From a candidate division FCPU426 bacterium (GTDB lineage: Bacteria; Oederibacteriota; Muellerivitia; Muellerivitales; Muellerivitaceae), in assembly GCA_963738405.1 (NCBI GenBank), contig CAVTWJ010000013.1:31766-95765 (forward strand): a stretch of DNA of 64,000 bases. The letters are read 5' to 3'. The stretch's first letter is position 1, and every line of letters begins with the position of its first letter. Shown piece after piece: positions 1 to 64,000 of the stretch. The translations under genes and the position numbers were made by a program. Under the pieces are notes generated by a model. It was not told where the DNA came from, did no database searches, and saw only the letters and a program-made list of their open reading frames with translations.

Positions 1-2184
1 AGAAGGCGGATTCGCGTCTTTTCCTAAATCCCTGATAAATTCCCCCGCGGTGTTATAAATCTTGAGTGAATAGGAGCCGGGGTAATAGTTGTACCCGACA
101 TATATGGAAAGCGGGGCCGAAGGAGAAGGCACGAAGACGTTTTGATTGACGTAAAAAATATCCTGAGGAACCAAGGTGGGTGTGGGGGAGAGTGTGACGG
201 TAGGACTTAACGTTGGCGTGAAGGTTTGGGTGGGGGTGGGGCTGTTCGTAGGAGACGAAGTCACGGTGGGGGTATTGGAAATAGTTGCGGTTGGGGATGT
301 GGTCGGGGTCAAGGTAGGGGTGAGAGTATTGGTGACAGTGGGTGTTGGAGTCACGGTCAGGGTGGGGGTTATTGTGGGAGTGTTGGTGTTACAGCCCGAG
401 ATGTTGGTCGTCACCGCGTTGGAAGTAACCGGTGGAGGGTTGTTGGGGGGCGAAGAGTTAATAACGGCCGCGTTGGTGATGGGGTTTCCGCAAACTCCCG
501 ACGTTCCATACCAGCTCACCGCCGAGGAAGCCCCGCAGGTGGATCCCACATTCCAGGAAACGACTCCTCCCGCCTGGGAACCGCCGTTGAATACGCCTCC
601 ATAGGTGACATTGGGGGGGACATTGTCGGTGACCACGGGGCTGTTGGCGCCCAACACGTTGAAGATTTTTAAATTGTCAAAAGACACCGGCCCGCGGTTG
701 GCCTGAAATCCGGCGATGCCCGCGGCGGTGGGGGCGTTAGGGCCTGTGTAGTTGATGTCCCAGGCGCCCGGCTCCAGTGTTCCCTGGGGCCAAACCTTCA
801 TCTCCACTTGGCCCGAACAAACCTGAATCTTGACCGAGTACCAAGCGTTTTTCTGTACATCCCCCATATTTGGGGGTGATTTCCAAGCGATTTGGGAATT
901 TCCGCCATTGACGCTTTCATCGAAGGCAAGCACGTTACTGCTGGCGTTGTTCCCTCCCTTCTGGCCGGAAATGCGGGCCTGGTAAACATAGGTCACACCA
1001 GCGGCGACATTGATGTTGAAGTTAAAGACGGCATCAAAATTGTTGCAATCATCGGAGGAAACCAGCATGTCCACGGTATAAACCCCGTTCAAGATGGGCG
1101 TGGGCATGTCGCTGATGTACAAATAGGGGTAAGTACTGAGAATGGAGCAGGGCTGGGTTTGCTGCAGGTATCCACTCGCGGCGATCCAGGTGCCGCCACT
1201 GGTCGCCCAGGTACCTGGTATCATCCCGTTGTCGAAATTTTGGAACTCCACCATGTCTAGCCCCGTGTTGGTGTAGTTGATCACGTAGGTTATGGGGCTG
1301 TTCGCGGCCACGGTGGCGGGCGCGCTTTTCAAGATCGTTAGCCCAGGTTCGGAAACTGTTACCAAGGCGGGGTTGGACCCCGTGGAGGGAACTTCCGAAC
1401 TTGATCCAAAAGCTTGATTTGATATGACCTGACCTACGGTTCCGGAGGTAAGAGTACACAGAACCGAAACGAAACCTATTTTGGGCGTAGAAATATTGCC
1501 AAGGTTCCAGGTGATATTGTTTCCTACCTTGGTACCGCCCTCGTAAATTTGTGACACCGCGAAATTGGCGGGGATAGAGTCAGTGATCACGAAATTGGTG
1601 ATATTTCCAGCGTTGTAATTAATGGTAAAGAGCACCATGTCGCCCACATTGGCGGATGAACCTTCCGCAACCTTATTGAGGGTGATATAGGGAGGTGGAA
1701 GTGGAACGGTAAAAGAAACGCTCGTTTGGTAATCTATCGTGGGGTTAGGGTTCATATAAGCGCCCCCGCTCGCCCTCATCGCAACGATCACGTAATAGGT
1801 GAGGCCTGGCGTCAAGCCGGAAGGAACAGTCACCGTTGTGCTGTAGTTGGTACTAGTGGTGTTAGCGGGTCCGACATAACAGCCCCCGCCGACAGTTCCG
1901 GTCTCAGGCGCACATCCATCCCCCAATACGACCCATTGGTTTGCGGTACCGGCGGCCTGCAGGGTGTTGGAACTGCTGATGGCGACAATGGCATCGGGGT
2001 TGGTTCCGGAAAAGCTCGGAATGGTATAGGTCCAAGAGACCGTAATATTTTGGCCGGGGGAAGGAGTCGAGGGGGAGATGGTCAAATTGGTGATCGAAGT
2101 GACGGTTTGCTGGGAGAAAGAAAAACCGCAGGTTAAAATCCAAAAACCAAGGACTTTCAAAACGTTTTTATGGATTGGGTTCAT
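1..2184 (-). CDS. Secreted multidomain protein with DUF11-like/lectin-like modules, a Thr/Pro stalk and an FlgD/T9SS-like C-terminal domain; truncated at the window edge
   Basis: Absent from the ORF track because it has no stop in the window. ATG at 2184 reads MNPIHKNVLKVLGFWILTCGFSFSQQTVT. In-frame spot checks give GIAGFQANRGPVSFDNLKIF, a TPT stalk and DIFYVNQNVFVPSPSAPLSIYVGYNYYPGSYSLKIYNTAGEFIRDL. Confidence 0.85.
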   Translation of the reverse strand, partial: MNPIHKNVLKVLGFWILTCGFSFSQQTVTSITNLTISPSTPSPGQNITVSWTYTIPSFSGTNPDAIVAISSSNTLQAAGTANQWVVLGDGCAPETGTVGGGCYVGPANTTSTNYSTTVTVPSGLTPGLTYYVIVAMRASGGAYMNPNPTIDYQTSVSFTVPLPPPYITLNKVAEGSSANVGDMVLFTINYNAGNITNFVITDSIPANFAVSQIYEGGTKVGNNITWNLGNISTPKIGFVSVLCTLTSGTVGQVISNQAFGSSSEVPSTGSNPALVTVSEPGLTILKSAPATVAANSPITYVINYTNTGLDMVEFQNFDNGMIPGTWATSGGTWIAASGYLQQTQPCSILSTYPYLYISDMPTPILNGVYTVDMLVSSDDCNNFDAVFNFNINVAAGVTYVYQARISGQKGGNNASSNVLAFDESVNGGNSQIAWKSPPNMGDVQKNAWYSVKIQVCSGQVEMKVWPQGTLEPGAWDINYTGPNAPTAAGIAGFQANRGPVSFDNLKIFNVLGANSPVVTDNVPPNVTYGGVFNGGSQAGGVVSWNVGSTCGASSAVSWYGTSGVCGNPITNAAVINSSPPNNPPPVTSNAVTTNISGCNTNTPTITPTLTVTPTPTVTNTLTPTLTPTTSPTATISNTPTVTSSPTNSPTPTQTFTPTLSPTVTLSPTPTLVPQDIFYVNQNVFVPSPSAPLSIYVGYNYYPGSYSLKIYNTAGEFIRDLGKDANPPS

Positions 2185-2359
2185 TTATTTCTCGTTAAAC
2201 CTTAAAAGACGAATTTCTCCCCCGTTGATTAAAAGTATGCCACTCTTTGGAAAAACCTACAAGAAAAAGCAAGGAATCACCATAAATACGCTTCCATGAG
2301 GATACAAAATTCTGATTTTGGGATGGATGATAGGAAATCAAGAGAACTGATAATTGAAT

Positions 2360-2382
2360 TTGTCCAAGCCGCCAGTGGACAA
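2360..2382. promoter_or_regulatory. Perfect 7-bp inverted repeat TTGTCCA-N9-TGGACAA, a possible operator
   Basis: Seen directly, 9 bp upstream of the 2392 start in a divergent intergenic region. Confidence 0.3.
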
Positions 2383-2391
2383 TGAACATCC

Positions 2392-3240
2392 ATGAAAAGC
2401 TTTCTCCCTATGCGATTTTTTACCTCGTTTTTTTTACTGTTCGCGGCTTCCACCCTCTTAGCTGACCCTGCCTCGGACCGAGCCGAGGCTCCGCATCTTA
2501 AAGTTCGATTGGTGTGTGGCCAAACCGCCCTCATTCCGGGTCAAACTGCCCTCGTTGGCGTCTATTTTCAAATGCAGAAGGGCTGGCATCTTTATTGGAA
2601 AAACCCGGGGGATTCGGGCCTACCGCCCTCAATCAAATGGACCCTTCCACCTGGTTTCAAGGCCGGTGATTTGAAGTGGCCCATTCCGGAACGTATCAAG
2701 ATCCCCTCCCTGACCGATTTCGGCTACCTGGATCATTTGCTTTTGATGGCGCCCGTCCATGTTCCGGCAGGACTGAAGGAAGGAATGGCAGTGACCCTGA
2801 AGGCTGAGGCCCGGTGGCTGGTTTGCAATGAGGAATGTATTCCTGGCCAGGCGGTTTTAAACCTGTCCCTGCCGGTTCGACAAGAAGTCGGTGAGGCGGC
2901 ATCCAAGGACCGAGATCTTTTTACCGAGACGAAGGCTCTTTTGGCCAACCCTCTGCCCCTGGATTGGACGTCTAAAGGGAGTGTTGACCGGGATGGAATG
3001 GTACTGCAGTTCAAAACGGGCGCCGTGAAAATTTCAAACGCTGATTTTTTTACCCTTGATCCAAACGTTTTGGATTATGAAACCGATCCGGTTTTTAAGG
3101 CGGGACCATCCTCTTTCAGCCTGAAACTTAAAAAATCGGACCAGCTTCTCCAGATGCCTGCGGAATTGAAGGGTCTTTTGGTGGTAAATGATTCCAAGGG
3201 CCGTAAAAGCGGTTATTGGACGGACATTAAGTTGAAATAA
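2392..3240 (+). CDS. Protein-disulfide reductase DsbD N-terminal domain protein (periplasmic)
   Basis: Signal peptide; GWHLYWKNPGDSGLPPSIKWTLP and WLVCNEECIP motifs. Confidence 0.85.
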   Translation: MKSFLPMRFFTSFFLLFAASTLLADPASDRAEAPHLKVRLVCGQTALIPGQTALVGVYFQMQKGWHLYWKNPGDSGLPPSIKWTLPPGFKAGDLKWPIPERIKIPSLTDFGYLDHLLLMAPVHVPAGLKEGMAVTLKAEARWLVCNEECIPGQAVLNLSLPVRQEVGEAASKDRDLFTETKALLANPLPLDWTSKGSVDRDGMVLQFKTGAVKISNADFFTLDPNVLDYETDPVFKAGPSSFSLKLKKSDQLLQMPAELKGLLVVNDSKGRKSGYWTDIKLK

Positions 3241-3262
3241 AAGAGAGCTAAGGAGAAGGACG

Positions 3263-3889
3263 ATGAATAAGAAGATGAGCTGGCAAGGAATGCTATTGGG
3301 CTGTTTCATACTCGTTGCGTCGCAGTCTCAGGCCGTGACGGTGGGCAGCAAGGCGCCGGATTTTACCTGTCAGGACAGCATGGGAATCACCCAGAAGCTC
3401 TCGAACTACAAAGGCAAATACGTCGTTTTGGAATGGCACAATCAGGACTGTCCCTTCGTGAAAAGCCAATACCAGGGAAAGATGGAAAAACTCCAGCAGA
3501 TCTGGACGAAAAAGGGAGTGGTTTGGTTTTCCGTCATTTCCTCGGCACCCGGAGCGGAGGGTTCCGTAACGGCCGATATGGCCAACCAGGACGTGAAGAG
3601 TCACGGGGCCTTTCCGACCGCCACCCTCATGGACCCTTCTGGAACGGTTGGACATCTCTACGGGGCCAAGACGACGCCCCATATGTTCGTCATCGATCCC
3701 AAAGGCAGGTTAATTTATAACGGTGCCATTGATAACGCGCCCTTGGAAGATGAAATGTCCTCCCAAAACAAGGACGGTCAGCCCTATGTGAATTATGTGG
3801 ACCAGGCCCTCACCCAAGCCCAGGGTGGACAAAAGGTCGCTGCCCCATCCACCGCGCCTTATGGTTGTCATGTGAAGTACAAAGACTAG
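3263..3889 (+). CDS. Redoxin (AhpC/TSA, thioredoxin-fold) family protein, exported
   Basis: APDFT..LSNYKGKYVVLEWHNQDCPFV, YGAKTTPHMFVID..LIYNGAID and a C-terminal YGCHVKY; RBS AGGAG. Confidence 0.9.
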   Translation: MNKKMSWQGMLLGCFILVASQSQAVTVGSKAPDFTCQDSMGITQKLSNYKGKYVVLEWHNQDCPFVKSQYQGKMEKLQQIWTKKGVVWFSVISSAPGAEGSVTADMANQDVKSHGAFPTATLMDPSGTVGHLYGAKTTPHMFVIDPKGRLIYNGAIDNAPLEDEMSSQNKDGQPYVNYVDQALTQAQGGQKVAAPSTAPYGCHVKYKD

Positions 3890-4641
3890 ATCTTCAGGAA
3901 GTTTTCAAGCCAGCGAAGAAAGGATGGGGGGGAGGGGAATCGCAGGTCCACATCCTTGTTCGGAATGCGGTCACCCACGGCGATTTTAAGGCCTTTTTTG
4001 CCCACAACTCTCATAGCCAAAAGATCCGCTCGGTCGTCTCCGGCAATAATAGGGAGATAGCCGGGATAAGCCTTGAGAATCCGTTTTACCGCCTTGGCCT
4101 TGCTAAACCCCTTGGGCAAGGCCTCGATCATTTTCTTTCCAGGGTGAATCTCCCAAGCTGTGATCGTTACCGCCTTTTTAAATCTTTTTCGATATTCCTG
4201 CCAAATAGCCCTTTCCTCCCTGGTTTTTAATCTTAAACCCCGGTAATGCAGGGCTGAGGAAAAAGGCTTCTTTTCTATATGAATACCGGGGAAGAGGCGG
4301 GGCATATCTTTTACCGCTTTCCATAATAGGAGTGCCTCCCGGCGATAACGGGATTCCTGCTGTCTCAAAGTGAATCGGATGCCGTGTGGAAGACGGTCCG
4401 CCTCGAAACCGTGGGACCCAGCGATGGAAATGTTTTTGAGGCCTGAAACTCGTCTGAGGGATGCCGCATAGCGGCCGCTGACTAGTATGACTGGGTACCT
4501 AGAAGCCAATCGACTCAGCATGGAACGGCTCTTGGGCGATAGGTTCGATTTTTCCGGATCGTGGGTAAAATCGGCAAGGGTACCGTCGTAATCCAATAAA
4601 AATAAAATTTTTGGAGCGTTCGAGGGGGGAGAATTTCTCAA
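3886..4641 (-). CDS. otsB: Trehalose-6-phosphate phosphatase (HAD IIB)
   Basis: LDYDGTL, VSGR, GSHGFE, EKKPFSSALHYR, GKKMIE and GDDRAD motifs; the TTG start overlaps the upstream TGA. Confidence 0.9.
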   Translation of the reverse strand: MRNSPPSNAPKILFLLDYDGTLADFTHDPEKSNLSPKSRSMLSRLASRYPVILVSGRYAASLRRVSGLKNISIAGSHGFEADRLPHGIRFTLRQQESRYRREALLLWKAVKDMPRLFPGIHIEKKPFSSALHYRGLRLKTREERAIWQEYRKRFKKAVTITAWEIHPGKKMIEALPKGFSKAKAVKRILKAYPGYLPIIAGDDRADLLAMRVVGKKGLKIAVGDRIPNKDVDLRFPSPPSFLRWLENFLKI

Positions 4642-5600
4642 GGAATCAGGACAATCTTTCCAAAGGCTCCGGGGGACATCACTTCCACGTGAGACTGTGA
4701 GGCTTCCGAAAGCGTGAATTCTTTTCCTACTACGGGCTTTAGGGAACTATTGGCAAGGCCGCGTCCCAGATCCTCGTGAATTTCCCGCAAATCTTCGGCT
4801 GTCGCGTTGAAAAGAGTCATCCCTAAAATACTAGCGTCCCGAGACATGGCATCCCGGGGGTTGATCTCCACGGGTCCCCGGCTTCCGATAACGACCACCC
4901 TTCCGAATTTGGAAAGATAGGTAAGGTCTTTTCCCAAATTGATATTGGCCAGCATTTCCAAGATTATTTGAACACCCTTGCCCAAGGTTATTTCCAAGAG
5001 CTTTTTTGCGAATTCCGGATCATGGTGGTTGAGAGCATGGTGGGCGCCGGAGGTTTTTACCAGTTCCAAGCCCTTTTCCGTGCCGGCGGTTCCAATGACT
5101 GTTAAGCCTGCCCTGCGTCCCAGCTGTACGGCGGCGGTTCCTACCCCTCCGCTGGCCCCGTGGACCAGAAGGGTTTCACCGGGCTTGGCCTGGGCCCTCT
5201 TGAAAAGAGACTGATGGGCGGTGCCGTAGGGAACGCCCAAGGCTGCGCCCTGGGAAAAGGTGACTTTTTCAGGTAGGGGATGGACGTTGCTTTCCATCAC
5301 CAGGGCGTACTCCGCGTAGGAACCGCTGAGGGCGGCATTGAAGTAAACCCGATCGCCCATCTTGTAAAGAGAAACGCCTGTCCCCACGGCCTCCACAATG
5401 CCGGCCCCATCCGCACCGGGCGTGTAGGGAAGGGAGGGTTTAGAGGCGTAGGTGCCGGCCCGCACGTAGGCTTCCACCGGGTTGACCCCGGTGGATTTTA
5501 CCCGCACGAGGATCTGTTCCTGCCCAGGTTTTAAACCATCCGTCTCCTCGATTTTCATGACCTCGGGGCCGCCGAATTCACTAACCCGAATGGCTTTCAT
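4638..5600 (-). CDS. NADPH:quinone oxidoreductase (MDR/zeta-crystallin family)
   Basis: MKAIRVSEFGGPEV, GVNPVE, TPGADGAG, LVHGASGGVG and GKIVL; start at 5600 chosen from the AGGA RBS. Confidence 0.9.
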   Translation of the reverse strand: MKAIRVSEFGGPEVMKIEETDGLKPGQEQILVRVKSTGVNPVEAYVRAGTYASKPSLPYTPGADGAGIVEAVGTGVSLYKMGDRVYFNAALSGSYAEYALVMESNVHPLPEKVTFSQGAALGVPYGTAHQSLFKRAQAKPGETLLVHGASGGVGTAAVQLGRRAGLTVIGTAGTEKGLELVKTSGAHHALNHHDPEFAKKLLEITLGKGVQIILEMLANINLGKDLTYLSKFGRVVVIGSRGPVEINPRDAMSRDASILGMTLFNATAEDLREIHEDLGRGLANSSLKPVVGKEFTLSEASQSHVEVMSPGAFGKIVLIP

Positions 5601-5680
5601 GCGCATTCCTTCATGCTTCGGAAATTTGGGAGTCATGATAAGCCCTTCAAGAAGCGGGCCTCAAGGGTTGTCATGGCTTG

Positions 5681-5869
5681 TTAATTAATCCCAATTGGAA
5701 AGGTTTGAAAATAATGGTCGAAAAAGTGGGGTACTGTTCGGTTGGAACCCGGCCCAGTTTGCGCGTTCTTTCCGCCCTTCCATTCTTCCAAAAGCGCCTT
5801 GAGTTCAATAGGCGCCAGGGTTTCGAATTCTTGTTTTGTGTCCGCTTCTTGAATTTGAGTGTTTTCCAT
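5681..5869 (-). CDS. 62-aa small protein resembling a leader-plus-core peptide
   Basis: RBS GAGGGAG six nt before the ATG at 5869. Sequence MENTQIQEADTKQEFETLAPIELKALLEEWKGGKNAQTGPGSNRTVPHFFDHYFQTFPIGIN. Confidence 0.55.
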   Translation of the reverse strand: MENTQIQEADTKQEFETLAPIELKALLEEWKGGKNAQTGPGSNRTVPHFFDHYFQTFPIGIN

Positions 5870-6074
5870 TTGTATCTCCCTCTTATGCGCCATATTTGAC
5901 GAACAATAAGAAACTGCCCGGCAAATATCAATGATGGCGGGAACGTCTGGGAAACATGTGGAAAATGAGACTGGGAAACGATTATAGGACTGCAACTTTT
6001 TCAAAGGGGCGTTCGTCTTATCTAACGGGAAGTAAATGATCCCAAATAAAAAAGAAGTCACTTGGAGGACTTAA

Positions 6075-6263
6075 ATGAAAAAGTTAATGGTCGCTTTGAT
6101 GGCAGTATTGTTCCTGGGCAGCACCACCTTGGTGATGGCTCAGACTCCGGTTCCGGCTGCCGCTCCTGCCGCGAAGTCGCACAAGTCTAAGAAGCACATG
6201 AAGAAAATGAAGAAGACCGCTGCTTCCGCGCCGGCCGCTTCGACCACGCCAGTCGCGAAGTAA
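6075..6263 (+). CDS. Small secreted Lys/Ala/His-rich protein (Asr-like composition)
   Basis: GGAGG RBS, a signal peptide, a basic low-complexity mature part and a downstream terminator. Confidence 0.8.
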   Translation: MKKLMVALMAVLFLGSTTLVMAQTPVPAAAPAAKSHKSKKHMKKMKKTAASAPAASTTPVAK

Positions 6264-6310
6264 GTTCTCTTCTTGAAGTTCATGTAAACCGCCCCCTGGA
6301 CGGTTTACCG

Positions 6311-6347
6311 GCCCCCGGACCCTGATGGGTTTCGGGGGCTTTTTTTT
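6311..6347 (+). terminator. Rho-independent terminator
   Basis: GCCCCCGGA...TTCGGGGGC stem followed by T8; a second hairpin GTAAACCG/CGGTTTAC lies at 6284-6308. Confidence 0.85.
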
Positions 6348-6422
6348 AACATGATTTTCTTGGAGCTGAATCCCATGGGCCGTTAAAATGCGGGTATGCG
6401 GGAAGTTCGTATTTAATTATTT

Positions 6423-7865
6423 TTGAGGTATTCCTTGGTTCTTCCTATCCGCCTTTCGTTTTTCGCGGCCCTTCTGTTTTTATCAAATCTTGCGGTAAGC
6501 GCTTTTGCGGCGACCTCCAATGATTACTATCAAGCCGGTTTAAGCCTCTATAACCAAAAAAATTACCTCCAGGCGGTCCAATATTTCAGCGCGGCGGTTC
6601 AGTTGGATTCCAACAACGCGGCGGCATTGCAGGGTAGGGCCAATTGTTATTACGCCCAGGGAAACTATTCTGCGGCCTTAGCGGATTATCAAAAAGTCCT
6701 GGCTCAAAACCCCAACAACGCCCAGCTTTCCCAGTTTGTTCAAGCACTCCAAGCCAAGGTGGGTGCCGCTCCCACTTCCCCCGCCGCCCCGCCGCTCCCT
6801 GGCGCTAGCGCCGGTGACCCGTTCGCCCAAGGTGTCGCTCTTTATGGACAAAAGCAATACCAAACCGCCATACCCTATTTTCAGCAGGCCGCCCGTTTGG
6901 ACCCCAATAATGGCAAGCCCAACTATTATCAGGGAATCTGCGAAGTGATGACGGGAGACAATCGGGATGGCGCACTGGATTTATCCCTTTCCAACCGGAA
7001 GGAGCCTAGCCCCGGTCTTGCCAATTACGTCAATCAATTGATGGCCCGTTTATCGCCGGATGACCAGCAGTGGGTGAACGGTCAGCTGGCGGCCGCTCAG
7101 AGCGCTTCAGCGGGGTCTAAGTCTTCCGGAGCTATGGGAATTTCCAAAAAATTCGGCATCCGGCTGGAACCCGATTTTTCTTTAATCACTATGGCGGATT
7201 TACAGGCTGAAACCGCCGCAGGGTTAGCCTACGGCAAATTCCTTCAGCAAAATAGCGACCCCAGTACCAGCTACAACGCTTCGGTACCATCCGGTTTTGT
7301 GAACATAGCCTTTGAGCCGGTTTATGAACTGGGCCCCGAACTGGAAGTGGGTCTTCCGGTCATCTATTCAAACGCAGGTTCGGCGGGTGAAACGCTCACT
7401 TCCGGCGGCGTAACCACCATTAACAGCATAACGATTACCGCCATTTGCATTGGGCTTGACGCACGGTACTTTTTCGTTCAAGACCCCTTAAGGGTTTATG
7501 TTGGAGGCGGTCCCATGATCGCATTGGGATCGGCCAGCGTTTCTTCCACCCTCGCCAATTCCGGCGGGGCCGGCACGGGCATGGCCTTTGGAGGGGAGAT
7601 TCAACTGGGCGCGGATTACAAGTTGGACCCGAGTATTTCGATCGGCCCCTGGCTGGGTTACCGCCTCCTGACTTTCAGTTCCTTTTCCGGAACCTCCGGT
7701 GGACAAAGCGGGGAATTGTATATCGCTCAAAACCTGTCATCCGGAAGCACCAATTGGCCGATTATCACGGGGGGAGCGGCGAACCTGACTTCTCAATACT
7801 CCCGCCCCCTGCAAGTGGATCTGTCCGGATTGTTCTTCGGCCTTCAAGTGGCGGTCATGTTGTGA
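6423..7865 (+). CDS. TPR-repeat protein with a C-terminal outer-membrane beta-barrel
   Basis: Signal peptide and two TPR clusters (YYQAGLSLYNQKNY, FAQGVALYGQKQY). Alternating beta-strands follow (GLDARYFF, VYVGGG, QLGADYKL, LFFGLQVAVML). Confidence 0.75.
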   Translation: MRYSLVLPIRLSFFAALLFLSNLAVSAFAATSNDYYQAGLSLYNQKNYLQAVQYFSAAVQLDSNNAAALQGRANCYYAQGNYSAALADYQKVLAQNPNNAQLSQFVQALQAKVGAAPTSPAAPPLPGASAGDPFAQGVALYGQKQYQTAIPYFQQAARLDPNNGKPNYYQGICEVMTGDNRDGALDLSLSNRKEPSPGLANYVNQLMARLSPDDQQWVNGQLAAAQSASAGSKSSGAMGISKKFGIRLEPDFSLITMADLQAETAAGLAYGKFLQQNSDPSTSYNASVPSGFVNIAFEPVYELGPELEVGLPVIYSNAGSAGETLTSGGVTTINSITITAICIGLDARYFFVQDPLRVYVGGGPMIALGSASVSSTLANSGGAGTGMAFGGEIQLGADYKLDPSISIGPWLGYRLLTFSSFSGTSGGQSGELYIAQNLSSGSTNWPIITGGAANLTSQYSRPLQVDLSGLFFGLQVAVML

Positions 7866-8054
7866 TTTTTGTTTCTGATTTGCCGGCCTAAAAGCGGTTT
7901 CATTCTCGTTTTATAAAATCTTTCAAATTTCTACTCTTCAATCGTTTTCATTTAAAAAAACAAACCTGGCTATGCCAAATCTTTACTGGAGGCATGGCCG
8001 CTTATCTGTGAATCTATCTGGTCAGATCTATAATGGAAATCCATCGAATGCATA

Positions 8055-9257
8055 GTGTTAGGGGCTTTGTCAATGAACGGAGTCGCAGGGTTGAGGACAA
8101 AAACCTTTCGGAACTTGTTTTTTTGTTTTTTAGGATTGGCGTTCTTTCCCGCTTATCTTGCGTGGGCCCAATGCCCCAATAATCCAATCCTCACACCTAC
8201 TTCTTGGCATGGGGCCGGAGTGACCGCTTCCTATAGCAACATCACTAATCTTTATACGGTCATTGGAAATGGAAACAATTCATTCGGACAAGGTGTTGAA
8301 ACCGGATATGCGGATTTGACTACTTTCCCTGGAAACGGCCAAATTCAGGCTGAGGTTACGAACATTACAGGAAACATAGGTTTTAATCTGGATGCCGCCG
8401 GTATCTTTATTCGGGGAAACAACGGTGCCGGTCCCGATGGAGGGCTTATATGGATTTGGGGTGCGGGAAGCAATCAATACCAGGTCGCTTCCAGGGTAAA
8501 GGATGGTCCCCTAACCCAACTTCAGTCCGGCCCCTGTTCATTGGCCTATTGGCTGAGAATTCAAAACTCTGGGAATGTTCTTTATCCGGCGGTTTCGACC
8601 GACGGCAGTACCTGGACGCTCTTGCCGGTCTTGGACATGACTTCCGACGCCGAATTTTCTGCGGGCAGCACCTTGGCCTACGGCTTGTTCGTTTGGAGTG
8701 GAAGCGTAAGTCAGCCGACCACTGCTGTTTTCGGCAATGTTTGTGTTAATAATTCGTTCACGCCCTATCCCACCTTAACCCCGGCGGTGACCCCGACCTG
8801 GACAACAACGCCAGCCCCTACGGGCACCTTTACAGTGACCTTTTCCCCGACTCCCAGTACCACGGGTTCCCCCACCGCTACTCCCAGTGGAACTTGGAAC
8901 TCTACCCCGACGGCGACCCGAACCCCTACCTTAACTTCGATTCCTACTGCTACCCTGTCGCCTACCCCTACTCCTCTTCCCCCGACGGGTGTCAAGGTTT
9001 GGCCCAATCCCTTTACTCCACAGCTTTCCACGAATAACGTGACCCATTTCCTTCTGGCTCCTGGTCATGGAGCCGGGCGGTTAATGGTCGCCAACCTGCG
9101 GAGGCGACAGATCCGTTCCTTTGATTTTGGACCGGGAGCGGATATCCAATGGGATGGAAGAGATAACGGCGACAACGTAGTTTCTTCTGGGGTCTATCTT
9201 TATCTTTTGGAATCGGATGGCACTGTGCGGCGGGGAACCGTTACCGTGATGCGATGA
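8055..9257 (+). CDS. Secreted lectin-like (ConA-type) domain, Thr/Pro stalk and FlgD/T9SS-like C-terminal domain
   Basis: Signal peptide AWA|Q; YWLRIQNSG..VSTDGSTWT; VWPNPFTP...QWDGRD...SSGVYLY...VTVMR. The start may be the ATG at 8073. Confidence 0.8.
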   Translation: MLGALSMNGVAGLRTKTFRNLFFCFLGLAFFPAYLAWAQCPNNPILTPTSWHGAGVTASYSNITNLYTVIGNGNNSFGQGVETGYADLTTFPGNGQIQAEVTNITGNIGFNLDAAGIFIRGNNGAGPDGGLIWIWGAGSNQYQVASRVKDGPLTQLQSGPCSLAYWLRIQNSGNVLYPAVSTDGSTWTLLPVLDMTSDAEFSAGSTLAYGLFVWSGSVSQPTTAVFGNVCVNNSFTPYPTLTPAVTPTWTTTPAPTGTFTVTFSPTPSTTGSPTATPSGTWNSTPTATRTPTLTSIPTATLSPTPTPLPPTGVKVWPNPFTPQLSTNNVTHFLLAPGHGAGRLMVANLRRRQIRSFDFGPGADIQWDGRDNGDNVVSSGVYLYLLESDGTVRRGTVTVMR

Positions 9258-11107
9258 GTGGAGAAAAGGTCTACCATAGGGGCATGAAAAGACCGCCGCG
9301 GACTACCCCACGTCCGGTTACAAAAAAAAACATTTATTATCTTCAGCTGTGTCTTTGCATTTTCGTGGCTACTCCCATTTGTCTGAAAGCCCAGTCCTCT
9401 TTTTTAGATTTCTGTCCGCCCGCCCGGGAAGCGGCGCTGGGCGGAAATGGAGTGGCTTTACCCGAAGGTATCTCCAGCCTGGCTTTCAACCCGGCGGGAC
9501 TGGGGAACCTGAGTCTTTTTAAGGTTTCGGCTCGTTATGAAAATCTCTTTTCGGGGATCGAGGGGGATGATCTTTCCACAGGGAACCTTTCAGCCGTTCT
9601 TCCACTTGAATCGGGCGATGGAATTGGATTTTCTCTGGACCATTTCGGCTCCAATAACCTTGAACAAGACCGGTTGCAGGCGGCTTTCGGAAAGAGTTTT
9701 GAGGCCAGTTCCTTTCTCCATTCCCTGCGTCTGGGCTTCGATCTGTCTTTTATGCGCCAGCAATTCATTCTTCTGGCCCCCTTGGCGGGGGTGAACCCCG
9801 CCAACGTTTCGGCAAGCGCCTTTTCGATGGGGGCCGGCGCCCTTTATGACGCTTTCCCCTGGGCGACCCTGGGACTTTCCGCTGAGAATTTAAACCAGCC
9901 GAACCTGGGTGTGGTGGGAATTGATGAAATTCCCCTGTTGGTCCGCTATGGAGTGGCGGTCCGGCCAAGCGTTGGAGAGGATCATCTAGTGCTTAATCTT
10001 TCTCAATCCTGGAGCGGGGGCGACTTGGAGACCCAGGCAGGCGCCGAATGGAATTTCACCCATTGGGGCGTGTCCCTTCGGGTGGGAGGTGATTCGAACA
10101 TGGGGGTGGCCGGATTCGGCTGGCAAAACGACGGCTTGACTATCGACTACGCCTATCAATTTTCATGGAACGAAGCGCCTTCTTTGGACGGGGTGGGGCT
10201 TCCGGGAAGCCATCTGTTGGAAGTGGGTTTTTCCTGGGGAACGACGACCCGGGATGAAAAGGTCTTCCAGGATCTGTTGTTTAAGGGTCAGCAGGCGTCG
10301 AAGGACAAAAAATGGAAAGAAGCCTTTTGGTATTTTCAGCAGGCTTCCTTGCTCCAGCCGGACAATCCCACGGTTCTCCAGGGCCGTTCCGAATCCCTGC
10401 GGCAATACAACCTCCAGCGGGCGGAAACCTATTATCAGGAAGGGCTTCATGACGAGGGGCAGGGTAATTTCGGTGAGGCGAAACGAGATTATGAATGGGC
10501 CGTTTCCCTTGCGCCGGGAGAAGGCACCTATTCTATTGCCAGGGACCGAATGAAAAAGGCCCTCACCCAGGGGGCCTTGGGGGATGCCCGGGTCAGGGAC
10601 CTGTTAGAAAAATCGGTCAAGCTCTTTAAAAAGGGCGAAAGGGACTCGGCCTTGAAAAAAATCAAGGAAGCGCAGGTTCTATATCCCGAGGACGCCTTCC
10701 TCCAATTTGTGGCGAAGGCCTTTGCCCGAAAGGATGTTTCGCCGACCGACAAGGAAAGTAAAAAAATCCAACAGCTATCCGCGGAGGCCGAAATTTTCCG
10801 GAGCAAAGGACGTTTGGATCTGGCCCGGGATACCTGGCAGGAAATTCTGAAATCGGACCCCGCCAACGGATTGGCCAAGGAGAATTTGTCGGAAAGCAAT
10901 TCTTCCGAAACAACCTCCAATCTGACCGAATCCCAAAAAGCACAAGTCCAGACGCTTTTGCAGAGGGGCTTGAAAGCTTACGCCGACGGGGACACGGAAG
11001 CGGCGTTGAATGATTGGCAGGAAGTCCTTCAGATTGACCCGGTTAACGTGAATGCCTTGAACAACCTGACACGGGTCAAGATGGAAGAAGGGGAAGGCAA
11101 AAAATGA
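9254..11107 (+). CDS. PorV/PorQ (FadL-like) outer-membrane barrel fused to C-terminal TPRs
   Basis: FLDFCPPAREAALGG...SLAFNPAGL N-terminal motif, ENLNQP, IDYAYQF..SHLLEVGFSW, then several TPRs; ATGA overlap with the upstream gene. Confidence 0.75.
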   Translation: MSGEKVYHRGMKRPPRTTPRPVTKKNIYYLQLCLCIFVATPICLKAQSSFLDFCPPAREAALGGNGVALPEGISSLAFNPAGLGNLSLFKVSARYENLFSGIEGDDLSTGNLSAVLPLESGDGIGFSLDHFGSNNLEQDRLQAAFGKSFEASSFLHSLRLGFDLSFMRQQFILLAPLAGVNPANVSASAFSMGAGALYDAFPWATLGLSAENLNQPNLGVVGIDEIPLLVRYGVAVRPSVGEDHLVLNLSQSWSGGDLETQAGAEWNFTHWGVSLRVGGDSNMGVAGFGWQNDGLTIDYAYQFSWNEAPSLDGVGLPGSHLLEVGFSWGTTTRDEKVFQDLLFKGQQASKDKKWKEAFWYFQQASLLQPDNPTVLQGRSESLRQYNLQRAETYYQEGLHDEGQGNFGEAKRDYEWAVSLAPGEGTYSIARDRMKKALTQGALGDARVRDLLEKSVKLFKKGERDSALKKIKEAQVLYPEDAFLQFVAKAFARKDVSPTDKESKKIQQLSAEAEIFRSKGRLDLARDTWQEILKSDPANGLAKENLSESNSSETTSNLTESQKAQVQTLLQRGLKAYADGDTEAALNDWQEVLQIDPVNVNALNNLTRVKMEEGEGKK

Positions 11108-12516
11108 AGCTAACGACCCGGTTTTCACTCAGCCACAGCGGGGTCGTTGTGGTGGCCCTTCTTGTTAGTTTTTTACTCGTATATGAGGGGTCGCGTTATT
11201 TGTACCTTCGACAAGCCAAGCAGAGTCAGGCTCAGGAAATTTCCGATTTTGCTCTCGCTGCCAAGGAATCCTTGATTCAACACGAAGACGTGGCGGTCTT
11301 GAATTTCATGAAATCTGTGGTGAAAAATCCTACGGTAGCCTACGCGGCCTATTCCAATCCCGCCGCCGGAATGCCCGTTGTGTTGCCGTTGGAATTCCAG
11401 AAGGAAGTGTTTCCCTCCGGAATGGTCAAATGGGGCTCCGATAAAAACCCTTCGTCCCGGCGCCTTCGAAACGGCCTAGAGGTCTTGGAGTGGACAGGAT
11501 CGGTTCCGGTGGGCAACGGAATGATGAGTCATGTATGGCTGGGTTATTCCGTCGCGGCCATGAACCGTGATCTGGAAGAGCAAACGGCGAGGTGGATGCG
11601 GTTGGAATTGGAGGCGGGTGTCGCCGCGCTGCTCGTGGGTTTATTGGTGTCCATAACCCTGGGCCTTCAGATGGCTGCTCCCCTGAAAAAAATCAGCAAT
11701 GGAACCCATTTGGTTCGGTCGGGCCAGTTGGGATCCCTGGTGGGAGTCAAGCGCAACGATGAGATCGGGGACTTGGCCCGGGATTTCAATGCCATGGTAG
11801 TTCAGCTCAAGGAGTTGGATGAAATGAAAAGGGACTTTATGGCGGGGGTCACCCACGACTTGGGAACTCCCCTCCACGCGATCCGAAGCGCCATCAATTA
11901 TCTCCAGGCCGGGGACGCGGGACCGCTGACTGAAAAACAAACGGAATATCTTTTGTTGGTCGCCAACAGTACGGCCCACTTGACTGCCTTTATCAACAAT
12001 CTTTTGACGACCGCGCGCATTGAGGCGGCAAAAGTGGACCCCTATCCGGAACCGGTGGATGTCTTCGCCCATGTCAAGGAACTGGTGACCCTCTACCAGC
12101 CCCAGGCCGCCGAGAAGGGGGTCCGGCTGACTCTCGTGAAAAAGAACCCATATATTTCACTGGTCGCGGATGTGACCATGTTCCGCCAAATCGTCCTGAA
12201 CCTTATTTCCAACGCCCTGAAATTCACGTCCCGGGGGGAAGTGGATGTCATTCTGTCGGAGGAGGACGGGGACTTTATCCTGGAAGTCAGGGATACGGGA
12301 ATCGGTATTGATCCCGCCCACCACCAGCTTATCTTTGATAAATTTTACCGGGTTCACCAGCCGCCGGGAACGCCCGCTCGTCAGGGAAGCGGGCTGGGCC
12401 TGACAATCGTTAAGGGTTTAACCGAAGCCCATGGTGGAAAAGTGGTGGTGGAGAGCGCGCTGGGGAAGGGAAGCGATTTTAAAGTGATCCTACCCAAGCA
12501 ACCAAGGAGAGGTTGA
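11104..12516 (+). CDS. Membrane sensor histidine kinase (HAMP-HisKA-HATPase)
   Basis: Two TM helices, RNDEIGDLARDFNAM (HAMP), THDLGTPL, NLISNALKF, DTGIGI and GSGLGL. Confidence 0.95.
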   Translation: MKLTTRFSLSHSGVVVVALLVSFLLVYEGSRYLYLRQAKQSQAQEISDFALAAKESLIQHEDVAVLNFMKSVVKNPTVAYAAYSNPAAGMPVVLPLEFQKEVFPSGMVKWGSDKNPSSRRLRNGLEVLEWTGSVPVGNGMMSHVWLGYSVAAMNRDLEEQTARWMRLELEAGVAALLVGLLVSITLGLQMAAPLKKISNGTHLVRSGQLGSLVGVKRNDEIGDLARDFNAMVVQLKELDEMKRDFMAGVTHDLGTPLHAIRSAINYLQAGDAGPLTEKQTEYLLLVANSTAHLTAFINNLLTTARIEAAKVDPYPEPVDVFAHVKELVTLYQPQAAEKGVRLTLVKKNPYISLVADVTMFRQIVLNLISNALKFTSRGEVDVILSEEDGDFILEVRDTGIGIDPAHHQLIFDKFYRVHQPPGTPARQGSGLGLTIVKGLTEAHGGKVVVESALGKGSDFKVILPKQPRRG

Positions 12517-12579
12517 AATGAAAACCTATGGGCGCGTCGATTTCTATCTATCTCAATCCGCCGGATTAGGGGAGGAAAC

Positions 12580-13272
12580 ATGAAACAACCTTCGATACTC
12601 ATGATTGAAGACGACCCATCCGTTTCAACCTTAACTCGTGACCTTTTTTTAAAAGAAGGGTACAAAGTTCGTATGTCGTCCAAGGCCATGGAAGGCTGGG
12701 ACATTCTCCAAAAGGAAGAATTTGACCTTTTAATACTAGATTTGGGTTTGCCGGATATGAACGGCTTGGATCTTTGCAACAAGATCAAGAGGGATCCGGC
12801 TCGGGGACAAATTCCTATTTTTATCCTGACGGCCTTAGGTTCCTCGGAGGATATCGTCAAAGGTTTGGAAGCGGGCGCCGAGGACTATCTTTCCAAGCCT
12901 TTCAACGAGCGGGAATTTTTGGCCCGGGCCCGGGCGATCTTGCGGAGGCACGATCCGCTTGTCACGAAGGATGAACAAATCATTTCCGGGAAAATTAAAT
13001 TGTCCTCCGCGTCCCACGAGGCTTGGAGTTCGGACGCGCCGATCCAGCTCACCCTTCGGGAATTCGATATTCTTCGTGTCTTTCTTCTCAATCCGGGAAA
13101 GACCCTGACGCGGGAAGAAATGGTGAGGATGGCATGGGGACCCGCCACAACGATTGTTTCCAAAGTGGTGGACGTTCACGTTGGCCACCTGCGCGCGAAG
13201 TTGGGGGCGGAAGGAAAAAGAATCGCTACCGTTCCTCAAGTTGGATACAAGCTGGTTCCTGTTAAGTCCTGA
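12580..13272 (+). CDS. OmpR/PhoB-family response regulator
   Basis: IEDD, LILDLGLPDMNG, DYLSKPF, LTLREFDIL, VDVHVGHLRAKL and VGYKL; RBS GGAGG. Confidence 0.95.
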   Translation: MKQPSILMIEDDPSVSTLTRDLFLKEGYKVRMSSKAMEGWDILQKEEFDLLILDLGLPDMNGLDLCNKIKRDPARGQIPIFILTALGSSEDIVKGLEAGAEDYLSKPFNEREFLARARAILRRHDPLVTKDEQIISGKIKLSSASHEAWSSDAPIQLTLREFDILRVFLLNPGKTLTREEMVRMAWGPATTIVSKVVDVHVGHLRAKLGAEGKRIATVPQVGYKLVPVKS

Positions 13273-13440
13273 CACGCCTCGCGCTAAAACCCGAAAAAAT
13301 TTCACGACCTTCCGAAAAATATTCTTTCAAAAACTTTTTAAAAATTTTTCCGCCCGCCCACAATCTGTTAAACGTCAAACACTCTGAAAAAACGTTTCGA
13401 GCCGAAACCGCTTTCATGAATTGGATCGGTTTAAGCAAAT

Positions 13441-13484
13441 ATCGATATGAGTTCTTTACCACATCTATACCGCTTCTTTACCAG
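13441..13484 (+). promoter_or_regulatory. Tandem 11-bp direct repeats, a putative OmpR-family binding site
   Basis: ATCGATATGAG / TTCTTTACCAC / ATCTATACCGC / TTCTTTACCAG at an exact 11-bp period. Confidence 0.5.
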
Positions 13485-13612
13485 GCCCTTAAGGAATTGC
13501 GGGTAACCTTACATCAAGCGACAAACGATTTCTGAATTTCCAGTTCCTGCCGGAATGGAATAAATAAAAAAATGCTTTCTGAAACCGATTGAACTCGGTT
13601 CGAGGATGTTCA

Positions 13613-16600
13613 ATGGCCGTTACGGGGATGAATGTGGGTGCTTCCGTTGAATCGGCGGGCACTTTCAAAAAAATAAAATTATTTTTGATTCGATTGAAAA
13701 ATGTTTTTTTCAGTGTATGGAAGCTTTTGTGCTTAAAACCTTCCGGCTGTGTTCGACCGCATTTCACTTTCCTCATAATTTTGTCGTTTATCTTATTTGC
13801 TTCTTCTCATGCGAAGGCCCAAGTTTGGCCCAACGGTTGTTTCACCAGCGGCCTCACTGATTGGTCGTCGGTGGTGAATGCAGGTACGAACGCCACTGCG
13901 GGAGGGTTGAATGGTGTAGGCGGCACTGGCAATTGCGTCGGCCAGGTTCTCCAGGTAACAAATGCCACGGTCTATCCGGGGCAAACGGCCCCCGGCTTCG
14001 CCCCGAATTCAAACGGATTGCTTCCCATGGTGCCCCCGGGCCAAACGACGGCCGTACAGCTCTTCTCCGGCCATGGCGACCAAAACCACAGCGACTGGGC
14101 TAGGGTTTGCCAGACAACAACCGTTCCCACCAATGGAAACACCTGTTTGAACTTTCTTCTGGCCGGGGTTTTTGAGAACTACCATTTTAATAATCCTGGA
14201 CAGCGCGCGGATGACGCCTTCATGGAAGTTCGTATTGTTCTGGGGGCGGCCAATTGCAACGCTCAGCCACCCGCAAATCCGGTCATTTATGACCTTGTGG
14301 TTAATTGGATATACCTTAACGGATCGGGTCTTCTCCAGTTGGACGGACTTGAAGGAAACGGGGCCGGAACCTATGGGACCGCTACCGCCTGTCAGGTGAA
14401 CGGCGATAACCCCCCCAATGACCCTTGCGATTGGGGAATCCTTCCCTGGACCCCCTACGAACTGAACCTTTGCCAATACGCCGGCCAACAAATCACCATT
14501 GAGGTATCGACCTACGATTGCCTGGAGAGCGGACACTATTGCTGGGGTTATTTTGACTGTCCGACCTGGGGCTCTTGTGCCCCCGCTCCCGTCACTTTAA
14601 CAAAATCCAACAGTCCAACCGGTCGAGTAAGCGAGGGTCAAACCATCACCTATACTCTGAATTATCAAAACACGAGTTCAACACAATTCACCGATGGAGT
14701 CGTGATCTATGACACGATTCCCACCGGCACGGGCTATGTGACCGACTCCCAAGCCAGCAACCCCTATATGCCGGTGACCTTTGCCAACACGTCCGGCCGG
14801 GGGGTCGTGAGTTTGGTAGGATGGGACATAGGATATTTAAAACCGCTGGCGTCGGGAACCCTTTCCTTTGCTGTGACTGTTGGCCCCTTGGCTAACGGCG
14901 CATGCGCAGAAACGATCGTCAACCAGGCGGCAGAGACCGACGACCTTACTTGTTATTTGGTTCCGAATATATTGACATCCAATTCCGTTACCAATGTTGT
15001 GGGCTATACCTGCACACCAAGCCCCACTAAAACTGCGACGCCGTCACCTACCAACACCATCACCCCGACACCCAGTAAGACTCCAACCCTCACCCCCACG
15101 AACACTCCAACACCAACTCCTACGAATACCCCAACTAACACACCTACGCCCACGCCCACTTGGACTCCCACGAATACGCCCACCTATACACCGACTCCAA
15201 CCCCCACGAACACTCCGACGGAAACACCAACTCCCACCGACACAAAGACTCCTACTAATACCCCTACGAATACTCCAACCCCTACCCCAACCAACACTCC
15301 GACGAATACTCCAACAGTTACTCTCACCCGCACCCCCACTAATACCTATACCCAAACACCGACTCCTACTCCTTCTAATACTCCTACCGACACGCCGACT
15401 CCGACTAATACCCGGACGCCCACCAATACGCCGACCCAAACCCCGACACCCACACCCACCAACACTCCAACGGATACCCTGACCGCGACTCCAACCCGGA
15501 CTCCTACCAATACACCCACGGTCACCCATACTCCCGTTTTTACCTACACCCAAACCCCCACGAGTACTCCCACCAACACGCCCACTGTGACCTTTACGCC
15601 TACTCCCACCAACACACCGACGAATACCCCCACGCCCACCCCAACCTTTACACCCACCCTGACACCCACTCAAACCTTCACCCCGACTCCGACCATTACC
15701 CCCACGAATACCTTTACCGCCACACCGACCGCAACCCCGACCAATACCCGTACGATCACTTGGACCGCGACGCCTACGGTAACACCCACCAATACCTTTA
15801 CGCCGACCTCAACCCTGACGCCCACCAATACTCCGACGACGACACCGACCCGCACTCCCACGAATTCGTCTACTTTTACCCCCACGGTAACCCCGACCTA
15901 TACGGCAACCAACACCTTCACCTGGACCATTACTTGGACGCCAAGCTGGACTCAAACCCCCACCTCAACCCCCACCATGACCCCGACCCCCAGCCCCACG
16001 CCTGTTTATTTACTCACCAAACAAGCGTCGAAATACACCGCTACCTCCGGTGACCTGGTAGTCTTCCAGCTCAACCTTTATCTTCCTAATTCCATACCCG
16101 CAGGCGCCGTGATTACCGACCAACTTCCGGTGGATGTCAATTTCAAGGACTTCCAACAGAGCCCCTCCGGCTCTACCGCCTCCCAAACCGGTTCCACCCT
16201 CAGCTGGACCTTGCCCGCCCTTCCAGCCGGGGTCTATCCCTTTACTTACGAGGTGGGAATCGATAATTTCCTTCCCAATGGGGAACAGTTGGTGAACACC
16301 GCGGTATTTAACTCATCCTCCCTGCCGCCCCTTTCCGCCGCCGCGACGGTTCTCACGGTGGGGCAGTACGTCATCAAGTTGGGTGTCTATAACGAGGCCG
16401 GGGAATTGATTTACAGCTTCCCGGTCACCACCATGACCCAGCCCGTCGGGTCGCTCCAGGCGCCCCTAACCGTCCTCCAAACGGCAACTGATGTGGTGAA
16501 GATCTATTTTGACGGGGCTCTTTTAGGCCAATGGAACGGCAACACTAATTCGGGCACACCCGCCACCAACGGCACCTATCACGTCCAGGCGACCAGTGTT

Positions 16601-17263
16601 GATTCTCTCGGCACCATCAATACCACCACGCTCCAAGTGGTGGTGAACCGGTCCTACTCCCAAGTTACGGTGGAAGTGTTCAATGAAGCGGGAGAAGTGG
16701 TGCGCCATCTCTACGGCACACTGGCGGCGCCCGTGAGCGTCCAGATGGCGGGGGTCGATCTTTCCGCGGAAAGTTTCAACCCCTACGCCCCGCCGACCCA
16801 GCCTCAAGACACGGTCCTCACCATCACGGATTCTCAGGGCGCTGCGGTGTCTCTGACTTGGGATGGGCGCAATGACAGCGGTGTCGTGGTGACCACCGGA
16901 AGATACCTTCTTTCGGTTCATTGGAAGGATGGCACCGGCGACGAACAGACCATCAATAAGTACGTGACCTTAATGGACGCGGGAGGGCCCGCGGGCTTGG
17001 TGACCGCTAGGCCGAATATCTTGAGGGGCAGGGGCGCCTCCACCCAAATCGTGGCAAGCCAGCAGGGATTGACCCTAACGGTTCAAATCTACGATTTGAT
17101 GGGGGAGATGGTGGATAAGGTGGAAGGTCCGGCGGGTCAAAGCCAGGCGGTTTGGTCGGCGTTAAAAGCGGCGAGCGGCCTTTACTTGGCGGTGGTGGAT
17201 CTGACGGACGCAGCGGGAAATAGGGTTTCCCGGCAGATCCTCAAGTTAGTCGTGACCCATTAA
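13613..17263 (+). CDS. Giant secreted protein: Cys-rich N-domain, DUF11-like modules, a long (T-x)n stalk, two FlgD-like modules and a terminal T9SS-like domain
   Basis: ORF 13589..17263; ATG 13613 has a GAGG RBS. Motifs LTKSNSP..ITYTLNY..DTIP, VYNEAGE, FNEAGE..WDGRND and [26 protein letters not shown]. Confidence 0.85.
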
Positions 17264-17265
17264 TC

Positions 17266-17303
17266 TCAACATCTCCTCTGTTCTCTGGGGATGTTGAAAA
17301 AAG
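17266..17303. terminator. Hairpin after the giant ORF, a probable terminator
   Basis: TCAACATCTCC/GGGGATGTTGA stem followed by an A-tract. Confidence 0.45.
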
Positions 17304-17540
17304 TTTAAGGAGAAAAGATGGAAGAAAACCTCAACAAACGTTCAGCGGGTCAAGATGCAAATACCATCCTCGAAAAATGGTATGAGGATGTGGTTTATTC
17401 CGTCGCCGAGCAAATTGAGCTAGAACGCCAGAATGGGATTGCCGACAAAGCCAAAACCCACCCTTTTCCCTCTCAATCGTAGGATTCTTAGCCCGCCTTT
17501 GGGTATAATTCCCCGCCCATAAAAAATTGAAGGGGAATCC

Positions 17541-19088
17541 ATGACCCAGTTTCAAAGCTTTAACCGCTTTTTCGCATTCTTTCTTTCAATATCCCTCGCC
17601 TTTGCCGTGACGGCTCTTGCCGAAGAGTCCACCCCATCAACCCCCGCCCCCGACCAAACTTCATCCGACATGAACCTTCCCGTCATTGAAAAAACTTTGA
17701 GCAATGGCTTGAAAGTCCTCGTCGTGGAAGAGCCGGGAATTCCCGTTGTGTCCTTCTCTTATATGCAGCCCGTCGGGGCCCAGGACGCTCCCAAGGGCAA
17801 AACGGGACTGCCCCATATGTTGGAACACATGATGTTCAAGGGCACCGAGACCATCGGGGCCAAAGATTACTCCAAGGAAGAACCCATCTTGGAAGAGCAG
17901 GACAAGGTGGCCGCCGAGATTAACGAAGAAAACGCCAAGTTGGAACCCAATCCCGACCGCTTGAAGGAACTGGCCGGGGAAATGAAAAAGCTTCAACTTG
18001 AAGACCGCCAATGGGTCATCAAGGACGAACTGGATTCCATCTATACCCAAAACGGGGGCCAAAGCCTCAACGCCTGGACCAGCCAGGACGCAACTAATTA
18101 CACCGTGACCCTGCCCGCCAATAAAGTAGCCCTTTATGCCACCATCGAACAGGACCGCCTGACCCATCCGGTCTTCCGCGAGTTTTATTCCGAGCGCGAC
18201 GTGGTGGCCCAGGAAAGGCGCTGGCGCACCGAATCCAGTCCTGACGGCAAGCTGGAAGAGGCGCTGGAATCCACGGCTTTTTCCGCCAGCCCCTACAAGG
18301 ACCCGGCCATCGGCTGGATGGGCGACATCCACAAACTTATGCGCCCCGACGCGGTGCAATTTTACCGAAGCTCTTACCGGCCCGACCGGGGGGTGCTGGC
18401 GGTAGTAGGCGGGGTGAAAGCGGACGAGGTTTTGCCTCTCTTTGAGAAAACCATCGGCCAGGTGCCCAACCCCGATGTGCCTCCCTTGAAGCAGGCCTGG
18501 ACCCAGGAACCTCCCCAACAGGGCCCCAAAACAGTTCGGGTGTCCTTTGACGCCGACCCCATGGTAATGATGGGCTGGCATATCCCCAACTTTCCCCATA
18601 AAGACTCGGTGACGCTGGATGTGCTTTGCGACATCCTTACAAGTGGCAATACCTCTCGCCTGGTGAAGGGGCTGGAACTGGAAAAGAAGATGGTGACCTC
18701 CATCAGCGCCTCCACCGGCTATCCCGGCGATCGCTCCCCCGACTTAATGGTGATGCAGTTCAACCCCGCGCCCGGGCAAAAGGAAGACAAGATCATCTCG
18801 GCCATCGAGGCCGAAATCGCCTCCATTCAAAAGAAGGGCGTTACCCAAGAGGAAATGGACCGGGCCCGCCGGGGAACCGAATCCTCTTTTCTATGGGGCA
18901 AGACCAGCCCCTCCGGGCTGGCCACCGACCTGGCCTATAACCAGGCCGTCCATGGCGATTACCGCTACCTGGCGAAATACATCGATATGGCCAGCGCCAT
19001 TACTTCGCAGGATATCCAAGCCGCCGCCAAAACCTATCTGGTGACCGACAACCTTACGACCGCTTATTTGGAAAGGGCCAAGCCATGA
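17541..19088 (+). CDS. M16 family zinc peptidase, catalytic subunit (exported)
   Basis: HMLEH (HxxEH), NAWTSQD and ERDVVAQERR; signal peptide. Confidence 0.93.
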   Translation: MTQFQSFNRFFAFFLSISLAFAVTALAEESTPSTPAPDQTSSDMNLPVIEKTLSNGLKVLVVEEPGIPVVSFSYMQPVGAQDAPKGKTGLPHMLEHMMFKGTETIGAKDYSKEEPILEEQDKVAAEINEENAKLEPNPDRLKELAGEMKKLQLEDRQWVIKDELDSIYTQNGGQSLNAWTSQDATNYTVTLPANKVALYATIEQDRLTHPVFREFYSERDVVAQERRWRTESSPDGKLEEALESTAFSASPYKDPAIGWMGDIHKLMRPDAVQFYRSSYRPDRGVLAVVGGVKADEVLPLFEKTIGQVPNPDVPPLKQAWTQEPPQQGPKTVRVSFDADPMVMMGWHIPNFPHKDSVTLDVLCDILTSGNTSRLVKGLELEKKMVTSISASTGYPGDRSPDLMVMQFNPAPGQKEDKIISAIEAEIASIQKKGVTQEEMDRARRGTESSFLWGKTSPSGLATDLAYNQAVHGDYRYLAKYIDMASAITSQDIQAAAKTYLVTDNLTTAYLERAKP

Positions 19089-20521
19089 AAACAACCTTTT
19101 CGTCCTTCAATCTAATCAAGATCGCTTCTATTTATGCCTTCCTTGCTCTTCTGGGAACTGCGGTTTGTGCCAAACCGCCCCAGTTTCCGCCTGAAACGCC
19201 TTTGGAAATAAAAGTTCCCGATATCCATGTCAAAACCCTTTCCTGCGGACTGAAGGTTCTCTTCATTCACGACGACCGCCTGCCTCTTGTTTCTGGCTCC
19301 CTCCGCATTCCGGGCGGCAATGTCTCGGACCCGCAAGGCAAGGAAGGTCTGGCGGCCCTGACGGCTGAGTCCCTTCGTAACGGCGGTGCGGGAAAACTCA
19401 AACCCGGGGCTTTCGACGAGGCGCTGGAAAATAAGGCCATCTCCATGGGCTGTACCAGCGAGACGGAAGACTTTAACGCCACCTTCAATTGCCTGGCCCC
19501 CGATCTTTCGGAGGCTTTGGGATACTTCGCTGACCTGATTCGCCACCCGGGGTTTGACGCCAAACGTTTGGCTACCGACCAATTGGACCAGGCGGAGGAT
19601 TTAAACCGCGTGGAAGACACCCCCGATTCCATCACCAGGGTCCTTTTTACCAAGACTCTCTTTGGGCAGTCGCCTTACGGCCGGTGGGGAAGCCCCGCGA
19701 CAGTTAAAAAGCTGAATCCCAACGACGTGAAGAATTTTTACGGAAAGCATTTCGGTCCCAAAGGATCTGTGCTGGTGGTGACCGGTAAGTTTGATGAGGA
19801 TCAGGTTTCCGCTGAGCTGGAAAGACTCTTTTCAGGATGGAAGGCTCAGGGTCAAACACCCGCATATGCCGATGCCGAGCCCATGGGCCCCACGATTTAC
19901 TTCTTCCCTAAGGATGTGACCCAGGTTTTTATCCGCTTCGGCCTGCCGGGTTTGAAGCGCCACGACCTCAATGACATACCTCTTCAAGTCGCCAATTACG
20001 TATTGGGCGGTTCGGGCTTCACCTCGCGCTTGATGAGAGAAATTCGCTCCAATCGGGGGCTGGCCTACTTTGTGGATAGCTACTTCCTGCCCTATAACAT
20101 CAAAGGCCCTTTCCAGGTTGTGGGAGGAACCCGGCCCGATTCGGTGAAGGAATATTTGACGGTCATGTTTGATCAGTTAGCCCAATACGCAAAGGAAGGT
20201 CCCACCGAAGCCGAGATGGAAGCAGCCCGGAAGGGAATGATTGAGGAATACGCTTATAACTTCGAATCATCTTTTAATCTCGCCACTTACGAAGGTTCGT
20301 TGGCCTTTAATGGCTACCCGGATGATTATCTGGAAACCTTCCGTGACAAGATCAAGGCCGTCACCGGGACCCAAGCCGCCGAAGCGGAACAAGCTGTTTT
20401 GAACCAGAAGAATTGGGTGCTGGTGGTTTGCGGGCCTGATGGTTTGCAGAAGGACCTGGAAGGTTTCGGTAAGGTCGTGACGATGAAGAGCGTCTTCGCG
20501 CCGATTCCCGTAAAACCTTAA
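19085..20521 (+). CDS. M16 family peptidase, non-catalytic partner subunit
   Basis: M16 fold motifs (GLAAL, LGGSGFTSRLMREIRSNRGLAY) without HxxEH; ATGA overlap. Confidence 0.9.
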   Translation: MKTTFSSFNLIKIASIYAFLALLGTAVCAKPPQFPPETPLEIKVPDIHVKTLSCGLKVLFIHDDRLPLVSGSLRIPGGNVSDPQGKEGLAALTAESLRNGGAGKLKPGAFDEALENKAISMGCTSETEDFNATFNCLAPDLSEALGYFADLIRHPGFDAKRLATDQLDQAEDLNRVEDTPDSITRVLFTKTLFGQSPYGRWGSPATVKKLNPNDVKNFYGKHFGPKGSVLVVTGKFDEDQVSAELERLFSGWKAQGQTPAYADAEPMGPTIYFFPKDVTQVFIRFGLPGLKRHDLNDIPLQVANYVLGGSGFTSRLMREIRSNRGLAYFVDSYFLPYNIKGPFQVVGGTRPDSVKEYLTVMFDQLAQYAKEGPTEAEMEAARKGMIEEYAYNFESSFNLATYEGSLAFNGYPDDYLETFRDKIKAVTGTQAAEAEQAVLNQKNWVLVVCGPDGLQKDLEGFGKVVTMKSVFAPIPVKP

Positions 20522-20529
20522 TCAGGAAT

Positions 20530-20559
20530 AAAAAACCCAGGTTCTTTAGAATCTGGGTT
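20530..20559 (-). terminator. Terminator downstream of the tRNA, probably bidirectional
   Basis: AACCCAG/CTGGGTT stem; the flanking A-tract reads as a T-tract on the minus strand. Confidence 0.65.
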
Positions 20560-20566
20560 CGTGTTT

Positions 20567-20641
20567 TGGTAGCCCCACGGGGAATCGAACCCCGATTTAA
20601 TGGCTGAGAACCATCCGTCCTAACCGTTAGACGATGGGGCC
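20567..20641 (-). tRNA. tRNA-Glu (anticodon CTC)
   Basis: The reverse complement is GGCCCCATCGTCTAACGGTTAGGACGGATGGTTCTCAGCCATTAAATCGGGGTTCGATTCCCCGTGGGGCTACCA. It folds as a cloverleaf with anticodon loop TTCTCAG, a GTTCGA T-loop and a CCA end. Confidence 0.95.
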
Positions 20642-20789
20642 GTACCTCTTCGAAAATTCAAAAAGCATTAAAGAGGGATGGATTTTAGGAAAAACCAACC
20701 TAACTATCAACCTGGAATTTCCACTGCGAGCGGAGTCTGCAACAGGGCGCCCCATCCTCCATCCCGAAAATCTCGATTATAATCGCTTC

Positions 20790-22690
20790 GTGATTTCTCA
20801 ACTCGCCACCCATTTTTCCAAGGGCCGAAAGGTTTGGACCCAGCCTTGGGTTTGGGCTCTTCTTTCTTGTTTTCTCCTTTTAGCGCTCCTTGCTTGCCGC
20901 AAGGATTGGGACGCGGATTTGGGGATCCATTTAAAGGGAGGGCAATGGATCACGCAAAACCACCGGGTACCTTCCTCCGACGTTTATACCTACTCGGTCC
21001 CCGACCATCCTTTTCTTGATATCGAATGGCTCTACCAATGTGCTTTTTTCCTGATATTCCTCGCGGGGGGCTATTCGTCCGTTTCTGTTTTCAACATCCT
21101 TTTGATATTGCTAGCCTTCGGCGTCAGTTGGATGCGCTTAAGGGAAACCAGATGTCCCCTTTGGCTGGGGGTGCCCCTATTGGCTTGGGCGGTTTTAGCC
21201 TGCGAATTTCGTTTTCATGTCCGCCCAGAAAATCTTAGTTGGCTCCTCATGGTAGGAATGCTTTGGGTGTTGGAAGAAAGGGCCCGAGGTAGGCCAAACC
21301 GCCTTTGGCTTCTTCCTCTTCTGCAATGGGTGTGGGTCAATACAGAGGGGATGTTCCCTCTTGGGTTGGCCTTGATTGTCATTTTTCTGGTTTCCCACTG
21401 GATTCATAATCGCAAAATAGACATACCCTTGGCCGGTTATGGAGCCCTGTCCACCGCTGTTTGTTTTCTTAACCCTTACGGATTGGATGGGTTTCTTTAT
21501 CCCCTTGCCATTTTAAAAACCCTCCATTCGGAAGTCTTCAAAAGCAACATCATGGAGTTCGATTCGCCTTGGAACCCCATCCATCCCGACGCCATTCCGA
21601 ACCAGGTTTGGATGTACAAGATATTCTGCCTATTCCTCCTTCTGCTTTTGCTTGCCACCTTTCGACGGCGTAAGGCACATGAGTTTCTTCTGGCGGGGTT
21701 CTTTTTCTACTTTTCGGCTACGGGTGTGCGCCAAATACCTCTTTTCATACTCGCCTGCCTGCCTGTCGCTGGGGCCTGCTGGAAGGATTTGCCCTGGCTG
21801 GGTGTGCGTAAATTTCAGGAAACTTTTCTATCTGGCAACCTAACAGCCTGGGTCTTTTCCCTCTTACTCTTGGGTCTTGGGGTGAGGGTTGTGACCAACG
21901 CCTTTTACGTTTCCGGCCAAAGGCCTGAGCATTTTGGTTTGGGAGTGGATGGGGAATCCTTGCCGGTCCGCGCCGCCGATTTCCTGATTCAAAACCACCT
22001 GGACGGACGAATCCTCAATGAACTGGGGTGCGGGGATTGGCTGGAGTGGAGTGGGCAAAAGGTTTTCATTGACGGCCGGTCTGAAGTGTTCGGAGAGGAT
22101 TTTTTCTCCCAATATGTGTCTTCAAGGCAAGGAGGCGGGGTGATCCCTCTGGCGGATAAGTACCGGGCGGACATCATCTTTTTCTCGCTCCCCAATCCCT
22201 GGCTTGCTGGCCTGCAAGGGTCGGGTGACTGGCGGAATGTATATTATATATAGATGGAACGGCGGCGATTTTTCTCCGCAAGGGGTATGCCCCTGAAGTT
22301 CCGGCAGTCCAAGACGTCCAACTGATGAAGTCGGAGAGCGTCGGGGCGGATATTCTTAGCCAAGCCCCGGGCCTTTTGGCTTTACGCAAAACCTCGGACT
22401 GGAATGTTTTTTGGGAGGGTTTTTACCAACGCTCGATATATCCCATAAGGCTTGCCCGAATGGGGGCCTTTTTATTTTCAATGAACCATCCGCAGGCGGC
22501 GGTGGCCTTTTACCTGGAGGCGATACGCCGTAGTGGGGGGCGTATGGGCATCTTTTACCTCAATTTGGGCCAATTTTATTACGTACTGAAGGACTATCCC
22601 GATGCCAGACTTTGCTTGGAAAGGGTACTGGCGGACAACCCGCAAAATTCGCAGGCCCGGCACATTTTGGAAGCTTTACCGCCTTCTTAA
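20790..22690 (+). pseudogene. Frameshifted multi-TM GT-C-like membrane protein with a C-terminal TPR
   Basis: DLGIHLKGGQWI..D.YTY..EWLYQ, RPE, WVNTEG, NPYG and FIDGRSEVFG motifs. Stop at 22251; the frame resumes at 22253 (DGTAAIFLRKGYAPE) and is continuous with ORF 22325..22690 (TPR). Confidence 0.7.
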
Positions 22691-22820
22691 GGCGGGAAAT
22701 TTAATCAACCGCCTATCGCCTATTTCTGATCCAATATGATTTGCCGAACATCATTTAGGAAAAAAAGATTAAAACAGAGTGCGGAGGCAGTGCTTCAACC
22801 TCAGGCTGGGTTTCCTCAAG

Positions 22821-22855
22821 TTGAATATATGAATAAATAGGAATATATTCATATA
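22821..22855 (+). promoter_or_regulatory. Sigma70-type promoter overlapped by a 10-10-10 palindromic ArsR-type operator
   Basis: TTGAAT-17bp-TATATT; TATATGAATA (22826-22835) and TATTCATATA (22846-22855) are exact reverse complements. Confidence 0.7.
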
Positions 22856-22871
22856 ACTACGGGGAGGCCTT

Positions 22872-23204
22872 GTGATTGATCCATCCTTTGTTTTCAACAT
22901 CAAAGCAGACTTTCTGAAAGCCCTGGCCCATCCGGGCAGGCTCAGGATCATTGAGCACCTGAAGCACGGGGAAAAATCGGTCAACGAAATGTGTAAGGCC
23001 TTGGAAATGGAGCAATCCGGCCTTTCCAAGCACCTGTCCGTCCTGAAACAGGCGGGAATCCTGAGTTCCCGCCAGGAAAAGGTGACCGTGTTCTATTTTG
23101 TCAGGGACAAGGGAATCTACGATGTTTTGAAACCCATTACCCTATTCCTGAAAAAAAAGTTTAAAGAGAGCCAGGTCATGTTGGATCAATTGGCTAAAAA
23201 CTAA
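22872..23204 (+). CDS. ArsR/SmtB-family transcriptional repressor
   Basis: KADFLKALAHPGRLRII..EKSVNE..QSGLSKHLSVLKQAGIL; GGAGG RBS before GTG. Confidence 0.92.
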   Translation: MIDPSFVFNIKADFLKALAHPGRLRIIEHLKHGEKSVNEMCKALEMEQSGLSKHLSVLKQAGILSSRQEKVTVFYFVRDKGIYDVLKPITLFLKKKFKESQVMLDQLAKN

Positions 23205-23309
23205 GATAAAACCAACAAATGAAGTTTCCCCTATTTTCCCGGCTTGAAAAGGGAATGACGGTGGATTTTAAGTAAAAGCCCAAATTCATGCCATGCTTGG
23301 AGATTAACA

Positions 23310-23969
23310 ATGCAGTGGACGGTTAAGGAAGCCAGCGTATTTCTGCAGGTCCCGGAAGACACCCTCTTCGACTGGATCGATAAAAGAGCCCTGCCAGCCA
23401 CCCGTTTCAACGGTCGGTACCATTTCAACCGTTTGAAATTGACGGATTGGGCCCACGAAAACGGGGTACCCCTTCTCATTCCCAATGGGGTTGATTTGCC
23501 CTCCTTAAGAGAGGCTTTGGAAGTGGGGGGGATTTACGAAAACATCCAGGGCGTTGATAAACCCGAGATCTTCAAAAATATCATGAAGCTTTTAAATATC
23601 CCGGAGGAAGAAGACCGGGAACTGGTTTGCCAAATGATCCTTTCCCGGGAGAGGGAAGGTTCCACCGAATTGGGAAACGGCATCGCCATTCCCCATGCCC
23701 GGCACCCGATTTTGCTCCATGTGGCGAAGCCCATGGTAGCCCTTTGCTATTTGAAAAACCCCGTCCCCTTTGGGGAATCGGATCGGCCCCCGGTTTCCGT
23801 CCTTTTCGTGATCCTTTCCCCCAGCATCCGGATGCATTTGCATTTCCTGGAGAGGCTAGGGTACGCGCTCCGGGACGATGAGTTTTCCAGCCTGGTGCTA
23901 TCCCGTGCGCATCCAACGAAAATCATGGACCGGCTGGCGGTTCTGAAGGATCAGTTGGAAAAGCGGTAA
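23310..23969 (+). CDS. Excisionase-type HTH fused to a PTS EIIA (Ntr/Fru-type) domain
   Basis: WTVKEASVFLQVPEDTLFDWI (HTH_17-like); REREGSTELGNGIAIPHAR contains the phospho-His. Confidence 0.9.
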   Translation: MQWTVKEASVFLQVPEDTLFDWIDKRALPATRFNGRYHFNRLKLTDWAHENGVPLLIPNGVDLPSLREALEVGGIYENIQGVDKPEIFKNIMKLLNIPEEEDRELVCQMILSREREGSTELGNGIAIPHARHPILLHVAKPMVALCYLKNPVPFGESDRPPVSVLFVILSPSIRMHLHFLERLGYALRDDEFSSLVLSRAHPTKIMDRLAVLKDQLEKR

Positions 23970-24042
23970 CGGTTTTGGGTTGGTGAATGAAGGACGACAC
24001 CTTGGCTGGATGGGTTGGAAGCGGAAAGGAAGCAACGATTCT

Positions 24043-26043
24043 ATGGGTTTGATCCTTGTACTCATCGCGCTTGCGGGCCTGGGTATCGTTGAAATAGCCG
24101 TCCTGCCCTTCAGGCGCCGATCCAACCTCGGACAGTATCTTTCCGCAGGCCTCACCCTCCTTTCCTCCCTCTGCGGGGGAATTGGTTTGGCGGATTATTA
24201 TTCCGCGGGTGTTCCGCCCTCCATCGGCATGCCCTGGCAAGTTCCGGGAGGGTCCATCGCCCTGGAGCTCGACGGATTGACGGCCTTTTTCCTGATTCCT
24301 GTTTTCCTTGTCTCTGGCCTTGGGGCGCTCTTTGGCCTGGAATACTGGAAACAATCGGAGAATCTCGAAAGCGGCAAGGGCCTCAGGCTCTTTTATGGTC
24401 TTCTTTCCCTGGGTATGGGGCTTCTGCTTCTGGCCCGCAACAGCCTTCTTTTCCTGGCGGGTTGGGAAATCATGGCGGTGGCCGCCTACTTTTTGATCGT
24501 GGTGGAGGATAAGGAAAAAAACGTAAGGCAGGCTGGCTGGATCTATTGGGTCTCAGCCCATCTGGGGCTCGCCGCGCTGATGGTGATGTTTCTGCTGATG
24601 CGAAACCTACTGGGGACCTTCGATTGGTCGGTTCTTCCGCTGGATTCGTCGGTGGATTTCCGCTGCTCTGCCCTGTTTTTATTGGCCCTTTTCGGATTTG
24701 GCTTTAAGGCCGGGCTCATGCCTTTTCATTTCTGGCTTCCCCGGGCCCATTCCAGCGCCCCCAGCCATGTTTCTGGAATCATGTCCGGCGTGATGTTGAA
24801 CATGGGGGTTTACGGGATGATCCGCGTCCTGGGTTACCTTCCGCACCCCCCGATTTGGTGGGGAGTCCTGATGCTGGGGATGGGAACTGCCTCCGGTGTC
24901 TTGGGAATCCTTCTGGCCATCGCCGAAAGCGATCTGAAGCGCATGCTGGCCTACAGCAGTATCGAAAATATTGGGATCATTTTCATGGGTTTGGGTCTCG
25001 CCTTGATCGGGCGTTCCTCAGGGAACAGCCTCCTGCTTCAATTGGGGATGATGGCGGCGCTTTTCCATGTGCTCAACCATAGCCTGTTCAAGACCGCTCT
25101 TTTTTATTGTTCGGGTTCGGTTTTGCACGCTTGCCACACCCGCCGGATGGACCACCTGGGAGGCTTGATCCCGATTCTTCCCCTCACCGGGTTGGCTTTC
25201 GTTATCGCCTCCTGCGCGGCCTGCGGCCTCCCCCCTTTAAACGGGTTCATCGGCGAATGGATTCTCTACCAGGGGTTTTTCCACCTGTCGGCGGCTGGTT
25301 CCATTTTTTACGCCCTCCTGGGAACCCTGGCCATCGGGGGATTGGCCCTGATTGGTACTTTAAGTGTGGTTTGTTTCGTAAGGGCTTTCGGGACCCTATT
25401 TCTGGGATCGCCCCGATTTTCATTGAAACCCCACGATCAAGAAAAGAAAGGGTTCATGATCTTCACCCTGTCCCTGTTGTTGGGGGGCTGCATGGGACTG
25501 GCCTTTCTTCCCGGACGAATCCTTTTTATATTAGGAAAAGCGATGGAAACCTGGGAAAGCGGGAGCGTCCCTTCCTCCCTCGAAAGCCTGGTTCCCTTGG
25601 GGGTTCTGGCCCTGTTGAACCTATCGTTATTGATTGTTTTTGGAGCCGGAGTGGGTTGGTTTGCCCTGAGGAAAAAAAAGTTCCTTTTCCAACAGCCCCA
25701 GGCTTTGGAAACTTGGAGCTGCGGATATAACGGGCCAACTTCCCCCCGGGTGCAATACACGGCTTCCTCCTTCGGGGAAATCCTCTCGGGGGTCTACCAG
25801 TGGGCCATTCCCTCCCGGCTTCATCAGCCGAACGTGAAGGGGCCTTTACCCCCACCCTCCTGGTTTGCCACCCTTCCTTTTGACCGCATCTTGGGCGGAA
25901 TCCTGATTCCTTCCATCCGGTCCTGGGGCGACAGAGTTTCGGTGCTCTTAAAGCTGCAACAGGGCCGAACCTCCATTTATCTTCTTTATATTGTGGTTGT
26001 TTTCATCGCGGCCCTTTGCTGGGGAAGTTGGAGCCTGCCATGA
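24043..26043 (+). CDS. hyfB: Ehr/hydrogenase-4 antiporter-like membrane subunit, HyfB/EhrA-type copy 1
   Basis: FLAGWEIM, KAGLMPFHFWLPRAHSSAPSHVS, LAYSSIENIG, NHSLFK, GLPPLNGF and WSCGY..QYTASSF. Confidence 0.88.
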   Translation: MGLILVLIALAGLGIVEIAVLPFRRRSNLGQYLSAGLTLLSSLCGGIGLADYYSAGVPPSIGMPWQVPGGSIALELDGLTAFFLIPVFLVSGLGALFGLEYWKQSENLESGKGLRLFYGLLSLGMGLLLLARNSLLFLAGWEIMAVAAYFLIVVEDKEKNVRQAGWIYWVSAHLGLAALMVMFLLMRNLLGTFDWSVLPLDSSVDFRCSALFLLALFGFGFKAGLMPFHFWLPRAHSSAPSHVSGIMSGVMLNMGVYGMIRVLGYLPHPPIWWGVLMLGMGTASGVLGILLAIAESDLKRMLAYSSIENIGIIFMGLGLALIGRSSGNSLLLQLGMMAALFHVLNHSLFKTALFYCSGSVLHACHTRRMDHLGGLIPILPLTGLAFVIASCAACGLPPLNGFIGEWILYQGFFHLSAAGSIFYALLGTLAIGGLALIGTLSVVCFVRAFGTLFLGSPRFSLKPHDQEKKGFMIFTLSLLLGGCMGLAFLPGRILFILGKAMETWESGSVPSSLESLVPLGVLALLNLSLLIVFGAGVGWFALRKKKFLFQQPQALETWSCGYNGPTSPRVQYTASSFGEILSGVYQWAIPSRLHQPNVKGPLPPPSWFATLPFDRILGGILIPSIRSWGDRVSVLLKLQQGRTSIYLLYIVVVFIAALCWGSWSLP

Positions 26044-28022
26044 CGCCACTCCTTCTTTATACCGCCCTGGGACTGGTGGCTTTCAGCGGCGTTCCCGGTT
26101 TGTTTTTCAACCGTCAATCCATGGGCGGGCAATGGCTTTCCATCCCCTTGTTTTGCGTGGGGTCGGCGGCGGGTTTGATCGCGGCCTTCACGTCTTTGAT
26201 CCATGGCGTGAGTGAAGTTTGGACCCTGCCCCTTACGGTTTGCGGAGGGAATATTTCATTCTTGCTCGACCCCCTCGCCTCCGTTTTTCTGGCCAGCATC
26301 TTCCTTATTTCCGCTTTGGGATCCATCTTTGGCTTGGAATATTGGAAACAGACCCAACATCCGTTTAACGGCGCAAAGCTGAGGTTTTTTTACGGTTTTC
26401 TGGCGGCGGGGATGGCCCTGGTGGTGGTCGCCCATGATTCCATCTTTTTCCTTTTTGCCTGGGAGGTCATGGCCCTCTCGGCTTTTTTCCTTATCACCAC
26501 CGAGGATGAAAAAAAGGAAGCCCGGCAGGCCGGATGGCTTTATTTCGTCGCCACCCACTTTTCCACCCTTTTCCTTTTCGCTTTTTTCGCCTTTCTCCGA
26601 CAGGCCGAAGGGTCCTTCGAAATCCTTCCCTTGAAGGCGGGGGATATCTCCGCCTCGGGCGCCAGCGGACTTTTCCTCCTGGCCCTGTTGGCTTTTGGCC
26701 TGAAGGCGGGCCTGTTTCCCCTCCATGTTTGGCTGCCTTCCGCCCACGCGAACGCACCCAGCCATGTTTCGGCGATTCTGTCCGGCGTGTTGCTCAAGGT
26801 CGGGGTCTATGGCTTGATGAGGGTGTGCTGGCTTTTCTCGGACCCGCCCCTCTGGTGGGGAACACTCCTGGTCGTGATGGGAATCCTTTCCTCCGTGTTG
26901 GGAGTGGCTTTCGCCCTGGGTCAGCACGATCTCAAAAGGCTGTTGGCTTATCACAGCGTGGAAAACATAGGGATCATCTTCCTGGGGTTGGGGCTGGCGC
27001 TCATCGGCAGGGCCGTGGGGAGGAGCGACCTGGTTTTGCTGGGGATGGCGGGAGCCTTGCTCCACGTTTGGAACCATGGCCTGTTCAAATCACTTCTTTT
27101 CCTCGGGGCGGGGTCGGTGATCCATGCCCTCCACACCCGGGAAATCGACCTTATGGGGGGAGTGGGGAAGAAGATGCCGCAGACATCCCTGTTGTTCCTG
27201 GTGGGTTCGGTGGCCATTTGCGGCCTCCCCCCCTTGAACGGATTCATCAGCGAGTTTCTGATTTTCCTCGGATTTTTCAGATGCCTGACCCTGTCGGGGA
27301 TGGAAGGGAACCTGGGATTGTGGATGGGCGCGCCCGCGTTGGCCCTGACGGGGGCCCTGGCTTTGGCCTGTTTCACGAAGGTTTACGGGGCCGTTTTTCT
27401 AGGATCTCCCCGGTCGCCTTCGGTTCCCGAGGCGAGGGAAGGGGGAAGGGCTATTTTATTTCCAATGATTTTGCTCGGATTCCTGTGTTTTGGGATCGGC
27501 TTGTTTCCCCAAACGGTGGCGCCTCTTTTGGAATCCGCGGTCCGGTGCTGGGAACCCTTGTCGGGTGCAGCCGCCCCCACGCTGGCGGGCTGCGCCCCCT
27601 TAAACGTTTTTTCGGGCATGGGAATTACCTTTTTGGCTGTTTTGCTCATCGGAATTTATTGGCTCAACCGGAGGCCCAAAGACGGGAAAGAACCATCCCC
27701 TGTTTTAACGTGGGATTGCGGGTATATCCATCCGACCCCTTCCATGCAATACACCGCTTCTTCCTATGCCCAAACCTTGGTCGATTTTTTCAAATGGGTT
27801 TTGGTGCCTGAAAAAAGTTCCATCCAGATCAAAGGGAATTTTCCGAAAAGGATTACTTTCCACAGCCATGTGCCGGAAACCGTTTTGGAATGGATCCTGA
27901 TGCCCCTGGTTCGGGGGGGGCAATGGACACTCAAGTGGTTCAGGTATCTCCAGACTGGTTATCTGCAATCCTACGTTTTTTATATTTTTCTCACACTGCT
28001 GTTTTTTATTCTTTGGAGGTAG
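26040..28022 (+). CDS. hyfB: Ehr/hydrogenase-4 antiporter-like membrane subunit, HyfB/EhrA-type copy 2
   Basis: FAWEVM, KAGLFPLHVWLP, LAYHSVENIG, NHGLFK and WDCGY..MQYTASS; ATGA coupling. Confidence 0.88.
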   Translation: MTPLLLYTALGLVAFSGVPGLFFNRQSMGGQWLSIPLFCVGSAAGLIAAFTSLIHGVSEVWTLPLTVCGGNISFLLDPLASVFLASIFLISALGSIFGLEYWKQTQHPFNGAKLRFFYGFLAAGMALVVVAHDSIFFLFAWEVMALSAFFLITTEDEKKEARQAGWLYFVATHFSTLFLFAFFAFLRQAEGSFEILPLKAGDISASGASGLFLLALLAFGLKAGLFPLHVWLPSAHANAPSHVSAILSGVLLKVGVYGLMRVCWLFSDPPLWWGTLLVVMGILSSVLGVAFALGQHDLKRLLAYHSVENIGIIFLGLGLALIGRAVGRSDLVLLGMAGALLHVWNHGLFKSLLFLGAGSVIHALHTREIDLMGGVGKKMPQTSLLFLVGSVAICGLPPLNGFISEFLIFLGFFRCLTLSGMEGNLGLWMGAPALALTGALALACFTKVYGAVFLGSPRSPSVPEAREGGRAILFPMILLGFLCFGIGLFPQTVAPLLESAVRCWEPLSGAAAPTLAGCAPLNVFSGMGITFLAVLLIGIYWLNRRPKDGKEPSPVLTWDCGYIHPTPSMQYTASSYAQTLVDFFKWVLVPEKSSIQIKGNFPKRITFHSHVPETVLEWILMPLVRGGQWTLKWFRYLQTGYLQSYVFYIFLTLLFFILWR

Positions 28023-28030
28023 TAAATCGG

Positions 28031-28939
28031 ATGATTCTTAATTCTGTGATCCATATTTTCCTGATCCTGTTCCTATCTCCCATTCTTTTGGGGGTCATCA
28101 ACAAGACGAAAGCGCTCATCGCTGGGCGGGTGGGGCCGCCGCTTCTCCAGACCTATTTCGATCTGCTGAAACTTTTCAGGAAAGGAATGGTTTTCAGCCG
28201 GACCACCACTTGGGTGTTCCGGGCGGGGCCCCTGGTAGGTTGGGTTTCTGTCTTTGCCGCTTCCTTGATCGTTCCATTGGGACATCACAGGGCTCCCTTG
28301 GCTTTTCAGGGCGACATGATCTTCCTCGTTTATTTATTGGCCTTGGGACGGTTCTTCATGGCTTCCGCCGCTTTGGACACGGGATCTTCCTTCGAGGGGA
28401 TGGGGGCTTCCCGGGAGGTTTCCTTCGCGTCATTCGCCGAACCTGCCTTGTTTTTTGGTTTTCTCGCCCTCGCGAGGCTGTCCCAGACCTTCAGCCTGTC
28501 GGACATGGTTTTGGGTGAAAACTTCAGGGTCGGACCGGAAAAAACAGCGTCCCTGATCCTGATCACCGTCGCTTGGTTTATTGTCCTCCTGGCCGAGAAC
28601 AGCCGCATCCCCTTCGATGATCCCAATACCCATTTGGAATTGACCATGGTCCATGAGGTCATGGTGTTGGACCATAGCGGGCCCGCCTTGGGGCTCATCC
28701 TGCACGGGTCTTCCATGAAACTTCTTTTGATGGGCGCCCTCGTCATGGACGTCGCCCTCCCCTGGGACACCTCCAGCCTGGCGGATTGGTTCGCCTTCAT
28801 CCTGGAGATGGGATTGCTGGCCATTCTTATCGGTTTGGTCGAGTCTTTCATCGCCCGGTTGAGGTTGGAGTTCATCCCGAATCTCTTGGTTTCGGCCTGT
28901 CTTTTGTCGGCCTTCGGCTTCATTCTTTTGGTGAGGTGA
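28031..28939 (+). CDS. hyfC: HyfC/EhrB (NuoH-like) membrane subunit
   Basis: GRVGPPLLQTYFDLLKL, DTGSSFEGMGASRE and ENSRIPFDDPNTHLELTMVHE. Confidence 0.92.
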   Translation: MILNSVIHIFLILFLSPILLGVINKTKALIAGRVGPPLLQTYFDLLKLFRKGMVFSRTTTWVFRAGPLVGWVSVFAASLIVPLGHHRAPLAFQGDMIFLVYLLALGRFFMASAALDTGSSFEGMGASREVSFASFAEPALFFGFLALARLSQTFSLSDMVLGENFRVGPEKTASLILITVAWFIVLLAENSRIPFDDPNTHLELTMVHEVMVLDHSGPALGLILHGSSMKLLLMGALVMDVALPWDTSSLADWFAFILEMGLLAILIGLVESFIARLRLEFIPNLLVSACLLSAFGFILLVR

Positions 28940-28943
28940 AAAA

Positions 28944-29585
28944 ATGGAAATCGGGATCAATTCACTCATCGTTGTGGTGATCTTGCTGAATTTCCTCGCC
29001 TTGGGCTCCAGCCAGATCGGGATCGTCATCCGCCTATCGGCCATCCAGGGGGTCCTGCTGGGGCTCATGCCCCTTCTCATGGAGGGGTTTGGGGAAATCC
29101 ATATGCCGTTGCTGACCTTGGCCATCATCTCCCTCAAGGGTTTTTTGATCCCGTCCCTTCTCTTCAAGGCCATGCGAGACGTGAAAATCCGCCGCGAAGT
29201 GGAGCCGCTTTTGGGCTTTATCCCCTCGATGCTCTTGGGGGCGCTCGGAACGATCCTTGGGATACTGTTCTCGAATCACCTTCCCCTGATCCCTCTTCAT
29301 AAGGAATACCTGATCCTGCCCGGCTCTTTTTCCACGATCGCCTCTGGGTTCATCATGCTCACCACCCGCCACAAGGCCATTACCCAGGTGGTGGGCTTCC
29401 TGATCCTTGAGAATGGGATATTCATTTTCGGGCTGCTTCTGCTGGGAACGATGCCTTTTTTGGTGGAGGTCGGCGTTTTATTGGATTTGTTCGTCTGTGT
29501 GTTCGTCCTCGGAATCATTTTGAACCATATCCAGAAGGCTTTTTCGTCGCTGGACTCGAATAAATTAACTTCCTTAAAGGAATAA
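28944..29585 (+). CDS. hyfE: HyfE/EhrC membrane subunit
   Basis: REVEP, QVVGFLILENGI and VEVGVLLD. Confidence 0.9.
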   Translation: MEIGINSLIVVVILLNFLALGSSQIGIVIRLSAIQGVLLGLMPLLMEGFGEIHMPLLTLAIISLKGFLIPSLLFKAMRDVKIRREVEPLLGFIPSMLLGALGTILGILFSNHLPLIPLHKEYLILPGSFSTIASGFIMLTTRHKAITQVVGFLILENGIFIFGLLLLGTMPFLVEVGVLLDLFVCVFVLGIILNHIQKAFSSLDSNKLTSLKE

Positions 29586-29589
29586 CCGG

Positions 29590-31022
29590 ATGCTTTACGT
29601 GATTTTGTTCATACCTTTTTTGGGCGGGGCGGCGGCATACCTTTTCCCGTCCAATCGCTTTCGCCCCTTCCTGCTCCCGGTTTTTTCATTTGCCCATCTT
29701 TTATGCGTCTTGAGTGTTTTGGGCCGGAATGATTTGTCGGCCGCGCAGGGTTGGCTGTTCTTGGACCCGCTCGGGAAATTGGTTTTGGTGGTCGTCAGTG
29801 TTTTGTTTTCTGTTTGTTTCCTTTACGCTCCGGCTTACCTTTGGGTCAGGAGGGAATGGTCGAACCGCGTTTTTTGCAGTTGCCTTCTTTTCTTGCTGGC
29901 GCTTTTATCCCTCGTCACTTTTTCCAGGCAAGTAGGCCTGATGTGGGTGGCCATCGAGGCCACTTCCCTGGTCAGCGCCCCGCTGATTTATTTCAACCAC
30001 AACAACCGTTCCATTGAGGCGGCCTGGAAATTCCTCCTGGTCTGCTCCGTGGGGATTGCCCTGGCGCTTTTGGGCTCGTTCTTTTTAGGCTATTCCGCCC
30101 TCGTCGGGGGGGTGTCCTCGACCCTGATGATGGATGATCTGGCTCGGTCGGCGCAGTCGCTTTCCAAGCCTTGGCTTCACGCCGCCTTCGCGGCCCTGTT
30201 AGTCGGCTATGGGACCAAAATGGGGTTGGCTCCCCTCCACACTTGGAAACCCGACGCCTATGGGGAGTCCCCGGGCCTGGTGGGGGCCTTGATGGCGGGC
30301 GGGATAACCAGTTGCGCCTTCCTGGCGATCTTGCGTGTCACCAAGATTCTTCACGCCGCCGGGGAAGGGTTTTTCGCGGACCGGGCCTTGATGGGGCTGG
30401 GGCTTTTGTCCATCGCCTTCGGGGCCGTCTTCATGGCCCGGCAAAAGGATTTCAAGAGGATGCTGGCCTATTCGAGCGTGGAGCACATGGGCATCCTGGT
30501 GTTGGGCGTGAGCATGGGCGGGATCGGGATCTTCGGGTCGTTTCTTCACCTCGTCAACAACGCCCTGACCAAGGGGATTTTGTTCCTCTCCGCGGGAAAC
30601 ATTCATCGCGCCTATAACAGCAAATCGACGGATGATGTTTCGGGGGCGATCCGGAGGCTTCCGGTGTCCGGTTATCTGTTCCTGGCCGGGTTCATCGCCA
30701 TCACCGGCTCGCCCCCTTTCGGGCCTTTCTTAAGCGAGTTCACGATTTTGAGATCCATCTTTGAGAACCACCAATACCTCGTGGGGGGGGGGTTCTCTTT
30801 CTGCTGATGGCGGTTTTCATGGGCATGGGAAGCACGGTGCTGGCGGTTTGCTTGGGGGAACCTTCGGACGCGGCGAAGGCAACTGATTTTCATGACAGTT
30901 TTTTCCTGGTCCTGCCGCCCCTGCTGATGATGGGGCTGGTTCTGCTCTTGGGCCTTTATATCCCCGATTCCGTTATGAAGCTTATTCAGGACGCGGTGAA
31001 TGATTGGAGTATCCTCTCATGA
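29590..31022 (+). pseudogene. hyfF: HyfF/EhrD antiporter-like subunit, frameshifted at a G10 tract (or a sequencing error)
   Basis: EAAWKF, GTKMGLAPLHTWKPDAY and KRMLAYSSVEHMG. The frame breaks at the G-run 30783-30792, and the remainder (..LFLLMAVFMGMG..) ends in an ATGA overlap with the next gene. Confidence 0.8.
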
Positions 31023-32536
31023 CCCCCATGGAACATTTTGTCATCCTCACCAACGGATCCTCCGTGGACTATGGGCGGATTCCCTCACTGGAGTTCGACG
31101 ATTTCAGGCAATGCATGCGCCACGGCGTAGAGAAGGGTTTTCGTGTGGTTTCCTTTTTCGGGGCATTCCCTGAGGAAGGGGAGGGAGTGGACCTGATGGC
31201 GGTATTCGCCGACGATCCTAACAACCGCCTCCTAGTATTTAAGACCCGCGTTCGGGAAGGAAGTTACCCGTCGCTCACACCCGATTGTCCCCAATTGCAC
31301 CTCTTTGAAAGGGAAATATTCGAGCAGTTCGGGCTTACCCCTAAGGGACATCCCTGGTTGAAGCCTGTCCGGTTTTCCCGTTCGGGTTGGAATCCAAAAA
31401 ATCCCGAAGGGATTCCGCCAATTGGTCTGATGGACTTTTACCAGGTCAAGGGAGACGAGGTGCACGAGGTGTCGGTGGGGCCGGTCCATGCGGGCGTGAT
31501 CGAGCCCGGCCATTTCCGTTTCCAATGCCACGGTGAAGAGGTTTTTCACCTGGAGATATCGCTTGGGTACCAGCACCGGGGAGTTGAGGAAGCCCTGATT
31601 GCGGGGCCCCGCAAGGATTCCTTTTACCAAATGGAGGCGGCCTCGGGGGACTCTACCATCGCCCATGCCTGGGCCTATTGCCAAAACCTGGAAAGCTTGA
31701 GGGGCGCCAAGATCACCGCCCACGACTGGATGGTGAGGGCCATCGCCCTGGAACTGGAACGCCTAGCCAACCATACGGGGGACCTGGGCGCCCTGGCGGG
31801 GGATGTGGGGTTTCTTCCCACCGCATCCTATTGCGGAAGGATTCGGGGGGATTTCCTCAACATGACCGCCGCCTTATGCGGAAGCCGGTTTGGACGAAGC
31901 CTGCTGAAGGTGGGGGGCAACCGCTTTCAGTTGGATATTCCCCAAGCAGGCGGCCTGTTGAAAAGATTGGCCGAAGCGGAAAGGGATGTCACTCAAGCGG
32001 TGGATCTCCTGTGGGAATCGGCCTCGGTGGTGGATCGGTTTGACGATACGGGCGCCGTCAGTCAGGACCAGGCCAGGGAATTGGGGTGGGTGGGCCCCAC
32101 CGCCCGAGCCTGCGGCGTGGAAACGGACGTGAGGTTCAATCACCCCTTTGGCCCCTACCGGTTCGTGGTGGTTCCGGTTTCCACGGCCCATGCCGGGGAC
32201 GTGCATTCCCGGGCCTTTGTTCGCTGGCTGGAGATCAAGAGGTCCATCCAGTTCGTCAGGGAAAGATTGATGAACCTGCCTTCCCCCGAAAAGGAAAAAC
32301 CGGCTGGGCCCGTAGCGGCTGGCCGCTTGGCAGTTTCAATGACCGAGGGCTGGAGGGGGGAAGTCTGCCATGTGGCCTTGACGGGGAAGGACGGACAGTT
32401 CATCCGCTACAAGATCACCGACCCTTCCTTCCACAACTGGAGCGCTCTCGCCCTTTCCATGCGCAACCAGGCAATTTCCGATTTCCCCGTTTGCAACAAG
32501 AGTTTCAACCTTTCTTATTGCGGGCACGACCTATGA
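31019..32536 (+). CDS. hyfG: HyfG/EhrL large subunit (NuoC+NuoD-like) lacking the NiFe-binding CxxC motifs
   Basis: FEREIFE..GHPWLKPVR, VGPVHAGVIEPGHFRF, GYQHRGVE and EGWRGE. EAASGDST and DFPVCNKSFNLSYCGHDL replace RxCGxC and DPCxxC. Confidence 0.9.
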   Translation: MTPMEHFVILTNGSSVDYGRIPSLEFDDFRQCMRHGVEKGFRVVSFFGAFPEEGEGVDLMAVFADDPNNRLLVFKTRVREGSYPSLTPDCPQLHLFEREIFEQFGLTPKGHPWLKPVRFSRSGWNPKNPEGIPPIGLMDFYQVKGDEVHEVSVGPVHAGVIEPGHFRFQCHGEEVFHLEISLGYQHRGVEEALIAGPRKDSFYQMEAASGDSTIAHAWAYCQNLESLRGAKITAHDWMVRAIALELERLANHTGDLGALAGDVGFLPTASYCGRIRGDFLNMTAALCGSRFGRSLLKVGGNRFQLDIPQAGGLLKRLAEAERDVTQAVDLLWESASVVDRFDDTGAVSQDQARELGWVGPTARACGVETDVRFNHPFGPYRFVVVPVSTAHAGDVHSRAFVRWLEIKRSIQFVRERLMNLPSPEKEKPAGPVAAGRLAVSMTEGWRGEVCHVALTGKDGQFIRYKITDPSFHNWSALALSMRNQAISDFPVCNKSFNLSYCGHDL

Positions 32537-32557
32537 GGCCCTTCATGGAGGCGAGAA

Positions 32558-33337
32558 ATGTATAGGATCTTGAAGGCCAGATTCCAGCAGGGCCACCGGA
32601 CGATTGAATTTCCCAAAGGTCCGTCCCCCTCCATGCCGGACCACTTCCGGGGGCTCCCGGTTATTGATACGGCCCAATGCCCGCAAGGGTGCCGGGAATG
32701 CGTGGAGGCCTGCCCGGTGGATGCCATTTCGATGAAGGGCGAGAAACCTCAAATCGACCTGGGGCGATGCCTTTTTTGCACCGACTGCATGGAAGCCTGC
32801 CCGCAAGGGGCGATTGAATATGGCGGGGATTACCGACTGGCTTCCCGCACCAGGGAAGGCCTGAAGGTCGCCCCGAATATGGAAATAAAGTTGGCGCAGG
32901 CACTGGACGAGAAACTTCTCCGTCTCTTCGGCCGTTCACTCAAATTAAGGCAGGTTTCCGCCGGAGGCTGCAACGCTTGCGAGGCGGATGTGAACGTGTT
33001 GGGCACGGTAGGTTGGGACCTAGGACGATTCGGAATCCAGATGGTGGCCTCGCCCCGGCACGCGGACGGGCTCCTGGTCACCGGCTGCGTCACCGAAAAC
33101 ATGAAGGTGGCGCTGGAAAAAACCTATGCGGCGGTCGCGCCTCCCAAAATCGTCATTGCGGTGGGGGCTTGTGCTATTTCAGGAGGGCCTTTTCTAAAAA
33201 ATTCCCAGCAGTTGGGAGGCGCGGGATCCACGGTGCCGGTAGATCTTTACATACCAGGGTGTCCGCCCCATCCCTTGACGATTTTAGACGGTTTATTAAG
33301 GCTTTTGGGCCGGTTGGAAGGCCGTAAGGGCCCATAG
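32558..33337 (+). CDS. hyfI: Fused 2[4Fe-4S] ferredoxin (HyfH-like) and small subunit (HyfI/EhrS, NuoB-like)
   Basis: CPQGCRECVEACP, CLFCTDCMEACP, GGCNACE, SPRHADG, VGACAISGG and IPGCPPHP. Confidence 0.92.
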   Translation: MYRILKARFQQGHRTIEFPKGPSPSMPDHFRGLPVIDTAQCPQGCRECVEACPVDAISMKGEKPQIDLGRCLFCTDCMEACPQGAIEYGGDYRLASRTREGLKVAPNMEIKLAQALDEKLLRLFGRSLKLRQVSAGGCNACEADVNVLGTVGWDLGRFGIQMVASPRHADGLLVTGCVTENMKVALEKTYAAVAPPKIVIAVGACAISGGPFLKNSQQLGGAGSTVPVDLYIPGCPPHPLTILDGLLRLLGRLEGRKGP

Positions 33338-33504
33338 ATCAATTCCTGAAGGCTTGTTTTGATTCTTTTTCCAAGGTTTCTTCCCACTTCAAATGGCCGA
33401 GAAGGTTGATAAAATCGGTAAGGAAAATTTCAAACCTTCCCTGGCCAAAGCGCTGAAAGAATTGAAATAGTCGTTTAATGAAGGTTTATGAAGGGGAGAC
33501 TCGT

Positions 33505-34422
33505 ATGAACTTTAAAGTGATAGTCCTGTTTTTACTTACCATCGCCCTTGGTTTCGCGGCGGGGTTGGTGCCTTCCGACATCGTGGGGGGCGAAAGTTAT
33601 ATCGATGGTTTGATCCCCGCCAAGGGGGCCTGTCTGGGGCTCATGATCGGCCTCCTCATTTTTATCCTGGGTCGCATCCTCTCCGTTGGGTTTTACGGCA
33701 AGACCCTGAAGGCCCTATTGCTCGCTTCAGGCATCGCCTTTCTTGGGTGTTATTTTGGAAATTTTGTTCGGGATGGGTCCGAGACCCTTCAAATTACCAC
33801 CGCGCAGTTTCTGCAGCTGGAAGCCTGCCCGAGGGGCCTAGCCGCCTTTATGGATTATATGGGGGACGACCTGAAAGAAATCGACCTTCAGGACGATATC
33901 ACGAAAAAACCCAGCAGTTCCTTCGGGCCTGTCATGACGAAGATTCTTTTTATCGTCGATCTGTTTCTATGCGTCTGTTTCTTTTTCCTGGTCGTGTTTT
34001 TTTTCTTCGTGAATTTCTCCTATTGCCGAACCTGCCTGCGGTACAAGAAAAAATCCGGGTCCACGGTTCTTTATTTTCCCCAGGACAACAGCGACACCTT
34101 TTCCGTTTTTTTGGGAAACGTGGGCGGATTGATCCAGGGAGGGGACTATTCCAAAACCGTGGCGTTTCTTCTCGACGCGAAGCGGGGGCAGGATGTTGTT
34201 TTTACGCCTGATTTCGTGAAAAGCAAAGAAATGAAACGAACCGCCCATTTCAAAGTGACCCTGACCGAAACCCGTTGTCCGGTCTGCCAAGAATCGACCC
34301 TCAAGGGAGATGTGCAATCACAGGACTCGGCTGGAAATTTGTCCGCCATTACCCATTTGAACTTCAGCCTCACCTCCAAGCCCCACGAAAACCCCATAGC
34401 CTTGAGTGCGTTAGCTGTTTAA
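33505..34422 (+). CDS. Hypothetical membrane protein with two distant CxxC pairs
   Basis: Long ORF with a GGGGAG RBS and several TM segments; YCRTC and RCPVC. Confidence 0.7.
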   Translation: MNFKVIVLFLLTIALGFAAGLVPSDIVGGESYIDGLIPAKGACLGLMIGLLIFILGRILSVGFYGKTLKALLLASGIAFLGCYFGNFVRDGSETLQITTAQFLQLEACPRGLAAFMDYMGDDLKEIDLQDDITKKPSSSFGPVMTKILFIVDLFLCVCFFFLVVFFFFVNFSYCRTCLRYKKKSGSTVLYFPQDNSDTFSVFLGNVGGLIQGGDYSKTVAFLLDAKRGQDVVFTPDFVKSKEMKRTAHFKVTLTETRCPVCQESTLKGDVQSQDSAGNLSAITHLNFSLTSKPHENPIALSALAV

Positions 34423-34444
34423 ATTTCGATTAAGGAAAAGAGAT

Positions 34445-35803
34445 ATGGCCCAACCGCAAAACAAAAAAACGGCAGCCGAAACTAAACCAGACCCCTTCGT
34501 GGGCCGTAGGGGCCCTGTTCATTTTATGCCCCGTAAAACCCTAGTTCTTTTTCTTACGGCGGGATTTTTGGTTCTGGTTGGGGTCATGTGGCTTTGCACC
34601 CTGCTTCATCCCCTCCCGCCCCGTACCCTCACCCTGGCCACCGGGCCGGAAGGAAGCTCTTACGCTTGGTGGGGAAAGCGCTACAAGATCCTTTTGGCAA
34701 AACAGGGAATCGATTTGGTTTTGAAAAACACCAACGGCGGGGTTGAAAATCTTAACCTTTTGCGCGACCCGAATTCGGGCGTGCAGGCGGGCTTTGTGGA
34801 AGGTGGCGTGGCCACGGAGGATGACTCGGCCGCCTTGGATTCCCTGGGCACCCTGGGATATGAGCCGGTTTGGATCTTTTCGCATAAAGTTGGATCGGAC
34901 CGCATCCTCTTCGCCCTCCGGGGCAAGAAGGTGGCCCTGGGGCCCGAGGGCAGCGATTCCCGGGCATTGGTGGAAGAACTGCTCAAGCGCAATACCTTGG
35001 ATATCAACGCCTACAATGCCGCGAACCTGGAGCCGGAAGACGCCGCCAATGCCCTGGTGGCTGGTAAGGTCGACGCGGCCATCCTCATGCTCAATTGGGG
35101 TTCACCTATCATTCGCAAACTCATCACTTCGCCGGGAATCGACCTGGCGAATTTCGACAGGGCCGACGCCTATGTGGCGCTGTTTCCTTCGTTGTACAAG
35201 CGGGTGGTGCCCATGGGAGTGGCGGATCTGGAACATAACCGACCTCCAAAGGACACGACCCTTTTAGCCACCAAGACCAGCCTGATCATACGGGAGGGTC
35301 TGCACCCGGCCCTGCAATACCTGTTGTTGGAAGCGGCCTCCCAGATCCACTCGCACGCGGGCATCTTTCAGAAGGCTGGGGAGTTTCCGGCGCCCGAGGC
35401 TTTGGAGATCGACTTGAGCCCCGACGCGAGGCATTTTTACAAATCGGGAAGACCGTTCCTTCAGCGCTATATGCCCTTTTGGCTCGCGGCCCTGGCGGAG
35501 CAGGTGCTGGTGCTTTTGCTTCCCCTGGTGGGATTGCTCTATCCACTTGGCCGGGGCCTAGCCTCCCTTTATGGCTGGGGTATGCAAAGAAAGATTTACC
35601 TCATCTACGGCGAGCTTCATTTCCTCGAGAGGGATATCCACCAGATGGGAAACAAGCCTCCGACCGAGGATGTCTTGACCCGTTTGAAGAGCCTGGAGGA
35701 GCGGGCCAATCGGGTTCGGGTATCGCAAAACTATATCCCGATGCTTTACAGCCTGAAGGAAAATATCTCCTACGTCCGCGCCCGGCTTTCCAAGCGGAGT
35801 TGA
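34445..35803 (+). CDS. TAXI-family TRAP solute-binding protein with a C-terminal TM extension
   Basis: LATGPEGSSY, TNGGVENL, YEPVWIF, LRGKKVALGPEGS and FLQRYMPFWLA. Confidence 0.85.
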   Translation: MAQPQNKKTAAETKPDPFVGRRGPVHFMPRKTLVLFLTAGFLVLVGVMWLCTLLHPLPPRTLTLATGPEGSSYAWWGKRYKILLAKQGIDLVLKNTNGGVENLNLLRDPNSGVQAGFVEGGVATEDDSAALDSLGTLGYEPVWIFSHKVGSDRILFALRGKKVALGPEGSDSRALVEELLKRNTLDINAYNAANLEPEDAANALVAGKVDAAILMLNWGSPIIRKLITSPGIDLANFDRADAYVALFPSLYKRVVPMGVADLEHNRPPKDTTLLATKTSLIIREGLHPALQYLLLEAASQIHSHAGIFQKAGEFPAPEALEIDLSPDARHFYKSGRPFLQRYMPFWLAALAEQVLVLLLPLVGLLYPLGRGLASLYGWGMQRKIYLIYGELHFLERDIHQMGNKPPTEDVLTRLKSLEERANRVRVSQNYIPMLYSLKENISYVRARLSKRS

Positions 35804-36022
35804 AAAGTTTAGGGGGACTAAGCGCTGTAAACTCGAAAACAAAAATGTAGATATAAACTTTTTCGATAGATATACCTCTTTGCTCCTCACCTAAAAACCT
35901 CAATTTGCCTTTGATTTGATCAATCCCAACCTGCCTCATTTGGCATGGAGGTTGCCCGTTTACCTATAAGCGACAACTCAGCTCGATTGAGGGTAATCGC
36001 GGGATGGCCCTTGAGGAGAAGC

Positions 36023-37054
36023 ATGATTCCCCCTCCCAGACCCTTTGATGAATCCAACCGGCGCGATGAACTGCTGGAATTAAACCTGCTGGATACCCCT
36101 GCCCAGGAAAGCTTTGACCGGATCACCCGCCTCGCGGTCCGCCTTTTTCAGGTTCCCATCGTCCTGGTGACTTTGGTCGATAAAGACCGGGTTTGGTTCA
36201 AGTCGGCCCTTGGTACGGATCTTTTAGAGGTGCCCCGGGAAATTTCCTTTTGCGGCCACGCCATTCTTAACCACGAAGCCCTGATTTTGCCGGATGCCTT
36301 GGAAGATGAGCGCTTCCGGGACAATCCCTTGGTGACCGCCAACCCGCCCATCCGTTTTTACGCCGGACATCCCCTTTCGGGGCCCAAGGGACGCCGGGTT
36401 GGCGCCCTTTGCCTGATAGACCACCAGCCAAGAGAATTCGGCCCTGAAAACCTCTCGTCCCTTAAGGACCTGGCCGCGCTGGTGGAGACCCAGCTGGGGG
36501 TGTCCCGCGTGAGCCAGTCCCAAAGGCGCCTGCTCAGGGAGCGGGACCAGCTTTTCAGCATGGCCCGGATGGATTCCCTCACCGGCCTTTGGAATAGGGG
36601 GGCGGTGCTTGAGTTTTTTCAACAGGAATGGGAAAACGCCATTGAGCAGACGGTTCCCTTAAGCCTGATCCTCGCCGATATGGACCATTTCAAGCGAATC
36701 AACGACACCTACGGACATCTCAGCGGAGACCAGGTATTAAAAGAGTCCGCGGCCCGAATCCAATCCTGCCTGAGAGATACGGACCTGGCCGGAAGGTACG
36801 GCGGTGAGGAATTTATGCTCATCCTGCCAGGGGTGGGGGCCTCTAAGGCCTGGGAAATCGCCGAAAGGATTCGGCGGCGGATTTGCGAGGAGCCTTTTGA
36901 GCTTCTCAGCGGAAGCCATACCTTCACGATCAGCCTGGGGTGCGGCACCCTGACCGGGGGGCTCAGCCTGGACCCCTTTTTCAACCAGGTGGATCAAGCC
37001 TTGTACCAGGCCAAGAACGGCGGACGAAACCGCACCTGCCGGGCCCCTGAGTGA
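36023..37054 (+). CDS. GAF-GGDEF diguanylate cyclase
   Basis: LLDTPAQESFDRITR..SFCGHAI..IRFYAG (GAF); DSLTGLWNR, DMDHFKRIND, RDTD I-site and GGEEF; GAGGAG RBS. Confidence 0.95.
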   Translation: MIPPPRPFDESNRRDELLELNLLDTPAQESFDRITRLAVRLFQVPIVLVTLVDKDRVWFKSALGTDLLEVPREISFCGHAILNHEALILPDALEDERFRDNPLVTANPPIRFYAGHPLSGPKGRRVGALCLIDHQPREFGPENLSSLKDLAALVETQLGVSRVSQSQRRLLRERDQLFSMARMDSLTGLWNRGAVLEFFQQEWENAIEQTVPLSLILADMDHFKRINDTYGHLSGDQVLKESAARIQSCLRDTDLAGRYGGEEFMLILPGVGASKAWEIAERIRRRICEEPFELLSGSHTFTISLGCGTLTGGLSLDPFFNQVDQALYQAKNGGRNRTCRAPE

Positions 37055-37141
37055 CTAGGAATACCCCGCCGAACCCTTTAAACCCTGAAAATAAAGCCTT
37101 CAAACATTGTGATTAACCGTCCCGGGTGCCAGGATGGGCCC

Positions 37142-37345
37142 ATGAAAACAACCGTCCACATTGATAAAAGTTTGTTGAACCAGGCGGCCCGGCTGACGGG
37201 AATCGAAGAAAGAGCGGCCCTGATCCGCATGGCTTTGGAAGCCTTGATTAGGCAAGAAACAGCTCGAATCGCGGTATCCGATGGAAGCGACCCGCTTGCC
37301 GTCCCCGCCCCGCGAAAAGGTTATCTGCCGCGAAAAAGAAAATAA
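37142..37345 (+). CDS. vapB: VapB-family antitoxin-like protein (RHH)
   Basis: MKTTVHIDKSLLNQAARLTGIEERAALIRMALEALIRQETAR..GS.P...APR pattern. Confidence 0.75.
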   Translation: MKTTVHIDKSLLNQAARLTGIEERAALIRMALEALIRQETARIAVSDGSDPLAVPAPRKGYLPRKRK

Positions 37346-37714
37346 AACTTAAAATTCAAATGTTGCGATTTTAAGAAACACCGGCAATTTTTTTCCTTTC
37401 GGCCTCTTTTTATGAAAAGGTTTTCCCTTCGATATTGGGCCTCATCTCCTGGAATTTTTAAAAAAAATGTCTTTTGTGAAATCCGCCTAAATAAATATTT
37501 TATCGGATGTACAAATCTAGGCTCTCTTGCGCGCTTCTTGAAGAAAACCCAATAAAAACACTCTTAAAACAAGTTTTCAGCTTTTTGAAAACGGATGTAC
37601 GTAACTGGACGGAAAAAAATAGACCCCCCGTGAAATTTAAGTTACAAGTTGTGAAGATATAAGTGACGAAAGCGCGGGGTGTTAAACGCGAAAAGTTAGG
37701 ATGGATGATGGGGG

Positions 37715-37975
37715 ATGATGGGGATGGTTGAGCCAAAGAAGCAAAACGGCGGAAGAAAAATTACGGACGGCGAAATGAGCGGCGCAAAAAAACGGGGAAG
37801 AAAACCGATGGGAGGATTAAGAATTATCCTCCGGTTGACTCCCCAGCAGGTTCTGGTGCTGGGTGAAAAACACAAGGAGACGGGCCTGAGCCGGACGGAT
37901 CTGATCCGGCGGGCCATTGACGCTTATTATTTTACGAAGCGCCGCGAATCAGACTGGAATGAAAAGAACGCCTAG
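37715..37975 (+). CDS. Ribbon-helix-helix (CopG-like) DNA-binding protein
   Basis: KRGRKP then RIILRLTPQQ..ETGLSRTDLIRRAIDAY; start uncertain. Confidence 0.65.
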   Translation: MMGMVEPKKQNGGRKITDGEMSGAKKRGRKPMGGLRIILRLTPQQVLVLGEKHKETGLSRTDLIRRAIDAYYFTKRRESDWNEKNA

Positions 37976-38081
37976 AAGAAGCTGACCGCATGAAAATCCT
38001 TGGTGGAGAGGTATCCGGAAGTGCGTCACCCTTCAATGCCTTGGCGTTCCGTGATGAATTCCGAAACTGGCAACCGCCTTC

Positions 38082-38840
38082 GTGAAATTAACATGGAAGT
38101 TACCTTGCGACATGGATGAAATCCCCCTGCGCGAGGGTGTGCCTCGAATTTACCCCATCGATCCCAATCCCACGCCTTACGATCTCCCTGTCGTTAAGGC
38201 CGAGGAATATAAGATTTACCAATTGATGGAGCCCTTTAAACCCGGGCAACTCTATGAATTTGGATTATTCACTCCCAAAAAATTCGCCTATCCCTGCCCC
38301 TTTTGCCTGGAGCCGGTTCCCCCCTCGACCATGGACCCCGCCAAGCATTACTGGCTTTGCGCCGTCTGCCGGCATTTGATTTTGGACCATTTGTTGACCT
38401 TCCCAAGGAACCGGTACGGCCGCAAAGAGGAAATGGCGCTTCTTTGCTTGGAGGCTATTTTTATCCGCAATTGGAACTCCATTATTTCAGGAAAAAAAGC
38501 CAAAGGACCTAAAGTGCAAGCGGCCAGAGCGGAAGAAGCCCTTTCTGAAGCCGTGGCCCTTTTGCTGGAAAACCAGTCCATGTTCGTGGAAAGGCCGGGC
38601 GATGTTGAAAAGGAAGTCCTCGACTTTCTGGAAGCGCCTCCGCCGAGGTATGGGGTTTTGGCCCAAGAACTTCGCAAGGGCCGGGTTTACCGGGAACAGG
38701 TAGAGGATCTATTGAGGCTGGGGGCGGGCTTAAAGGCGATTACCATTTTCCAAATCGTTCTGGTGGAAAGCACGTCCGAGGCCGCCTTTAAGGAAAATGA
38801 AAAAAAAGAGATATTACAAAGGCTGCGCCAAAGGCTTTAA
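38082..38840 (+). CDS. Hypothetical protein with a CxxC-x17-CxxC zinc finger
   Basis: CPFC...CAVC in a 252-aa ORF; start uncertain. Confidence 0.6.
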   Translation: MKLTWKLPCDMDEIPLREGVPRIYPIDPNPTPYDLPVVKAEEYKIYQLMEPFKPGQLYEFGLFTPKKFAYPCPFCLEPVPPSTMDPAKHYWLCAVCRHLILDHLLTFPRNRYGRKEEMALLCLEAIFIRNWNSIISGKKAKGPKVQAARAEEALSEAVALLLENQSMFVERPGDVEKEVLDFLEAPPPRYGVLAQELRKGRVYREQVEDLLRLGAGLKAITIFQIVLVESTSEAAFKENEKKEILQRLRQRL

Positions 38841-38994
38841 GTCCCCTCTTCATTTGACCCCATGTGTTCCGCTTTTATTCCTACTGCATTTGGACGAACC
38901 TGCGCATTTTCCTGCCAATTTAAAGTTTGTGAAGTAGGATAAAAGACCGCCCTGGCTCAAGAGGCGGGGAAATAACTTTGGGAAGGCGGGAACC

Positions 38995-39567
38995 ATGGTC
39001 TTTTTAATCTGGTTTTTGAACTTAGGCATCAGCATTTGGAACGCCTATGCCACCGGCAAGGTCTGGGTGGAAGCCAAGCACGCGGGGGGCGGTTACCGCT
39101 TCATGGCCTGGATGGGATACCTGATGGCCTCTTTGGGTTTCAGTTGGAATATCCTGATCATCGCGGGCTATGTGATGGTTTCGATGGGTAAGATCACTCC
39201 CGACCAGCTGGACCTCTTTTTTAGTGCGGGCTATGTGATGCTGGTGCCGGGAATTCTCTTCTCGGGCTACGCCATCACCTTTCAAAGCTGGGCCAACGCC
39301 TACCGCAACCACTCCATCGTCAATATGGCCTCAGCGGCCTATAACACTTACGCCAGCATCCATAACACCCTCAGCGCGGTGGACGACTTTCCAAAAGCCT
39401 TCGCCAGCGTCGCCAAGGCCTTCACGGGCGGGAGCGGAAGAAACAAGGGCAGCGGTTTGATCCTCTTCGCGGCGGTGCTTTGCGCCCTTTCGGGTTTCAT
39501 CATCGCCGGTATGATTGTTCATCGGGTCGCGGCCAGCGACGGCTTGCCCGAGCATGCGGGTAAATAG
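38995..39567 (+). CDS. Hypothetical membrane protein
   Basis: 190-aa ORF with about four hydrophobic segments. Confidence 0.7.
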   Translation: MVFLIWFLNLGISIWNAYATGKVWVEAKHAGGGYRFMAWMGYLMASLGFSWNILIIAGYVMVSMGKITPDQLDLFFSAGYVMLVPGILFSGYAITFQSWANAYRNHSIVNMASAAYNTYASIHNTLSAVDDFPKAFASVAKAFTGGSGRNKGSGLILFAAVLCALSGFIIAGMIVHRVAASDGLPEHAGK

Positions 39568-39612
39568 CTTTGGCTAAGCCTTGAAGACAAATATCCAATA
39601 AGAGCTTTAAGT

Positions 39613-40050
39613 ATGAAACCGCCCCAACCCGAACAAAACCCCCAGTTTTCACCCGAAGACCTTGAGTTTTCGCCCCGTGACCTGACCCCGGAAGAAATGG
39701 CAGAGCTTAAGCGCATTTCCGGACGGTTCTACAAATTTGCGGGGGTCCTCTTTTTGGCCTCGGGCTGGCTTTCATCCCAACTTTTGCATTTAGGGCAAGA
39801 TATCATCCTGCGCCAAATGAAGAACGAATTGAGCCCTTATGGGTGGGTCTGCGTCGGTTTAATGGCCCTTGGCATTTCCTGGGGGAGAATTCGCATTTGG
39901 CTTAAGTTGAGGAAAGACATTAAGGATGGAACGGCCCTTTCGGGCCGTAAGAAGGGAACTGGGCCAGGTGGAAAGATCGTCTGGGAATACCTGCCCGTTT
40001 CGAAAATGGTCTGGGCTTACCAGGAAAAGCGAGCAACAGTCGGGGCCTGA
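39613..40050 (+). CDS. Hypothetical membrane protein
   Basis: 145-aa ORF with two TM segments; it abuts the gltA stop. Confidence 0.6.
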   Translation: MKPPQPEQNPQFSPEDLEFSPRDLTPEEMAELKRISGRFYKFAGVLFLASGWLSSQLLHLGQDIILRQMKNELSPYGWVCVGLMALGISWGRIRIWLKLRKDIKDGTALSGRKKGTGPGGKIVWEYLPVSKMVWAYQEKRATVGA

Positions 40051-41331
40051 TTATTTCCGCTCTTGAATCGACACATACTCGCGCTGGTTGGGCCCCTGGT
40101 AAACCTGCCGGGGGCGGGAAATGCGGGTTTGTTTGTCCTGCCTCATCTCCCTCCAATGGGCCAGCCAGCCCGGCACCCGGCCGATGGCAAAAAGCACCGT
40201 GAACATGTTCACGGGGAAGCCCGCGGCCCTCAAGATTAGTCCCGAATAAAAATCCACGTTGGGGTAGAGCTTGCGGCTGAGGAAATAATCATCGTGGGTG
40301 GCGATTTCTTCCAGCTTTAAGGCGATATCGAAGGTGGGGTCGGCCATGCCTGGGCGTTTCAAGAGCTTATGGCAAAGGTTTTTGATGATGGCGGCGCGGG
40401 GGTCGAAATTCTTATAAACCCGGTGTCCGAAACCCATCAGTTTTCCTTTATTGCTTTTGAGGTCCTCCATAAATTTCTCGGGCGTTGTTTTGGTGTCGCG
40501 AAGGTGCTCCAGCATTTCGATAACTTCCTGGTTGGCGCCCCCGTGCAGTTTGCCCCAGAGGGCGCTGATGCCCGCCCCGATAACGGCATAAATATTGGCC
40601 AGACTAGACCCGGCCATGCGCACCGTGGAGGTGGAGCAATTTTGCTCGTGGTCGGCGCTGAGTAAAAAGAAAAGGTCCAGTGCGTGGACCACATCCGGGT
40701 CCAAGGTGTAATCCTTGACCGGGGAGTCGAACATCATGGTGAGGAAGTTTTCGACGAACTTGAGCTTGTTGGAAGGGTAGACCACCGGTTCGCCGATGGA
40801 CTTTTTATATGAGAAGGCCGCGATGGTGCGGATCTGGCTCATGATATTGGCGATGATGACTTCCTCTGCCGCTGGGTCCAGGTTGTCCTTGACCGGGTAA
40901 AAGGCCGAAAGGGAAGCCACCACGCTCGTCAAGATGGCCATGGGGTGGGCGCCCTTGGGATAGCCGGTGAAAAAGTGAAGCATGTCCTCGTGAATCAGGG
41001 AGGACTTGTTAAGGCGCTTGGAAAAGGCTTGGAGCTCCATTTCGGTAGGCAGGTCGCCATACATGAGAAGGTAGGCTGTTTCGGTGAAGAAGGACTTTTG
41101 GGCTAGTTCCTCGATGGGAATGCCCCGGTAGCGCAAAATGCCCTTATCGCCGTCGATAAAAGTGATGGCGCTTTGGCAGGAGCCGGTATTGCCATAGCCT
41201 GGGTCGAGGGTGATATATCCCGAGTCGGCGCGCAGAGTGGAAATGTCGATCGATTTTTCACCCTCGGTGCCGATAACGATCGGATATTCGTATGTTTTGC
41301 CTTCCAAGATAATTTTGGCTTTTTCCGGCAT
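40051..41331 (-). CDS. gltA: Citrate synthase
   Basis: ITFIDGDKGILRYRG, DHEQNCST, LWGKLHGGAN, GFGHRVYK and YPNVDFYSG; GGAGG RBS before ATG 41331. Confidence 0.97.
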   Translation of the reverse strand: MPEKAKIILEGKTYEYPIVIGTEGEKSIDISTLRADSGYITLDPGYGNTGSCQSAITFIDGDKGILRYRGIPIEELAQKSFFTETAYLLMYGDLPTEMELQAFSKRLNKSSLIHEDMLHFFTGYPKGAHPMAILTSVVASLSAFYPVKDNLDPAAEEVIIANIMSQIRTIAAFSYKKSIGEPVVYPSNKLKFVENFLTMMFDSPVKDYTLDPDVVHALDLFFLLSADHEQNCSTSTVRMAGSSLANIYAVIGAGISALWGKLHGGANQEVIEMLEHLRDTKTTPEKFMEDLKSNKGKLMGFGHRVYKNFDPRAAIIKNLCHKLLKRPGMADPTFDIALKLEEIATHDDYFLSRKLYPNVDFYSGLILRAAGFPVNMFTVLFAIGRVPGWLAHWREMRQDKQTRISRPRQVYQGPNQREYVSIQERK

Positions 41332-41562
41332 GACCCGACCTCCCCAGCGAGATGAGGGCATTCTACGGAAAGCCGAACCAGAAGAAAGCCTCTTTTTAAG
41401 AAAAACGAGCCTGTGAGAACCACTTTCAGCGGAGAGTGGCTTTAGGAAAGGGCTGTCGATATGATTTTATTTCACCTGTCCTTGCATCTTCGGGGCCGGT
41501 TGGATCGTCTAATTTTTAGACGAGATGGATGGCAGACTTTAAGTAAAAGATTTGGAGGAAAA

Positions 41563-42222
41563 ATGAAAAAGATAACGTTCGTCGCTGGGTTATTGGGTTT
41601 CTTGGCCGCAGGATTGACGGTTGGGGCGAATGCACAGGTCAATATTGGGGTGGCAGTCGGTAATAACGGGTTGGATTCGTTCCACTTGGCCATTGGCGAC
41701 TATTTCAAGGTATCCGACCAGCAGGTGCAGGCCTGTGAGGACTACAACATTTCCGATGAGGACCAGCCGGTGGTGTTTTTCATCGCCCAGAGGGCCGCAG
41801 TTTCCCCTGAGGCGGTGATCCTGCTTCGCTCCCACGGCTGGAGCTGGATGCAGATCGCGCTCCATTTCCGCCTCAACCCCCGCATCTTTTACACGCCGGG
41901 AACCTATGTCGGGACACCCTATGAGAGGGGATACCATTCCTTTCAAGGCCGTGGAAGGATCAACCTTTCCGATGGCGACATCGTGAATTTTGTGAATTTA
42001 AAATTCATGTCCGAACATTACGGCCACGACCCTGGCGAAATCGCCCGTTTGCGCGCCCAGGGAAAAAGTTTCCGTGATATCAACGACGGCTATGTCCAAA
42101 AACACGAGGAAGTGCAATGGGACGCCAAGGAGGAACCGCACCGTTTCAATCATCATCAGGATCAGGGGAACCACGGTGACCAACATGATCAGCGCGACCA
42201 GAGAGACGGTCACGACCGCTAA
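41563..42222 (+). CDS. Secreted hypothetical protein with a His/Asp/Gln-rich tail
   Basis: GGAGG RBS, signal peptide ANA|Q and a downstream terminator. Confidence 0.8.
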   Translation: MKKITFVAGLLGFLAAGLTVGANAQVNIGVAVGNNGLDSFHLAIGDYFKVSDQQVQACEDYNISDEDQPVVFFIAQRAAVSPEAVILLRSHGWSWMQIALHFRLNPRIFYTPGTYVGTPYERGYHSFQGRGRINLSDGDIVNFVNLKFMSEHYGHDPGEIARLRAQGKSFRDINDGYVQKHEEVQWDAKEEPHRFNHHQDQGNHGDQHDQRDQRDGHDR

Positions 42223-42241
42223 TCTTATCCGCGCACTTTTC

Positions 42242-42287
42242 AGCCCAGGTTTGTCTCGATCTTTTCAGGACGGACCTGGGCTTTTTT
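42242..42287 (+). terminator. Rho-independent terminator
   Basis: AGCCCAGGT...ACCTGGGCT followed by a T-run. Confidence 0.75.
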
Positions 42288-42339
42288 ATAAAACGTAATC
42301 TTCTTGGTCTCTGGAACGCCTACCCTATAATGGTGCGCC

Positions 42340-42522
42340 ATGCAAAAAGCCGCATTTCAACTTCGGGATTTGGTGATCCACAAAAAAATCGAGATCGTCG
42401 GTATGGTGGTATTTGTGGATCATCGCAATTGCCTTTACCGGGTCTGTGTGGATGACGACATGCCGGTGGAAAATTGGAGTTTTGCCGAGGTTGACCTTTA
42501 TCAGAAGAATATCGTTTCGTAG
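42340..42522 (+). CDS. Small hypothetical protein
   Basis: 60-aa ORF with TATAAT just upstream (possibly leaderless); SH3-like pattern FQLRDLVIHK..GMV. Confidence 0.45.
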   Translation: MQKAAFQLRDLVIHKKIEIVGMVVFVDHRNCLYRVCVDDDMPVENWSFAEVDLYQKNIVS

Positions 42523-42674
42523 TAAATCCTTGTGAATCATGCGTTTTTCGTTTTTGGAAGGTAAGCTTTTCCTTTCTATTCTACCCTTTTGAAACAAATC
42601 ACTTTTGTTTTGCGATAAAATTGACCTGAAATTTACTTTTTCATCAAACGAATAACGTTTCTAAGATTGGGTTC

Positions 42675-45600
42675 ATGAGATTTAATTGGAAAAGAACATT
42701 TCTTTTTGGGATAGGCTTAAGCATTAGCTTGTTTTCCCAGCAGGCCATCGGCGCACTCGTTTTGGGCCATATCAAGATCGACAACTTTGGATACCGCACC
42801 GGCGACTATAAGATCGCCTATTTCACATCGAACCCCGGAACCACTGTCGGAGTCTATAACGCCAGCACAAGTGTCCTGACTTATTCGGTTCCCGCAGCCA
42901 ACATCACCAGCCAGGGCACCGACACCACCGGAATCACCGGCGACACCGTCTGGTGGGCGAATTTTTCGGCCTTCACGACCCCCGGAACCTATTACATCTA
43001 TTCCACCAGCCTCAACGAGCAATCCTACAATTTCCAGATCAAAGACTGCATTTACCAGGCTCCCATGACAGCCACCTTGAAGGCGCTTTATTATCAGCGT
43101 TGTGGATGCGCCAAACCCGCCCAATACGCCGGTGCCAACTGGTCCGACGCGGCGACCTGCCACTTGCAGGATGAGACCTGCGGACCCGCGCCCGGCTGTA
43201 CTTACCCCAATGCTTACGGCACATTGAACCTGGCCGGGGGATGGCACGACGCGGGGGACTTCAACAAATATATCGGCTCGACCCCCTCTGGTTCCTGTCA
43301 AAGTTGGGGCGGCGACTCGGGCGAGGCCATCCATGATCTGATGCTGGCCTATGAATGGAATCCCACACTTTTTTCTTCCCTATCCTCCAATATTCCGGAA
43401 TCCGGCAACGGCAACCCGGATATTCTTAACGAGGCGAAGTGGGAACTGGACTGGTACTTGAAGATGCAGATGACCGACAAACACGTGCTGTCGGTGGTGC
43501 ATGCCAACGGGGGCGGGGGTAGTTCGCCTCCTAGTTCGGATGCCACAACTCGCTACTACTATCCCCCGAACGGGGACGGGGAAGCCCAGTTCGTGGCTAT
43601 GCTGTCCAACTCGGCCCGGGTCATGTCCTCCGTTCCGGGTCTGGCGAGTTACGCCACTACCCTGCGGAGCGCGGCCGAGGCCACCTGGAACGCCTATGAG
43701 ACGACCTGGACTTCCGATGACCAGAAATTCTGGGCGGCGGCCGAGATCTTCCGCATGGAAGAATCCCTTGGGGGGCCGGCTTCCGTCGAGTCCGCGGCGC
43801 AATCCTTCGTGGACAACTACATCACGATCATTAGTTCACCCAACACCTGGAACGGTTACTGGCTCAATGAGGACAAGATTCAACAGAATTGGGGCATCAC
43901 GGCTTATATCGAATCCACGAACGCCACCCCGGCGGTGGTGACCGAAATGAAGGCGGATTGGTCCACGCTGATGAACGATCTTTTCTCCCAAACTGATTCC
44001 TACAATTCGGCCATGCACAGCTGGGACTATTACTGGGGCGCGGACGAGGTGAAGATGAATTACGCCATGGAATTGCTCTGGGCGGCCAAGATCGGGGCCA
44101 CAGGCAGCCAGTCTGCGGCCCAATGCGTTCAGCACGCCGAGGACTTTTTGCATTACATGAACGGCGCCAATACCCTCAACATGACCCTGATGACCAATTC
44201 CAACGCCATCGGGGCCTCCCACGGCATTTGGCGCATTTACCACCAGTGGTTTGGGAACTATAACCCTTCCACTGGCCCAGGCACCTATTCCTACGACAAT
44301 TTCATCGGCAAGCCCGTCTCAGTGATCGACCCACTCTATCCCTATTACACGGGGCCGGATAATTACGGCATCAGCGATAACGGGCCCTCCTCTTTCGGGC
44401 CCCCGCCTGGCATCGTCCCGGACGGTCCCAGCAATGGCTACGCCCAGGGCGGAGGGCAATCCATGCCGCCGATGCTCACGGGAGAAGTCGCGCCTCCCTA
44501 TGAAAAGGGTTATCGGGATTGGGATTGGGTAGATCCCAACGGAAACAAATCCGTGCCTTGGATCGTGAACGAGACCGGCCTTTATTACACGGCTTCCTAC
44601 ATGATCGTGGCTTCGGCCTTCACGACGATTTGTTCCAATCTCACGGCCACCCCGACCGGTACACCAACCCCGACGAATTCACCTACTGCAACCAGATCAC
44701 CAACACCTTCCCCGACGTCTTCGATAACTCCCACGAATTCATGGACTTGGACGCCCACGAATACCGCCACCCGGACCAGTTCGGCAACGCCTACCGCAAC
44801 GCCCACGTTAACCGGCACCACAGCCCCCACGAATTCCCCGACCGCTACCCGGTCGCCGACGGTTACCCCTACGGTTTCAACCACACCCACATTTTCCATG
44901 ACGGTGACAGCATCCAATACCGCCACCCGCACCAGCACGGCAACGCTTACTGCGACTGCGACCAGCACAAATACAGCCACACCCACGGCTACGACAACGG
45001 CCACACTCACGAATACAACCACGAAAACCCCGACTGTTTCGCCAACCAACACGAATTCAGCGACATCTACGGCTACCTCAACTGTTACCCTTACGTACAC
45101 TATGACGAAAACGGCCACCACTTCGGCAACTTCGACTCTTACATCGACGGTGACATCCACACCCACCTTTACTGGAACGCCCACATGGACCTTCTCCCCC
45201 ACGCCCACCTCTACCGCTTCGCCATCGCCTACGGCCTCATTGAGCCCCACCCCCACCCTGACACCCCAATTCAGTTACACCGCCACTTTTAGTCCCACAG
45301 TCACCTCAACACCTACCGTTACCCTTTCGCCCACAGGCACCCCGACTTCCACCGCGACAGCCACCCTGACGCCAACGCCCACAGGTACGCCGACCCGGAC
45401 GGCAACCTCCACGGGCACGCCTACGCAAACGCCAACGGTTACCTCTACCCCCACGAACACCCTTTCGCCCACCCATACCTTCACGTCAACCTCGACCCCC
45501 TCACCCACGGTCACGCCCACTTGGACAAATAGTTCCACCTGGACCGACACTCCCAGTTGGACCCTGACCCCGACGGTGACGAATACCCCCACCCTCTCCC

Positions 45601-46037
45601 CAACGAAGACCGCGACCCCTTCACCCACTTCAACATCCTCATTTACCCCTTCCTCGACCTGGACCTCCACCATGACTTCGACCGCGACCTCAACCTTTAG
45701 TCCCACGCCAACCTTTACCTCTACCGCTACCCTGCCGCCTAGTTTCACGCCGACGAATACCTTTACGCCCTCCGCCAAACCCGGACTCTACCCCAACCCC
45801 GCCCTGGGAGACACGGTGAACCTTTATTGGCCGGCCGGGGGAGATGGGGAAGTGGACGTTTATACTCTGGCTTTCCGAAGGGTCATTCACCAACCCTTTA
45901 GCCGACAGTCGCCAGGCGCCATCCTTACCCTGGCCTTGAGGGATGACTGGGGCAAACCCCTGTCGGACGGTCTTTATTACGTTGTCATCAAGGGTCAGAG
46001 CAATCGGTGGATCGGGAAACTGCTGGTCCTCCGCTAG
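42675..46037 (+). CDS. GH9 endoglucanase: Ig-like N-domain, catalytic domain, Thr-rich stalk and T9SS-like C-terminal domain
   Basis: [27 protein letters not shown] (catalytic Asp pair), [13 protein letters not shown] and [10 protein letters not shown] (catalytic Glu); LYPNP..GLYYVV..KLLVLR. Confidence 0.92.
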
Positions 46038-46172
46038 TCTCAGTAAACTGATCATTCTCCTAAAGAAAACGATTTGCCAAATGCCTTCAGTATGATTTCC
46101 ATCAAATTAACCTAAGCTCGCATCCACTACACTTATCCTCTATTTGCTAAACCTTAATTGGAGGAGACCGTT

Positions 46173-46835
46173 ATGCAATTCATTCTTTTGGGCGAGCCGG
46201 GAGCGGGGAAGGGAACCTATTCGTCGGTTTTAATTAAGAAATTCCATATCCCCCAGGTCTCCACCGGCGACATCCTTCGTTCCGCCGTCAAGGCGGGAAC
46301 CCCCTTGGGGCTGAAGGCCCAGGGGTTCATGAAAAAAGGCGAGCTGGTGCCCGATGAGGTGGTAATCGGTTTGGTACGGGAACGGTTAAAACAACCGGAC
46401 GCCTCTGAAGGATTTATCCTCGACGGTTTTCCCCGTACGATCCCCCAGGCCCAAATCTTGGATGGAATTCTTCAGGAACTGGGAAAGCCGGTCGACGCGG
46501 TTTTGAAAATCGAGGTCGGACGCAAAACCTTGATCGACCGTTTGACCGGGCGCCGGTCCTGCAAGTTGTGCGGCGCGGGCTACAACGTCAATACGGGATT
46601 GGCGCCGAAGGAGGAAGGCGTCTGCGACAAGTGTGGGGGAGAGGTGATCCAGCGCGCGGACGACAACCGTGAAACGATCGAGAATCGATTGAACGTCTAC
46701 ACCAAGGATACGGCCCCGCTGGTTGATTTTTATGAGAAGAAGGGACTCTTAAAGCGTATCCCCTGCGAAGGGCCTTTGGCTGAGGTTCTGTTACGCTTTG
46801 AAAAGGCCGCGCTGACGGCGGTGGGCCGGGTCTGA
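46173..46835 (+). CDS. adk: Adenylate kinase (zinc-lid type)
   Basis: LLGEPGAGKGT, STGDILR, FILDGFPRT, CKLC..CDKC and RADD. Confidence 0.97.
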   Translation: MQFILLGEPGAGKGTYSSVLIKKFHIPQVSTGDILRSAVKAGTPLGLKAQGFMKKGELVPDEVVIGLVRERLKQPDASEGFILDGFPRTIPQAQILDGILQELGKPVDAVLKIEVGRKTLIDRLTGRRSCKLCGAGYNVNTGLAPKEEGVCDKCGGEVIQRADDNRETIENRLNVYTKDTAPLVDFYEKKGLLKRIPCEGPLAEVLLRFEKAALTAVGRV

Positions 46836-46968
46836 ACCTCTTATCCTTTTGAGGCGCGATCGATACCCCTTTTAAAGGCTGGTCGCGCCGCACTGGTAAA
46901 TTGGAAGTTCCAATTTTTTTCATGATTGTTTAGTACCTGTCCCGCGGTTAAACCTCCCCCTGATTAAC

Positions 46969-46982
46969 ATGACCCTAGTCAT
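46969..46982. promoter_or_regulatory. Palindrome ATGAC-N4-GTCAT (FNR/CRP-family-like spacing)
   Basis: Seen directly, about 100 bp upstream of the acyl-CoA dehydrogenase start. Confidence 0.35.
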
Positions 46983-47085
46983 AAATTTACGCTGATTTTG
47001 CCCAATATCATGCCTTGCTGAACCGCCAGCCTATTTTCAGCAGCGCGATTTTAAGAATCGCGAACTTAGATGAGGGAGTTCCCCT

Positions 47086-49326
47086 ATGACCGACACGAAA
47101 ATCGTGCCTGCAGTTCATCTTCAAACTCTTCCTGGGGATGACATCCGGCAGATCCAGTGGCGGTTTTCAGATCGGTTCGACATTCAAATGCTAGTGCAGT
47201 CCGCCCGCTCGGTGGCACGAGGACCGGTGGCCCGCTTGGTTGCCGGGGGCGCCCGCAACAGCCATGAATGGACCGCTGAAAAAAACTCACTTTTAAAAGC
47301 CTACGACGATTCGGGCATCACGGCGGCTTTTCTTGATCCCGAACACGGCGGACTCTTCGCTGGCCCCAAAAATCTGGCTATGGCTCTGGTAGCTTTTGAG
47401 TTGGCCTGGGTGGATGGAGGAGCCGCTACCGCCTCCCTGGCCGGAAACTTAGGATTAGCCCCCATCCACGAATGCGGTACTCCCGATCAAGTCGCCAAGT
47501 ATATGCCCCAGGCTGCGCCCTCCAAGGAAGGCGATAAACGCAAGATGCTGCGCGCCGCTTTTGCACTGACCGAACCCATTCCCTATGTTGGTGTTGAAAC
47601 GGGACTCTTGTGCGGGAAGGTCCGGGTGGCCGAGTGGAAAGAGGGAAAGGAACCCCTGCTGGAGGTCGAAAAGCGGGGCCGGTTCATCACCAACATGGAT
47701 TACGCCAATCTGGTCACGGCTGCCGTCGATACGGACGACGACCGCATCAAAACCTCTTGCATGGTGATATTGGAAGAAGGCGATCCCGGTGTTTTCGACC
47801 GGGGCACTGCCACCAAGAAACTGGTCCACCAGCTTTCCTCCACCCGCGACCCTAATTTCCAAATGAAGGTGCCAGCTTCCCGCATCGTCGGCGGCTATAC
47901 CGTGAAAGACGGGGTGATCATTCCCAACTACACCCACAGCGAAGTGATTGAAGCGGTTTTCAAGCGCACCCGCGTGACCGTGGGGCTCATGACCGCCGCC
48001 AAGCTTCTTTCGGCGGTAGAACCGGTTATCCGTTACCATCGCCAGCGGTTCCGGGGCGGGGCCACGGCCAACCCGGGAACTCCGAGGTATGACTTAGGAA
48101 TTCAAACCAAGCAGGATGCCCTCCACCGGCTGGTGGATATCTGGGCTATGGGCGAGGCGGGGGCATCCATGGGTTTCGAAACCGAACGCCTCTATGACGA
48201 ACTGGACCCCCTCGAAAAGGAAAAGAATAAGGTCATGAAGGAGAGGGGCATTCAGGGTGCCCGGTCCGTAATGAAAGAAATGAACAAGGTTGAGGAACAG
48301 GCCGTGGAATATTTGCGCCTTTCCCGCATGCCCCGCGAGGGCAAGGTGAAAGAAAAAATGGAAACGCTCGAAAAGAATCCGTTGGTGAAGTTTTCCATCC
48401 TTGAATCGGCGGCCAATGTGCTTTGCCCAGCTACCAAGCTTTGGAATACCGGTCAGGGCGCCAACGCCCTGCGCGAGGCTGTCAGCCTCATGGGAGGCTA
48501 CGGCATCACCGAGGATTGCCCGGGATTTTTAGGCCACAAATGGATGGACGCCCAGTTGGAAGCAACCTATGAGGGCCCGGAAGCCGTCCAAAGGCGGCAG
48601 TTGTCCCTGACCATGACCCATCCGGTCTTTTTGGAGCAATTCAAACAGTGGATTATCGACATGAAGACCGTGGCCTCGGATCGGCCTGAAACAGGCGCTT
48701 GCGCCCTGGGAAGCGCCATGCAACTGTGGATATGGACGCTTGATCACTTGCAAAAAACAACCGACGCCGGCGGCGCCAAGCTGTACCACTCGAACCGACA
48801 GGGCGTCACATTCCCCATGGCGGACGCGCTTTGCTGGATTCTTTCCGCTCGCTCCCAGATCATGGATTTGTTGGAACTGGAAGAAAAGGGAAAACTTAAC
48901 CCGGCTCTCGCCGAATCCCTGCCCGGCACCTCGGCTTTTTTACGCGACCTTTGCCATGTCCAATCGGCCCGGGCTTCTGGCGAATCGGCCCGCATTTGCG
49001 CCGAATTGGTTTTTGGTTACAACGAGCACCCGCAATGGACCGAACGGGGCTGCCAGGCCTGTTTTAATGAAAACGAATTGGAGGAACTGGAGAGTTATAT
49101 TCCCGGTATTGAGGGGGGGGCTTTTGGCCACACCGATGTGGTGGAAAAGGACAACCGCCATCCACTGAAGCGCGGGCCCTGCGTGAAGATGTCAGGTTTG
49201 GAAACCTTCGTGGCCTTGCGCACCAAACTGGATGCTTGCCTAACGGGAAGCCGCCTTTCGAAGGACCGGGCCGCCGAATCGCTGGCCAAAGTTATGATTC
49301 CTGAAGCTCTCGATTATCCCCAATGA
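47086..49326 (+). CDS. Long-form acyl-CoA dehydrogenase
   Basis: PEHGG, AFALTEP, RFITN, SLMGGYG and TYEGPEAVQR, with a C-terminal extension. Confidence 0.92.
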   Translation: MTDTKIVPAVHLQTLPGDDIRQIQWRFSDRFDIQMLVQSARSVARGPVARLVAGGARNSHEWTAEKNSLLKAYDDSGITAAFLDPEHGGLFAGPKNLAMALVAFELAWVDGGAATASLAGNLGLAPIHECGTPDQVAKYMPQAAPSKEGDKRKMLRAAFALTEPIPYVGVETGLLCGKVRVAEWKEGKEPLLEVEKRGRFITNMDYANLVTAAVDTDDDRIKTSCMVILEEGDPGVFDRGTATKKLVHQLSSTRDPNFQMKVPASRIVGGYTVKDGVIIPNYTHSEVIEAVFKRTRVTVGLMTAAKLLSAVEPVIRYHRQRFRGGATANPGTPRYDLGIQTKQDALHRLVDIWAMGEAGASMGFETERLYDELDPLEKEKNKVMKERGIQGARSVMKEMNKVEEQAVEYLRLSRMPREGKVKEKMETLEKNPLVKFSILESAANVLCPATKLWNTGQGANALREAVSLMGGYGITEDCPGFLGHKWMDAQLEATYEGPEAVQRRQLSLTMTHPVFLEQFKQWIIDMKTVASDRPETGACALGSAMQLWIWTLDHLQKTTDAGGAKLYHSNRQGVTFPMADALCWILSARSQIMDLLELEEKGKLNPALAESLPGTSAFLRDLCHVQSARASGESARICAELVFGYNEHPQWTERGCQACFNENELEELESYIPGIEGGAFGHTDVVEKDNRHPLKRGPCVKMSGLETFVALRTKLDACLTGSRLSKDRAAESLAKVMIPEALDYPQ

Positions 49327-49330
49327 GGGG

Positions 49331-51196
49331 GTGGTTTTGAGTTCTTCACATCCTTCCACAAATGATCGCCAGACCCTGGAAGCCGATATCCTTTGCGTGG
49401 GTTTCGGACCCGCGACCGGGGGCTTTCTTACGACCCTGACGAAGGGAATGGTTAAGGAGGACGGCTCACCTGCATTTGAGAGCCGGGTTCATCCGGGAAA
49501 CCCTCTCCAGGTTCTTTGCTACGAAAGGGCAGATGACTTGGGATATGGGGTTTCCGGGGTTGTCACGCGGGGAAGGAGTTTGAAGGATTCCTTTCCGGCG
49601 GAGGAATTTAACCAGATTCCCTTTTTTTCCAAGGTCTCGGATGAAAAGGTTCTTTATCTCCTCGACCCCCACGGAGCTAGCCGCAGACCCGCACTGGTTA
49701 AGATCGCAGACTTCTTTTTGAAATGGCTGCCCCGGGTGAAGAAGGACCTGTCTTTCGAGATTCCTTTTCTTCCTGAATTTCTTCACAAAAAAGACGGGTT
49801 CATCTTTTCGCTTGGCCAGTTTAACCAATGGGTAGGGTCCCAGGTCATGATGTCAGGCCAGGCTCAGGTTTGGCCCGGCTCTCCCGTTTCCGAGGCCCTT
49901 ATCGAAAATGGCCGGGTCATGGGAGTTCGCTTATGCGACCAAGGGGTTGATAAGTCGGGAAACCCCTCCGAACACTATATGCCCGGCATGGATGTAAAGG
50001 CGTCCCTGACAGTGGTTGCGGATGGGCCCGTGGGACCCGTGGGTCGTCAGTTGGACCGCCGGTTTGGAATGCCGAAGGGACATACAACGGAAGAATGGGC
50101 CCTCGGTATGAAGGTGGTACTGGACCTGCCTGAAAATACGGAATTAAAACCGGGCATGGTATTACATACTTTGGGTTATCCCGAACCCGAAATTTTCGGA
50201 TTTCTCTACGTGTTTCCCGGAAACATCGCCGCAGGTGGCATTTTTGTTCCCTCGTGGTTTGACAACCCAGCCCGCACGGGTTACCTCTACCTTCAGCATT
50301 GGATGCGTCATCCCGCTCTTTGGAAACACCTTCAAAATGCCACCCTGCGGTCCTGGGGCGCCAAAAGTCTGCAGGAATCGGGCTTGAAGGGCGAACCTTA
50401 CTTGGTGGGCAACGGTTACGCACGAATCGGTGAAGGTTCCGGTTCAACCAATGTGCTGGCCAATTCGGGTGTTGACGAGGCCTGGGCCACGGGGGTTCAA
50501 CTAGCCGAGGCGGTCTTGGAACTATTAAACAAAAACAAACCCTTCAACCAGGATGATTTGGAGCAAACCTATGTCAAACGCCGCCGCGAAAGCTGGGTTT
50601 TTAAGGAAGGCCAGATGGCGGAAAGGGCCCGGGATGGGTTCCAGAAAGGTTTCGTGCAGGGCATCGTGGGCATGGCCATGGCGGGTTTTTCCGGTGGGTT
50701 CTTCAGTTGGCCCGGCAAGCCGCTGGCCCCCTATCAGCGTATCCCGAGCCTAGCGGAATATTACAAGGGCCGGATTACCCCCAAGGAAATCGAGGACTTG
50801 CGGAAAGAATGCCGGATTTCGGGGAAGACGCTTCATGAGGCCCTCATGGAAAGAGTGGGCTGGCCTGGGGTGCCCTTGGATGGGAAATTGCTGGTTTCCC
50901 AACAGGACGCCCTTTTGGTCGGCGGCAAGGTCCAGGCTCCAGCAGGCTTTTCGGATCACGTAATCATTTTAAAACCCAGCCTTTGCAATTTTTGTGAACG
51001 GAAGGTCTGTGTGGATATGTGCTCGGGACAAGCAATCGCCCTTTCCGAAGAAGGCGGTGTGGCCTTTGACCGGGAGAAATGCGTTCATTGCGGAGCATGT
51101 CTGTGGAATTGCGCCCAGGTGGTCGACAAACTTACGGGCCGCACCAATCTTGATTTCCGGGCAGGCGCCGGTGGGCTTCATTCGGCTGAAAACTAA
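49331..51196 (+). CDS. ETF:quinone oxidoreductase-like FixC-FixX fusion
   Basis: DILCVGFGPA, ADG and GFLY; C-terminal CNFCERKVCVDMC and KCVHCGAC ferredoxin motifs. Confidence 0.88.
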   Translation: MVLSSSHPSTNDRQTLEADILCVGFGPATGGFLTTLTKGMVKEDGSPAFESRVHPGNPLQVLCYERADDLGYGVSGVVTRGRSLKDSFPAEEFNQIPFFSKVSDEKVLYLLDPHGASRRPALVKIADFFLKWLPRVKKDLSFEIPFLPEFLHKKDGFIFSLGQFNQWVGSQVMMSGQAQVWPGSPVSEALIENGRVMGVRLCDQGVDKSGNPSEHYMPGMDVKASLTVVADGPVGPVGRQLDRRFGMPKGHTTEEWALGMKVVLDLPENTELKPGMVLHTLGYPEPEIFGFLYVFPGNIAAGGIFVPSWFDNPARTGYLYLQHWMRHPALWKHLQNATLRSWGAKSLQESGLKGEPYLVGNGYARIGEGSGSTNVLANSGVDEAWATGVQLAEAVLELLNKNKPFNQDDLEQTYVKRRRESWVFKEGQMAERARDGFQKGFVQGIVGMAMAGFSGGFFSWPGKPLAPYQRIPSLAEYYKGRITPKEIEDLRKECRISGKTLHEALMERVGWPGVPLDGKLLVSQQDALLVGGKVQAPAGFSDHVIILKPSLCNFCERKVCVDMCSGQAIALSEEGGVAFDREKCVHCGACLWNCAQVVDKLTGRTNLDFRAGAGGLHSAEN

Positions 51197-51251
51197 CGGC
51201 TCATCGAGGAAGTTTTTCTATTAAAAGTCCATTTCAGTTAAGGAGTCATTA

Positions 51252-52061
51252 ATGCCTTTATTTCACATCGTCGTATGCGGCGGGCTGGTGCCGGATCCTC
51301 TGCAGACCCTGGAACCTGTGACGAATCCTAACGGCCCAGCCTTGAAAAACGAGTCGATGCTTCCTTCTATTTTGGACCCCTGGGCTTCAAGTGCCCTCTA
51401 TGAGGCCGCCTCTCTGGCCAAGACCCATACGGGGTCGAAAGTTTGGCTGGTTTGCGCCGCCCCTAAACCTAAGATTCAGCAGGTCATGATGGCATTGGCC
51501 CAGCGGGCTTCTTTTGAACTCGTGCCGGTGGATGCCCCAGTCGGCGGCTTTACGGATAGCGCCGAATGCGCCGCGGTCCTTGGTGAAGCGGTGAACGCTA
51601 TCCCGGGCGTAGACAAAACCCACCTGCTCCTATTCGGCGGTTGGGAATCGGCCTCGCGTGGGGCGGGTTCCACCTTGGCCATGCTGGGTGAACGATTGGG
51701 ACTCACCGAGCAATTCCAGGGGGTGGATCAAGTCAAGGTAAACGCCGACGGAAGCCTTGAAATTCTAGAACGGGTGGAAGGGGGCAAACACCAAGTCTCC
51801 ATCCTATCCGCTCCCCCGGCCGTGTTGGGCTGGGCCACCGGAAGCCTGCCGGAGCCGCCGAATAACCCCCAGGTTGGGATGGCGAACATGAAAACCCTAA
51901 TGCCGGCTTTGCAAAGGGCCAAGACTGTCAAGTTGGCCGGTGAAGGGCTGACTTATCAATCTGTGGCCCTGCCCAAACTGAAAAGGGAAACCAAGATCGT
52001 TAAAGACATGCCGGTAGCTGAAATAGCCAAGGAAATCGTGGACTGGGTCAAAAAAAAGTAA
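51252..52061 (+). CDS. etfB: Electron transfer flavoprotein beta subunit (divergent)
   Basis: HIVVC..VPD, LDPW..ALYEA, LLFGG and ERVEGG; operon context. Confidence 0.82.
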   Translation: MPLFHIVVCGGLVPDPLQTLEPVTNPNGPALKNESMLPSILDPWASSALYEAASLAKTHTGSKVWLVCAAPKPKIQQVMMALAQRASFELVPVDAPVGGFTDSAECAAVLGEAVNAIPGVDKTHLLLFGGWESASRGAGSTLAMLGERLGLTEQFQGVDQVKVNADGSLEILERVEGGKHQVSILSAPPAVLGWATGSLPEPPNNPQVGMANMKTLMPALQRAKTVKLAGEGLTYQSVALPKLKRETKIVKDMPVAEIAKEIVDWVKKK

Positions 52062-52071
52062 GGATCGAAAA

Positions 52072-53085
52072 ATGGAGACCATTCTTTTATTAACCCCGGT
52101 GGACGGGAACGGAAAAGTGATCAAGGCTGGTTTGGAAGCGGCTACGGCGGCTAAAAACCTGGCCCAGGCCCTGGGCGGCGCAAAGTTAATGGCGGGAATT
52201 TTTGGGGCCAAAGTTGAATCGGCTGATTCCTTGGCCGGGATGGGATTCGAGAAAGCATTGTCGATCGAAGCGGATGCTCTTTTCCAACCTCGTTATGCTA
52301 CCGACGCGGCGGTTTGCGAGGTGCTAGCAAAGGTTTCAGGAGCCACGCTGGTAATGGCACCGGCGGTTTCCCGCATCCAACGGGTGATCTCCGGTGTGGC
52401 CCAAAGAGTGGGTGGCAAGATCGACACCCATTTGACAGAGCTGGCTGTGGATGGGGGATCGCCTCAGGCGACCCGCTGGTATTACCGACAGAGACTTTTC
52501 GCCAAACTGACGCGAATTCAAAGGCCATGGTTTCTCACGATTGAGCCCGGCACCCAAATGCCCCACGCCGGGTCCGGCACTTTGACTTTGGAAAAAATAA
52601 CAGTGAACCTGCCTGAAAGCAGGACGAAAGTGATCGGTGAAAAATCGCCGGGGTCAGGGGCCCAAACCATTCGGCCGGACGCGGATCTATTGTTTGTGGC
52701 AGGCGCAGGCTGGTGCAAAAAGCAGGGAGACGGGAAATTGCATGTTCCTGAGGCGGAAAAAACCATCCTTGGATTCCTTGAAAAGACCCAAGCTTCCCTG
52801 GGGGGCAGCAAGTCGGTTGTGGATCAGACCGGGGAGGGGGCCGTACTTTCCTTCATGAGCCACTTAAATCAGGTGGGCCAAACCGGTTCCACCCCTCGGC
52901 ACGCCAAAGGATTGGCTACCTGCTGTCATGGAGAGGAGCCCCATGTGGTTGGATGGCGTTTCGTTAATGAGCGCCGGGCGGTGAATTTGAACGCCAATTG
53001 CGGATGGGCCCAGGGCAAGGCTGATGTGCTTTATGTGGCCGACGCCTTCCAAGTTATGGCCAAGGTGAATGAGATGCTGGGTTAA
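52072..53085 (+). CDS. etfA: Electron transfer flavoprotein alpha subunit (divergent)
   Basis: LFVAGAG, LGGSKSVVD, QVGQTG and ADVLYVADAF; operon context. Confidence 0.85.
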   Translation: METILLLTPVDGNGKVIKAGLEAATAAKNLAQALGGAKLMAGIFGAKVESADSLAGMGFEKALSIEADALFQPRYATDAAVCEVLAKVSGATLVMAPAVSRIQRVISGVAQRVGGKIDTHLTELAVDGGSPQATRWYYRQRLFAKLTRIQRPWFLTIEPGTQMPHAGSGTLTLEKITVNLPESRTKVIGEKSPGSGAQTIRPDADLLFVAGAGWCKKQGDGKLHVPEAEKTILGFLEKTQASLGGSKSVVDQTGEGAVLSFMSHLNQVGQTGSTPRHAKGLATCCHGEEPHVVGWRFVNERRAVNLNANCGWAQGKADVLYVADAFQVMAKVNEMLG

Positions 53086-53141
53086 GGGGCCCAAGGGTAT
53101 ACTACATGGGTGTATCAAACCGGTTTCAAGCGAGGTCAAAC

Positions 53142-53324
53142 ATGCCTTTTTTGAATGTGGTAGACGCGGTAGGGGTGGAATACACCATCAACACCGAGAA
53201 TCTTGTTTTATTGCGGGATGGCAAGAACGTGCACGAGTTGGTTTTCATGGATGGAAGCAAGATTAATTTGAAACCTGAGGAAGCGGTTCGTGTGAAGGGA
53301 TTACTCACTCCTGCGCCAAATTGA
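53142..53324 (+). CDS. Small hypothetical protein (weak FlbD-like pattern)
   Basis: GAGG RBS; MPFLNVVDAVGVEYTINTENLVLL..MDGSKINL. Confidence 0.6.
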   Translation: MPFLNVVDAVGVEYTINTENLVLLRDGKNVHELVFMDGSKINLKPEEAVRVKGLLTPAPN

Positions 53325-53465
53325 TTTATTTAAAAAACGAATCGTTTTAAACGTATTGTTTTTGGTATATCGGGAAACCTTATTGAAGCCCTTATGAACA
53401 CATAATTTGCCCCTTGCTGGTATAATTTATCTATTAAATGTTGTTCTATTTTAAGGAGCGAATTT

Positions 53466-53969
53466 ATGAAGACGATTTTAGCTTTTCTATTATTTGGATT
53501 TTGCTGTTTTGCCCCCTTGGCTTGCCGGACTACTGGTCACCTATCACCCACACTGCCCTTTACGCCTACCCCGACAGTGAATACGACTCCTGTTTGTGGA
53601 TTTACTCTCGTTCCTGGAACAGTCAATTTACTTTCTCCAGGGCCCTATTATGTTATTCAAAATGCGGCTGAATGGTCTGCCGCCAACCCGAATGGCACTG
53701 GTGTAACCATGCCCCCGGTCAATTTTTCTAATCAGATGATCGTGGAATATTCTGAATGGATTCAATGGAATTGTGGGTGTTCCCCGATCCCTCCATCGAT
53801 TACTTCCGTTTGTGAGTATTCCGACCACATTGAAGTTGACTACCAAAATGGTGGGGTTGCCTGCCCACCTCCGGCTGCGTACACCTGCAACTCATTTTTT
53901 TCTAACTATTTCCAAGCCTTGGCAATTGTTCCCCTCTCGAATCTACCTGTTTCTTGGGTTAAGAACTAA
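53466..53969 (+). CDS. Cys-rich lipoprotein with a PrcB C-terminal-like domain
   Basis: AAGGAG RBS and lipobox PLAC; VIQNAAEW..PPVNFSNQMIV..ITSV..IEVDY. Confidence 0.7.
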   Translation: MKTILAFLLFGFCCFAPLACRTTGHLSPTLPFTPTPTVNTTPVCGFTLVPGTVNLLSPGPYYVIQNAAEWSAANPNGTGVTMPPVNFSNQMIVEYSEWIQWNCGCSPIPPSITSVCEYSDHIEVDYQNGGVACPPPAAYTCNSFFSNYFQALAIVPLSNLPVSWVKN

Positions 53970-54107
53970 TAGTTTTTACTTTTTTCTAAATTCCATCAAC
54001 CGTAAGGCCGTCAAGGCTGTGATTCGACTTGCGGGCTTATGAACCCCCTTCCAAATCAGGAAATATCCAATTTTTCAGGGGTGATTCGTTATTTTTCCTC
54101 CATTTGT

Positions 54108-54134
54108 GGTAACTTCGCCGTGCCAACCCCTCTA
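54108..54134 (+). promoter_or_regulatory. Putative ECF sigma autoregulated promoter GGTAACTTCG-N11-CCTCTA
   Basis: Lies 23 bp upstream of the sigma start codon; the same motif with the same spacing occurs at 59025-59051 on the minus strand. Confidence 0.75.
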
Positions 54135-54157
54135 TACATGGTTAAGGAGAAGGGCCC

Positions 54158-54718
54158 TTGGACTTCAATGACGACCAATGGCAGGCCTGGACCCAGTTAA
54201 TGAAACAGACCCAGGAAGGCGACCGGGAAGCTTACGAGAGCCTTTTGGCGGGCATCAGCCCCCTGGTCTTCAACTACGTGCGTAAAAGGGTTTTTAATTC
54301 CCAACACGTAGAGGATGTGTATCAGGAAGTGCTGATGACCTTTCATAAGGCCAGGCATACCTACCGCACCGAAATGCCATTCTCCCCCTGGTTTTTCGCG
54401 GTGATCCGAAACGCTATTTGGGCCGCCTTGCAAAAGAACCGCAAGATTGCCCAGAGTGAAGTGCTGATGGAGGACTTCCCTGACACGGCGGCTTTGGAGC
54501 CGGTGGAGGGCGGGGTAGACGACCGGCTTCACAGGGCTTTGGAATCGCTCCCCGAAGGGAATCGCCAAGCGGTGGAGATGCTGAAGTTCAAGGGGATGAG
54601 TGTGGAAACGGCGGCGAAGGAACTTGGGATTTCCAAGATCGCCCTCAAGGTGCGGGCGCACCGCGGATACGCCCTTTTAAGAAAGTTTTTAACGGAGCCA
54701 CAGGACAAACAAGAATGA
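54158..54718 (+). CDS. ECF RNA polymerase sigma factor (NrsF-associated type)
   Basis: GDREAYESLL, EDVYQEV..HKARHTY..PFSPWFFAVIRN and ALESLP..KVRAHRG; AAGGAG RBS. Confidence 0.93.
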   Translation: MDFNDDQWQAWTQLMKQTQEGDREAYESLLAGISPLVFNYVRKRVFNSQHVEDVYQEVLMTFHKARHTYRTEMPFSPWFFAVIRNAIWAALQKNRKIAQSEVLMEDFPDTAALEPVEGGVDDRLHRALESLPEGNRQAVEMLKFKGMSVETAAKELGISKIALKVRAHRGYALLRKFLTEPQDKQE

Positions 54719-55410
54719 GCGAATCGATGAACACCCATCCCTTAACCGAGAACCTCCCCCCCGCCCAACGGGCTTTGGTGGAAAGGCTTGCGGCCGAAGC
54801 CCGGCCCTACAGGCCTGTTCCTTCGGTGGGTCTCCAATGGCTGATTTGGCTGGGGTTTTCCCTGCTAGTCGTGATGGTTTCCCTTTTCTTGATTGGACCC
54901 CAGTTTGAAATTATGGAAAGGCTTTCCGAACTTTCCTCAGGCGGGTTCTTGGCTTTGGCTTTTGTCTTGTCGGCGGTAACGGCATGGATGGGTATCGCTT
55001 CCAGCATGCCCGATTACCGTCCCCATCCTGCGCCCCGCGTTATTGCCGCTCTCTTCGTACTTTTTCTTTTCAGCATGCCTTTCTTTTTCTTCGACCGGGA
55101 TACCCTTTCGCAGGTGTGGGCCAACAATATGGAAGATGGGTGGTTTTGCGTCAGGACGGTCGTGCTGGTAGCCTTTCCATCGTGGGTGATGCTGGGCTGG
55201 ATGGTTTCCCGCAACGCTTCTTTCCATCCCGGATGGACCGGGGCCTGGCTGGGGGTTTCGGCCTTTCTCTTGGGAACGGGAACCATACAACTGCACTGCG
55301 CCCATTGGGAAACATGCCACATGCTGGTGGATCACCTGCTTCCCATGCTGGTTTTGATTTTCCTGCCTATTTGGATTGGGAGTTACTGGTTCTCGCGGTG
55401 GAGAAAGTAG
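54715..55410 (+). CDS. nrsF: NrsF/DUF1109-family membrane anti-sigma factor
   Basis: LVERLAAEARP, about six TM segments and the conserved Cys in WFC and LHC; ATGA coupling to the sigma gene. Confidence 0.8.
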   Translation: MSESMNTHPLTENLPPAQRALVERLAAEARPYRPVPSVGLQWLIWLGFSLLVVMVSLFLIGPQFEIMERLSELSSGGFLALAFVLSAVTAWMGIASSMPDYRPHPAPRVIAALFVLFLFSMPFFFFDRDTLSQVWANNMEDGWFCVRTVVLVAFPSWVMLGWMVSRNASFHPGWTGAWLGVSAFLLGTGTIQLHCAHWETCHMLVDHLLPMLVLIFLPIWIGSYWFSRWRK

Positions 55411-55424
55411 TTCATTCGGATTCT

Positions 55425-56420
55425 CTATTTCCCGTAAACATCTTCTCGCTTTAGCACTCCGTCGTGGATGATGGTCGAGTCCAGGTTTTTGGCGTCTACC
55501 GCGGCGGGTGTTAAAAGCACGGCCTTGACGGTCTGTTGGCCGTTAGGCAATTCAACGAATTGGCAGTCAAAGGTGGTGGCCTTGCGGGCCAGTTTGGCGG
55601 CCAAATATACAGTTTCCTCGGCTAGTCTTTGGGGCGGATGGTAAATTGTCACTGTCTGGGTGCCGGATACGATCCGACGGCAGGTGGCAAGGTCCTCCCC
55701 CATTCCCGCAACGGCTACTTTTCCTGAAAGTTTCTTTATTTCCAGGGCTTGAAGAGCCATCTCGGCGAGGGAATGGTTTGAAGTTAGAATCGCGTCCACC
55801 TTGCTTTCTTTCCCCTCAAGAAAACGATTTATACTTTTCGCGGCTTCCATGGTGTCAGATCCCCCGGCAATGGAAGCGGATATTTGAATATCGCCACGGT
55901 CGATGAGGGGCTGAAGGACCCTCATCCATCCTTCTTGGATATTCTTGTAAACCAAATCATCGTCGTCCCCGCCAAAGAAAACGTAGTGCCCCTTGGGAAC
56001 TTTATTCACTATCGCCTGGGCTTGTAATTCCCCCTCCTTTAACCAATTGAAGTCGATGAAGTAATCCAAAAAACTATCTGGAATCGCTTGGTCCAGGGCG
56101 ATCACCTTGATGCCTGATTGATGGGCGGCGGCCACCAGGGGTCCGGCCTTGAAAGGATCACAGGGAATCACCACCAAGACTTGAATTCCCTTCTGCGTCA
56201 AATCTTTTACTTGGTTTTCTTGGGCAACTGGGTCATCGCTGGCGTCTTTAAGAAGTAGATCCGCGTTGGTTTCGTCCGACTCGTCCCGCATGCTTTTAAG
56301 GAAAATTTCCCTGCCCTGGGTATGGTCAATGGAGAGGCCGATCTTGACCTTGGGGCCGAGGTGTCCCCATCCCGTTAGAAACAGGAGGGCGAGGCATAGA
56401 AAGGGAATTCTGAATCGCAT
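55425..56420 (-). CDS. XylF/ChvE-type sugar ABC substrate-binding protein
   Basis: KIGLSID, QENQVKDL..GIQVLVVIP, LQPLIDRGDI, RIVSGTQTVTIY and NLDSTIIHDG. Confidence 0.85.
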   Translation of the reverse strand: MRFRIPFLCLALLFLTGWGHLGPKVKIGLSIDHTQGREIFLKSMRDESDETNADLLLKDASDDPVAQENQVKDLTQKGIQVLVVIPCDPFKAGPLVAAAHQSGIKVIALDQAIPDSFLDYFIDFNWLKEGELQAQAIVNKVPKGHYVFFGGDDDDLVYKNIQEGWMRVLQPLIDRGDIQISASIAGGSDTMEAAKSINRFLEGKESKVDAILTSNHSLAEMALQALEIKKLSGKVAVAGMGEDLATCRRIVSGTQTVTIYHPPQRLAEETVYLAAKLARKATTFDCQFVELPNGQQTVKAVLLTPAAVDAKNLDSTIIHDGVLKREDVYGK

Positions 56421-56605
56421 GGATCCTCTTAATTCGAAAGAAATGTTCAACCTCATTGATTATAGGAAGGTGTTGGGAATGGTTTCATGTAAAAAGAGAC
56501 CTTGGGCGGGTTGCGGAGCTGTCCAATCGGGGTTAAAGTTTGGCAGTTGAGTGGATTTAAGCTCAAAGGAGAACTCCCCTGAAGACGACGCTTAACGCCC
56601 GGCCC

Positions 56606-57367
56606 TTGTTTTCTACTGGTTTCAGGTCGGTTTTCTCCCTTTGCTTGATCCTTTGGGGAGCCGCGCTGATGCCCCGCCCCCTTTTCGCGCAGCAGGAAGA
56701 TGCTGGCTTGATTCGAACCCTCGAAACCGATTCGGCATCGATTGAAAATAACTACTACCTTCTTGCTTCCTTCGACAACGACACCTCTCCCTACCACTAT
56801 CAATATTTGTATGGAGAAGGGGTTTTTACTCTGGGTAAGGATTTGGGAGTGGAAGCCGATTTTCCGAGCTTTATTACTTGGTCGCCTCTGGGAAGATATC
56901 CGGCAGTTTTGGGCCCCATTGGGCTTTATCTGCGTTACGAAGCCTACCATTTCGGGGGCTGGAGCAGTGAAGAGGCGGGAATCTTCTCAATTGAGGCTGG
57001 AGGGGCCTACGGTATCACCAATAAAACCTTTCCCTATGTGGGAAGCAGTTGGACGATTGAGGCGCTGGGCGGTTACCGGATCGGGAAGCTTTTCGCTCAG
57101 GGGGAATATTGTTTCCAGGGCGGGATTGACCCCAAGGTTCCAAGTGAGTTTCAGGCCAACACGGGCTTGGGTTACAGCGTGGGATCGAATTGGTATATCC
57201 AGGTTGAAGCGGATTTTACTGATATTACGGCGCCTTTTACCGATTCTTCCTGGACCTTTATTCCCCAAATCGCCTTTCAGCCCGATGAATGGCTGTTCGA
57301 GCTGGGGGAAGCGCTCAACGAAACACCGGCAGGCGTGACGGAAGTGATGGTTGCTAGGGCTTTTTAA
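56606..57367 (+). CDS. Predicted outer-membrane beta-barrel protein
   Basis: Signal peptide LFA|Q, amphipathic aromatic-rich strands and a C-terminal Phe. Confidence 0.65.
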   Translation: MFSTGFRSVFSLCLILWGAALMPRPLFAQQEDAGLIRTLETDSASIENNYYLLASFDNDTSPYHYQYLYGEGVFTLGKDLGVEADFPSFITWSPLGRYPAVLGPIGLYLRYEAYHFGGWSSEEAGIFSIEAGGAYGITNKTFPYVGSSWTIEALGGYRIGKLFAQGEYCFQGGIDPKVPSEFQANTGLGYSVGSNWYIQVEADFTDITAPFTDSSWTFIPQIAFQPDEWLFELGEALNETPAGVTEVMVARAF

Positions 57368-57375
57368 TTCACACC

Positions 57376-58494
57376 TTAATAGTATAAATAAGCGTCCGCT
57401 ACGACCATGTCTTCCACAGCTCCCAACTGGGTATAGTTAACGGAGGATGGATTGGGCGCGGTCCGGGAAAGATCCAGCTGGAACTTCAGGTTGTGGACTG
57501 GATAACAACGGAAACTGACCACATGGCGGAATCCATCCGCCGCATTGATGCCCATCGAGTCCCAAAACCATTCGGTGGCCAATCGAAGGTAGCAGTCGTA
57601 TCCCAGATCGCCCTCGATGCTTAAATGATAAGCCTGGATGTTGTTCTGGGAAGAAGCCGTAAGCCCGTCGTAGCCGGTGTCAAATTCCGCCAGCAAAACG
57701 ATGGGCCAAACCCTGCCCCAGCCATAAGCGCCGTATCGGACGGACTTGTTGACCAAATCCAAGTTGAGTCCGTAAAGGGACCCGGCTAGGGCCCAGCCGT
57801 CTCCCTGGAACCCGCCCTTGCCGGAGAAGGCCTTTTCCGAAGTGGTGGGGTCGCCATTGAAAAACGCGAAATTCAAGAAGGCGGGGTCGGTGAAAAAGCC
57901 TCCCTCCAAACCTTCCGCTGGGTTCTCGTCAAAGCCAAAACCTAAGGGAGTTCGGACCAAGCTATTGTCATCTGCTAGTTCCAAACCGTAGGGAACCGTG
58001 AACTTGCCCAGTTTTACATAGCCGCCCGCCGGAAGGTTATTCAACAAAAGGTACATTTCTTTGGTGGAATAATCATCGAGTCGGTAGGTCAAGACTCCCA
58101 TTAGGTCTTGATTGACCTTCACCCCGATCTCAAGGGCCTGTCGGCCCCCATTGGGAACGTCAGGTGCTGGGCTTGGGCCGCTCAAAAAGCCATTTACGTT
58201 CGTGACGGGTTTGGGATAAAAGGTCTCGAAGTAACTTTCGTGAATATCCAACCCGACGGAAATCGAAACGGGAATGGCGTTGTGGGCTCCCTGGGCGGCG
58301 TTTTCCAGGCCTTCCCAATCGAACGTCGCCAGTTGATTGCCGTAATTTTTGCCGAATCCGTTGCGGAGCCATCCTCCGGTTTTGTTCATGTGGCAGGCGT
58401 TGCAGTTAACCCCTTTCCAAGCGGCGAAGTAGGGTTCAGTCCGTCCGAAACAGGGAAGCAACAACAGGCAAAATAAAGACATCTTCAATTTCAT
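57376..58494 (-). CDS. Monoheme cytochrome c-porin fusion (Cyc2-like architecture)
   Basis: Signal peptide, then EPYFAAWKGVNCNACH..LRNGFGKNY, followed by barrel strands (YVKLGKFTVPYG, LKFQLD) and an aromatic terminus AYLYY; CAGGAG RBS. Confidence 0.75.
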   Translation of the reverse strand: MKLKMSLFCLLLLPCFGRTEPYFAAWKGVNCNACHMNKTGGWLRNGFGKNYGNQLATFDWEGLENAAQGAHNAIPVSISVGLDIHESYFETFYPKPVTNVNGFLSGPSPAPDVPNGGRQALEIGVKVNQDLMGVLTYRLDDYSTKEMYLLLNNLPAGGYVKLGKFTVPYGLELADDNSLVRTPLGFGFDENPAEGLEGGFFTDPAFLNFAFFNGDPTTSEKAFSGKGGFQGDGWALAGSLYGLNLDLVNKSVRYGAYGWGRVWPIVLLAEFDTGYDGLTASSQNNIQAYHLSIEGDLGYDCYLRLATEWFWDSMGINAADGFRHVVSFRCYPVHNLKFQLDLSRTAPNPSSVNYTQLGAVEDMVVADAYLYY

Positions 58495-58525
58495 AATGAT
58501 CTCCTGAAATTAAGTATTGTTTCGG

Positions 58526-58984
58526 CTAATTGACCTGGATGGTTCCGACCATGGCCCCCGTACAGGAATTTCCACAGGTTCCGTTGCCACAGGAAGAATG
58601 GACCCCGCAATGGAAGGGGTAGATCCCTGTGCTGTTAAAGGTTACGGGGAAAGGAAAGGTCGTGTTTCCAGTGACCATGCAGGTTCCAGAACCATTATCG
58701 ACATTGAGGGGATGGCTGGCTGAATTGGTGTTGTCCCAAAGGACCGATTCCCCGTGTGTGATGGTAATTGGAGTGCTGGGGCTTATAGCGGTCGAGGAAC
58801 CTGCGAGCGCGTAATGGGGCCCCGCAATGACGCTGATGGTCACCGAGGCACCGGATGGGTTGCCTCCGCCGCCACCTCCGCCATAACCACCGTTGGAATA
58901 GCCATCTGTGGAACTATGCGTGGTACAGGCCAAGAAGGTTACGAGTGTCAAAGTGAACAGTAAGAAAAGCAGAGAATTTTTCAT
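58526..58984 (-). CDS. Cupredoxin (plastocyanin-like, type-1 Cu) lipoprotein
   Basis: Lipobox FLAC; ITITHGESVLWDN..SHPL and TFNSTGIYPFHCGVH...MVGTIQVN give His/Cys/His/Met ligands. Confidence 0.85.
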   Translation of the reverse strand: MKNSLLFLLFTLTLVTFLACTTHSSTDGYSNGGYGGGGGGGNPSGASVTISVIAGPHYALAGSSTAISPSTPITITHGESVLWDNTNSASHPLNVDNGSGTCMVTGNTTFPFPVTFNSTGIYPFHCGVHSSCGNGTCGNSCTGAMVGTIQVN

Positions 58985-59024
58985 TTTTCGTCTCCCCCTT
59001 TTTCAACCGCATTCATAAAATGAC

Positions 59025-59051
59025 TAGAGGTTAGGGGAGGACGAAGTTACC
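59025..59051 (-). promoter_or_regulatory. Putative ECF-dependent promoter GGTAACTTCG-N11-CCTCTA
   Basis: The minus strand reads GGTAACTTCGTCCTCCCCTAACCTCTA, 40 bp upstream of the cupredoxin start. Confidence 0.75.
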
Positions 59052-59349
59052 GCACTTGGAGGGGGTTTTAAGCTTTTCGAAATTCAAAAGAAAAAAGAAG
59101 TTAGAAAATCTGCGAAAACTGTCGGTTTTTCCCCAAATCGCCATTTTATGAGCCCTGGCATATGTTTATGAAAGGCCTTTTCTATATGTTAAATTTCGGC
59201 TTAAAAATTGCATTTCACTAGGAAAAATAAGGGAAATTCGTTTTCCCGTTAAACCTTTTTTTGAATATTTTCTGTTTGTTTTTGATGATTTTTTGAAATT
59301 TTTATTCAAAGGGAAGTTCTTGTCGCTAACCTGCCATAGAGGATGTCTT

Positions 59350-62300
59350 TTGCGTAATCTGTTAAAAACGTTATCAGCCCCCCGAAGAAGCATAGGATTC
59401 AGCTTACTCCTATTGGCTGTCGTTACAGGCATGCTTTGGCCCAACAACTTGTGGGCCGCACCGCAAACCTTGACGGTTTCAGGAAACAAGGTCATTGCCA
59501 GCAGTGGCTGTCCTGTCACCTTGCGGGGTGTGGATATCGACAGTATGGAATGGTGGGACGGTGGCAGTAACCCTCCGGGGGAAGGGCCGCCTAATGGTAG
59601 CGGTGGAAGTATTCTCCAGTCGGTTCAAGCGGCGGTAACCGCTTGGCATGCCAACATCATACGGTTGCCTCTCAACCAAGATTTTTGGTTTGGCTGTGGC
59701 GGTGCGGGAATGGCCACCTACCAAAACACGGTCAACAATATCGTAACTTATTGCTCGGGTCAGAATGTTTATGTCCTTTTGGATTTGCATTGGTCGGGAA
59801 CCTACGGTCCTACGTCCACTTCTCCATCTACCACGCCCTGCTCCGGTGCGGGCTGGGGCACTGCCACGGGACAACAGCCCATGGCGGACGTCAATGCGGT
59901 GACCTTTTGGAGTGCCGTTGCGGGAATCTATAAAAACAATTCCGCGGTTTTATTCGACCTTTATAACGAGCCTTACGACAACAATAACGATAACCTTGGC
60001 CCGCCGGTCGTAACCGACACCGCCGGTTATTCCAAATGGCTTAGCGGGGGAGTGCTTTCTGGAAATTCCTTTTCCACCCCGGGAATGCAGGTTCTTTTAA
60101 ATACGGTGCGATCAACCGGGGCTAATAATGTTTGCCTATTGGGTGGCCTTCATTGGTGCGCTAACTTAAACGGGCTTCCCGCGGCATCGGTGACCAATAC
60201 GGGAAACGGCATCATGTTCGCGATCCACATTTATGGTTCTAACGACGGGACCTCAGCGGTTAGCTGGATCGCAGAGGTGCCCAGTGCCATCCTCAACAAT
60301 TATCCTGTTTTTGCAGGAGAATATGGCCCCTCCACCAGTTGTAATTCCGATAATGCAACCTATGACAGCAACTGGTTTACCTACCTATCTGGAACCAGCG
60401 GATTGGTGGGCGGAACCGCATGGTCTTTTACGACTAACTCCTGCCCAAATTTATTAAACAGTTACAACCCTATTTCAGCTACTTCTTGGGGACAAGCTGT
60501 TTCAACTTTTATGTTAACACCCGTGCCGACCTGTTCCGGCGGGGGAGGGAATACCCCCACCTTTACGCCCACCCCAACCCACACTTTGACCCCTACGCCA
60601 ACCTTAACGATTACATTTACCCAGACGAAAACAAATACGCCCTCTATGACCCAAACCTATACTCCCAGCCCCACCCCAACGGCCACTCGAACCTCGACCT
60701 CCACGAACACTCCCAATTCAACCGCTACTTCGACTGTAACATCGACCGCAACCACCACCGTTTCCTCAACCGTCACCCGGACCGCCACTCCCACTCAAAC
60801 CAAAACATCAACGCCGACTTACACAGCTACATCGACAACCACATCGACTTTGACTTCGACGACCACGACCACTCGAACACAAACAACCACTTGGACTCCT
60901 ACTGTGACCGGCACCTCAACGACAACCTCCACGCCCACTTCTACCTCTCAATTTACATCCACTTTTACGAGTACTTTCACCCGCACTGCCACTGCGACAC
61001 AAACATCAACCACTACCCCATCTTCGACGGCCACCCGCACCTTGACTGTGACGACTACCCCTACGATGACCAACACAACTACCCCCACCCGGACCCAAAC
61101 AACCACATCCACCCCGACCGTGACGGGTACACCCACCCAAACTCCCCAATTTAGCTATACCACCACCTATACCTTGACGGTCACACCGACGGCTACGGCT
61201 ACCCATACGTCCACGGTAACCTCCACTTCAACCATGACCGTAACGCCCACAATTACGCGGACCCATACCCCAACCTCAACAGTAACTTCGACTTCCACTG
61301 TGACGGCGACCCCAACGATGACTACAACCCCGACGATCACCCGGACTCCAACGACCAGTTCCACCCCAACCATGACGGGCACTCCCACACAAACGCCCCA
61401 ATTTAGTTACACCACGACCCATACTCTGACGGTCACGTCAACTGCTACGACCACCCATACCTTGACAGTAACCGCCACGCCGACATTGACCTCAACGCCA
61501 ACGACTACGCCGACACATACCCAAACCTTTACCTCCACCGTGACAGGCACTCCCACCCAGACCGCTCAATTTAGCTTCACCTCCACTAATACCCCGTCTT
61601 TCACCCCAACCTCGACGGTGACTAGAACCTCCACCTCTACTTCCACAGCCACTTGGACGGGAACCTATACGCCTTCTTTGACGGCAACACCCACGCCGCC
61701 CGTGATTCAATTGTCTGTCGGCGGTTCAAATCCTTCCGGTGCGGTTGTGCTTTCGGGCTCTTCGAATGTGCCGGTACTCCAAATTCAATTCACGAATACC
61801 ACTGCGACGCCCGTAACCATTACTAGCTTGCAGGTGCCGGTATCGGGAAGTGTTGGAGTGGTCAGCGTATCCTTGACCAACGGTACCTCGGTATTGGGAA
61901 CGGGAACGCCCTCGGGAGGAACGGCGGTTATTACCCCCTCAACGCCCATTTATCTTGGGCCCAACCAAACTGGGGTTTACTACCTAATTGTGAGCTTTAC
62001 GCCTACGGCCAGCGGTAATTTTAATGTTTCATTAGGTTCTACGAACGTCACGGCCGTTTTTTCAAATGGTTCGGCGAATTTGACAGGTTCGGCGGCTAGT
62101 AATACCTTCGTTGTAGAACAAGCCACAAGCACCCCACTTCCGACCGCGACAGAAACGATTACGCCAACCCTAACCCCCGTCACACAAGTCGTGATTTCGG
62201 CACCCTATCCCAACCCATCCGAAGGCGGGCCCGTGGTGATTTCAGTGGGTCTGCCGGGACCGGCTCATATCAAATGGGCCATCTACACCCTATCTTTCCG

Positions 62301-62469
62301 TAAAATATTGGAAGGGGAACAGGATCAAAACGTTTCAACCCAGCTTAATTGGGATTTAGTGGATAAAGCCGGACGAAGGGTGTCGAACGGCATCTACTAT
62401 TGGGTTATCCAAGTCTCGGAAAACGGGTCTTCGACTCGAAAGGTCAACAAGGTTCTCGTCCTAAGATAG
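59350..62469 (+). CDS. GH5 glycoside hydrolase, long Thr-rich stalk, Ig-like domain and T9SS-like C-terminal domain
   Basis: LRGV, NIIRLPL, LLDLHW, LFDLYNEP (acid/base), IHIY and FAGEYG (nucleophile); PYPNP..NGIYY..KVLVLR. TTG 59350 has an AGAGG RBS; the ORF opens at 59293. Confidence 0.92.
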   Translation: MRNLLKTLSAPRRSIGFSLLLLAVVTGMLWPNNLWAAPQTLTVSGNKVIASSGCPVTLRGVDIDSMEWWDGGSNPPGEGPPNGSGGSILQSVQAAVTAWHANIIRLPLNQDFWFGCGGAGMATYQNTVNNIVTYCSGQNVYVLLDLHWSGTYGPTSTSPSTTPCSGAGWGTATGQQPMADVNAVTFWSAVAGIYKNNSAVLFDLYNEPYDNNNDNLGPPVVTDTAGYSKWLSGGVLSGNSFSTPGMQVLLNTVRSTGANNVCLLGGLHWCANLNGLPAASVTNTGNGIMFAIHIYGSNDGTSAVSWIAEVPSAILNNYPVFAGEYGPSTSCNSDNATYDSNWFTYLSGTSGLVGGTAWSFTTNSCPNLLNSYNPISATSWGQAVSTFMLTPVPTCSGGGGNTPTFTPTPTHTLTPTPTLTITFTQTKTNTPSMTQTYTPSPTPTATRTSTSTNTPNSTATSTVTSTATTTVSSTVTRTATPTQTKTSTPTYTATSTTTSTLTSTTTTTRTQTTTWTPTVTGTSTTTSTPTSTSQFTSTFTSTFTRTATATQTSTTTPSSTATRTLTVTTTPTMTNTTTPTRTQTTTSTPTVTGTPTQTPQFSYTTTYTLTVTPTATATHTSTVTSTSTMTVTPTITRTHTPTSTVTSTSTVTATPTMTTTPTITRTPTTSSTPTMTGTPTQTPQFSYTTTHTLTVTSTATTTHTLTVTATPTLTSTPTTTPTHTQTFTSTVTGTPTQTAQFSFTSTNTPSFTPTSTVTRTSTSTSTATWTGTYTPSLTATPTPPVIQLSVGGSNPSGAVVLSGSSNVPVLQIQFTNTTATPVTITSLQVPVSGSVGVVSVSLTNGTSVLGTGTPSGGTAVITPSTPIYLGPNQTGVYYLIVSFTPTASGNFNVSLGSTNVTAVFSNGSANLTGSAASNTFVVEQATSTPLPTATETITPTLTPVTQVVISAPYPNPSEGGPVVISVGLPGPAHIKWAIYTLSFRKILEGEQDQNVSTQLNWDLVDKAGRRVSNGIYYWVIQVSENGSSTRKVNKVLVLR

Positions 62470-62542
62470 GCGCTGTTGATACCCATGAAAAGCTTCTCCC
62501 GCCTATAATGGCTCATCCTTTTGGTCTGAAGGGGAGGAGCCT

Positions 62543-63175
62543 ATGGCTAAGGAAACAACGAACCCGTCTTTTACCCCGCCGCCATTCTCGCGTTTCATCC
62601 TTTGGGAAATATTAGGAATCGTGGGGTTTCTCCACATTCTTCAATACGCGCCCGCAAACGATCCCACGCCCCTTTATTTTCTCGCGAACGCTTTGGTTTT
62701 TATTCTTCTTTATCCTGTTTTGTATTTTTACAAACAGCTTCAAATGCCTCAGGTTTTGAGGATTATCATCTCGCCCTTGAGCATCGCCCTGAGGCTTGTC
62801 CTGATGGTTTCCTGCTATTTTTGGATTACCTATGTCCTCTATGCGACCGGGTTTAGTTTGGGGGCCGCTTCCTGTTTTTCCATTTTCAGGGACGATTACA
62901 TGTTTTTAGGCCCCTTTTACGTGATGGATTATTTATTTTTCGTGGAGCACCTTTGGGGCGTGGGGAAGGACAACCTTACCTTTTGGAGGGCCGTGGGAAT
63001 GATTTCGGACGCCGTGAGCGGTGTTGTTGGGGGTTTCTATCTGGGGCGGATATTGAACACCAAATGGGGTATGTTCTTCGGTGACTCTGAAACCCAAGGT
63101 GTGATTTGGATTGTTTTTATTCTGATCGGAATTGCCGCAGTGGTTTGGTTCAACAACAAGACCCGCCAGGGATGA
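62543..63175 (+). CDS. Hypothetical integral membrane protein
   Basis: GGAGGAG RBS and about six TM segments. Confidence 0.75.
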   Translation: MAKETTNPSFTPPPFSRFILWEILGIVGFLHILQYAPANDPTPLYFLANALVFILLYPVLYFYKQLQMPQVLRIIISPLSIALRLVLMVSCYFWITYVLYATGFSLGAASCFSIFRDDYMFLGPFYVMDYLFFVEHLWGVGKDNLTFWRAVGMISDAVSGVVGGFYLGRILNTKWGMFFGDSETQGVIWIVFILIGIAAVVWFNNKTRQG

Positions 63176-63246
63176 CCCGTCCACCACGACTGGGTACAGC
63201 TTCTTAATTTTCCTGTACCCTTCGATCCGGGTGTTATCCTGCACCC

Positions 63247-64000
63247 ATGGAAAACTACGATGTCATTGTCCTTGGTGGAGGGGCTGCGGGCCTTTTCTGC
63301 GCCTCCGAAGCTGCCGCCCGGGGGCGCCGGGTGCTGGTTCTCGAGCAAGGGCGACGCCCGGCCCCTAAGATCCTCGTTTCAGGCGGGGGCCGCTGCAATT
63401 TCACCAATCTGCATGTAACCCCCGCCCATTATGTCAGTTCGAATCCCGCGTTTGTGCGGGACGCTCTCTCCCGTTTTACCCCCAAAGATTTCATATCCCT
63501 GGTTCATGCCCGGTCCATTCCCTATCACGAAAAGAAAGATGGGCAGCTTTTTTGCGACAAGAGCGCCAAGGCCATCATTGATCTTCTGGTCTCCCGGGCT
63601 GAGGAAAGGGGGGTGAAGATCCTCCTGGATCAACAAGTGGGGGAAGTGCGCCATTCGGAAGGCGTTTTTTGGGTCCAAACGGGAACGGATACCTATTCGG
63701 CTTCCCGGTTGGTGGTCGCGACCGGAGGTTTGTCCTGGCCTCAATTGGGCGCCACGGATCTGGGCTACAAAATCGCCCGTCAATTCGGACACGAAATCGT
63801 GGAACCCTCGCCCGCCCTGGTGGGGCTTACCTTTCCGCCGAGGGAAATGGAACGATTCAAGGACCTAGCCGGAATACACCTTCGTGTGGGGGTTTCCTGT
63901 GGCGACTGGAACCTGACAGATGACTTGATGATCACCCATAAGGGCTTGAGTGGTCCGGTCATGCTGAACGCCTCCCTCTACTGGGAACAACCAAATGCGT
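63247..64000 (+). CDS. HI0933/BaiN-family FAD-dependent oxidoreductase, truncated at the window edge
   Basis: MENYDVIVLGGGAAGL..KILVSGGGRCNFTN, VATGGLSWPQLGA and THKGLSGP. Confidence 0.92.
   Translation, partial: MENYDVIVLGGGAAGLFCASEAAARGRRVLVLEQGRRPAPKILVSGGGRCNFTNLHVTPAHYVSSNPAFVRDALSRFTPKDFISLVHARSIPYHEKKDGQLFCDKSAKAIIDLLVSRAEERGVKILLDQQVGEVRHSEGVFWVQTGTDTYSASRLVVATGGLSWPQLGATDLGYKIARQFGHEIVEPSPALVGLTFPPREMERFKDLAGIHLRVGVSCGDWNLTDDLMITHKGLSGPVMLNASLYWEQPNA

What the first reader, a model, noticed from the sequence alone, without database searches (positions are those of the whole stretch)
57376..58984. Cyc2-like cytochrome-porin co-transcribed with a blue-copper lipoprotein: a candidate undescribed outer-membrane metal/redox module
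Seen: a two-gene operon (31-bp gap) encodes a type-1 copper lipoprotein and a protein with a single CxxCH just after its signal peptide (EPYFAAWKGVNCNACH..LRNGFGKNY), followed by a predicted beta-barrel. Established: Cyc2 iron oxidases are monoheme cytochrome-porin fusions with an N-terminal PxFAxxxGxxCxxCH motif, and Acidithiobacillus Cyc2 passes electrons to the blue copper protein rusticyanin. Inference: this is a Cyc2-like but divergent family (it lacks the canonical ARQ and has CH-x-N-x-TGG). It would pair a heme barrel with a tethered cupredoxin for trans-outer-membrane electron transfer or Cu/metal redox detoxification. The host appears to be a polysaccharide degrader rather than a lithotroph.
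Basis: partly seen in the sequence, partly recalled or inferred. Interest (0 to 1): 0.82.

Follow-up and report, generated by a model that had tools for sequence, protein, structure and literature searches.

The report
Stress-regulated heme-porin with blue-copper partner
An uncultured plant-polymer-degrading bacterium encodes a predicted outer-membrane pore fused to one heme site, beside a predicted membrane-anchored blue-copper protein; the pore is a separate cousin of the iron-oxidising protein Cyc2, is likely switched on by a metal/oxidant stress regulator, and likely protects the cell surface rather than feeding on iron.

Summary
Observation confirmed. 58526-58984(-) encodes a lipoprotein cupredoxin with an unusual Cys-rich ligand loop; 31 bp downstream, 57376-58494(-) encodes a single-CxxCH protein predicted as a 16-strand OprP-like porin. 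It has Cyc2's architecture and a homologous heme motif, but fails both Cyc2 signature motifs (0 of 137 homologues carry either), and 16 of 27 genomes with this gene also encode a separate motif-bearing Cyc2. It belongs to a large unannotated sister family. The cupredoxin link is looser than proposed: directly upstream in 7 of 27 genomes, replaced by a monoheme cytochrome c lipoprotein in 4. New here: a conserved ECF-type promoter (59021-59050) precedes the operon, the neighbouring SigF/NrsF-type pair and unlinked cupredoxin genes, pointing to a copper/oxidant stress regulon; and a candidate distal heme histidine has moved between adjacent barrel strands. Best reading: a stress-induced surface redox conduit, most likely oxidising Cu(I)/Fe(II) for protection. 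Substrate, direction and direct partnership are untested. The scan noted this family before on other DNA (e1-1161615, e1-1161616).

The parts
57376..58494 (-). Monoheme cytochrome c fused to a predicted 16-strand OprP-like porin (372 aa); Cyc2 sister family
58390..58404 (-). CxxCH heme-attachment motif, Cys31-His35, 12 residues after the likely signal cleavage
   Evidence: cleavage site inferred from aligned homologues
58240..58242 (-). His85 on barrel strand 1, candidate distal heme ligand (inferred)
   Evidence: His in 65 of 65 close homologues; alternates with a His on strand 16 in distant ones
57625..57627 (-). His290 on strand 12, flanked by conserved Glu270/Asp272/Glu308; candidate lumen metal site (inferred from strand alternation)
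   Evidence: invariant; rare in distant homologues, 6 of 94
58526..58984 (-). Lipoprotein cupredoxin (152 aa): lipobox Cys20, Gly-rich linker, type-1 ligands His91/Cys126/His129/Met145, four extra Cys, 15-residue His-Met loop
59021..59050 (-). Predicted ECF-sigma promoter GTAAC-N19-TAGTCA ahead of the two-gene operon
54109..54138 (+). Variant of the same promoter ahead of the sigma gene (predicted autoregulation)
54158..54718 (+). ECF sigma factor, predicted regulator of the operon
   Evidence: Pfam Sigma70_r2/r4_2; within the porin locus in 11 of 27 genomes
54715..55410 (+). NrsF-type anti-sigma factor with conserved Cys145, Cys195, Cys201
   Evidence: PF06532 E 4.7e-16; three Cys kept in 11 of 11
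55425..56456 (-). Periplasmic sugar-binding protein; conserved neighbour, role unclear
   Evidence: 11 of 27 loci
56606..57367 (+). Unannotated 253-aa protein, probable small outer-membrane barrel, convergent with the porin gene; conserved neighbour
   Evidence: no Pfam cut-off reached; 10 of 27 loci; barrel nature judged by eye, not folded

Best explanation
The operon encodes a predicted heme-porin and a predicted blue-copper lipoprotein that are likely switched on by the neighbouring SigF/NrsF-type stress regulator and likely form a protective electron conduit that would oxidise reduced metal ions (Cu(I), Fe(II)) at the outer membrane. Shown by computation: fold, motifs, conservation, neighbourhood, promoter pattern, maturation genes and downstream respiratory genes. 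Inferred: system II attaches one heme; the short heme domain plugs the periplasmic mouth of the barrel; His85 from strand 1 is the sixth ligand; a metal ion binds at His290 and nearby carboxylates and gives up an electron; a tethered one-electron carrier (cupredoxin here, monoheme cytochrome c in some relatives) takes it towards the bc-type complex or aa3-type oxidase and O2. The purpose would be to remove Fenton-active, membrane-permeant ions, a job that multicopper oxidases do elsewhere.
For: Architecture equals Cyc2's: one CxxCH plus 16-strand OprP-like barrel (PMC8406198 passages). One copy in 25 of 30 family genomes plus the one sister-family genome. A one-electron carrier lies in the fetched flanks in 18 of 27 genomes, and two unrelated carrier types occupy the slot directly upstream (7 cupredoxin, 4 cytochrome c). 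25 of 27 porin genomes encode this cupredoxin family; the other two have the cytochrome lipoprotein beside the porin. Sigma/NrsF lie in the locus in 11 of 27. Promoter: 8 exact matches upstream of cupredoxin genes on contigs not used to define it, 0.05 expected under a uniform model; a matrix trained on 12 sites from other genomes ranks this operon and the genome's other cupredoxin lipoprotein 1st and 2nd of 2644 upstream regions, a second cupredoxin-domain operon 7th and the sigma gene 10th; the motif also precedes glutathione peroxidase genes in 3 genomes of one genus. SigF/NrsF systems answer to Cr/Cd, chlorite and Cu (PMC3511200, PMC4436054, PMC11626156 passages). No multicopper oxidase found in this 91% complete genome; aa3-type oxidase, bd oxidase and a cytochrome b/octaheme complex are present. 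A separate motif-bearing Cyc2 with its own cytochromes exists in 16 of the 27 genomes and lacks the promoter directly upstream in all 14 such loci fetched.
Against: No substrate, direction or binding evidence. 9 of 27 loci show neither carrier, and about 15 of 27 porin operons lack a strong promoter site. Genome-wide the exact pattern is no commoner than its reversed control, the pattern was first read from these loci, and the -10 element differs from Caulobacter's GTAACC-N16-CGAA, so the sigma assignment rests on position and linkage. The same cupredoxin domain is often fused to long Thr-rich stalks and a secretion-type tail, so it may sit outside the cell, away from a periplasmic heme. His plus carboxylates suits Fe(II) better than Cu(I) (general chemistry, recalled). 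The heme domain is unmodelled (pLDDT under 50). Kin genomes are not independent.
Confidence: 0.4

Rival explanations
1. Outward conduit: under oxidant stress, electrons from the quinol pool pass through the bc-type complex and the heme-porin to surface-displayed cupredoxins and cytochromes, reducing oxidants, Cu(II), Fe(III) or humic quinones outside the cell.
For: Cupredoxin fused to Thr-rich stalk plus FlgD-Ig/secretion-type tail in at least 8 complete relatives' genes, as on this organism's glycoside hydrolases; 557-aa stalked cupredoxin lipoprotein in this genome under the same promoter; two PorV-family hits; Cyc2 homologues occur in humic-lake bacteria not known for iron oxidation (PMC6344600 passages); a Cyc2 heme can be as low as -130 mV (PMC13692758).
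Against: The cupredoxin in this operon has only a 25-residue linker; one heme cannot span the barrel to an outside partner without a shuttle; surface location untested.
Confidence: 0.2
2. Co-regulated but independent parts: the cupredoxins are copper sinks or chaperones (CopI-like) and the heme-porin has its own job (gated channel, sensor or reductase for metal uptake).
For: Up to 7 cupredoxin copies per genome, most unlinked to the single porin; cupredoxins occur without the porin in 4 searched genomes; CopI is a copper-induced plastocyanin-like resistance protein (PMC7558416 passages); Cys-rich loop could bind extra metal.
Against: The slot directly upstream is filled by either of two unrelated one-electron carriers in 11 of 27 genomes, which a copper-sink role does not explain.
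Confidence: 0.2
3. Energy-yielding Fe(II) oxidase like Cyc2-rusticyanin, supplementing heterotrophic growth.
For: Same architecture; heme motif homologous to motif-bearing Cyc2 (HHalign probability 96%); conserved lumen carboxylates; oxidases present; no motif-bearing Cyc2 found in this assembly.
Against: Cyc2 motifs absent in 137 of 137; not clustered with oxidase or bc genes in 27 loci; stress-sigma promoter; congeners keep a separate motif-bearing Cyc2 (3 of 3); no RuBisCO found.
Confidence: 0.12

Closest known systems
Cyc2 fused cytochrome-porin (A. ferrooxidans Cyc2, Mariprofundus Cyc2PV-1, Ghiorsea Cyc2TAG1_1, Leptospirillum Cyt572)
   Same: Signal peptide, single N-terminal CxxCH, predicted 16-strand OprP/OprO-like barrel, redox-carrier neighbours
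   Different: No PxFAR[Q/K][T/Y], no PxL; instead EPY-x-A before and x-N-x-TGG-x-x-R after the heme motif; 372 aa versus 420-510 for the motif-bearing Cyc2 of relatives; profile match limited to about 50 N-terminal columns; predicted stress-sigma control; no oxidase operon
Rusticyanin / plastocyanin / pseudoazurin type-1 cupredoxins
   Same: Cupredoxin fold, His-Cys-His-Met ligand set
   Different: Lipid-anchored or stalked; 13-18 residues between the second His and Met (4 in rusticyanin) with extra cysteines; below all Pfam and NCBIfam cut-offs
SigF/NrsF regulons (Caulobacter, Azospira)
   Same: ECF sigma plus NrsF with two Cys 50 residues apart; GTAAC -35 element; small nearby regulon of envelope proteins
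   Different: Targets are a heme-porin, cupredoxins and cytochrome lipoproteins rather than bufferins or YedYZ/MrpX; -10 element differs
OprP/OprO anion-selective porins
   Same: Fold (Z 25.0, rmsd 2.3, 278 aligned)
   Different: Fused heme domain; 12-16% identity

Membership tests
Cyc2 | Single N-terminal CxxCH after a signal peptide | tested here: met
Cyc2 | 16-stranded OprP/OprO-like porin | tested here: met
   predicted model and fold searches
Cyc2 | AxPxFAR[Q/K][T/Y] motif before CxxCH (PMC8406198) | tested here: not met
   absent here and in 137 of 137 heme-bearing sequences; present in 9 of 14 separate paralogues in relatives, so the test can ring
Cyc2 | PxL motif four residues after CxxCH | tested here: not met
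   0 of 137; 14 of 14 in the separate paralogues
Cyc2 | Length at least 365 aa (FeGenie filter) | tested here: met
   372 aa
Cyc2 | Score against FeGenie cluster 1-3 HMMs and place in the published tree | not testable with these tools
   HMMs and figshare alignment not held; substitute: HHalign to motif-bearing Cyc2 of relatives aligns only 45-51 N-terminal columns
Cyc2 | Covalent heme and Fe(II) oxidation | not testable with these tools
   needs bench work; maturation genes present
Type-1 (blue) cupredoxin | Cupredoxin fold | tested here: met
Type-1 (blue) cupredoxin | His...Cys-His-Met ligand set conserved | tested here: met
   17 of 17
Type-1 (blue) cupredoxin | Curated family score (Pfam Copper-bind, plastocyanin, amicyanin, halocyanin) | tested here: not met
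   no Pfam hit; NCBIfam best E 0.005, far under cut-off
Type-1 (blue) cupredoxin | Blue copper spectrum | not testable with these tools
   needs purified protein
SigF/NrsF system | NrsF-family anti-sigma with two conserved Cys downstream of an ECF sigma | tested here: met
SigF/NrsF system | GTAACC-N16-CGAA promoter | tested here: inconclusive
   -35 matches, -10 differs

The most novel reading that the evidence does not exclude
A stress-induced, outward-facing redox fringe: a widespread unannotated sister family of Cyc2 (400 representatives at E up to 0.001), whose sixth heme ligand comes from the barrel wall, wires the respiratory chain to disulfide-stapled cupredoxins and cytochromes displayed on long Thr-rich stalks and exported like the cell's cellulases, letting a polysaccharide degrader control copper and oxidant chemistry at its surface.
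Probability: 0.2. Interest if true: 0.85.

Novelty: new variant of a known kind. Interest (0 to 1): 0.62.

Why it matters
Cyc2 is widely used as a marker of microbial iron oxidation, and its authors flag divergent homologues as functionally uncertain (PMC8406198). This lineage carries three different cytochrome-porins, and the one here is tied to a stress regulator rather than to a respiratory operon. It gives a concrete test of whether monoheme cytochrome-porins have a protective, non-energy role, names a large family that current Cyc2 filters discard, and offers a specific mutagenesis target (His85 versus the strand-16 His) for how such barrels hold heme; no Cyc2 structure is solved (PMC13741234).

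Tried and rejected
Complex prediction of porin, heme and cupredoxin gave no answer (score 0.02, mark 0.32); not used as evidence. No RNA holder was listed for the locus. No solved-structure sequence match and no plasmid match for a distant member. 42 distant members reached no NCBIfam cut-off. A viral-contig scan with the wide alignment could not be run. Electron supply to an LPMO: no AA10 gene found in this 91% complete genome, dropped. Sigma-70 promoter and terminator scan was at shuffle level. My first promoter pattern used the wrong spacer and was corrected. The GPx gene of this genome has no such promoter in the 300 bases upstream. One weak hit (G040, 204 aa) was dropped from the porin count as not orthologous; G030's two fragments were counted once; G025's weak hit was dropped from the Cyc2 count. 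Host taxonomy was not settled: record titles are inconsistent; 'FCPU426/Goldbacteria-like' is my recollection-based guess. Horizontal arrival is not indicated: GC 53-54% equals the window's. Gene neighbourhoods of the distant family outside this lineage stayed unchecked.

Full report
Observation. The minus strand carries a 152-aa lipoprotein gene (58526-58984) and, 31 bp downstream, a 372-aa gene (57376-58494) with one CxxCH at residues 31-35. Neither reaches a Pfam or NCBIfam cut-off. The genome (3.18 Mb, 23 contigs, 90.7% complete) has ResB and CcsA side by side, an aa3-type oxidase, a second heme-copper protein that I read as a quinol NO reductase (motif recalled), a bd oxidase and a cytochrome b/octaheme complex. 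No RuBisCO, AA10 LPMO or multicopper oxidase was found. GH5 and GH9 genes lie in the window.

The large protein. 73 homologues came from the word search; I aligned 64 near-full-length ones with the query. The model has 16 strands (77-371, mean pLDDT 78.4; residues 11-62 under 50) and matches OprP best (Foldseek E 3.1e-12; VIA Z 25.0, rmsd 2.3, 278 aligned), as reported for Cyc2 (PMC8406198, passages). The exhaustive search gave 400 representatives at E up to 0.001 and 107 at 1e-10. Of 149 sequences examined, 137 have an N-terminal CxxCH; none has PxFAR[Q/K][T/Y] or PxL. Two of ten looked-up members are named, as Ignavibacteria and Pseudomonadota hypothetical proteins; Atlas clusters are unnamed. 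In a 38-row tree this lineage's 19 sequences form one fully supported branch.

Relation to Cyc2. The wide profile picked up weak N-terminal hits in relatives. Fetching 20 of these loci gave 14 proteins with PxL (9 with the full Cyc2 motif, 5 with a one-residue variant), mostly beside c-type cytochromes, and 7 of a third cytochrome-porin family. The motif-bearing type is in 17 of 30 family genomes, in all 3 congeners and in 16 of the 27 genomes that have our gene, but was not found in this assembly. HHalign joins our family to it over only 45-51 columns covering signal peptide and heme motif (probability 93-96%), and to the third family over 333 columns. So the protein works from the same plan as Cyc2, shares its heme motif ancestry, and is not a member by the published definition.

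Candidate distal ligand. In 94 distant members the strand-16 position 369 is His in 89 and the strand-1 position 85 is Arg in 87. In the 65 close sequences position 85 is His in all and 369 is Phe or Tyr in 63. The sister-family genome has Tyr85/His369 and four relatives have His at both. Strands 1 and 16 close the barrel, so I infer that a heme-ligating His moved between adjacent strands. EPR of one Cyc2 indicates two axial ligands (PMC13692758, abstract and sections 13, 18), while a model of another shows only one (PMC13741234, passages and section 19). This is inference from covariation; I could not measure distances.

The small protein. Lipobox Cys20, Gly-rich linker, then a cupredoxin domain (pLDDT 94.5; plastocyanin Z 9.3; pseudoazurin E 3e-4). 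Four type-1 ligands and two extra Cys are invariant in 17 of 17 domains; the His-Met loop is 13-18 residues in 13 of 13. The family is in 25 of 30 family genomes, up to 7 copies, and in 2 of 29 other genomes of the phylum. Many copies sit on Thr-rich stalks, some with a signal peptide and a FlgD-Ig/secretion-type tail.

Neighbourhood. The porin is single-copy in 25 of 30 family genomes and the one sister-family genome, and no orthologue was found in 29 other genomes of the phylum. In 27 loci (up to 8 kb each side, several cut by contig ends), the gene directly upstream is a cupredoxin in 7 and a monoheme cytochrome c lipoprotein in 4; either carrier lies in the flanks in 18, neither in 9. ECF sigma, NrsF and the sugar-binding protein are in 11 loci, the small barrel-like gene in 10. 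Three genomes (85-97% complete) lack porin, cupredoxin and NrsF together. Kin are not independent.

Promoter. GTAAC-N19-TA[G/T]TCA lies at 59021-59050 and a variant at 54109-54138 before the sigma gene. In the loci, spacer 19 gave 14 matches against 0-4 for other spacers, but the pattern was read from these loci, and genome-wide counts do not exceed a reversed control. Independent support is positional: of 76 exact matches in family and sister-family genomes, 13 lie within 1.5 kb upstream of a cupredoxin, 8 of them on contigs not used to define the pattern, against 0.05 expected under a uniform model that ignores intergenic bias. A matrix from 12 sites in other genomes ranks this genome's two cupredoxin lipoprotein genes 1 and 2 of 2644, a Cys-motif outer-membrane gene 4, a two-cupredoxin-plus-porin operon 7 and the sigma gene 10. 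The motif precedes GPx genes in three genomes of one genus (three of three such sites checked). About 12 of 27 porin operons carry a strong site and the rest do not; none of the 21 other cytochrome-porin genes has an exact site directly upstream. SigF/NrsF respond to Cr and Cd, chlorite and Cu in other bacteria (PMC3511200, PMC4436054, PMC11626156; passages).

Mechanism. I commit to a stress-induced protective oxidase (0.40): reduced metal bound in the lumen gives an electron to the heme, a tethered carrier passes it to the respiratory chain. Rivals: outward reduction through surface-displayed carriers (0.20), co-regulated but independent parts (0.20), energy-yielding iron oxidation (0.12). 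That the protein is a heme-bearing outer-membrane barrel distinct from Cyc2 is about 0.9 likely; that the operon is under this sigma factor about 0.75.

Novelty. Searches of the held library listed no paper describing this family or a SigF-linked cytochrome-porin; subscription journals are mostly missing, and I did not read the supplementary Cyc2 alignments of PMC8406198 or PMC10654088, which might hold distant members. Other papers seen as passages: PMC7031533, PMC6344600, PMC10654088, PMC7558416. Earlier unverified notes of this scan describe the same family and cluster on other DNA; they agree with what I tested but are not independent evidence. Verdict: new variant of a known kind, interest 0.62.

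Noticed in passing
G000:C21:57892-59565 (-), locus L103: 557-aa lipoprotein with a roughly 430-residue Thr-rich stalk and a C-terminal cupredoxin of the same family, behind the same promoter.
   Followed up: partly
G000:C9:17165-19735 (+), locus L099: Two cupredoxin-domain proteins followed by a porin-like gene, behind a variant of the promoter.
   Followed up: partly
G000:C3:1243-2220 (-), locus L098: Unannotated outer-membrane-like protein with N-terminal CxxCxC, preceded by a small His/Cys-motif gene; promoter rank 4; likely copper related (recalled resemblance).
   Followed up: partly
L112-L125: Motif-bearing Cyc2 genes with c-type cytochrome neighbours in 17 of 30 genomes of this polysaccharide-degrading family; iron oxidation potential of the lineage not found in my paper searches.
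   Followed up: partly
L126-L131, L114: A third cytochrome-porin family (PxFARMY before CxxCH) followed by a small cytochrome c.
   Followed up: partly
L132-L137, L074, L077, L096: Secreted cupredoxins fused to 500-800-residue Thr-rich stalks and a FlgD-Ig/secretion-type tail like that of the cellulases.
   Followed up: partly
L072, L073, L078, L080, L082, L091-L093, L096: In 9 of 27 genomes the porin gene is followed by a polysaccharide lyase 14-domain gene, often downstream of YfhO-like membrane genes (label recalled).
   Followed up: no
G000:C9:227374-232135: Cytochrome b genes followed by a 933-aa octaheme protein, an alternative bc-type complex.
   Followed up: no
window 47086-53085: Acyl-CoA dehydrogenase, ETF-quinone oxidoreductase-like and ETF genes in one run.
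   Followed up: no
window 53466-53969: Unannotated Cys-rich lipoprotein-like gene directly upstream of the sigma gene.
   Followed up: no
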